A stretch of 64,000 nt of DNA, taken from NCBI GenBank assembly GCA_964016885.1, contig CAXHJY010000180.1, positions 1-64,000 of the forward strand. The letters are read 5' to 3'. Under the pieces are notes generated by a model. The model was not told the origin of the DNA. It saw nothing but the letters and a program-made list of their open reading frames with translations, and did not search any database. The stretch comes from Eledone cirrhosa (Eukaryota). Shown in pieces: positions 1 to 64,000 of this stretch. Each line of letters starts with the position of its first letter. The first letter of the stretch is position 1. The position numbers and the translations under genes are program-made.

Positions 1-1730
1 TAGGAATAATAGTTTCTTGATTTAGAATGGGATTAAGAACATTTAGCGAAGTTGTGTTTGACGTTGTATTTGGGTTTGTAGAAATTAGCCTAGGGTTTAC
101 AATGACGTCGGGAGTACTATTATTATGATATTCAGTGTTGGAAGTAAGAGATTTAGTATTTAGTATTTTATTGTTGTGTTTAGAGATAATGTTGGAAATG
201 TTGGAGGATGTAGAATAGGAAAATTTTATAGTGTGTTTGTTAAATATTTTACTATAGATATGTGAGGGAGGGAAGCATTTATTTAAGGCACTAAAGAATA
301 ATTTAGGAATATTGTTATTAATAGAGATGGAGAAAGGAGCATTATACCAGATTATGTTTTTGTATCTAGGTCTTTTATTAAAGTTATTGGAATGATCATG
401 ATTAATTATTCTACTGTAATTTCTTCTAGAATATGTTTCTTTACTATATTTGATTTTATCAGGATAGCCGGCTTTAGAAAGCGCGTTATTATAGTAATTG
501 GCGTTAGCATCAAAGATGTTTTTATTAGAAGATAGGTTAGATATTCTTTTTCCAATATTACTAACTATAGCATTCTTGATATTAGTAGGATGGTTAGATT
601 TAAAGTTAACATAATTTAGGTTCTCATTGTTTTTATGGTAAGGGTAATATAGGCCAGTGTCAAGATTAAGAGATACATCCAAGAAATTAGCTAGTTTGAT
701 GCTGTTATCAAATTCAATTTTTAGGTTATGTTGGTTAAAGAGATTACGTATATTGTTCTTAATAATATTAAGGTTAACTATGTTGCAATTTAAGATAATA
801 AAGAGTCCATCGTCACGATAAATTCCACCGCGAAGTTGAGGAATTTTCCGACTCAAAGAGTTCAAAATAAAGATACCAATTAAATCTGTCAATTGGGATG
901 AATCGGATGCTCCCATTGTGATGTCGAAGTTGTTAGAGGTATCGGCTCTAGTCCAATATTCGTTGTTGAACTCTAGGATGGTTTTACGTGCGGTGAGAAT
1001 GATGTGAGGTTCATCTGTGGTGATGTCAGAATATTTAAGTGCGAAAGATAGAGCATTATTGAGAAGTGAAGGCGAAATAGAAGAATAGTAGCTGGCAATA
1101 TCAAATTGAACACATTTTAGTTAGTTTTTATTATTCAATTTGTTGAACCAGCTAATCACTTCAGAAGTACCAAACCATAAATTTAGGTTCAAAGAAGAAG
1201 GCAAATTAAGAGAACGAACCTGTGGGATAATTCTATCCAAGATGGCTTTACTAACAAACCCCAGATCTGATTTAGAGGGGGCGATTAATCTAACAGGTAG
1301 TTCAGTGCGAAAATTGTTTTTGTGATCCTTGAGATTTATCCTCGGAGTTCATGGGAGGAAGGGTTCTGTCTTTTTTTCAATGCCAAGTTTTGACATAATC
1401 TCAGAGGCTTCAAAGTTTAAGTATTCTAAATTTTCATGGTTGATTTTACAATATTATTTCCCCAAGTTCCTTTAGGATAAGGTTGTTATAATTATCCTTG
1501 GAAATACCATATAAGTTATTGGTTTTGTCAGAGTGGACTAAAACATTTTTTGAGGAATTTAGGTTTGAAATTGTGTTCTTGAGATTTACAAGGTGCTCTT
1601 GTCCTTTGTAAGGGTATCTCTTGAATTTAAGATTTTTTATAATTTTAGTTAACTCTTCCTCGAATTGCACTAGATTTTTGTTGGAAGGAGGATTTCTTCT
1701 AGAATTAAATAGATGATCTTTTGTTCTTAT
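1..1730 (-). mobile_element. Degenerate Naiad/Chlamys-type Penelope-like retroelement (RT region), running off the window's left edge
   Basis: Minus-strand translation gives SDKTNNLY, LKDHKNNFRTELPVRLIAPSKSDLG, QFDIASYYSSI, FDITMGASDS, GGIYRDDGL, NFLDVSLNL, SNHP and IIWYNAPFS...KIFNKHTIKFSYS. It has a frameshift near 1450 and in-frame stops near 1350 and 1122. Confidence 0.85.
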
Positions 1731-1826
1731 ATATTATGTATACTCCAGTCCTACAAACTGTAGAGTGCTTCTTTCCGATATCTGCATTGCTTTAATGTAC
1801 TACAATAAAACTCACCTCCTACATTA

Positions 1827-4532
<2,706 letters not shown>

Positions 4533-4723
4533 GTAGATAAATCTACCAAGAGTTTACGGTAGTGTCCAATCCGTATGAAGAACTCAATGTATTCCGGATA
4601 TCATGGAAAGAAGAGATGTAATGAAAAACCACTTTCGGTGAAAGATAAACGGTATACAGAGTCAAGATAAAATATTAAACAAATAATATTAAACAAATAA
4701 TATTTCAAATATTAAACAAATAA

Positions 4724-4870
4724 TATTTCTGAAGACGGCGTATATATGTGTTTGGTATGTATATTTAATCTTGATAATTTGTATAATTTTGTATAATTTT
4801 GTACATAGATCTGTTGAATATGCATACCAATACTATCACACATATATATCCTAGAAACGATCGTTAAATA
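4724..4870 (+). ncRNA. Type I hammerhead ribozyme with a long stem II, within a probable PLE tail fragment (4533-4925)
   Basis: TATTT-CTGAAGA (4729-4735), a ~118-nt hairpin, then GAAAC-GATC-GTT|AAATA. Stem I is TATTT/AAATA and stem III is the palindrome AACGATCGTT. Confidence 0.65.
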
Positions 4871-4925
4871 ATGAACTTTTTTTGTTTAATATAAGGAATT
4901 GTTTATTCATTATTTGTTTAATATT

Positions 4926-4993
4926 TTATACATATATATATATATACATATATATATACATATACATATATATATATACATATATATATATAC

Positions 4994-5028
<35 letters not shown>

Positions 5029-5075
5029 CATATATATATACATATACATATATATATATACATATATATATATAC

Positions 5076-5106
<31 letters not shown>

Positions 5107-5125
5107 CATATATATATACATATAC

Positions 5126-5208
<83 letters not shown>

Positions 5209-5487
5209 CATATATATATACATATACATATATACATATATATATATATACATATATATATACATATACATATATATATACATATATATATACATATATA
5301 TATATATATACATATATATATACATATATATATACATATATATATACATATATATATACATATATATATACATATATATATACATATATATATTCATATA
5401 TATATACATATATATATACATATACATATATATATACATACATATATATATACATACATATATACATACATATATATATATACATAT
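4926..5487. repeat. (TA)n/TACA microsatellite
   Basis: Read directly from the sequence. Confidence 0.98.
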
Positions 5488-7582
5488 GCAAAAAGTGTGT
5501 CCCGGAGAAAGAGGCAAACAGACACAAAAATCTTATTCCCAGAGATAGGAAAATCCTTATGAGACGTAGAACTAAACTCTCAAACCAGTTGAATAGTCAA
5601 CAAAACAAAAACAAGAAGGAATTCTATTTGAAACGTGCACTACTTGACACCGAGATTGCACTCAAACTTTCACATGAGAATGAGAGGGCAAAGCAAGAGA
5701 ACAGGGCCATAGAAAACATTAAAACAAACCCTAAGGCCTTCTTTAAATTTGCAAAAGAAACTGCCTCAGTACACTGCAAGATTGGGCCACTCTTCCACAC
5801 GGACGGTTCATTAACCGAAAATCCCCAAGAGATATGTGAAATACTGAACGAACAGTACAAAAGTGTCTTCACATGTCCACTGAGGCACATGCAAATAACG
5901 AAGCCAGAGGAGTTCTTTGATGCCACAACACTACATCAAAAAATGGCAACCATCAACCACATAGACATAACGGAGGAGAATGTGGTGTACGCCATTGATG
6001 AAATTAGAACAGACTCGGCTGTTGGACCTGATGGATTCCCAGCAGTTCTCCTAAAATATGTAAGCGGGCCTTAGCAACTCCACTGAAGATGCTCTTCAGA
6101 AGCTCCTTGGCTAGCGGTGTACTACCCAGGGAGCTGAAAGAAGGCACAATATGCCCTATCCATAAAGGAGGTAGTAGAGCGGAGGCCAAGAACTATAGGC
6201 CAGTCTCTCTGACGTCGCATATTAGTAAGGTCATGGAGCGAGTCGTCAGAAAGAAACTAATCACTTTCCTCGAAGAAAATGACCGCCTGACTAGCACGCA
6301 ACATGGCTTCCGCCCAGGAAGAAGCTGCCTTACACAGCTTCTACATCACTACGACTGGGTACTGAGACAACTACTAGACAGCTCACATGTGGACGTGATA
6401 TATCTTGACTTTGCGAAGGCCTTTGACAAGGTCGACCACGGAATGATATGTCACAAACTACACGGACTCGGCATAACTGGAAAAGTAGGTGAGTGGCTGC
6501 ATGGCTTCCTAGGGGACAGAAGCCAGGCAGTTGCAGCAAATGTGGCCCTCTCGAGGGAAACACCGATAACAAGTGGGGTGCCCCAGGGGACAGTCCTGGG
6601 ACCACTACTGTTTCTGGCGGCACTCTCGGACATGCCCTCTGTGGTGCATGCAACAACATCCCTCACTAGCTATGCTGATGACACTAAGGTAGCACAGGCA
6701 ATCAAAAACCCGGCTGACGCTGCCCTTTTACAGCAGGATCTGGATGCCATATACAGATGGGCGGAAGAAAACAACATGCAGTTTAATGCTGGCAAATTCC
6801 AAGCCCTACAATACAAACCTGCAAACACAAATATAGTGGAACACAGCTACACAGGACCAGGAGGGACCGATATCCCCGTGTCAAAATCGATACGAGACCT
6901 GGGCATAGACATGAGCGATGATGCATCTTTTTCTTCACACATCATGAAAGTGGCGACAACGTGCAGACGACTCGCTGGCTGGATCTTGAGGACTTTCCGG
7001 ACAAGAGATCGAGACACCATGTTGACACTGTGGAGGACTTTTGTCCTAAGCCGCCTGGACTACTGCTCCCAGTTGTGGTCACCCCATAGTGTCAAACTAA
7101 CCACGGAGTTTGAGGCAGTCCAGCGAAGCTACACCAAGAGGATTGCCAAGATGAGGGAGACAAGCTACTGGGAGAGGCTAAAGGAACTGAACCTCTACTC
7201 CTTGGAGCGAAGACGGGAGAAATACGCAGTGATCTACATTTGGAAAATCCTGGAGGGACTAGCACCAAACTTTGGTATTGGGAGCTGGACCAACCGTCGA
7301 ACAGGACGCCACTGTGTGGTGCCAAAGGTCCCGTCTTCCACATCTAGAATAAGGAACAGGTATTGCAATAGCCTGGGATTCAAGGGCCCTCAACTCTTCA
7401 ACAGGCTGCCGAGGCATCTGAGAGACTTTCATGACGTGGAGGTGGATGTCTTTAAGAAACATCTCGACACCTTGTTATCCAGGATCCCGGATGGGCCCAC
7501 AGCAAGACACGAGGGAAACCTAAGGGCAGCAGCAACAAACTCCCTCCTACACCAGTGGCCAACCTATACAGGCTGGAGATAA
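5488..7582 (+). pseudogene. LINE ORF2 reverse transcriptase, one frameshift near 6058
   Basis: [12 protein letters not shown]...[13 protein letters not shown] in one frame continues as [17 protein letters not shown]... in ORF 6089-7582. Confidence 0.88.
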
Positions 7583-7659
7583 AATGTGTAGCAACAAGGG
7601 CGGTGCCCCAGCATGGCCTCAGCCGGATGGCTGAAACAGGTAAAAGAGTAAAAGAGTAA
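5488..7659 (+). mobile_element. 5'-truncated CR1/L2-group LINE inserted in a TA tract
   Basis: RT motifs NYRPVSLTS, QHGFRPGRSC, YLDFAKAFDKVDH, SGVPQGTVLGPLLF and YADDTK. The short 3' UTR ends in GC-rich sequence and (GTAAAAGA)2. Confidence 0.92.
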
Positions 7660-7686
7660 TATATATATATATATATATATATATAT

Positions 7687-8100
7687 GGTGGCTGCCAACT
7701 CGTTTTCGAGTACGGCCACTACTTTATATCCATGTAGGAGAACCCCTACCGATGCGCTGAACGAGTGTGATTTTTTAGTCGAGCCCGCGACTTGAAAACT
7801 CTGCTACAAACACTACACTTTTACACAATTACTGACACATAGTGCTGGGCCCATTGTATCCTGTGATGACAAGTGCAGAGAGATATCCAGACACAAAGCA
7901 ATGCCTGTGCCGTGAAGCTTTTATAGTGAGCAAAGGCACTGCACAAAGCCAGTCCCACTCTCTTAACCAAGATGATATTTACCAAAAAGAAGAACAAGTC
8001 AACATCATTGGATACCATCAGGGTTGCAGGTGTTATATCAGAGTTCTCCTTCTCCTAGAATTCTGCCTTGAGAAAGGCTAAGGGGTCATCTCTCCCGGTG
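7687..8100 (+). mobile_element. Probable PLE fragment (GIY-YIG C-terminus) between TA tracts
   Basis: DTKQCLCREAFIVSK...SLNQDD resembles the R..EA.hI...LN.D end of PLE endonucleases. TA tracts lie on both sides. Confidence 0.35.
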
Positions 8101-8107
8101 ATATGTA

Positions 8108-8197
<90 letters not shown>

Positions 8198-8210
8198 CAA
8201 ATATATACAT

Positions 8211-8242
<32 letters not shown>

Positions 8243-8361
8243 CATTATATATATATACATATATATACATTATATATACATATATATACATATATATATA
8301 CATATATATACATATATATATACATATATATACATATATATATACATATATATACATATAC

Positions 8362-8392
<31 letters not shown>

Positions 8393-8407
8393 CATATACA
8401 CATATAC

Positions 8408-8438
<31 letters not shown>

Positions 8439-8487
8439 CATATACATATACACATATATATACATATATATATACATATATATATAT
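8101..8487. repeat. (TA)n/TACA microsatellite
   Basis: Read directly from the sequence. Confidence 0.98.
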
Positions 8488-8569
8488 AAGGAGGAGGTTA
8501 TAGTTCACTTGAAGCATTGTGTAATGAGGTATAAACGTTAGAATATGTGTAATAAGGCCAGGATTACCC

Positions 8570-9577
8570 ATGGGATCCAGCCTCTCTGGCCTGCTGGCCA
8601 TCACTTACATGAACCAGCTAGAATGCCGAGCCCTCAACACCTGCCATTCCCATGCCTTCTTCACCCGATATGTAGATGACATACTCATCCTTACATCATC
8701 CCGTGAAGAGGCAGAGAAAATATACACAACATTCTCCAGCATGGACGCCAGTATAAAGTTCAGCATAGAACACCCCGATGACCGCGGATCCCTATCCCTG
8801 CTGGACTTCCAACTCAGGGTAACAGAGGAAGGCAACATCCACACCTGCTTCTATAAAAAATCCGCCAGCAGGGACCTGTTCGTACATTTCAGATCGGCCC
8901 TCCCACTCGGTGCCAAGTTCGGATACATAAAGAACGAACTGGCACGTATCAAGAACAAATGCACCGACGCCAGAGACCGAGACACACACACCACACATTT
9001 CCTGGAAGTACTCAAACTGAACGGATACACGACATCCACCAGAAACCGTGCCAGAAAGAACAGAGGACACCACACCCGAGGCACTAACACTTGCTTCCTG
9101 AAGCTCCCACACTTCAGTGAAGAAACAACAACAGCCATCCGCAGAGCCATCAGACGAGAAGGTCTGGATATTCAACTGGCCCATTCGGGTCCTTCTTTGC
9201 GTGGACGGCTAGTTAAGAGACACTCCAACAGACATGACAACTGCTGCAGACTAGCCAACTGCCCCATCAACGACACAGACCTATGCCACCAGGCTTACGT
9301 AGTTTACAGACTAGAGTGTGACAAATGCAACAACTTCTACGTAGGTAGCACCACCAGACCACTCCACATAAGAATAAAAGAACACCTCAATACTAACGCT
9401 TCCTCATTTAAGAAACACCTAGTTAAATGCAAAAACACTGATAAAAACATAACAGTTAGGATAGAAACTAAAGAAAAAAACCTCGGTAATCTTAGAATCA
9501 AGGAAGCACTCATTATAGATAGAACACATCCACCAATCAATAATAGACTAGAGCTCAACACCCAATTTATAACCTGA
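8570..9577 (+). CDS. Penelope RT C-terminal half plus GIY-YIG endonuclease (uninterrupted but N-truncated)
   Basis: (GLP)[21 protein letters not shown], and [29 protein letters not shown]...KEALII...IN. Confidence 0.9.
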
Positions 9578-9954
9578 TAGGGCCTCTAGCCCCACTTTAC
9601 ACACCCCACACACACGCACGCACACACCTCCACTTATTCTCTCTCACACATACACACACAAAACCAGTTCTAACACCAGATAACACCTACCCCCCCACTT
9701 TTACGATTAGACCTATCTTCCCACACTCACACACACACATACCTACACCTTCATGCTTTCTCCCACACACATATACAGGCACGCATATAAAATTTAAAAA
9801 ACACAACAAAAACATAAACAAACCCCTCTTAAAGGGAGACTACTCTTTACCCACCTAATTTTAATTCTTTGATATTAAAGTTAGAACTCTATACTATTTC
9901 CGGTCAGCATGGCTTCATTGGAAATTTAAGACGCTGGTCTGAGACTTTTACTTC

Positions 9955-9989
9955 CCTCCGAAGAAGAGATATTATCTCGAAAATTAAGG
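9955..9989 (+). ncRNA. Minimal hammerhead ribozyme, U4->C core variant
   Basis: CCT-CCGAAGA-A-GAGAT att ATCTC-GAAA-AT-TA|AGG. Confidence 0.55.
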
Positions 9990-10106
9990 ACATTTAAATA
10001 AATTCAAGGTGAAAGACGAATTCTCATCAATATCTCTCACTATTGCATTCTTTTTTCTATGTCCATATCTGCATTGTCTTGGCCTTATTACACATATTCT
10101 AACGTT

Positions 10107-18272
<8,166 letters not shown>

Positions 18273-18384
18273 GTAAAAGGTAAACAGAAATAATACAATC
18301 GTTACAGTATATGGAAGGGATATGTTAAGTTAACGCTTGATATAGCAGGAAGAGGTTCTTAACGTTTCGGACGCTAGTCCTTCG
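18273..18384 (-). mobile_element. PLE-type tail with a hammerhead truncated in its core
   Basis: Minus strand reads (C)GA-A-GGAC tagc GTCC-GAAACGTT-AAGA. The segment is homologous to ~56240-56320. Confidence 0.6.
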
Positions 18385-19070
18385 TGTGGTCCCGTAATTC
18401 CTGGTGGAGTCGTGGGGCGTCATATTGACATACGGCGTTTGTTAGGTATCTTAAGCCTGGCGGAGCCCATTCTTCTCCAGGCAGATTTCTTCAAGAGAAG
18501 GTTAGAAAGTGACAGAGAGGAAGTGAGAAATAGATACAGAGGAAGAATTGACCTCAGTACTAGACTGGTACAGTTTTTTATCGACCACGAAAGGGGGAAA
18601 GGCAAAGTTGACCTCGGCCAAAGCACTCTATCCGACGTTCTAATGAGCGTTATATATAATTATCAGTAACATAGTGTGATTCATAATTAAGGTGTATGTG
18701 ATTCTAGCTAGTCCGGCATGTACTATATGCACATACACTTAACCAACAGATGTTTCAGAAAGCAAAACGCTTATAAGCTATGATTTATTCTTGTTTCAGT
18801 ACCGAATGTTTTAGGTTACTGGTGATAGATAAAAAAAAATCCTGAAACCCACGTATCTGGCGTTCTTAGACGGCTACCTGAATATATTTCAGGTTTTCAA
18901 TGCCCTAATTAAGATATATGCTTTCACCTACAAAACTGGTGGTTTTTACAAGCAATCGAACTCTTAACATAACACGTTCTGCTTGGCCAGAAAAGAAAAA
19001 GTAGTTTTAAAAGCATTTAATTTTATTATTTTTATCGTTTTTATTATTAAGTCGACGTAATAACAAAAAT

Positions 19071-19250
19071 TGTTTCTACTTTAGGCACAAGGCCAGCAAT
19101 TACCCAGTGCATTACTGGTACTTTATTTTATCGACCCCGTAAGGATGAAAGGCAAAGTCAACCTCGGCGGGATTTGAACTCAGATCGTAAAGGGACGTAA
19201 CTATGCTGGAAAGCATGGCGTCCGACCCTCTACTGATACTGCCAATCCAC
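19071..19250 (-). mobile_element. tRNA-derived SINE (young subfamily) with an 18-bp TSD
   Basis: A box TGGCAGTATCAG, B box GAGTTCAAATCC, and a central GCCTTTCATCCT...GTCGATAAAATAAAGTACCAG (Nin-like) domain. TSD CGACGTAATAACAAAAAT at 19053-19070 and 19251-19268. Confidence 0.92.
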
Positions 19251-19374
19251 CGACGTAATAACAAAAATGGTAGTGTGTCAGTCTAAATAAAATGCCTTTG
19301 GCGACTAGTTTCTTCCTATTACATTAATATTTATTGAAATATGAAAAATAATTATGACGCAACACTTAATTATT

Positions 19375-19530
19375 GGTTTCTGATTTAGGCACAAGGCCAA
19401 CAATTTGAAGGGAAGGGGAAAGTCGATTGAATCGACGGCAGTGCATTACTGGTACTTTATTTTATCGACCCCTTAAGGATGAAAGGCAAAGCCAACCTCG
19501 ACAGGAACTCAGATCTTAAAGGGACGTAAC
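19375..19530 (-). mobile_element. Older SINE copy of the same superfamily, truncated
   Basis: GGCACAAGGCC...TTATCGACCCC...GGATGAAAGGCAAAG. Confidence 0.8.
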
Positions 19531-19800
19531 CATTACCTAATTATTAATTGTACAAATTGAATAGATTTCATGTAAGCCAGTTAAAACAAGTATATATCGT
19601 ACAATCCAGGCAATTGTTACAATTATATTTGACACTTGCGTATATGTTTATCTATTCTTCGAATTTATTTAAGAGTTTTCTATCAATATTAATTCTTTAT
19701 GAAAATTCTTATATCCTGCCTAACTCCACAAAGTTCATAGATTTTTTTATATGATACTTAGAGAATTAGCAACAAATACTTTTACTGTCTCTCCAATTGC

Positions 19801-19861
<61 letters not shown>

Positions 19862-19864
<3 letters not shown>

Positions 19865-20733
19865 CTTTTAAGAAAACCCACTGTACTAATAGGAAATGTA
19901 TTATATGTAAAGTAAACCTCCGGATAAACTGTAAAACTAGAAACGTAGTCTATAGCATAAAATGTACAGCGGGTATTTGCAGAAACATGACAACAACATA
20001 CATAGGCGAGACAGCTCGTAGCATAGGTGAAAGAATAGACCAACAATGGGGGAACTAAAAGGACGAGAAAACGATTCAGTACTATACGAACACGCCAGAC
20101 AACCACATGACGGTAACATAGATAACATAGAAATTAAAATAATATCTAAACATAGAAATGACCCAGCAGATAGGCAAGTGAAATAGAACTTAGAAGGCCA
20201 AAGCTAAACAGAAAAAATGAATGGAATAACAACACCCAAACAATACTAACCTAAGAGAAAATATACACAATCACAATAACAACAAACACATATAAACACA
20301 CACTAGTAAACCAAGATAGAATACAATAACCAAAACACAATCACCCAAACGCGAACACACACCAAACACTATACACACACGCAAACGCATGCGCAGAGAA
20401 GAAGACAAAAATAAATAAATAAATAAATAAATAAACAGATTAAATAAAGATGGCGTAGGTATACAATACAACAGGAGGAACATAATAATAGCACCACTGA
20501 CGATGTTGCAGATGTGCAACGAAAGAACTTTATTAGACTATATATATATGTGTTTGTGTCTATATTATATCTGTATTTTTTGACCGTTGGTCAGTCAATG
20601 GTAAACATTGAGGACCGAATAAATTAACTGATATAAAAGATACAGAAGCGAAAACCAACCAAACAGTGAGTGCGTTCTGTTATTAATTCTGGCAATATTA
20701 TTACAACAATATGACCCTCCTCAAGTATAACAA
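19862..20733 (+). mobile_element. PLE 3' fragment (GIY-YIG plus hammerhead tail) flanked by TA tracts
   Basis: C..RKCIIC...NCKTRNVVYSIKC...YIGETARSIGERI...LNRKNEW. The terminus ATGACCCTCC..AAGTATAACAAT matches 55522-55545. Confidence 0.8.
20497..20530 (+). ncRNA. Hammerhead core with stem I disrupted
   Basis: CTGACGA-T-GTTGCA gatg TGCAAC-GAAA-GAAC-TT. Confidence 0.65.
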
Positions 20734-20869
20734 TATATATTTATATATATATATATGTGTGTGTAGAGAGAGAGAGAGGTGGCGGGAGATAGCTAGTCAA
20801 AATTCAAAATAAACCATCAGGTGGCCCATATTTTAAAATTAGTGTATGAGAAAAAATACATGACATACA

Positions 20870-20905
20870 AAAGAGAAAGAAAGAAAGAAAGAGAGAAAGA
20901 AAGAG

Positions 20906-20948
<43 letters not shown>

Positions 20949-20950
20949 AA
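20870..20950. repeat. (GAAA)n microsatellite
   Basis: Read directly from the sequence. Confidence 0.9.
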
Positions 20951-21286
20951 ACGAAAAAGGAGCGTGTAATGCAGCAGCAAATTAAGTCATATCGAATAAA
21001 AGTGTTGTTCTTTAGCAGTCTTACTTGCACATTTGACGAAAGAGTGATTCGTAACTTCCTTTATTCTGTTTCAAATCATTTAGGTACATAGCAGCAGATT
21101 CCTTTGGTGCGCCATGAATATGTTTGTATCGTAGTAAATCTTGACCAGAAATCCATCGAAATATAACACGGACTTTGGCCACATCAGTTTTAGCTGGTTT
21201 CAGTAAATAATTTACCAGGTCAGAGAGCTCAGCGGAATGGAGATCGGTTGGAGCCTGTAAATACAGAAGTAATTAAAAAGTTAATA

Positions 21287-21317
<31 letters not shown>

Positions 21318-21318
<1 letters not shown>

Positions 21319-21475
21319 TTCTACAATTGGCACAAGGCCAGCAATTTGAAGGGAAAGAGAAGGTCAACCAAATCGACCCTAATGCGTTACTGGTGCTGAT
21401 CCCAGTGGGATTTGAATTTAAAATGTAAAGAGCCTGAACAAATACCACAAAGAATTTTAGCAAACGCTCTGATAA
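21318..21475 (-). mobile_element. Degenerate SINE with an (AAT)n tail
   Basis: TTTCTACAATTGGCACAAGGCCAGCAA...GGGATTTGAA, next to AAT repeats at 21288-21317. Confidence 0.7.
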
Positions 21476-21485
21476 CGATAATAAT

Positions 21486-21795
21486 AGTGACAATCCTATA
21501 GGACTTCCTTGTGAATTCCAACAGAACGATCAAGGCCAACAGACTTGATATAATTATGAAGGACCATAAAAAAAACATGCTTCTTAATTGATGTGAGCAT
21601 TCTATCAGATCGTAACATCTCGAAAGAGTTCCCAAAACTCAGTAAGTACATAGATCTGATAAACGAAATTGAGAAGATGTGGCATCTTAACGCCTGTACA
21701 ATACCAGTAATAGTCGGTGCACATGGAATGATAAAAAAGGGAACTGATAAATATTTGGATCGGATGCCTGGAAAAATATCTCTATCTTTAATACT
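21486..21795 (+). mobile_element. R4/Dong-like LINE restriction-like endonuclease fragment
   Basis: NRTIKANRLDII, IDVSI, KLSKYIDLINEIEKMWHL, IPVIVGAHGMI. Confidence 0.75.
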
Positions 21796-21809
21796 TTCAA
21801 GCGTATCCA

Positions 21810-22290
21810 GCATACGACGTCCTTCACCATGGCAGCCAGGTAGATAAAAACTGCCTTCACTTGCCGGCTAAATGAAGGCGGCGGGTGATCTTCGCGATGG
21901 ACTCAGCCGATAGCTGGATACGTTCTACACGTGACAGCAGGTGTTCGACAAATCCACAAGTCAACAATAATTCCACAAATCCGGACAAGATGGTTTCGTC
22001 ACCTTGTACGCATGTCGGACAGGCCCGGCTGACAGCACTTTCATGCCTGTAGAGTTATCTCGAACTGCCAATGTTCCTCAGTAACACTGCCAGCATCGAA
22101 AGTCCTCCGGAAAAGAGTGGTTAGTTGATTTTCGTCGACGCCAAAAGTCTCCCCAAAAGCCTCAGCGCATGTGTAAGCATTATCAGCCACAGCATGCCCA
22201 GTTCTCTACGCAGCGGGTGTTGACAGCAAATTAACCCCTTCCTCACTTCCCTTCCACAAAAAACTGAAAGCGCAAACACTACAGTACAGT
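21810..22290 (-). mobile_element. L1/Tx1 ORF2 3' segment, inverted relative to 22300-24150
   Basis: The reverse complement aligns by eye to 28710-29460 (TTTTTGTGGAAGGGA, TGCTGTCAACACCC, TGAGTCCAT, TTTTTATCT.CCTGG). Confidence 0.75.
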
Positions 22291-22299
22291 CAGACGTGT

Positions 22300-24150
22300 A
22301 CGAAGAGTATGGCGGCGTGATTTCTTCAGGCATCTTGAAACCTTTCTAGAAAAGACCCGTTCAGTGGGCGACTCGAACGGTATCTTAGACGCACGCTGGT
22401 ACGTGGGGCTAGTAGATAGGGGATGAGTGTCTAAAATCCTTGCAAACCTGCTCAGACATTTCCAACTGTCTGACAGGTACCGCCTGAATTTCTTGAATGT
22501 GCTAATGTGGACATGGACAAACTATATCGGGTCATCCAAATGGTATCTATATAAAGTATTAAGGCTGGCATAGACTACCCACAATTCAAAGAAGTCAACT
22601 ACACAGACCACAACTGTGTAATTTATACAGTCGACTTAGATAGCCTTCATATACAGGTACTCGACTATTGGAAACTGAACGCGTCCTTTCCAATGCGCAA
22701 AGCCTACAGATACCGGATTAGTGAATTAGTTAACCAGGTATTGACGAAGGCAATCGTCAACAAATGGTGGTTCGCCATTATAAGGGCGATAAAGTAGAAT
22801 CAATAAGGTATCGTAGAGGAGCAGCGATAGAGAAAACTGAACTAGAGTGTGAGGTAGTAAGAAATCTTGAAGAGGCGTTTAGTAAAGGCAACGCAACAGA
22901 CGTGTTTCACCTGAGATTAATTCTCAACCAATTCTTCAACCCAAAACACAAAGGCTGCGTTGTCAGGGCTAGGGCGCGTGATCTTAGGGACGAGGGGATG
23001 AAAGCCATTCAATGGGCCCGAGTGGCAGAGGTGCAGCCTGGAAACAAAGCCACAATTCGATGTTTAGCGGACGACGACGGGTGCATATTATTCGATCCCA
23101 AGTGGATGTGCATGGGGTTTCAGCAACACTTCGCTCAAATGTTCGAGAGCAGTGGTGGGCGAAGGACTTCAATGCCTAACCTAAATTCCCGCCGCATATC
23201 TCGGTCATGGAAGCGAAGTGTTGCGAAAACCCAATAACAGCTACTAAAATACGGTAGGCAATGGTTAACTACCAGTCGCCTGGTTTGGATAGTCTGCCCT
23301 ATGAGCTTTACGCTTATATGCTAAATTTATTCGGTGACGTCATGGCAGACGTCTACTGCAACTGTCAACAGAACTGGAAAACCTCCAGTTTTGAGAGTGG
23401 AAGAGCAGTGGCGCTGCTGAGAAAGAACTCGAATAAGGGAGACTATATTGATAATTTTGGGCTAAATGCAAAGTTCAAAATGTTGGCCAAGGTGTTGGTG
23501 ACAAAGTTAATGTTTGTCATCCATTGCCTGGCAGGGGCGGTGAAAACATGTGCCATCCCGATCAGATCCATCCACAACAACCTCCACCTCAAGCGATGCA
23601 TCACAGAGAGTATGACTAAGGAACCTGGAACGGGTGTGATCCTGAACATCGTAAATCAATCGAAAGCTTTCATCAAGGTCAACTATCGGTACCTGGTAGA
23701 CGTCCTTAAGTCAGCCAACTTCGGACCCGCTTTCAAAGCCTGGATCGCTGCAATGCACAGTGACATTTTCTTTATGATCAGAGTGAACACCTCTCAAAAC
23801 CGTTGAACATAATGCGCTCTGTTCACCAAGATTGTTCTCTCTCGTCCTTATTGTATATATTGACACGCGAGCCACTACTACACAAATTGGATACTTGGGA
23901 GGCGTCCCACACAAACAAAGATGTGGGATACGTGTCAGCATATGCTTTCGACGTCACCCTGGTATTGTCGAACACCAAACACATTGAAATGATAGGAGCC
24001 GCTCTCAGGGAGTACGAAGCGGTAAGAGGAACGATAATTACATATGAAACGTCAATGGGCCTGCAGCTCGGCACCTGAAGAGGCAGATCCATAGCGTCTA
24101 AGTGCGTCGTCGGTTAAATTGCTCGGTTTGATAGGTTCAGACTTCCAAAT
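22300..24150 (+). mobile_element. Degenerate L1/Tx1 ORF2 (endonuclease end to RT)
   Basis: FFRHLETFL..VGDSNGILD, SPGLDSLPYELY, RSIHNNLHL, NQSKAFIKVN, SVHQDCSLSSLLYIL and SAYAFDV (decayed YADD). Many stops and frameshifts. Confidence 0.82.
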
Positions 24151-27100
24151 AGACAAAATGTATAAGTGACACCTATTTAACAGAGTAAGTGATCTGAGTT
24201 TAACGAACGAAGATGATAGATAATTGGTAAATCGTACTTTAGGTCAATATATCGGGCTCACACAGGTGATAGGTACTTGGCGAAAATGTCATAAGAAGCA
24301 TATTACGTATTGAAGCACGATTTTCCGCAGGATGAGTGGTGGTTTTGTTTCGTCTCACACAAAGATTGTTAAACGACATTTTTCATGCATAAATCTCGAG
24401 TATCAGAAGTGTACGGTGGGAAGAGATGTGAGATTTGTCAACCTATCCTAACCAGCAGGATCTCACCTGTGTCTGAATGGTAATTCTAAGCGTTTTTCTA
24501 AAGTAATTTTTACTTCTTCGTATACGCCCATTATTTACACAAGTTTTTAATTGTCTTATTTTGATAACTCACCTGACCCACTCTTTTTTTTTTCATTTTT
24601 ATATCAGACTCTTTCACACGTTTTCTATTATCCCCTAGTCTTTTAACGTTTCCTGTAAATGAATGTATGAATGGCAACGTATTTAATTACTCCGGTGTTT
24701 CATTTTTCGAGTTCCTAAAGCTTTTAACAAGTATGAACGATTTTTTTCAAATTCTGTGTAACTCTGTTTGCCAATATAGCGAGTGATATTTGTTTCTTAA
24801 CGAATATACAGAAAGGTATTTCGAAAGTTTGTGATATATTTTCGGAGATTTATAAACAATAGCATCTATCATAACAACAAAAGGATGTGCCCACATAAAA
24901 AATAAACAATTCAAAAAGGCAAAAAATTGCTTTCAACAAATGAATATTTGTAACAAAAGATATTTCAAACAATACCTTATTGTCACAAGACATAGATGAA
25001 CAAAAACCATTACAGTCATCACAGTTGAATGTAACAACAAACACATTCGCACTTGCACACGAACAATGTGAAACAGACATGTTTTGAACGCATGCCAAAA
25101 TCCATCGAATGCAAATATTCTTTCAAAAAGAGAATTCTAAATATGAAACAATTCTTCGAAAGGACAAAAGCATGGTAGCATCATGTCCATAAGAAGAGGG
25201 TCTTTCTGCTCGAATCCATTACTGTCGCGAGAAGCGACATACCTTGTCTTTCCAAGGCCACGGAATCCTTTCTTATTCCATCCTAAAAGCCTTTGAGGGC
25301 TGCTCTAGTTGGCATATGGAATTAAACATCGTTCATTGAGAAAGGTAGAGGATAAGGTACAATATGTGTCATCATCAAAACTGAGGACGCGGCAAAAGTT
25401 CAAGTCTAGATGGTACAAGAAATAATGGCTAAAAAACGCATACCACGATATTTATAAAGGAAAAACTAGAAGGCCACCGTCAAGGGCATCGGTGATGACA
25501 CCGACCTTCACTGATAGTTATTATCCCAACACAATATGTAAATGGTCAGTACCGACGTATTTTCCAGTGATACCACTAAAAGGTGAATATGGACATGCAA
25601 GCTCTCGTTACCCCGCACGACCAGAAGAAATTTCAGAGCTGTATACTATAGTGGGTGTCGAGAGGAAACCCACCAAATTGACAATTCAAAGCAGAAAGTA
25701 TAACTACTACATACGTGACAATAAAAGTTATTTAATGTATAAAAGGTGGAAAGCTATAAAACAGAGAAGCTTACACGCGGCGAGAAAAATACTATTTAGA
25801 AAATAGTTTTTGGAAGGTAATATAAATGCAAATCGAATATTAGATATAAAAATAATAATAACAAACATATAGAAATGCCATCTTGGAAATATTTATTTGA
25901 TCCTGATATATTTCAGGTAAAAATTTCTTTTGCAAAATAATTAAGATAACGCGAGAGGGATGTGACTTGATTAGGGTGACATGATGAATTATGAGATGGA
26001 CTACGTAGTGTAAAGAAAATATAGGACTGTCATTGTGTATGTCACTTGGATTAGGGGATAATGACTTTTGAGGTAAAAGAACAAGTGAAAGAGAGATATG
26101 AAGGAAGAGGAATTATTTTTTTCTCTGAAATAGCCATTACACTTTATCTAATTCTAATTCGCTTTTAATGGTTGGTTTGTGTTATTTTTTAAATAAAAGC
26201 AGTTGCATTTATGCGTTGGTTACAGAATTTTACGTCAGCAACACGATCTACCCTTTACTCATACTTATCATGGAAAATCTCCACAACCAAGCATTTTTCA
26301 GAAATACCTTAATTAATAAAAAGGATGGGTCCCAAAATATACCAGGACCATTTAAATATTTTAAAGGTAACATTTCAGTATCTTTGATATCTGTGGTTTA
26401 TATATATATTTAATGTGTATTGCTACATATTCTGCAATGCTTCAGACAATTGAGTTTTAACTAAGATTAACAGGAAAAAATTTGACAATAAAACACACAT
26501 ACAATAGAAAGCATAGACAGTCACTGTCACAATGTACTGTCCGAAATGTAAATATTTTCATGTCATAGATAAGAATAATGACAAGAACAACACAAACATA
26601 CACACACATACACACATCTCGGGCGAAATAAATTGCAAACGAAGAAGACGGTTTTAGCTTTTCTCACGATGCCAGTCAGGAGCAGACATGTGAGGGAGTC
26701 AGCAACACATAATCAATTTGAGTGTTTTAATGATTCATTGAGTGAAGCAACAACACTAACTTTGATACTTCAAAACAGACACAAACGTCAACACACAAAA
26801 AGTGTTCACATGCAGTGAGTTTCTCCCATCTAACCTCCAATGCTGAATCTTTAAACATTGCAAAAACACTCCCCAAAACGGACCAGTGGCTGAATCGTGT
26901 TCAAAAGGACTATATCTTGCACAAAGAATATATTCAGAAGCGGATACGAAAAAGTCAATATACTTTTGTCTCACAAAGTGAGGGAGACATTGCCTTGAAA
27001 AAATGAATTTAAAGACGCTATTGCTGATGACGAGAAAATGGCAGAATCTACGAAGCCGTTTGTCTGACTTTCCGGCCTAAAGACAAAGCGAAGCGACAAG

Positions 27101-28631
27101 GAAAACAATCTCTCTTATTGTTTTAACTCCAGTACATAGGGCGACTTAATACAAGGGATATGGCCACAGACATAGCAAGTGATATTAACTGTTGTGTCAG
27201 TATCACCTTTGTAAAGCAATATAAGCTGGTATTGAGCGTGAAAGTACTTAGAAATTATGTGTTCGGGAAATGTTTCACATGGTCCCTCTGTACCACAAGG
27301 TCATTCTGGAATTGTGTCCTGTTATAGTCACCGAGGCAATACAATTGACAATGTAGGACCAAAATTCAAGTTATTACACATATCTCTGCCTTCACGAGCA
27401 GGAAAAAAAAACCAATGAATGAGCAAGTTCCTGGATTTTGCTTGCCGCAGTAGTCAGTTATGACACCGGTTGCAACCTAGAAGATGACCGGAAAATCTGA
27501 TTTTCCTTAGATTCTTGTATGCTGAATACGGTAAATAATTGAGAGCATTACGGCACAGAATATAGGAATTTAGAAGAGAAATATATATCAAATTTGAATT
27601 AGAAAAATACGCCTACTTAGGTAAAACACTAATATCACTCTAGATAATGAAACTGGGATAAAAGTCCACAACAGCAACTATAGCCAACTGCACCGACTCC
27701 GGCTCCATGAGGTATCAGATAATCCGTATCGTTCTCGGTTTCAATCAGCAACACCACCCATTCATCATCCGACAATGAAGGTTTGATGGGACCTGGATAT
27801 ATTCGAGAAAGTATCAGAAAGGAACAGAAGAAAAAACAAATGACGATGATGGGGAGGACGAAATGAAATTAAGAGACAGGACATTTGCAAAAAGTTCTGG
27901 CCAATGTTTGGAGCGATGCCATTTACCTGGATAGGTCGATATAAAGGACATCACTCCAAACTGAAGACGTAGTAAAGCAATAGGCCGAGCTGGTACACCG
28001 CACAATCCCGAAGACTCCGGCTGTATCATATGGGGTAGTGGAACACATGGGAAATGTCTAGCGACATCAGCAAAAGGACACTGACCCTTGCATAATCACA
28101 TTTACTGCGCCTTTAATGCATTTGTAAAATCAAAAGCGGAATCTGATTGGGTGGAGTTTGCATGGACAACAGGTCTTGATGGCCCCTGAAGATTACAGAG
28201 CTATCTTAGAGCTGTACCTCCCCTTATGTGCGCAGAAAAAAACCCATTAGACTGGGTAGATATTTCAGTTGTTACATGTGTGAAAATAAGAGCCACTTGT
28301 GGGCTTCCTGTCCTAAGAAGCTGGAAAACCGTAGGAAGGGCGAAAATGTTGGACAGCAAATTTGGTAATCTGATGTAATCAAAATTTCGCTAAGAAACAC
28401 GGGAGTAATCCCATTCTTTTCAGTATCAAGACTTTGCGAACAGGTCACCTAACTACCCCCGCCCCAAATTATTACCTCATCGTTTTGTGACAACGAGAAG
28501 GAAATTGATACTGGAATGGGGTGGCAAGTGAACTGCATAAGAAAATAAAAGTCACAAAAAAAGCATAATGTGCCCAAACCCTAGGCATCTAGTAGTCATA
28601 AAGATGAGACCTCCTCTTCCTGGAGTGGTAA

Positions 28632-28671
<40 letters not shown>

Positions 28672-28673
<2 letters not shown>

Positions 28674-29950
28674 CCCTTGCCCTGGCCCAACTCTCACCAA
28701 AATGGAGCGCCTCCTCTTCCGCTTTTTGTGGAAGGGACGCACTCCCATGGTCAGACGATCCATCTGCTGTCAACACCCATTGCGTGGAGGACTGAGCATG
28801 CCATGGCTTGATGCGCAAACATGCGCTGAGGTTGCGACATCTTTGGTGCTTCCTTGACGGTGAACAGGTGTGGTAGCCGTTCGCCAGTCACGTTTTCCCA
28901 CAGCTCGTCTCCTTGACGAAGCTGCAGTCCTGGGGCAGGAAAAGACCGAGGGATAGCGCTTGGAAACTGGAATGTCTCCAGGCGATCACTGCCCTATGCC
29001 AGCTGGGCACCAGTATCGGTGGAACATCCACCTCGGCATTTTATAGAGGACTAGTGGAGGGGAAGAGCGACGTCGTTCTCGGAGAGATCCTGGGCGTCGA
29101 AGAAGATCAGCTGTTTGCTCTCTTCCGGAGAACTTTCAGCCCAGGGCCTATGGATAACTTCCAAAAATCCCTGGTCTGGCAGCGCTACCGGGGAGCGTTG
29201 CCGGTTCGAGATAAACTCTACAGGCACGGAAGTGCCGTCAGCCGAGCCTGTCCGAAATGCACGCAGAGCGACGAAACCGTCGTGCACGCACTCGTTCAGT
29301 GCCCGAGCATTGCTGACTTGTGGGGCTATGTCAAACAGTTGCTGTCGCGTGTAGGACTGATCCGGTTATCGCCTGAGTCCATTGTGCAGATGGTCTCGCC
29401 GTCTTCCTTCGAGGAGGAAGGGCAGGCGATTTTTATCTGCCTGGTGGCCATGGCGAAAGAGATTGTGTGGTGGACAAGGTTGAAAGGGTTAAGGACAGAT
29501 ACTTTCCTCTTCGGCGAATCCCTAATTAACTTTTTCAAGTTTCACTTGAAGAGGAAAATCAGGGTGGAGAGGCAAGTGCTGCCTTCTAACAAGCTTGTTG
29601 AAAGGTGGGTGAATGTAGCGAGAATGATTCGAGTGAACGGGACCTATCTGAATATACGCCTGTAGTTTGAGAAATGGAGAAATTGAGAGGGCGCTTGCCC
29701 TGGTGGTCAGGGTGGCCGTGGTCTTTTGTGTGGTTTTCGCCACGAGTAACCCTCGGAGGTTTCCCCCCTATTGGGGAATTTTTCATTATTTCAATTTTCA
29801 TTTTTATTGTTTATATATATGTTTCTATGTCTTTTTTTTCCTTTTTTATATAAATAATAAAAAATCTCTACACGCACAAAACCCACATCGTACCGTCCTG
29901 TGCCGTCTGTAATGGTTTTCTTGATGTCAGCCCTTGTGGCCAATAAAGAA
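28672..29950 (+). mobile_element. 5'-truncated L1/Tx1 3' end inserted in (ATT)n
   Basis: LFRFLWKG and the zf-RVT/CCHC region ALPVRDKL...CPKCTQSDETVVHALVQC (ORF 28913-29665). The 3' UTR ends GGCCAATAAAG. ATT repeats lie on both sides. Confidence 0.85.
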
Positions 29951-30489
29951 ATCATTATTATCATCATTATCATTTTTATTATTATTATTATTATCATTAT
30001 TAGAGTCTCAGTCATTGATGTTATTTAACTACCTAAATCTGTAACAATTATTATTACTATTATTACACAATAGTTTTACGGAAACAGTAGAGGAAGGGAT
30101 TTAATGAGATCGACTTCATATTCTATCCTGTCGGGTGAGAAATGAGTATTTTTAACATAAATATTGACACAAATAATCTTGACAAAGCTGTGAAATATTT
30201 ATACATTAAACATTTGGCACCAATTACTACAGTCAAGATAGACTTATTTTACTTACATATGGACAAACAATTTCTAAGTACCCATTAGATAACTGTGCTC
30301 ATAAGTATCTTTATATAAGTCATAGAATTTTTAGTCAGAAACAGTTTTTGTGAAAAATATTTTTGAGCGGGTGGGAAAATTACATCATTGGCGTTTGGTG
30401 TACTTATAAAATCTGTAATTATTTGCATACACGTCACTAAGAATTACATTCTTTACAGAGAAATGTTTAATATATAACTTAGTATACGG

Positions 30490-30680
30490 GTGATGAATAG
30501 GTGGAATTGTTAGTGTGGCAGACCAAATACTATTGCTGTATTTGTTCAGGCCTTTTATTTTCAAATCCCACCGAGGTCAACTTTGCCTTTCATTCTTCCA
30601 GGGTCGATAAAACAAAGTACCAGTCAAGTTCTGGGGTTGGCTTAATTAAATTTACTATTCCCCTTAAATTCGCTGGTAAA
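30490..30680 (+). mobile_element. Old SINE copy
   Basis: TTCAAATCCCACCGAGGTCAACTTTGCCTTTCATTC...GTCGATAAAACAAAGTACCAG. Confidence 0.7.
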
Positions 30681-31391
30681 AATGGTAAAGCGATGACTAA
30701 ATTTAGTTATTTCCTCTTACATTTTGCGATCCAATGCCGCTGCATTTGACTCTGCTTGTCAACATTCCAAATTGAATAAGTTGGTTCATTCAGTTGACTA
30801 TATGCCAAATTTGGGGTAATAGAGTGCGATATTCACTTTGTGTAACTATCTTGCATTTCATCCTTTCGAGGTCAATAAAAAAAGTACCAGTCTTATACTA
30901 GGGTTGATTCGTCCTCTTTATCTCTTTCGCACTTCCTTTCTATCACATTTTCTTCTGCTCTGGAAGAGACCGGGTGTGTTCTGGTCTTTCGTGGACAGCG
31001 CCAGGCTTGAAATGTTCCAAGACATGACGTATGTCATCACGACGCTCCTACAACTCTATCAGGCGTTACAGATCCATATATACATCTAAATTAAGTATCA
31101 CAAAGCCTATATTAACCAAGCATTGCGATAAATACTGCTCTGGGTTTAAATAATGTCAGAATTTCCATTCATCCCTCGATAATCTAAGTACTAGTAATGT
31201 ACTGCAATCGATACAATTGCCTGTATTCCTTCTCTACGTATATGTATCTACGATCATGTGAAATTAATATTAGAAAGATGAGATAGTACTAAAATATCTA
31301 CAATATCAGCGATTCTACGTTGTGAGTTTCAAATGCCATCGAGACCTTAGCATTTACTATCATTAAGCTAATATTATTCCACAACATAGAG

Positions 31392-31800
31392 TGGTGGATT
31401 GGCAGAATCATGAGAGCATCGGACAAATTGCTTTGTTGTATTTATTCTGGCTATTGACGTTCAAAGTTGAAATCCCGTCGCAATCCACTTTGCCTTTCAT
31501 CCGTCTGGGATTGATAAAATAAAGTTGTTTCTACTTTTGGCACAATGCCAGCAATTACACAGTGCAATACTGGTACTTTATTTTATCGATCCCATAAGGA
31601 TGAAAGGCAAAGTTAACCTCGGCGGGATTTGAACTCAGACTGTAAGGGACGTAACTATGCTGGAAAGCATGGCGTCCGACCTTCTACCTGTACTGCCAAT
31701 CCACCGTTTATTGATAAAATAAAGTACCAGTAAAGTACTGGAGTCGATATATTCATCATGCCCTATCCCCAAAATGCTGGATTATGCCTAAATTCGAAAG
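31392..31800 (+). mobile_element. Old SINE interrupted by a young antisense SINE (31526-31709)
   Basis: TSD ATTGATAAAATAAAGT at 31510-31525 and 31710-31725 splits the host SINE's central domain. Confidence 0.85.
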
Positions 31801-32125
31801 CATAATTCCACAGCATGTTTTGTATTTGCACTTTTATGCTCGCCATCCCCTCCATCTCCCCCATTCACTCATTCTCATCTTACTTCTGTCGAAATACAGT
31901 ATGTGTGGAATTGGTTTGCTTCATTACAAACAGCAACTCTAGAAATGATTGTCATAATGACCTCGTTTTTTTCATGACCTCATTTAGTTCATTTTGCAAT
32001 GTGTCACACTAAACTTGCCATATTAACATTATGTCAATTAATGGTTCCTCGCCTTCATAGCAAATATTTGGCAGTTTTATGAAAACAATAAATACTTTAT
32101 CCTTAGTACAATGAAGCGCGAATAA

Positions 32126-32162
<37 letters not shown>

Positions 32163-32276
32163 GAATAGAGAGAGAGAACGAGATTCGTTATATTATTCTT
32201 TAACTGGTTCATTCACCAGACTACGGTCATGCTGGGGCACAACTTTAAAGAGTTTTGTCGATCACATCAACCCCAG

Positions 32277-32352
<76 letters not shown>

Positions 32353-32949
32353 TGTCAATCAAATAGTAAACATTTTCCTAAGGTACCAGGCCGTAGGTCT
32401 GAACCCGAAACCATGTGGTTTCGAAGTGAACTTCTTAACTACAGTCATGCCTGCGCCTATGAAAACGTGGAACCGTAGCACTACCATATTTTGCTCTCAT
32501 TACCTAATATACTGTCCCAAATAAACTAATGTCTCAACCTGCTTCTTACATCTCTCACCTACCTCTGTGGAGTATTGAAATAGGTTTAACTCATATCTCA
32601 CAACATCTCTAACAACAACCATCTTTTTAAATACAAAGTGCCAAGGAGAATTGCTTTCTGGCAGACGATAATATTGTCTATTCTGCCTACTCTATCGCTG
32701 CCTCAGAATATATTCCCCCATGCAAAGCAATGTCATTATGTGTCGGCTGTTGTCGGTGTTCCGTAAAAGAGCGTCTTCAAAGTCCCTTGACGTGCTGTGA
32801 ATAGTAGTCATATTTTACTTAAAATTGCACCCTCTCTTAAATAAAAGTTGTATTGTACAATTTAATTATACAAAAACACGGGTTTTTCACGACTAGACCA
32901 CCATTCCTCTTGTAGATCTGAGGTAAATCGAAACTAAACAAAAACAACA

Positions 32950-33900
32950 AGCAAATGTACATAGATCCATCGAAGGAAGACCTCTGTGCAGTCTGTCGAC
33001 TTACTAGAAATAGTGCCTAACTTGCTTTGTTTCTTTAACAGTTAACCGCTGTACTATTTTGGGTCGGTAATACGGAATGCATTAACAACGGTCACGACAC
33101 CGTCTACCTGGTTCTTTTTCTTTATCTTACGGGAAATAGAATTCTCTGCAATTATATCAATAAATGACTATACGGCCTGAAATAATAGATAATTTTCTCT
33201 TAAATGCGACTTTACCTTCCTTGAAAGAAGGAAAGACATTTTGGATAATGTAGTTTGAGATAACCTATGTCTGAAAAAATGGAAGTGTCCTGTCTAGATT
33301 TTATTTGGGCAGTGGTTTGTTTACTGAAGCGGGAAGGAGGGTTAACAACAATAACATGATTAACAAGACCTCATGTCTGTCAAATGCTTATACATTTCTT
33401 AGAACATCTACAAACATTATATCTACTAACATCCATTTTTATCACTCAAAGTAGAAATGTTAATTGAATAATCATTATTACTAGTAACATTATCAGGAAT
33501 AACATGATCACTACTAAAACAACTATCACAAGCCAACGAAGAACTCTCAAACAGGTCACTCATCCTGTTAAAAGTAGCAGCTAAATCTTCCTCGGTATGA
33601 CACAACCGTCTTTTAAAAAGCGTATACTATAGAAAGTAGAGTCCTGAATGCACATCGCTTAAAAAGGTAAAGTACTCAAACCTGGACCACCTTTGATCAT
33701 AATATGTAAGTTGGATGAGGAGTGATTTGAGGTTAAAGCATTATCAACAACTATACCACAATCACCACACTACGTGATCACATCACCCTACCAGCCGATA
33801 TAAGGATATGTCATATTTGATAATGTAATCTAACACAAAAAATGAGGGATTCCTGACTGGAATGCCTTAGTTTATATGTCTCCCCATTCAAACCTGCAGG
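32950..33900 (+). repeat. Cluster of old dispersed repeats (CTGCTAGAAATAGCAGC.AAATCT family)
   Basis: Related motifs at ~33000, 33565, 34650 (reverse), 49108, 57481 and 60325. Confidence 0.45.
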
Positions 33901-34225
33901 CGAACGAAATAACTAATATTTATTAAAATAATTCCTGTCCTCACGAAGAGACATCATTACTACCACAAATTCCTTCAGCTCATAAAAATGTAAATCTCAA
34001 TTTATCTACCTTCCTTTTTGTTGTTATTATTGTTGTTTAGCACTAAGTCAAGGAAACCTGTAATCGAAAGCCTTTTATCAGGAAGTATGCTGGTCAATTA
34101 TTTCCAGAAAAAGGCATCTAGATTTTCTAAAGTGTCATTCATTTTAAAACAAAGAATTATTTAAGGGAGATTTGGCTCAAGCTTTTTTTCTTATTTAATA
34201 ACGTATTGTTATTAATAGAACAAGG

Positions 34226-34409
34226 GCGGTGGATTGGCAGTATCGGTAGAGGGTCGGACGCCATGCTTTCCAGCATAGTTACGTCCCTTTTACGATCTGA
34301 GTTCAAATCCCGCCGAGGTTGACTTTGCCTTTCATCCTTACGGGGTCGATAAAATAAAGTACCAGTAATGCACTGGATAATTGCTGGCCTTGTGCCAAAA
34401 GTAGAAACA
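34226..34409 (+). mobile_element. Full-length young tRNA-derived SINE with an 18-bp TSD
   Basis: A box TGGCAGTATCGG and B box GAGTTCAAATCC. TSD GTTATTAATAGAACAAGG at 34208-34225 and 34410-34427. Confidence 0.93.
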
Positions 34410-35654
34410 GTTATTAATAGAACAAGGAATAAATGAAACCAATACATATAGAAGAAATATGAATAATTTAATATCTGTAAAATGCTTGAATTGTGTAAAA
34501 GGCACTTAACTCCAGGTTAACCCTGATCGATCAGACCTATTATCAAAGGCGTTCCGACCGTGATTATCGTAATTCTTATGCATAGTTTATTAGAACCATT
34601 ATATCTAATTTCTTTCATTTTAAAAGACAATAGGACATGAAATTTGAAGAGGATTTAGCTGCTACTTCTAGCAAATCGATAAACCACAAACAGGATCTCT
34701 TGTTGACTCGCTATGGTTTGTGTATTTTTTGTAAGTAGAATATCTCGTGAAAAGATGCAAATTTCTAGCAGTGACAGGCAAACAAATATATCACAAAACT
34801 TAGGTGAAATACATCTGTAGAGATTGGATACTTGTGAACAATTCGTCAAAGAAAAATCGATCTTATTTACAAATAATTGACAGTTGGTGAGAGCCTATCA
34901 CAACAACAAACAAAAGCGTTTCACAAGATTGTCTTTCCTTCTGGGTAGACATAAAAACTATCATGCAAACAATAACCAGCTTTTTTATTCTTCGTGTGTG
35001 TGGAGATTAATCTCTAACAGAATAGTCTTTACTCTACCGCCGTTAAGCAATTGCTTTCGAGAGGCGAAGTTAGCACAGACTGTTTTATACTACCACTCCC
35101 TGTCAAATACTTCACAGCAAGACTACGAGGATGTAATTTACGAACGGATATCTTTAAAAATGCAGTTGTTTGTTAATGGCCATGTAATGCACCCATATAA
35201 AGAGATCACAATTTGTTGTCAAAAGAATATTTTCTGTGTAGATTTAAGAATTTTGAATTTCCTGTCAAAGTAAAAGTAAAAGTAATAATATTCTATTACT
35301 GCTTAAAATAATTGGAGAGGTTATATTTCAAAAAAAGATTAGAGAAAACACATCCTATTTTCCATTCCATGTTTTAAAAAACATCACGTGAAATAATTGA
35401 TTTCCTATTAATATCTATAAGTTATCCTGTTTGTATCTGTAGTATCAGCATTGTTGACGCTAATGTCAGTGTATTCTGATTCAGTAAGTTTTATGTATAA
35501 AACAAACCTTGAGTTACGTAAACAAAATATATTGAGCTTGAGCCAACTTATGCAGCTTCATATGCAAATGAGATTAATCACCTCACTTCCACAGACGAGA
35601 AAAGTATATTTTCTCGCCTGTCTTCTAGTCCAGCAGTCGCAAGCGGTGGGAGGG

Positions 35655-35698
35655 ACCGTCCTGACGAAGGCCAGTTAAGCCTGAAATGCATAAACGGT
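35655..35698 (+). ncRNA. Type I hammerhead ribozyme, copy 1
   Basis: ACCGTC-CTGACGA-AGGC cagttaa GCCT-GAAA-TGCA-TA|AACGGT. Confidence 0.85.
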
Positions 35699-35950
35699 TG
35701 TCCCCCTTGCTTCTGATGGACATCAGTGTTTGCATAGCTACGGCTTCCTAAAACCGTATTTCCTTGGAGATATTTATACATATTGTATAAAGCTATGCTT
35801 GAAGCGAAATCCTATTTCTTTTTTATTACAAGTTGAGCCAACTTATGCAGCTTCATATGCAAATGAGATTAATCACCTCATTTACACAGACGAAAAAAAG
35901 TATATTTTCTCGCCTGTCTTCTAGTCCAGCAGGCGCAAGCGGTGGGAGGG

Positions 35951-35994
35951 ACTCTCCTGACGAAGGCCAGTTAAGCCTGAAATGCATAGACGGT
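35951..35994 (+). ncRNA. Type I hammerhead ribozyme, copy 2
   Basis: ACTCTC-CTGACGA-AGGC cagttaa GCCT-GAAA-TGCA-TA|GACGGT. Confidence 0.85.
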
Positions 35995-37149
35995 TGTCTC
36001 CTTTGCTTCTGATGGACATCACCAGAGGGCGTTAGCCCCCGGTGTTTGCATAGCTACGGCTTCCTAAAACCGTATTTCCTTGGAGATACGAAATATTTAT
36101 ACATATTGTATAAAGCTATGCTTGAAGCGAAATCCTATTTCTTTTTGAGCTATTGTCTGTTTAATATATAGAAAGAGAATTAGAAATTTCTCTCAGTATG
36201 TGTTATAAAAGCCTGAAAGTAAACTATTTGATTGTGCTATCAACTTAACAAAGCGAATATTAATTCTAGGTTTCGGTATTGAGAAAACTAAAAATTAAAA
36301 ATAGTTTTTATATTTAAATTGAATATAATCAATTACACATCTTACCCAATTAAATTTAGGTTCTGTATTTCCTCAATTCACTGTTCATCCAGACGTTGGA
36401 AATATAAAACTGAGAATCTTATCTCTGATGAAAATAGAAATGATGAGAAGTTGAAAAAAAAATCAATCATCCTGCAGACAATCAGTTTGACATTCTGACA
36501 CAATAAAGTGATCTGGTGCACGCTCAGAGGCACAGTAAGTAACGCAACCTTATAACAGAGCCAGTGATAAAAAGTATGCTTGCATTAACCCAGATCCTAC
36601 AGCAGGCATGTTATGAATAGTGTTGAAAATAATGTAATGGTATATCATGAATGTATCGTTGTATGTGATTCACGAAATGTCATTACATGTCCGTTCGTTA
36701 TACTTTGACGAAAAGGCGGACAAAAGTGAATACAAAAAACGAATACATTTGTTTGTTTAAAATAGAGTTATTTATTTCGTCAAATATTGGATTTGAAACT
36801 ACGTTCATATCTTTCGATAATTTGTGAAAATCATAGAGTTAACAATAAGAGAATCATGATATGAAAGAAAGACAGATAGGCTAATGATATAAGTGAGTAA
36901 GTGAATATCATGAAAATCTGTGAGAGTCACTAACCCGCGGCCAAGCCAGCAGTTGGCCAAGGCAACTGCTTCTATAAAGATGTGCGACCAACTGAGGGTT
37001 AGCTAGCTACCAGCACTGCCTTTTACCTTAAAAGGAAATACACTGGGTTTTTTGGTAAATATTGCAGGTTTTGCACAAAAATTCATAAATATTAATATGC
37101 CTATGGGACAGCGAAATGTCTGAGTCGCAAGAACGTCGGATAGAATGCT

Positions 37150-37993
37150 TTAGATTAATATTTAGATGCGACATTGGATTAATATAGATTTCATTTAAGT
37201 AGGCATAAGGATAGATATTATTTATAAGGGATTGGGAAATAGAACACTTTAAGATTTATAGATTTCCAAAAGTTGTGGCATCAGTGTGACTGAAGTAAAA
37301 TGTCCAGTTGTCTTCTAATGAGGGCTTTATTTTGGCTGCACAAGACTAGCAGTGTCTTTCTATGCACAACCTTCAAGCCAATGTGATCAGAAATGGAATT
37401 GAACCAAACTTTCAATTCGGTGATGAACATGTTAAGACCATTGCCCACCTGGTTTCAGGCTGCAATGTATTAACTCCCCAGGAATATAAAACGAGGTATG
37501 ATAGAATGTGGTAATAGTTACACTGGGTAATGTGCAGGTTTTATGGTCTGAAAATGGAGGGAAAATGGTACAACCATCACCCAGATACAGTAACAGGAGG
37601 CGATAGCGTGACAATATAAAGTTCTATCAATTTAAATTGTGAAAACGTGGTATCTTAAAGCCCGTACAATACCAGTGACAGTTTGCACACCTGGAATGAT
37701 GAAAAAGGAAACTGAAAAATATTTGGGTCGGATACCTGGAAAGCCATCTCTGAAAGTGCTGGTTGGCACTGTCCGTGTCCTGAGAAGGGCATTTTAAATT
37801 TTAAAATCTTGTAAAGACATTTACTGTTGTTTGTACCCTTGTGGCATCATTTGTATGACAATTGATTGTAAACTGTTGTATTATCAAATTTTGCCTCAGG
37901 TGTCAGGTTGATACTCGGCATGATTTGGGAAAGAAATAGAATTAAAAGGAAGTTTCAAGTAGTAGTAATAATAATAATAATAATAATAATAAT
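37150..37993 (+). mobile_element. R4/Dong-like LINE 3' fragment ending in (TAA)n
   Basis: EGFILAAQD, TIAHLVSGCNVLTPQEYKTRYD and IPVTVCTPGMMKK...LGRIPGKPSL. TAA tail at 37966-37993. Confidence 0.75.
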
Positions 37994-38129
37994 ATATCTC
38001 CCATAATATCTAAGCTCTTACGAGTCAGTATGACAAAATAGAGTACAACCCTATTCTTAAACCATAATAAAGGAATTATACAGTCAGATAAACTTAAAAT
38101 AAAATTGCGGTATATTTCAAGTCGACTAT

Positions 38130-38386
38130 CTCTCCCCTCTTCTTTTGCCTTGATCTCCCTCCAATATCAAGTGAGCTCAACAACACGAGATATACGATGA
38201 ACAGAAACAATGTAGTCATCGACCATTTGTTTATTATGGATGATCTCAATTTTAACACTAAAAAAACGACCAAGAGTTAGAAGGACTTTAAACAATTGTG
38301 AAGTGATTTAGCAATAACATTGCCATGGAATTTGCCAAAGCAACGCTCAAAAGAGGCAATACAATAAAAACATCATATGCTAAGCT

Positions 38387-38429
<43 letters not shown>

Positions 38430-39510
38430 ACCATACAGGAGTTAGACACAGAAGGTAGCTATAAATATCTTGGCAAAAAACTAAAGTCTGGTAATTAAAC
38501 ATAATCAAATAAAGGAGAAAATTCGGAAAGACGACTAGAGAAGAGTAAGGCTGATCCTGAAAACTGAACTAAATTCTAAAAACCGTTTCGAGACTATAAA
38601 CACTTTCGCTGTACCGTTGGTACAATACAGTTATAACATTATTAATTGTTTCTACTTTTGGCACAAGGCCAGCAATTACCCAGTACATTACTGGTACTTT
38701 ATTTTATCGACCCCGTAAAGATGAAAGGGAAAGTTGACCTCGGCGGAATTTGAACTCAGACCATAAAGGGCCGTAATTCTTCGCTGCAAAGCATGGCGTC
38801 AGACCCTCTACCGATACTGCCAATCCACTACCTTCGTTAATGTTAACTTATCTGATATTTAAAGAATGGATACAACGAATGGAAAGCTCCTTCCACAGAA
38901 GCAATGAAAAATCAGAAGGTCTAAAAATGCAGGATATATGACATATAGCTTGAAACTACTGGTCATATAATTGTTTCTACATTTGGTACAAGGCCAGCAA
39001 TTATCCCAACCCGACATTAGCACCAACTGAATATTCGATTATACATAATAGGGTGGGGCAATACATCCACGGAATAATATGCAAACAATATAATGCAGAA
39101 AACTGGTATGAACACAAACCACAAATAGTAACTGAGACTGAAGGAGTAACAATCCTTTGGGAAATTACCATTTGCACAGATCGTACTATTAATGCAAACC
39201 ACCCTGATATTATAATTAAATATTTTAAAACAAGATCTGCTTACTCATTGATATAACTCTACCGTCTGATAGAAATGTGTCAGCAAAAGAGTATGAAAAA
39301 CTTAAAGATCTTGATATTGAGATAAACAGAATGTCAACCTTAAAAACCAAACTATTCCGGTAGTAATAGGAGCAATAGGTGTCATAAAGAAAGGTCTTCA
39401 AAAGGTTCTAGAAAACATACCTGATAAACCTAGCATCTATAAAATCCGAAAGATAGCTCAAACAAATACCGCCCACAAACTTCGTAAATGCCTCAAAACT
39501 ATCTTATCGA
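38130..39510 (+). mobile_element. Degenerate R4/Dong-like LINE (RT plus RLE) with nested SINEs
   Basis: LSPLLFCL, HLFIMDDL, YKYLG, RRVRLILKTELNSKNRFETINTFAVP, NWYEHKP...TDRTINANHPDII and IPVVIGAIG. Confidence 0.8.
38644..38829 (-). mobile_element. Young SINE nested in the LINE
   Basis: Near full-length match to the 34226-34409 family. Confidence 0.9.
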
Positions 39511-39519
39511 CCATCAGGT

Positions 39520-41100
39520 GATCTTTAGTACCCTAAGATCTTCTCCTACACCCTTTTTATTCCCTTGGTAATGTTCCTTCCTGTAAAAGAAATATATATG
39601 TCTTCTCCTAAAATATTCCAGTGTTTACCTTCCATATGTTCAGGCATGCTACAGGACGGTAGTTTCCCACAACATTCCCCTTCTATCTTTTTTATAAGCA
39701 TTGTTCTTTCTGTTACCATCCATGAAGGAGCTGCACCTCGCTGGATACATTCATTCAATTGAGTTACCAGTCTTTTATGAACCGCATTCCATCTCTTCAA
39801 CCAAAAGCCATGGATCCCATTTGGACGGGAAGCTTTCCAGTTTGGTACCTTGGTCACTTGATTCTTCACATCAATTGTGCTTATGGTAATTCTTCTCTGT
39901 CTATTTCCTCCTCGGAATTCTGTCATGATGGTGTCTATCCATTCGGTACCCCTTCTATGCGTTTCCCTATATCCCATTCCAGAATTCCTTGGCCTGGTTA
40001 GCATTAGGAACAGCATCCTTCCCATTGTTTCTTTCCAAAGTACGAAAGAATTGTTTTCGATGACTGTGGAATAGTCTATTCTCCTCGAACTGCTTATTTC
40101 TGTTCACATATCTTCTTATCTTCCGGCTTTTTGACATAATCCTGTTTTACTTGTTCCATTAATGTATAAAATCTATTCTTCCATATTTTATACTCCATAT
40201 CTAATATCTCTCCATCGGTCTTTAATTCGTTTTCCATGTTTCTTTAAATGATTGCTCAATTTTACTTAGATCTTGCCTTAACTGCATTATGTCATTTCCA
40301 ATGCGGTTTTTCCACTGTTTGTTTTGCTTCACTCTGCTTTGTTTTCGTTAGTTGTAATTTTTTCTCAACAAGTAGTGTATTAGCTCGGATAAGGTTTCTT
40401 GTTAACATTATGTCCTCTGTCTGTTGGTATGACAACAGTTATAGTTTTTGTAATTTAATACATCTTACCATCTACCCTTCTCATATTCATCGGGTTTTTT
40501 TCTTCAGGGGCCTGCATCAAATACATAAGCCGTCTTTGTAATGCAAGTAATTCATCATCAATTGGCTCCCTACTCTTGTAAAACCATCCTCAGCAGTATA
40601 AAGCTTTAGTCTATAACCTTCCTCGTCAGCAGTCCTAACATTCTCATCATAATTTTATTTCCCTCTCTGACTTCAACTGTAGAAACGACTTCAGTTTCTA
40701 CTATCACCTCCTTTTGTTGCTCATCTCAAAGTTCCTTTGAAGGTTCACTAATCCGAAGTAGTTCTACCACAGTTAACCAACCCTTCCTCCTAATCACCCT
40801 CATTTGTTTAATTAGTTTACTTTCTAACACTAAAAACATTGGACTTTTGGATGGGAAAGGACAAAGTACGTCGCCCTGCTCCACGGCTTCCCTCCATTTT
40901 TGTTCTTTCATGACATTCAATGAGTGTAACGTTCTCTTCCTCCGTCCACTTGTGTCTAGATGTGCGCACTTGTGTCTTTTGTGTGATTTGTTAACGACCG
41001 GCCAGAGTCATATCATGTTCCCTGTTAAGGAAGGCTCCAAACACGCTGGGCGAGAGACCTTCACTGAAATTGGTTCCAAATTCATTCACACCGTTGATTA
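39520..41100 (-). mobile_element. R4/Dong-like LINE 5' half, degenerate
   Basis: KWTEEENVTLIEC, KQMRVIRRKGWLTVVEL, FWNGIW and KVPNWKASRPNGIHGFWLKRW. Confidence 0.72.
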
Positions 41101-41299
41101 TTTCATTATTGTTTTGCATCATATTTCCATGAGAGTGGTTTATGGGCTTTATTTTCCCATGAGTTTTGTTAAAATACCATTTCTATATAACCTGCCTTGC
41201 CAGGCTAAAGAGTAGTTTTATAATAATAATTATTGTTATCATTATTGCCATTAAAATAATTATCATCATTACCATTATTATGTCATGAATATCAATACA

Positions 41300-41700
41300 A
41301 AGTAATAGAGAATTGCTATGAACATGTGACTTGTAAAGTACTGCAGGAAGATGGGATAGCAGCGATATTCTGAGATAATGATTTGTAGACTGATAGCGTA
41401 ATTGAGCATTGCCAACGGTATAGTGTCATTTTGAACGTGAAAGACAAATACTGTCAGATCATAGACGTAGCCATACCAAATGACACGAATATTGTGAGTA
41501 AAGAGGTTGGAAGAAGATTACCAAGTACTCCAAATTGAAAGTGGAGATGGCAAGACTGTTTGGAATGCGAGAGGGTAATGTGAAAGTAATACCAGTTTTA
41601 ATCGGGGTATTAGAGTTATTCCAAGATTTCTTAAAACCGTTGGGAATACCATACAAAAACATGTGTGATTCATAGTTATATTTAAAACTGGGTATGGAAA
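41300..41700 (+). mobile_element. RLE-type LINE 3' fragment
   Basis: CQIIDVAIPND...KEVGKITKYSKLKVEMARLFGM...VIPVLIGVL (frameshifted). Confidence 0.65.
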
Positions 41701-42429
41701 AATATTTCAAGGCGTTTCAATATTGTTTAATTTACACAATGAATACTTGTATAAGGCAAAGCGGCAGATTCGCTAGAGTGGCGGATCAAAATGCTCTCTA
41801 CGCTCAAATCCGAGGTAAATCCTTCCTCTCATCTTTTCGATAGATACAGTATAAGTGCGCTGGATTTGGGAAATTTTTAGAAAAATTAGTGATCACGTAA
41901 TAAATAGAATGTGGTGAAATTCAAACATGCTTTCTAATTCATTATATATATATATATATAATTTGTAGGAAAATAGAAAAACTTGGAGCGGCGTTGGGTA
42001 AAACATTACTTCGAAGGATAGAAATCAGTGGTTCGATGTGAGTTGACTCATAGAATTGATAAGAAGGAAGAAATAAAATGGACGAGAAGAGATCACAAAC
42101 ATTAAAATACGCTCATAAGATTTCAGACCACCTGCAGTTTCAACGATTTACCTGAAATTACTGCGAAGAATAGGTGGCTCGTAACAACGAAGAAATAAAT
42201 ATCTTCATAGGACATTGGCTAGAAGTTTGAATGGTTGTTTGAATATGTTGGGTAAATTTCCTGATTCTACAGAAACTTTATTTTCTGGGCACAGCAAGAA
42301 CCATACGAAAGGTGTGTGGTACTTTCGACTACAGAAGACAGCTTGATATCTTGCAATCCAAATAGTAACAGAGGAACAACGAAACATTGAATAAAGAGAA
42401 GAAAATAATAATCATAGTAATGCACCTAC

Positions 42430-42669
42430 CTTCAGAGCATGGTTGTCAATATCGGAGTATTTGTCACGGTTAAAGATTTCCTTTTTGGATTTAGATGTCG
42501 GATATGGTAATATGTCTCCTTTATCATCATGTGGTAGTGGAATTGCCAGAGTAGCACATTTTCTCTGGACTTCGGCAAGCAACTGTGGAGTAGGTTCCTT
42601 CTCGGAATACCTGTATCTACTCAATTCGCTCTTCACACGAGCTAAATATTCACCTTTGGGAACCACCAT
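42430..42669 (-). CDS. Probable first coding exon of a host gene (possibly hillarin/KY-like transglutaminase-domain family)
   Basis: Polypyrimidine tract plus CAG acceptor (exon begins 42719), in-frame upstream stop, AAAAATGG start, 80 non-repetitive codons ending PYPTSKSKKEIFNRDKYSDIDNHALK, and a phase-0 donor AAG|GTAGGT. The family call is from recall only. Confidence 0.6.
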
Positions 42670-42826
42670 TTTTGATATTTGTCTTTATCAGTTTGTGGAG
42701 TAATATGGAGGAATATTTCCTGGAACGAGAGAAAGAGAGAGTAATTATACTAGAATCAAAACCCTGGCAAATTTTGTATACCATTAATAATCAAAAGAAC
42801 ATACGCAGATACCTACCTACATACCT

Positions 42827-42903
<77 letters not shown>

Positions 42904-43659
42904 CTAGCAGAATGGCCCGGCGTTGCTCGGGCTTCTAAACATAGATTGGCATGTTTATCCTTCCTTTCTGAAACAGTACAGAGAAGTACGGAATACCTCG
43001 GCCTGGGGATAGTGTCTACATTTTGTGCTTACAGAAAAAACTCGTCGTAGATTACCAGGGGTTTAACTTAATTGGGTGCCTGAGAGTAAAATGTGCAACC
43101 CACGAAAGCCAAGACATTCTACAAACCGAACATGTATTTATTGTATTTATTGTGCTATGGTACAATGAAAGTTACAGAGCAGTAAGCATGTGGGACTGGA
43201 CTGCAGTGGTGGAGAGCATGAAGGAATTTAGTTGGATGCTTTTAAGGTTACAAAAGATCTACCCAAGCTGATATAGACCGAACTGTTATATCGGATGCCG
43301 AACGCTCCGGAATTACTATTGGGGTCACCATCAACAATTTCAAGAGATGTACGTTTAAGTAGGGATAATATAGTCTATAAAGAGAGGTAACTCTTTCAAA
43401 ATACTAAAGAGTTGTCTCTCTTGAACATTGTAGACAAAATTGCCGAACTGACAAAAAGGGCTTAAAGCTTTAGTGAAAAAAAAATCCTTTAACAACAGAA
43501 AATTGAAAAATAAAAGCTGCAGTTAATATCTTTAGACCGCAAGGAATATATAAATGCAAGTTTGGAATCAATCGGAATATAAATGTGGATTTGTATAGAC
43601 TTTCAAAAATTAGGACACACACACACACAGACAACTTCAGTTTTATATATATGTATAGA
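42904..43659 (-). mobile_element. Non-autonomous Helitron
   Basis: Minus strand begins A^TC(TATAC) and ends GCCCGAGCAACGCCGGGC-CATTCTG-CTAG^T. No TSD. Confidence 0.8.
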
Positions 43660-43808
43660 TATAGCGAAAGAGAGAGATGGGGCTGTATTTATTTGTGTCT
43701 GCGGTGCTGAGACAGGAGAGGCCCCTAATCACAGGAGTACTCAATGCATGGGGAGATGCAGAGTGGGTACAGAGAACGGTAAAATCGGCGCCAAGCGGTT
43801 TCGGCTTA

Positions 43809-43862
<54 letters not shown>

Positions 43863-45917
43863 CTTTCACCAGTCATTGGACAATAGCCAAAATAGGACGT
43901 CAGTTTCTATGGTATAGTCATTTATATTCAATCCAGCATTTCATACTTATCGGTTTCGAAAACATAAAAGCAAGGTCTCCCAGAGCAGGATTTGAACTCA
44001 ATATAAAAATAAATAACTAAACACCACAAGATATTTTCCCGAATCTCAACGGATTCTACCATCCACTGATCTATAAGTGTATGCATTAGGTCTCCGCTGG
44101 TTCCTACGACGGGGGTTATAAATGTTGATCAATGTAATAGTATGTTTGTAAATCTAACATGCAAGTGGCAAAACTACCCAGAAACACGTGCACCTTTAAC
44201 ACATTTCTCAGGGAAATTCGGCAGCAGACAATGTGTACCACAAATAGCAGTTTGAATTTTAAATGCAACTAATTTTCTCCATCTGAATGGACTAAAAATA
44301 TCTGAAAAAATGTGTCTTTCTCAAATACACTACGTGCTAGCTAGAATTGAACTCACAGACATAGGCTCGTAAGTCGAACACTCTAACCATTAAGCTACAT
44401 GCCTTCACGCTTCTCATAGATCAGCACCACTACCATCACACACTCACACACACACAGACAGACGATTCTAAAGCACTACATCTGTTTTCATGTAATGCAA
44501 ATATGTAAAACATTTGTTAATTATACATCTCTTCCAGTGTTTTAGTGACCGGTTCGTTCCATTTTATAGATGAGAAAATTCGGCTTTTTGGAGTTAAAGG
44601 ACAAAGACCGCAAAGCATACTATTAATTCAGCCAACAGTGACTACTGTTACACAATATTTTAGTTTAGTTTAGTCTAGTCTCATAACCTATCATCATTAG
44701 TTGTGTTATCACTGAAGTTCCAGTGATACCCAGGGAGAGAAATTCAGCATACATAGACATTTTTAGGGCCTCCGCGACTGATGGGAGGAAGGGAGGAAGT
44801 TATACTAGAGACTGTGATTGAATGCTTGCAAGAGAGTGAAGTCTGCTAAACTTAGCTAAGTACCAGATGATAAATGCTAAACTGAGCGACAGATTAAGTC
44901 GACGCCCCAAAAAAGTTCAGAACAACAAAGTTGGAACGAATATCACAAGGTATCTTGGCTGACACTCGAACAATTTTACCAATCCACTTCCTGGACCATT
45001 GCTATATCTTTTCGACCCCCCCCCCCCCCTCCCTCCCCATAAAAAAAAATAGAAGGCAAAGGGAGACTGAACAAAGAGTGAAGGAAATATGAAATATGTT
45101 GGGTCGAATGAATTGACCAGGGATATATTTTATCTAGTGATTAAAAACAAAGCTTACGTCTGCAGGGTTTGAACTCAGAATGTAAATAACCGAAATTAAT
45201 AGAGTAAGTTATTTAGCCAAACTCTATATTACTTCTTTCGTTCAACCGCTTTCAACGATGAACGCATGAAGCTAACATGTTTTTTTTTCTTTTATAAAGG
45301 AACATTTATAAACGTCTTTCGTACAACCCAATATATCACATACAGTGTTTGTAGGTCAAAACCTGTCATTGGCTACAGGTCGCAATACATCAATGACTAC
45401 GGGTCACATTATATCATCGTTTGTAGTTTGTAATTTATCCTCATTTGTATGTTATACTGTATGAAATTATATTTGATAATACACCGTAATATGTCTTCTT
45501 AGATTATTGTGATTTCCTTTTCTTTGTGTATTCTGTAAGCAATATCAAATAGCAATTTACTCATTAACACAGCTTATCTTGGATCTCACGCCCAAAACAT
45601 TTTCAGGTAAAAAGGAAATGAAGTGAATACCATGTTTAGACAGCTACTTGTTCAAATATTTACTAAAGGTGTTGCGCTACTATAGACACTCCTTTAGCAA
45701 TATTATCAGCCGTAGATTAGGAGCATATCCTTTATCGATATGAATCGTAGCAGGTGGGATGGCCGAAACAGTACGCGAATTGATACAGCGAAAAAGTAAA
45801 ACAAAACACAAAGTAGATTTGATGTCTCCCTAAACCCTTTCTCATTAAGTTATTTAAGATATCGTCAATGCTCCTGGAACTCTGGCCAAGACATAAAAGA
45901 GGTACACCACAGTCATT

Positions 45918-46103
45918 GGTGGATTGGCAGTATCGGTAGAGGGTCGAACGCCATGCTTTGACGCATAGAGTTACGGCCCTTTCCAATCTGAGTTAAAATC
46001 CCGCCAAGGTTAACTTTGCCTTTCATCCTTACGTGGTCGATAAAATAAAGTACCAGTAATGCACTGGGTAATTGCTGGCCTTGTGCAAAAAGTAGAAACA
46101 ATT
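45918..46103 (+). mobile_element. Young SINE
   Basis: Matches the 34226-34409 family. Confidence 0.9.
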
Positions 46104-46231
46104 ATTTTTACGAAATCACTATTCTGTGGAAATAGGGATTTTGGAACGCAGATGGTTATCGTCAAGGTGAGATGTGGAAGATAACACCATAATTTAGTGT
46201 TGTTGAAAATAGATTTCATGAAAATAATTAT

Positions 46232-46436
46232 TCTAATTTAGGCACAAGGCCAGCGACATGTGGGAAGGGGCAAGTCGATGATGTCGGCCCCAGAACTTAA
46301 CTTTTACTTCATTTTATCGACCTCGGAAGGATGAAAAGCAAAGTTGACCTCAGCGGGATTCGAACTCAGAACATAAATGGTCGTAACTAAGTGATGCAAA
46401 GTATTTTTTCCAACGCTCTAACGATGTAGCCCACCC
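46232..46436 (-). mobile_element. Older SINE
   Basis: GGCACAAGGCCAGC...GGATGAAAAGCAAAGTTGACCTC...TTCGAACTCAG. Confidence 0.8.
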
Positions 46437-46919
46437 AGTACACAACATTTCGTGAAAATAATGAGTGAGAAAGCAAATTGTTAAGTTGATGGTATATCGA
46501 ACATCTTATCAGAGCTGTAACAGTTCGTATCCTATCAGAGGCATTACATATTCAGGGTAACCCAGATATTTACACTCGCAAATATAAATGAAGTACAACA
46601 GAAGTATAATTCACCGCCTTAAGCTGCAACACCACGGGAAAATTGACCACCATTTATTTATTCTTTTTTATAGATTATCAAACTGAATTCAAATCATACT
46701 CGTGAAAAGCTTCCCACGATAGACCAGCGCCCTATCGAAAAAAATACTTATCGTTTATCTGTATAAATCTACAGATAAGCAAAGATCTTATGGGGCGATG
46801 TTTCACAGGAAAGCACTCTAACAGAAATGAAAGAATTTTCCTCTATTGTCAAATTACCTCAAAGTAAATATAGACTTCAAACTTTTGGCAAGTATAATTT
46901 TGGCCCTACAATTTTGTTT

Positions 46920-47410
46920 CTTTATACATATGGCTGTAGCGATAAAGGTTGTGTGGTGGACGCGACTGAAAGGACTAGAGATAAACACTTCGACCAAGCC
47001 CTCATCAACTTTTTCAAGTCCCATTTCGAAAGGAAGATGAGGATTGAGAAGCAAGGGTTGCCCCCCGCCCCTGTACATTTTTCATTTTAAATGTGGGTGA
47101 ATGTAGAGAGGTTGGCCCGTCCGAATGAATGGGCGTACTCTGAGCATACACTTGTACTCTGGAGAGTTCAGAGAGGAGAGGGGGGACCATCCGAGGGTGC
47201 TCTTGGTGATTAATGTAGTTTCGGATCTGTGGGGTTCTTAGGTTTCCCTTAGGCGATGCTCCCTCCCTAGTGGGGAATTCTGTTGTCATTTATTATTGTT
47301 ATTTATTACCTGTTTTCCTTTTTTTTTTACACGTTTTAAGTAAATCCACACTGTCCCTGTTCTTTTGTATTTTCCTTTATGTTCCAGCTCTTCTAGCCGA
47401 TAAAATAACA
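46920..47410 (+). mobile_element. Old L1/Tx1 3' end
   Basis: MAVAIKVVWWTRLKGL...LINFFKSHFERKMRIEKQ parallels ORF 28913-29665. Confidence 0.75.
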
Positions 47411-47418
47411 ATAATAAT

Positions 47419-48077
47419 AATTGTTTCTACTTTTGGCACAAGGACAGCAATTACCCAGTGTACTTTATTTTATCGACCTCGTATGGATGAAAGGCAAAGT
47501 TAACCTCCACGGGATTTGAACTCAGAATGGCAAGGGCCATAACTCTATGCGTCAAAGCATGGCGTCCGACGATCTACAGATACTGCCAATCCACCGGTTT
47601 CTAATATAGGCACAAGGCCAGAAATTTATGGGGAGGGGAAAGTCGAAGAATTCGACACCAGTACGTTACTGGTACTTTATCGACCCGTAAAGATGAGATT
47701 GATTTTGCCTTTCACCCTTCCGAAATTGATAAAATAAAGCACTAGTAATATATTGGGGCCGATTTAATCAACTTTCCCCTTTCCAAATATTGCTGGCCTG
47801 GTGTCTATAGTAGAAATCATAATTATTATTAAACTTAACACAACTAAAGAGGACTTCAGGAATCACTGGAACTGGCCTCTATTTTCTTTTCAAAATAATT
47901 GTTTCTACTTTTGGCACAAGGCCAGCAATTACCCAGTAAATTACTGGTACTTTATTTTATCGACCCTCGTAAGGATGAAAGGCAAAATTAACCTCGACGG
48001 GATTTGAACTCAAACCGTAAAGGGACGTAACTATGCTAGAAAGCATGGCGCCCGACCCTCTACCGATCCTGCCAATT
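47419..48077 (-). mobile_element. SINE cluster (47419-47596, partial copies 47597-47820, 47896-48077)
   Basis: Repeated family motifs. Confidence 0.85.
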
Positions 48078-51000
48078 CGAAATAATGATAATTAGGAAGA
48101 GACTCGGTAAATGCGTATATTTAAATCTAGTTGTTTTTTTTAAACTAATTAACTGTTCTGTTATGCGTAGTAAGTGTGTCTATTTTTAGTCCACCTAATT
48201 ACTTTGATTATGACTTGTTGCCTCCAATTTCTCTAAAATAAACAAAGGTATGAGCAAGTTCACTAGACTAAATCAACTTGTGCCAATATTCCGAACAAAT
48301 GTTTGTACTTTGTTTTATACAAAAATATATTATTCTGCTATGGTCTACGCATATAACGCTTTAAATATGGAACGAAATTAAAGACACAATCTGTTTATAT
48401 ACTGTATTTACCTTATTCGTAAGACAATTGACTGATAAAATACGGAACTAAATCAAAGGCATAATATATTGTTTCTACAGCACTTACATAATTAATATTA
48501 TCCGTAAGACAACTGATAATTAAACATTTTAAAGTATGTATGACACATTACTGGTATAACTTTATAAGTCATAACTCGGTGAAGCAGCTATTATACTTCG
48601 TTCGTTTCAATTGCGAGTTCAAGTGCAGTCATATGTACTTCTGTTTGATATGAAAATGAGGATGTAGTGCAAATTATTAAAACTCGCCAAAGCATTACCA
48701 ACGTAGAAGTGTCGTAGAAGAATGTTTTAGAATGAATGTGAGTTTAATTTAATTCCATGGTTCTTATTATTTACTCTTTGACGTAAAGATGAAGGGACAA
48801 AGAATATAGTTCTGAAGGATGTTCTGTCTTGAGACACTTTCAACATTACCCATGTGAACTTCCTAACATCTCAAAAATAAAACACTAAAGAAAAAATACA
48901 ATTCCCAAAGAAATTATACTATTCATGATAATCAATAAACTGCACAATGTTCTGAATGTTTAAATAACCGTGATAATTCCACGAGTATGCATCAAAATCG
49001 TAAAGATAGTAAAATAACAGCAGTCAATAGACTGTGCTGTTGTGTTATCTCACTATTAAATCCCGTCAAGGCGAGTCAAGGAGAGAACATTTACATGACC
49101 GCTCAACCTGCTAAAAATAGTAGCCAAATTACTCTCAAATAACGCGTCAACCTCTGCTAAAAAAAAGATGGGTAAACAGGATAATGTAATCACAGATACG
49201 GTTAATTAATAATAAATCTACAATTTACCAAAACCAAAATTAGATGTTGTGTAGCCCCAGTTCATTCTAGATTGAACGGAACTTTATCGAATATGTTCCA
49301 GTTGTAACCATTGTAACGAGAAATACATTATCAAATTACTCTTTTGAGTTTTTTTAAGATCATGGTATTATAATTACAGACACGTTTAGCTAATTCGAAG
49401 GAGATTTAGATTGAGTGTAGTCCTGGTCTTTGCCATGAACCTTACAATTTAATTTGAAAATAATAATCATTAGGCGAGACACATTCTATGTCATATGTTA
49501 TATTTGTAATTATGAAATTAAATTTTAACTTTCAATGTATTAACAGCTTATAATAATCAGAAGTTTGTCCCGGTTAAATTCTCATAGGACATGGTTTTGC
49601 TTAAAAGCTAAATTCAATTCATTTCGTATTCCTCCCTGTTAATGTTGCGAAATGCATATAAGTCACACCTTTTCACTTGCTCTTATATATTTGAGAAGAG
49701 ATTCTGATACATTGCCCTCACATGATGTATTTCGCCTGGGATATTTTCAGCTGATCGACCAGGAAAATAACACCAGCCATCTCTCTCTTTCTCTGTTTCA
49801 TTCGTAGCTAGTATAATCTAATACGAGTGTAATATAGAAACTACGTAATACGACGGCCGCAGCTAGATGGCGTCATTCACTTGCATACCAGTAATTAGTG
49901 ATGGCTGCTTGCTGTTTTTCCGGAATCGACAAAGGGCGTGGTTTGAAGGACGTGTTTTAGTTTTACTTTGCCTGGTGCTGAATGGCTCTGATGTGTGGAG
50001 TTGGATAGCATTAGATTGATGTAAATTTGTTTACTTTCAAGTTAAGGCAATTGACGGTCTTAGTAATATATGTCCATATAGCTGCCGATTAGTTCTGAAT
50101 GGCACAGATCTCATAACTGGGAGTAAGGAAACAGAATGTGAAATTAGCTTACTGTTGCTGATTTTCAACGATTAGTGTGTTTGGTCAGAATAAATATTGA
50201 ATCTCATAGAGGTTTCAGCTTTATGTGACAGCATTTTAGGACATTAATTAGCAGTAGTACTAACAGAGCGCGATTCATAATATGAAATCATATACAATAA
50301 GTGTGTATAACAAAGATATGGTATAAGTCACATCTACCTCAGAAGTCGTGTGAGAACGCCAAACCTTAGTGTGTTTATTATACATAAACATATCGTACGT
50401 GCGTTCATATACATCTCTGTTATTAATCCTGCTGTGTTAGCTCTGCTGCTAAGTAATATAAGCCCGTCAAGTCTGCCCTATATGCAAATGAACAATTCCT
50501 TAAATGTACCATCTGCAAAATTTATATATTTTACCTCAGTACCGAATGTGTTAACGTCACTGAAGATGGATACTTGCACTAGAAAACTAGTATTTGGAGT
50601 TCTCACATAGATACTAAGGTAACTGTGGCAGCTCTGACAACTTTAAATACCCATAGCGTGACTTATATATGTTTATTATACATATACATCAACATATTTT
50701 ATATTCTTCCATATATACCTGTATTGTGATCTTAAGCATGATCAATCACATTTACGCTTCATTGTATATTTATAACCTTGAAACGGCATAAGATGTCATT
50801 ATTTGCAATTTTACGCCCCATTATATTTGAAGTATAAATTCCTTTAGGTCGCCTATGAAATATATGAAATATGAACTGAGGTCAATTTAACCCTCTTGAA
50901 AACCTCTGTCGCCTAATAAAACCAGTTGATAAACAACTTTGATCAATAGTTAGCGGCTTTGTGGGATGCAATTGTTGCCGACTAAATATATCCTCAACCA

Positions 51001-51699
51001 ACACTATAATGTTATTAATGCAATGTAACTTACATACATAAATCACTGTCTGTTCTACTAGAACCAGTTTACCTAGTTGTAAACCCTTGTCATGTGTAGG
51101 TCAAGCTTTTTCCTGCAAACCGGTTGTCTAAATATTTGTAGTATATGTCTCTAACACTTACAGCATTGTATATATGCTCTGTATTTAGCAACTTATTCTA
51201 ATGTGAAGCATAATATACAGAACGACATACTCTCTTCGGAAATTATTAAATCAATTTTCTTGAGATGTGTCGCCGTTAAATTCAGAAAAAAAGAAATTAT
51301 CATAATACCCCCTATATATTGTTCAGGAAATTTAATCTCTAACACATCTCTACTTGTTTTGGTATCATTTTTTTAAAATGCGGCGATGTACTCCCGTTTG
51401 GTTAACAAACACAGATACACGCGCGCGCGCTCACACATATACACCCACTTATATACATATAAATACATACATACCGACCGTAGACACCGTACTCTTCATA
51501 TATATATGTGCGCGTATTTTCTTTGTGTTGTATGGTTTAACTAATAGGTAGCTGAGTTTGTGATCAAGTCATTCTGATCAGCAGATCCTGGTTTAATAAG
51601 CCAAAGCCACTCAACTTCATGTGTATCGTTCATCATGTATGTGGTATCTCGGGGGGGGGGGGGGGTTTACAAGAGTTAAATACAACAATGATAAACATG

Positions 51700-51999
51700 A
51701 GGAGGCCGGACTCCAATAACTCCCTTTATTGTTGCATATTATGTATTTCTGTGGCCGAATTAATGATAAGGAGACTGGTGATAACATAGCTAGTTCGGCT
51801 GTCTCCGTATCATTAATTCTTTGATTTTGTTCATATTTTTGCCGAGCCCCAGTGAGGATTACTTAACTAAATTCATTATGTTTATACCATCTGATGAGGT
51901 CGCCGATTGTTTTGTGCAATGGTCTGATGACGTAGATTATTCGGCCACAGGAATATGTATTATGCAACAATTAATAGAGTTATTGGAATCAGGCCTCCT
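51700..51999. repeat. Imperfect inverted repeat (~60-bp arms) enclosing further hairpins
   Basis: 51700-51760 pairs with 51939-51999. Inner hairpin at 51757-51819. Confidence 0.8.
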
Positions 52000-52106
52000 T
52001 TTGTTTTCTATTGAAATACACACACACACACTATATATATATATATATATGCATATATATATATATGTGTGTGAGTGTGTGTGTTTATACATATATATAT
52101 AATAAT

Positions 52107-52274
52107 AATTGTTTCTACTTTTGGCACAAGGCCAGAAATTTATCCCAGTGTATTACTGGTACTTTATTTTATCGACCCCGTAAGGATGAAAGGCAAAGTT
52201 AACCTCAGCGGGATTTGAACTCAGACCATAAAGGGCCGTAACTCTTTGCTGCATAGGATGGCGTCCGACCCTCT
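52107..52274 (-). mobile_element. Young SINE, 5'-truncated
   Basis: Family match. Confidence 0.88.
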
Positions 52275-53115
52275 ATAATAATAATAACAATTATTATTAT
52301 TATATAGATGTATAGATAGATGTATATAAATGCGCACACAAACACATGGTTAGTTCGAGAAGAGACAGGATGTAGCTTGTAAGAGGAATAAATAGGGACG
52401 AGGAGAAAAGAAGGTGTGACGAACGAGATCGGATTACAAATGGTATCCAAGCGGATATACGAATTAAACGAGTAAAAGAGAACAGGCTAGTGGAAATGAG
52501 AAATGTACGTGTGATATTCTATTGATATAGCTTATGCAGTTTCACGGAACGAATCTGGACCAACGTAATCCAGAGAACTACCGTTTACCATGTACGTAAA
52601 CTTAATGGAGGTTGGATGTTATACCGACTCTTTTAGTCGTTAGCGATAAGTCCGTGTAGTACCCCTATGTGGTGAATATTTGACTATATATAGCAAGATT
52701 ATGAGGAAAAACTTTTCATTGGCTAATTGGCATCATTTCAGTGGTTGCGGATAGGTTGCTGGAGAGGAGACAGTGTGGATGTTTGTTTTTTTGTTCCCTT
52801 TTTCGGTGGTACTGTTTGATGTTAGAAGTAAGGAACATGTAGTTATGTAATTAATTAAATTTAATTAATGATTTTTTTTTGGGGGGGGGGGTTATGGTTA
52901 GTATTCAAAATATTTTGATTAAGTTGGTCTAATTGTACAAGTAATAAAAATTATAAATAGTATAATATAACAATATAAATATTTAAAAAAAATGAAATTA
53001 AAATATAAGAATGTTAAAGTATAAAAGAAAATAAATATTATAACTTCAGATGTATACTAACATATAAAGTTAACCTAAATCAATAAAAATTAAAAATATA
53101 TAAAAAAAACAACAT

Positions 53116-53726
53116 AATTGTTTCTACTTTTTGGCACAAGGCCAGCAATTACTCAGTGCATTACTGGTACTTTATTTTATCGACCCCGTAAGGATGAAAG
53201 GCAAAGTCGACCTCAGCGGGATTTGAACTCAGATCGTTAAGGGACGTAACTATGCTGGAAAGCATGGCATCCGACCCTCTACCGATACTGCCAATCCACA
53301 ATGATTTCTGATTTAGGTAAAAGGTCAACAATTTTTTTTTTGGGGGGGGGGGGTAAGTCGATTAAATCAACCCCAGTACTTACTGGTGCTTTATTTTATC
53401 GATACTGTAAAGATGAAAGACAAAGCTAAACTCGGCGGGATTTGAACTGAGAACGTAAAGGGACGTAACTATGCCATGAAGCATGGTGCCCGACGCTCTA
53501 TTGGTGCTGCTAATCCAACGCCTTTACCTAAATATAAATAATTGTTTTTACTTTTGGCACAAGGCCAGCAATTACCCAGTACATTACTGGTACTTTATTT
53601 TATCGACCCTGTAAGGATGAAAGGCAAAGTTAACCTCGGCGGGATTTGAACTCAGTTCGTAAAGAGACGTAACTGTGCTGCAAAACATGGCGTCTGACCC
53701 TCTACCGATACTGCTAATCCACCACC
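53116..53726 (-). mobile_element. Three adjacent co-oriented SINEs (53116-53299, 53303-53523, 53540-53726)
   Basis: Family match. The middle copy belongs to the older subfamily with a G-run. Confidence 0.88.
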
Positions 53727-54585
53727 CTTATACATAAATATAAATAATGATAGGATAGTTGGATAGGTCATTGGGGAAGTCTACTTGTATATAATTATTA
53801 CATATATTATAAATATCATAAACATTAGCTTATATCTACGCTATAATTAAAGTTAGTGTGGTTGTTTGTCTTCAGTTGAGTTAGCTCTAGGACCCGTATT
53901 GTAATGTTGCAGCTGTAGGAATGTATCGAAGTAGGGAATTAGAACTGCAGGTAAACATGTACAACATTTAGTTGGTGTATGTCATTAGTTGGTTCTCCGG
54001 GTCGACGGTTAATAGTATTATGTATTTAATTAATTGCATTAATTACAATATAACCACCTGTCCCTTAATTAGATATAACCTGGAAACATTATCGACGGAA
54101 AATAGCACACAGATAACATACGATTACATCGTTTTATAGAAAAATTAAATCCAGGTCACCATGACCTCGATTCTATTCTATGCATATACATATATATATA
54201 TTAGAAAGTGAGGTTTTTTTTACAAAATGAAAAATAACCGAGGTGTCCTACACGAGTGAAAGTATAAAGAAAAAAAGATAAAATCGAAAATGCAACTGGA
54301 GTCTTATTTTAAAAAATATATATTTTTTTATTTGGTTCCTTTACCGGTTTTGCAGTTCTTCTGCTTTTCAAAAGTAGAGTTGAGATGGCGGTCTGTGGTT
54401 TTTCCACGCACACATATATATATATATATATATTGTTATGCTTTGGGGGGGTCATGTTGCCAATAAGAAACACACGCACCAGTTGCTTTCACTCCAATTT
54501 ATTATAAATTAAATTTAAAAATTTAAGAATTTATAAATTTCCGGTTGGTTGGTTGGTTCCGCAACCGGACGGTTGTTCATATATT

Positions 54586-54628
54586 GTCAAAGTTCTTTCG
54601 TTACACATTATGTGACCTCTTCAGTGAC
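54586..54628 (-). ncRNA. Type I hammerhead ribozyme
   Basis: GTCA-CTGAAGA-G-GTCACAtaatgTGTAAC-GAAA-GAAC-TT|TGAC. Confidence 0.7.
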
Positions 54629-55348
54629 TAGGGATTCTTTTCTTTGTTTTTGTGCCTCTCCTTTGTTCTGTCCTACGCCATCTTGTTTTTGTGTGTGTTG
54701 TGTGCTTAGTTTGCGCATGTGTTACATCCGGGTGTTTGTGTATGTTTATATTTGTTTATTTACATGTTACTGGTTGGTTGTTTGTTCTATGTGTGTGTGA
54801 GGTTTTCATTTTGTCCTTAATTGTAAGTTGTGATGTTGCTATTCCATTCATGTTTTCTATTTAATTTTGGTTGGAGTTCATTTATGTTTATTGCCTCTGT
54901 GATTTGTCTAAACATTGCCTCTTTTCTGTGTGTAGATTCTATTTTTATTTCTATGTTCTCTAATTTACCCTTATGTTCTATTTTAGCATGTTAGTGGAGT
55001 ACAGATGATTCTTTTCTATCTTGAAGCCAGTGTTCATTTATCCGTTCTCCTATACTATGAGCTGTCTCACCTATGTACACTATATTCTTATCTCTACATT
55101 GAACTCCAACCAAAATTAAATAGAAAACATGAATGGAATAGCAACATCACAACTTACAATTAAGGACAAAATGAAAACACACACACACATAGAACAAACA
55201 ACCAACCAGTAACATGTAAATAAACAAATATAAACACACAGGCACTCGGATGTAACGCATGCGCAAACTAAGCACACAACACACACAAAAACAAGATAGC
55301 GTAGGACAGAACAAAGGAGAGGCACAAAAACAAAGAAAAGAATCCCCA

Positions 55349-55391
55349 GTCACTGAAGAGGTCGCAGAATGTGTGACGAAAGAACTTTGAC
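55349..55391 (+). ncRNA. Type I hammerhead ribozyme
   Basis: GTCA-CTGAAGA-G-GTCGCAgaatgTGTGAC-GAAA-GAAC-TT|TGAC. Confidence 0.78.
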
Positions 55392-55704
55392 AATATATGA
55401 ACAACCGTCCGGTTGTAGAACCAACCAACCAACCGGAAATTTATAAATTCTTAAATTTCTAAATTTAATTTATAATAAATTGGAGTGAAAGCAACTGGTG
55501 CGTGTATTTCTTATTGGCAACATGACCCTCCCAAAGCATAACAATATCGGTTTCAACACACGTTTTCAGATAAAGAATTTTGCTAAACAAATTCAGAAAC
55601 GAAATATATATATATATATGCACACATGCATATATATATTTGTATATATATATATATATATACACACATGCATATACATACATATACATACACACATATA
55701 CATA

Positions 55705-55900
55705 TGCATGGATTCACAATCGTGAGATTCTGATTTAGATTCCTGGACCAGGCGATACGTTGTGTCCTTGAGCAAGACACCTTTTTACACTTTGCTCCTT
55801 CTGCCTGGAGTTGCGACCGACAGATAGTATTAACAATTGGTCCGATTTGAAGAGCTCCACCCCACTCGTTAAGCAAATGTGGTCTGGGATCTTGTCGATC
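55705..55900 (+). mobile_element. CORE-like SINE remnant
   Basis: GTTGTGTCCTTGAGCAAGACAC following a degenerate tRNA-like head. Confidence 0.55.
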
Positions 55901-55904
55901 GACA

Positions 55905-55935
<31 letters not shown>

Positions 55936-55939
55936 GTAA

Positions 55940-56047
55940 TAATTGTTTCCACTTTTGGCACAAGGCCAGCAATTAACCAGTGTATTACTGGTACTTTATT
56001 TTATCGACCCCGTAAGGATGAAAGGCAAAGTTAACCTCAACGGGATT
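55940..56047 (-). mobile_element. Truncated young SINE in a TA tract
   Basis: Family match. Confidence 0.85.
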
Positions 56048-56290
56048 ACTATATATATATATAGTAATAATAATAAATTTGAAGAGTTTCAGAAGATCCC
56101 GTTAAGGGTGAAAGCAGCGATTCTTTGCTTAAACTTTAATCTGTTATTTTAATAAATAAATAAAAATATATATATTTTTTTTTTTTTTTTTTCACATTTT
56201 ACCCCGTTCCTTCCACTTACCACTCTTTACTTTCCGGCACAGTACATGAAAGAAATATATTAGTTTAACGCTTGAAATAGCTGGAATAGA

Positions 56291-56328
56291 ATCTTAACGT
56301 TTCGGACATTAGTCCTTCATCAGAAGAT
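56291..56328 (-). ncRNA. Minimal type I hammerhead ribozyme with an intact core
   Basis: ATCTT-CTGATGA-A-GGAC taat GTCC-GAAAC-GTT|AAGAT, with palindrome AACGTT. Confidence 0.85.
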
Positions 56329-56666
56329 AGAGTTAGAAACAGAAGATAAATTGAACGTAATGAGTGATAAGAGGAAAGAACGGGGTAAAAATAGAGAAAA
56401 TGGGGCATAAAAAACACACGTGCATATTTGGTCGGCCATCTTGGAATGTGGCTGGTCAAGGGATATTTTCCGCGTTAGAGAAGTATAGGAAGGGAGGTAA
56501 TCAATGTATATGTGAGGTGGACATGTCAGTATGCGTGTGTGTGCGTGTGAAGGTGTGTTCGTATGTTTAAACGACCATGTCTCTTTGAATCAAGCATGAA
56601 CTTCGATGTGATTATCATCTTAAAACCCCTTCTGGGTTCTGTATTGAACACTCTCTAGATTTGTAT

Positions 56667-56706
56667 GCCCTTGAGAAGCCCTTTTCGGGCGAAACGTATG
56701 TAGGTG
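56667..56706 (+). ncRNA. Degenerate hammerhead
   Basis: GCC-CTTGAGA-A-GCCC ttttc GGGC-GAAAC-GTAT-GTA|GGT. The CUGANGA box is mutated. Confidence 0.5.
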
Positions 56707-56884
56707 CTTTTGTATAAACATGTTCTAACAGTCTGTATTCTCCTTTGTAATCCTTTCATTTATATATATATATATATATTTATATGTATATATATATATA
56801 TAGTAATAATACTATTTCACCCGTTAAGGGTGAAAGCAGCGATTCTTTGCTTAAACTTTAATCTGTTATTTTAATAAATATAAA

Positions 56885-56885
<1 letters not shown>

Positions 56886-56958
<73 letters not shown>
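56886..56958. repeat. (GT)n(GA)n microsatellite
   Basis: Read directly from the sequence. Confidence 0.95.
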
Positions 56959-56961
<3 letters not shown>

Positions 56962-59274
56962 AAAAATATAAAATAACCAAAGCTACTCTGTATTATATTA
57001 CAAACTGAAATGGGCGTGTCTTCTTTCATACGTATTTTGTTGAGTAAATGTCTCAATGAATAATTAAAATTGTGTATAGTTATTTAGGGTGGTATCTGTA
57101 GTGCATTTATTTTAACTAAACTTGAAACTCGGCTGGAGGTGGGACTGCTTGATTAACAACAACGGAAATAGAACCGGTTCTACAATTTCTCACTCACTCT
57201 TCTTTTTTTCCGCTACAATTCTGCTCAATGACTCATAACAAAAAAGAAAAAAATAGGTAAAAGTGAATTCATGTAGTAACGGAAATCCAGCTGCTAGGTC
57301 GCTATCTTACTATTGAACAGTACATTGTGTCCTACCTTCCACATCCGCAAATATCTTAGCTCCTCATTAGCCCAGTCAGTAATATTTTAGATATACATAG
57401 CTACAGTGATATTGCTGCTGTAAACAAAAGAGCTTACACGAGGAATATTATTCAACATAGATAGGCCAATGTCGTCGCTCGACCTGCTAGAATTAGCATC
57501 AAGATCTTCTTCATACGACACCCTAAATAGGGAAAGTTTATATCGGAAATACATTTCTAGTTACATTGTACCAGGAAAACAGAAATGGGCTAGGTACGAC
57601 TAAAATACCTTCGATTTACTCGATTAGCACGACGAGGCTTGGGTTGAACCGAAGTTATGGTAAAGATGTCCAACATGTCACGTAGAGTGATCAAATTCGA
57701 GACTTCATAATTGCAAAGCAAGCTGTTTAGCCACTATATATCTATATATCTATCACTCTACGTGACATCTTGGGCAAATGTTTTTTACCATAGCCTCGGG
57801 CCAGCCCGAGCCTCTTCAGTCCTAATCAAGAAAAATAAAATATTCATTGTTTCGCAATGACCAGATAAAGTACAGTAGCAATGAGCAACAAGGAGACTGG
57901 ATCTGGCCGCGATGGTAATGTTTCGTGTTCTGTTGTCGATTTGTCTCCTAGTATTGTCATTTTGATATGTCCCGAGTACCCACCTCCACAAAAACAAAAC
58001 CCACTTAACGCATCATTGGCCAAGACCATTTAGCTTTTAATAGGTATTACATTGTAAACTTGTAGTAAACAACAGCAGGAACATTTTAAAATTGACAATT
58101 GCTGGATCCCCACAGTCAGGGCATAGAAGAACAAAACTAAATACGGCAATTCAAAACAGTTCAGTTAACCACAGTCTTTATACAATTGTTATTGTAACAA
58201 TTGTATCAGTGTCAACTTACTGAGTCAGTACCTTCCATCCAACTCTAGAATTTACTTCAATCATTTCCGAAGCTTCAGGTACTTTTATCAACATTTCGTT
58301 GACTATTTATAGCCATTAATCTTTATCATGGTAAATTTAATCCGCCACCCATTTTAACACTACCATTTAGCCCTTGTGTGTCTTTAGAAGATTCCACTCT
58401 TTTTCAAGTATTCGAGGAATGTCCCCAGTTTGAGGATATATCCCACCTTTGCACCAATACTGAAGACCCTGAAAAGTGACATGGACACTGTTATTTTCTC
58501 CTATTTACGTAAAACATAATTCTAGCCCTGCTGATTCACCAACCTATTTTCACCCTACTCACACTAAAACTGTCCTCTTTCAATTTCGCCGACTTTGTCA
58601 AATATGCAATAAGGATTTAAATTTCCCTTCAAAATCCGAATAAATACGCCAAATGCCGTTCGAAATTATGACAGGATCTCTGCTCTTTTTGCTTAAACAG
58701 CCGAATATACGGTGATTGCTTCCACATCCTCGCATTATTCTCCATAACTTCTATTTCTTTTCCTTTGGCCCTCAAACTATTCATATATTTAATAAAGACC
58801 AAACCTTTCGCAGCATTCTAATTGGATGCTTTACCCATTTGTTTCTACTTCTCTAAAAGTGCATTCACAGCCATTACCAAATCACCGACCACTTTAATAG
58901 TACTTTTGACTGTAGTGTGTTAAAAAAAAATTCATATTTTCACGTGAAAGATTTTAGCTTCGAGGTTTCTTTTTTTCTTTTTAATTAAAACTGAAACACT
59001 GGGGGCACCATGAAACTAACTTAAGGGATCGGCATAAGCAAATACTAAAGAGAAATAATTCTTTGAATGGGCATAGTATTTCAACAACATTTGGAAGTCC
59101 TGTGAGATTTAAGCTATATACATTTACATGACAAAGAACGTATGTGTTCTAGTTTTCGATTGGGTTGAATGCAAGAAATAATTGACGTAACAGCTGCAAA
59201 ACCTAAAATGTTCGGAAGTCAAACAAACGTATCGAGTCATCAGTCTCGTTTACAAGTTGTCTGTGTATGTTTGT

Positions 59275-59590
59275 GAAGGTGCGTGACTGCGTGCGCAAGG
59301 TGCTCAGCTTACAATCGTAATATCGGGAATTCGATTTCCGGTGGCGCGTTGTGTCCACCAGTAAAATACTTTATTTCACGTTGCTGCCATTCACTCAGCT
59401 TAAAAAGATGAATTATAAATGTAATTCAAAGAACCAACCTTGTCGCATAACGTGTTACGCTGAATCTTCATGAGAAATACCTTAAAGATATACGTTTCGA
59501 TCAAATACTCAGCCGCACTTCCATGTTAATTTTACGAATAAGATGTTCCATTGATCGAACTACTGAAACACTCATAGTAGAGACCGGCGG
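59275..59590 (+). mobile_element. Old tRNA/CORE-like SINE
   Basis: Degenerate tRNA head (GGAATTCGATTTCC), then GTTGTGTCC...ACTTTATTTCACGTTGCT. A related reverse copy lies near 44150-44410. Confidence 0.55.
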
Positions 59591-60811
59591 AAATCTATTC
59601 ACATAAAGAAAAAATGAATTCATTTCTAATCGAAATGTAATTTTCAAGCAGCGATTATAGCTTTTACATACATTACATGTATTCTTTTCTTTCCCTATTG
59701 CTGTCCCTTTGAATTACAGGCATAATCCGATGAGCTTCCCAATAGATTCCGATTACACAATTTCACTTAAAAATCATATGTTGGCATGACGCTCTGGTAA
59801 ATGTCACTTGCACAAGATGCTACGCAGTGGGATCGAACCCGAACCTACTGATTGTGAAGCGAACTTCTTAATCGTTCAGTCATGCTGTGTCCACATCCTC
59901 CTTGTGCAATTGAGTAATGATAAACCTTATCGGTTCGGTTTTATCGCATACATAAATACAGCTGCTTGTTTATCTCTGTATTGATTAGGCGAACTAAATA
60001 TGTGCAAATTTATAGACCAACGGGTAAGTATCTGGCCAGGTAAGGGCATTCTGTGATCTTCAGCTCCGATCTCTAGCAAATTTATTTCATTTATCCCGCT
60101 AATGGAAGGGCGGTGTCCCAGCATGGCCTCAGCCGGATGGCTGGAACAGATAAAAGAATAATGTTCTGGAGAAATGAATGTACGTCGTGCTTTATAAAAT
60201 GTACAGTTGTTGTGGTTTACCAAAACCAAACTATCAAAATAGAATGATAGTCATGTTTTCCCCTCTATCTACTTTGAGCCAGCAAGAAAACCTCCACGTG
60301 AAATAACAACCAAATTTCTAACAACTAGAAATAACAACCAAATCTCCTCGAAGAGAGAGAATAGATGGACAATGTATTCACTGTAGCTATAAAATTGATG
60401 GGATACTCATGGCTAGTATCATAAATAGGTCTGCTCGAGGAAGGCGGACTAAAGACTAAAGAACAATATTAATAACTGTTATTCAATATTTCCTATCTGC
60501 ATTAACGCAACAATGTCATTAACAGTATCATTATAGCCACTCCATACTCCACTCTACTTTAATACTCATTCCTAACTGCTATCTACATCGGCACACAAAC
60601 CTCATTAACAGTAATTCTATATCTATTATCTAAATTAACACAACAGACTTAATAGCAGTTATTCGTACACCCTATAAACATTAACTCGTACGACAATGGA
60701 CTTAACACTCATATTCACAGTCAGCCAGTTCATGAAAAACATGCGTTATAAACAATTTTAATGTGTAGTAATGCTAATCTCTTCACTATATTTGTCGGCA
60801 ATATTCTACAT

Positions 60812-61489
60812 CACAGGTTCTCAACCCATTTAGGCCAAACGCCCCCTTTGTTCCTCGAAATCACGAAACGCCCCCCCCCCCCCCTATTTTTCCATTTTTC
60901 AATATACTACTGATTTTTATATCAGTAGATTACTAAAATATTGATTAACAATATTCCAAAGATGTGTGTATTATCTGATTATGTGTTGTATGTGGTCCTA
61001 GATGTGTGTGCTACCCGCTTCTGTTTTTTCTTTTCTTTTTTTTATTTGTAATATTATTTATACAATAGGGAATAAAATAGATTTACATAGTGTTAACTCG
61101 TTGCGGTTGAGTCAATAATTTCAGACATGAAATACATTGTTATCGGTGAAGGAAAGACAAGATTCTAACTGGCTGCGCTCAAAGTGTCTTTGACCCAGTT
61201 GACTGTGGGTTTTTCCATTTTTAGGATCTCAATTACCGGACATGCCTGCACACCTGCTCACAGCTGCGGTCAGACTATAGTTATGCTGTCTGCAAGGTCA
61301 TTCAAATGCATTCACACTGGCTGTCTCAAAGACATACAAATATGGCTTATAAAACTTACCAAAATAAAGAGCCTTCCAGCGCCCCCCTATACCCCCCCCC
61401 CCCAGCTCCAAGCGATCTTGCTCCCAAACGCTCCCCTGGCGTTCCGAAACGTCCACGGGGGTGCATATGCCCCCCGTTGAGAACCTTTG
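60812..61489. mobile_element. hAT (Charlie/Buster-like) MITE
   Basis: TIRs CACAGGTTCTCAAC and GTTGAGAACCTTTG (13/14 match). 8-bp TSD TTCTACAT at 60804-60811 and 61490-61497. Confidence 0.9.
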
Positions 61490-62399
61490 TTCTACATGAT
61501 CCATCCATGCATGATCCTTTAACACTTTTTTGAGCCATAGGCACCCTGTTGTGATATACGGCGTGGCTTGGGCATTTAAAGCTGGCGCTAAACACCCCTC
61601 CCAATATCTGAACACAGTCAAATTCTTCCAGAGAAAGAGAGGAGGTTAGAAATAGATATAGAGGAAGAATGAACCCTTGTGTCGGTACTTTATTTATCAA
61701 CCCTGAAAGGGTGAAAGGCAAAGTTGATTTCGGTGAAATTTGAACTCAAAGTGGAAAGTATTACAATAAACTGTTTAAGATACAGTCGATGAACACTTTA
61801 CTCAAGTAGCGATTGCTTGACATACCTATCATTTATAGATATGAACAAATAGGTAACTAGACACGACATCGAAATGTCAAGCAATCATTTCTTTCTTGAA
61901 TATCAAGTAAAAAGGCATACCTGGCGACGATGACCCCAAAGAGCAATACATTACTTGAAGTTTTTTGTTTAATATTATGTAAAACACATGAATTGTGCTA
62001 TTTTTTAATATCATTCTCACTAAATGCTGTGAATCTAATCCAAAATATGCAACACTGCCAAAATTACATATAATTTGTTGCTTTAATTAGAAATAACCAT
62101 CCGTATTAAAGATTAATATGGCATTTAAATGTTTTATTTATTAGTTAGTTATATATGTACATATACATAATCTATACAGTACTTCATGACATATACTGTA
62201 AATCGAACAAATGACGATCTACCATATTGGAATATTTTACTCATTTTTAATCCGAGGATAAACAATATTATTCGTACAGCGTAGGTTTTAAAAAATAGTG
62301 ATCCCGTCATCACCACCGTCCTATCCTCTCTTCCTCTCTCTTTTCATCCTCTTCATACAGCATAACAAACAATTTACGCCACAGATACAACTACTTTAA

Positions 62400-62607
62400 C
62401 CCTTTAGAATTTACATTACTCTATATATATACTATTGTATTTTACCTCACATAATGATCTCACGTAATATCGATTCTATAAGATTTTGATATTATTTATT
62501 TTGAGAACAATATCTTAACATCAGTATGAGCGGCTGGTTACAGCCAGTTTGAGCAGAAAGAGATGAAAGAATTCTGGCCGGATACAGCCGGTTTAAATGC
62601 TAAAGGG
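62400..62607. mobile_element. piggyBac-like MITE
   Basis: TTAA on both sides. TIRs CCCTTTAGAATTTA and TAAATGCTAAAGGG (13/14 match). Confidence 0.8.
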
Positions 62608-62666
62608 TTAATATAATAGACATGTTTTAATTTCGTTTACTTTTATAATATATGTATAAAGCAGAC

Positions 62667-63424
62667 AGAAAATAATTGTTTTTACTTTTACATCGACCCT
62701 AGTGCATTACTGATGCTTTATATTATCGACCCTGTAAGGATGAAAGGCAAAGCTAACCTTGGCAGGATTTGAACTCAGGCGTAAAGGGACTATGTCACAA
62801 AGCATGTTGTCTGACGCTCTACCAATACTGCCAATCTAGAAAATAATTGTTTCTACATTTGGCACAAGGCCAGCAATTATCCCAGTGTATTACTGTTACT
62901 TTATTTTATCGACCCCGTAAGGATGAAAGGCAAAGTTAACCTCGGCGGGATTTGAACTCAGTCCGTAAAGGGATGTAACTGTGCTGAAAAGCATGGCGTC
63001 CGACCCTCTACCGATACTGCCAATCCTAGAAAATAATTGTTTCTATTTTGGGCACAAGGCCAGCAATTACCCAGTACATTACTGGTACTTTATTTTATCG
63101 ACCCCGTAAAGATGAAAGGCAAAGTTAACCTCGGCGGGATTTGAACTCAGACTGTAAAGGAACGTAACTATGCTAGAACGCATGGCGTCCAACCCTCTAC
63201 CGATACTGCCAATTCACCCCACCAGAAAATAATTGTTTCTACTTTAGGCACAAGGCCAGCAATTACCCAGTGCATTACTGGTACTTTATTTTATCGACCC
63301 CGTAAGGATGAAAGGCAAAGTCAACCTTGGCGGGATTTGAACTCAGATCATAAAGGGACGTAACTATGCTGGAAAGCATGGCGTCCGACCCTCTACCGAT
63401 ACTGCCAATCCACCAGAAAATAAT
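62667..63424 (-). mobile_element. Array of four SINEs separated by five AGAAAATAAT repeats
   Basis: The 10-mer occurs at 62667, 62838, 63028, 63224 and 63415. Confidence 0.92.
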
Positions 63425-63614
63425 GCAATCCTGACACGATTCAGAAATTGTGGCTAGATTATTCAAACTACACTTTCAAATTGTACATCAATGATAATTA
63501 ATTTTGTAATTTCAACTACAGGAAAAAAAGTTTTTTCATATCCAAGTCGTCCAAATCATAGAAAATAATATTGTAATTTTCATAATTAACAAAGATTTTT
63601 CTTTCAGTGTTCTC

Positions 63615-63615
63615 T

Positions 63616-63650
<35 letters not shown>

Positions 63651-63694
63651 GGAGAGAGAGAGAGAGCGAGAGCGAGAGAGAGAGAGAGAGAGAG
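63615..63694. repeat. (GT)n(GA)n microsatellite
   Basis: Read directly from the sequence. Confidence 0.95.
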
Positions 63695-64000
63695 ATCAAT
63701 CGCCCAAAGCAGAGAATCGGAACTAAGCATTTGCATTTATGGTTTTGCTACACGATTTTGTCGAGATATTTAACGCAAAAATTATTTCTCTCTCCACCAA
63801 ATATCGTGCCCTAACATTTGTTTGGCATATACTCTTCAGTGATGTACAATCTCATGTTTTTACTCGGCTATTATTCTTTAAACTTTATCCATATTTTTTC
63901 TCACTGAAAGTATTCTAGCCTGACAGGCCGAGTTTTCCACCTAGTTTCCATTCTTTATTGAAACAAATTCAATTCTCTTCCGTCCTTACTATCCTTGAGT

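Follow-up and report, generated by a model that had tools for sequence, protein, structure and literature searches.

A worn two-unit insertion of a non-LTR retrozyme in Eledone cirrhosa, probably placed in trans by a PLE

The window is a stretch of 64,000 nucleotides from Eledone cirrhosa (assembly GCA_964016885.1, contig CAXHJY010000180.1, positions 1 to 64,000 of the forward strand). The locus under study comprises two head-to-tail units (Table 1), each containing CTGACGA (35661 and 35957), a stem II of 4 bp closed by a 7-nt loop, GAAA (35683 and 35979) and the palindrome ATGCAT (35686 and 35982). From these positions the predicted cuts fall after 35692 and 35988, 296 nt apart. An earlier note, made from the sequence alone, had described two non-coding tandem units with type I hammerhead cores and these two cuts, and motifs and coordinates agree with it. 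It had also reported that stem I is imperfect in each copy and that an arm of copy 1 is complementary to one of copy 2; both observations were confirmed, with ACCGTC at 35655, GACGGT at 35989 and one stem I mismatch within each copy itself. The longest ATG-started frame at the locus has 67 codons and the GC content of the unit is 41-43%. Each unit carries ATGCAAAT, which we take to be an octamer motif; together with a TATA-like run it is a possible internal promoter, and the two elements are also present in the older sister families described below. The octamer-like motif, a ribozyme, a unit and a second ribozyme all occur in the window locus, a length found in 1 of 119 sampled insertion arms. 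The TTGAGCT repeats that the earlier note placed on both sides of the dimer were found at 35532 and 36145. They are only a probable target-site duplication because the empty allele was not seen: no joint across the element was identified in three read runs, which come from one sample and are DNA-like.

The remainder of the window contains other repeats. A SINE-like repeat forms an inverted pair at 34219-34418 and 38638-38838, 4.2 kb apart, that flanks the dimer locus, and a 196-nt tandem array of a repeat resembling it is located near the window end (62696-63424). A LINE-type RT frame was identified at 6032-7582 and a zf-RVT fragment at 28877-29665. Two very long (TA)n/(TACA)n arrays are present, at 1820-5487 (3.7 kb) and 10107-18272 (8.2 kb), the second beginning at the 3' end of a coding PLE. 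The weak frame at 51794-52102 is not credible as a gene.

Table 1. Features of the retrozyme dimer locus and of the coding PLE in the window
Feature	Position	Strand	Remarks
Coding PLE, 5'-truncated, in (TA)n	8489..10109	+	RT and C-terminal GIY-YIG, frame 8528-9577
Parts of the coding PLE			minimal hammerhead variant 9958-9986; inverted site-B arm 8489-8559; site-A end near 10109
TTGAGCT, left copy of 7-nt direct repeat	35532..35538	+	probable target-site duplication; overlaps the element's first base
Unit 1, 295 nt	35538..35832	+	deletions of 20 nt and 7 nt against the family unit
ATGCAAAT, octamer-like motif	35562..35569, again 35857-35864	+	TATA-like run near 35605
Type I hammerhead 1, extended stem I	35628..35721	+	core 35661-35692; C-A mismatch beside the predicted cut (35692)
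Predicted 296-nt cut-to-cut monomer	35693..35988	+	predicted circle would unite the two worst stem I arms
14-nt tail motif, unit 1	35795..35808	+	similar to a motif in the coding PLE tail
Unit 2	35833..36146	+	terminates at family 3' site B
Type I hammerhead 2	35924..36017	+	core 35957-35988; predicted cut after 35988; own stem I broken by two private changes
GC-rich hairpin	36020..36044	+	deleted for the most part in unit 1
40-nt tail	36106..36146	+	site A (about 36106) to site B (about 36146); 14-nt motif at 36118-36131
TTGAGCT, right copy of 7-nt repeat	36145..36151	+	

The family to which the units belong was identified by a DNA search of the organism's own genome (3.0 Gb), which gave 1,844 candidates, 40 of which were scored; the unit is therefore not single-copy. 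An exact 45-nt pattern had 246 genome matches and an exact 24-nt motif 933 (controls 0 in both cases). Of 104 unselected pieces, 35 have an unbroken 24-nt motif, and 933 matches thus correspond to about 2,800 units. By this estimate the element, of about 323 nt and non-coding, is dispersed in a few thousand copies. The 296 nt that the earlier note had taken as the unit size results from two private deletions in copy 1. A core-plus-loop-III pattern had 2,383 genome matches vs 6 with the reversed control, so the hammerhead core pattern is not due to chance; this looser pattern includes older sister families of about 70-78% identity, in which no coding frame was found. The oldest of them has variants with a longer palindromic loop III, such as GCGC. 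From an ATG in its tail runs an open frame of 47 codons or more, with a faint, not significant likeness to a PLE N-terminus; the frame is possibly, judged by this likeness, a relic of a PLE origin. Three similar dimers lie inside 100 kb (C6:70459884-70553072), which suggests a segmental duplication of one retrozyme dimer.

The hammerhead is of the canonical metazoan type I and not the minimal type I of the earlier note: folding gave about 25 pairs in a long, interrupted stem I (35628-35721 in copy 1), a 4-bp helix II and tetraloop III. Rfam gave no hammerhead match on the locus at the gathering threshold or with E up to 10. In the covariation test, run on 25 hand-picked sequences of four subfamily groups whose relatedness inflates the result, 87% of the cells are paired, a level that none of 500 shuffles reached and that compares with 29-46% in slid controls. 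Double-sided changes number 54; the pairs with double changes were 12, a number reached by 29 of the 500 shuffles. The median divergence from the family majority is 3.7% and the median within one insertion is 4.7%. The copies in the genome decay neutrally, with no slower change in the core than elsewhere.

The insertion footprints were studied in 100 of the 933 matches, the first in the list and all located on the sequence C1, which merge into 82 loci with 145 arms; 26 arms were left out (identity below 80% or other ends). The 3' ends of the other 119 fall on two sites separated by 40 nt: 62 arms end at site A (about position 274 of the unit) and 57 at site B (about 314). (TA)n adjoins 90 of the 119 arms vs 332 of 4,100 background flank windows. 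Tail-out inverted pairs were identified in 34 loci, 31 of which combine one A and one B end (p 4e-7), and the family also shows partial tandem structures. No clear target-site duplication other than (TA)n was found in 30 single-arm loci; the 7-nt repeat of the window locus is a candidate for the duplication of more than 4 bp that metazoan non-LTR retrozymes show when they have one. Known PLE traits are inverted arms, insertion into (TA)n and a tail of 30-40 nt confined to one end (PMC8557442), and the PLE tail sits between two RT start sites, both strands being cut and extended (PMC11167929). Since the A and B ends, the (TA)n targets and the A plus B pairs match these traits, mobilisation by a PLE is well supported and, in our judgement, very likely. 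The copies in the genome and the PLE-type ends also bear out the earlier note where it tied a multicopy tandem type I element of retrozyme size to PLE machinery. Retrozyme insertions were also seen in the (TA)n that trails an older copy of the PLE, and beside an older sister copy; as far as their sequence contexts indicate, the three insert at shared targets.

The nature of the copied template was approached through the arms. Of the arms whose length takes them to the cut site, 92 of 93 cross it: 84 do so once, 7 twice and 1 three times. A pile-up of 5' ends at the cut site was rejected, with such an end in 1 of 119 arms only. Diagnostic sites were compared over 126 loci: 21 of 404 differ between repeats of the same arm and 65 of 874 between opposite arms, both near the 5.5% background vs 32% between loci. 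Different units of an arm show no extra divergence relative to the same unit on opposite arms (428/7,700 vs 674/12,321). The crossing of the cut site and the single-variant repeats therefore indicate a template that is continuous across the cut, with one variant repeated. We lean towards a ligated circle that restores the length every generation, a large share of the probability staying with an uncut concatemer or a template jump.

The strongest of the rival explanations, unlikely as a whole, is that of a PLE passenger copied from uncut linear concatemers produced by read-through of genomic dimers, with template jumps restoring the length, no circle as intermediate and a ribozyme that merely trims or silences transcripts. 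Cut-site crossing fits it equally well, and so does within-arm identity, which is equally expected from a young, homogeneous linear donor. For the anole PLE in vitro, uncut RNA was the dominant substrate and the element's own ribozyme was dispensable (PMC11167929), and the 1-bp stem III predicts slow cleavage of the monomer (PMC4209133). Long donor arrays with intact cores are nevertheless absent: adjacent intact core pairs number 49 genome-wide, one of them making a trimer, in a count that took spacings of 284-312 only and that collapsed arrays would escape. Linear copying alone shortens arrays, yet 41 of the 119 arms are longer than one unit, and the lineage lasted through several subfamilies with covarying stems. 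Circles are, moreover, abundant for the mussel and coral retrozymes (PMC7229834).

The candidate driver is the lineage of the coding PLE of the window, whose hammerhead core is CCGAAGA with a palindromic AAUU (CTGAAGA in an older relative). This PLE is very young and high-copy, with 29,973 candidates of which the best 116 are 97-100% identical, and many intact 900-codon frames exist elsewhere in the genome. Its copies end about 120 and about 164 nt past their own ribozyme in 20/46 and 18/46 (some loci overlap). Retrozyme and coding PLE alike have a 14-nt motif between the two sites, at a distance of 12 nt from A and of 14 nt from B, the two versions matching at 12 positions. This motif has 4,775 occurrences vs 67, and 28 of 30 inspected places were retrozyme or PLE tails; it is missing in one older PLE copy. 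In a post hoc alignment of the two tails, none of 5,000 shuffles was better in the global comparison and 21 were in that of the interior; without the register the likeness is weak, with counts of 54 of 5,000 when the tail was extended and 418 of 5,000 for the older family, and two of 45 unrelated PLE windows outscored the coding PLE tail. The driver would be an older PLE subfamily because the youngest, whose copies are 97-99% identical, postdates the retrozyme family, and an older subfamily of the lineage at 8489-10109 is the candidate we favour by a little. Another PLE family, with a CX4CxxC linker, has a hammerhead-like core with a palindromic GUAC loop III and, on these sequence features, remains a putative rival driver.

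A second rival explanation, which we regard as very improbable, holds that the units are mere 5'-truncated pLTRs of a further coding PLE and that no separate retrozyme exists. The ends of PLE type and the weak likeness of the retrozyme tail to the start of a PLE frame are in keeping with it, as is the clustering of Xenopus retrozymes with pLTRs (10.64898/2026.07.22.740005). What stands upstream of a unit, however, is the tail of the previous unit, an inverted arm or flank. PLE protein matches occur in 6 of 137 retrozyme loci and, by their coordinates, lie apart or inverted, none joined upstream in unit orientation. No unit match was found in 45 GIY-YIG loci (of 10,596 candidates) or in 33 loci of the young PLE. 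An autonomous PLE or its pLTR, the second of which the earlier note had named among the outcomes that would speak against its reading, was rejected in the same way, no RT plus GIY-YIG frame being joined upstream of a unit in the loci screened. The single alternative upstream sequence was considered as a parent PLE and proved to be an older non-coding sister family, and the short-loop hammerheads likewise. The profile of the older family, compared with 14 PLE loci, matched retrozyme insertions only and did not find the PLE itself.

The dimer of the window is ordinary among the members of this family. In the family majority sequence stem I is perfect in cis within one unit, and the window variants are rare: 35693A is present in 2 of 202 family pieces, 35953T in 8 of 173 and 35954C in 4 of 173. 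Their private status is seen likewise in the contigs examined. The stem I mismatches being private decay, the locus is a worn copy, most likely a passive one. Both window copies have one allele that is absent from the other sampled pieces (2/212); as it is common to only these two, they derive from one template or from a local duplication, and they have since diverged at 8 of 249 sites. The third rival, that the two copies form a functional complementary pair in which arms must be swapped to excise a 296-nt circle, is hardly credible: the 5' arm of copy 1 and the 3' arm of copy 2 do form the best 7-bp duplex (-9.2 kcal/mol), loop III is palindromic and the cassette from octamer-like motif to second ribozyme is whole, but the mismatches are private, and when the dimer is folded the swapped helix comes out at probability 0.0 and copy 1 pairs in cis, five of its pairs at 0.9 or more; the reciprocal helix, on which the other cut depends, reaches only -1.1 kcal/mol. 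According to the folding, one predicted cut would be weak whichever stem I arrangement is taken. Some excision may still occur, but the cross-copy match, read in the earlier note as the design of a dimer, is a by-product of decay.

Metazoan non-LTR retrozymes have been described from coral, mussel and axolotl (PMC7229834). The Eledone family shares with them a hammerhead in every unit, canonical and of type I, tandem non-coding units (323 nt here, 150-450 nt there), a GC content below 50%, dispersal in thousands of copies and the presence of PLEs in the genome. Differences are the arrays, up to 62-mers in those retrozymes and here almost only monomers and dimers plus inverted pairs; loop III, here of the amphibian dimer-acting type; and the source of the evidence, which here is genomic sequence. 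The one-pair stem III with a palindromic tetraloop is that of the newt and axolotl satellite hammerheads, a type expected to work as a double hammerhead (PMC7229834, PMC4209133), although the retrozyme is dispersed and not satellite-like. A minimal PLE hammerhead was also rejected: this form has a short helix I with a poor loop 1, no helix III and a long helix II (PMC4209133), and the stem I of about 25 pairs, the 4-bp helix II and the tetraloop III do not fit it.

With EN+ PLEs (PMC8557442; the element PAc, PMC11167929) the family has in common two 3' start sites, a tail of 30-40 nt that only one end bears, inverted arms, partial tandems, insertion into (TA)n and a hammerhead upstream of the starts. 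It differs in the lack of a reading frame and in its long-stem canonical ribozyme, the coding PLE having the minimal form. A 2026 preprint (10.64898/2026.07.22.740005) considers retrozymes to be non-autonomous derivatives of PLEs; its data, from 31 vertebrates, 3 insects and 1 coral, are co-occurrence and a phylogeny of pLTRs. Here too the retrozyme is judged PLE-dependent; the link in this case comes from insertion footprints, and the unit is no recognisable pLTR of the PLEs screened. Octopus or cephalopods are never mentioned in the main text of PMC7229834, nor ribozymes in an Octopus vulgaris repeat paper, and 235 Rfam hammerhead loci are listed, but not analysed, in the giant squid paper. 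No description of such a retrozyme family was found in the literature searched, although the supplements of PMC7229834 and of the preprint might list it. The family is a further metazoan non-LTR retrozyme, with unusually clear genomic evidence for mobilisation by a PLE.

Our preferred explanation is that the window locus is a decayed two-unit insertion of a non-LTR retrozyme, inserted in trans by a PLE and copied from the predicted circle, a reading that we consider probable. Rare insertions with two ribozymes would be transcribed from the putative promoter, and the hammerheads would cut the transcript, probably aided by pairing of the palindromic loop III between two copies. Dimers of Xenopus retrozymes were not cleaved in 8 of 9 cases (10.64898/2026.07.22.740005). 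The monomer would then be closed by a host ligase. A PLE protein would bind the 40-nt tail, nick both strands of a (TA)n target and prime them at different sites, one at A and one at B, and its RT, going round the template, would produce the partial tandems and the tail-out pairs.

A more specific version, which we put forward as doubtful, is that the cut circle of 323 nt has kept, or imitates, a 40-nt tail belonging to one PLE lineage, and that the protein of this lineage starts on the two nicked target strands at two fixed points of the circle and rolls round it. If true, a retrozyme and its PLE would for the first time be matched as a pair, rolling-circle target-primed reverse transcription would have a minimal substrate, and a circular origin would be suggested for the partial tandems of PLEs in general. 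The enzyme and the circular template of retrozymes have so far been proposed and not demonstrated (PMC7229834; 10.64898/2026.07.22.740005). The window locus itself is ordinary; its family offers exact start sites, insertion footprints that can be counted and a candidate protein encoded by intact 900-codon copies in the same genome, and these footprints make the proposed retrozyme-PLE cycle testable in the existing in vitro assay for PLEs.
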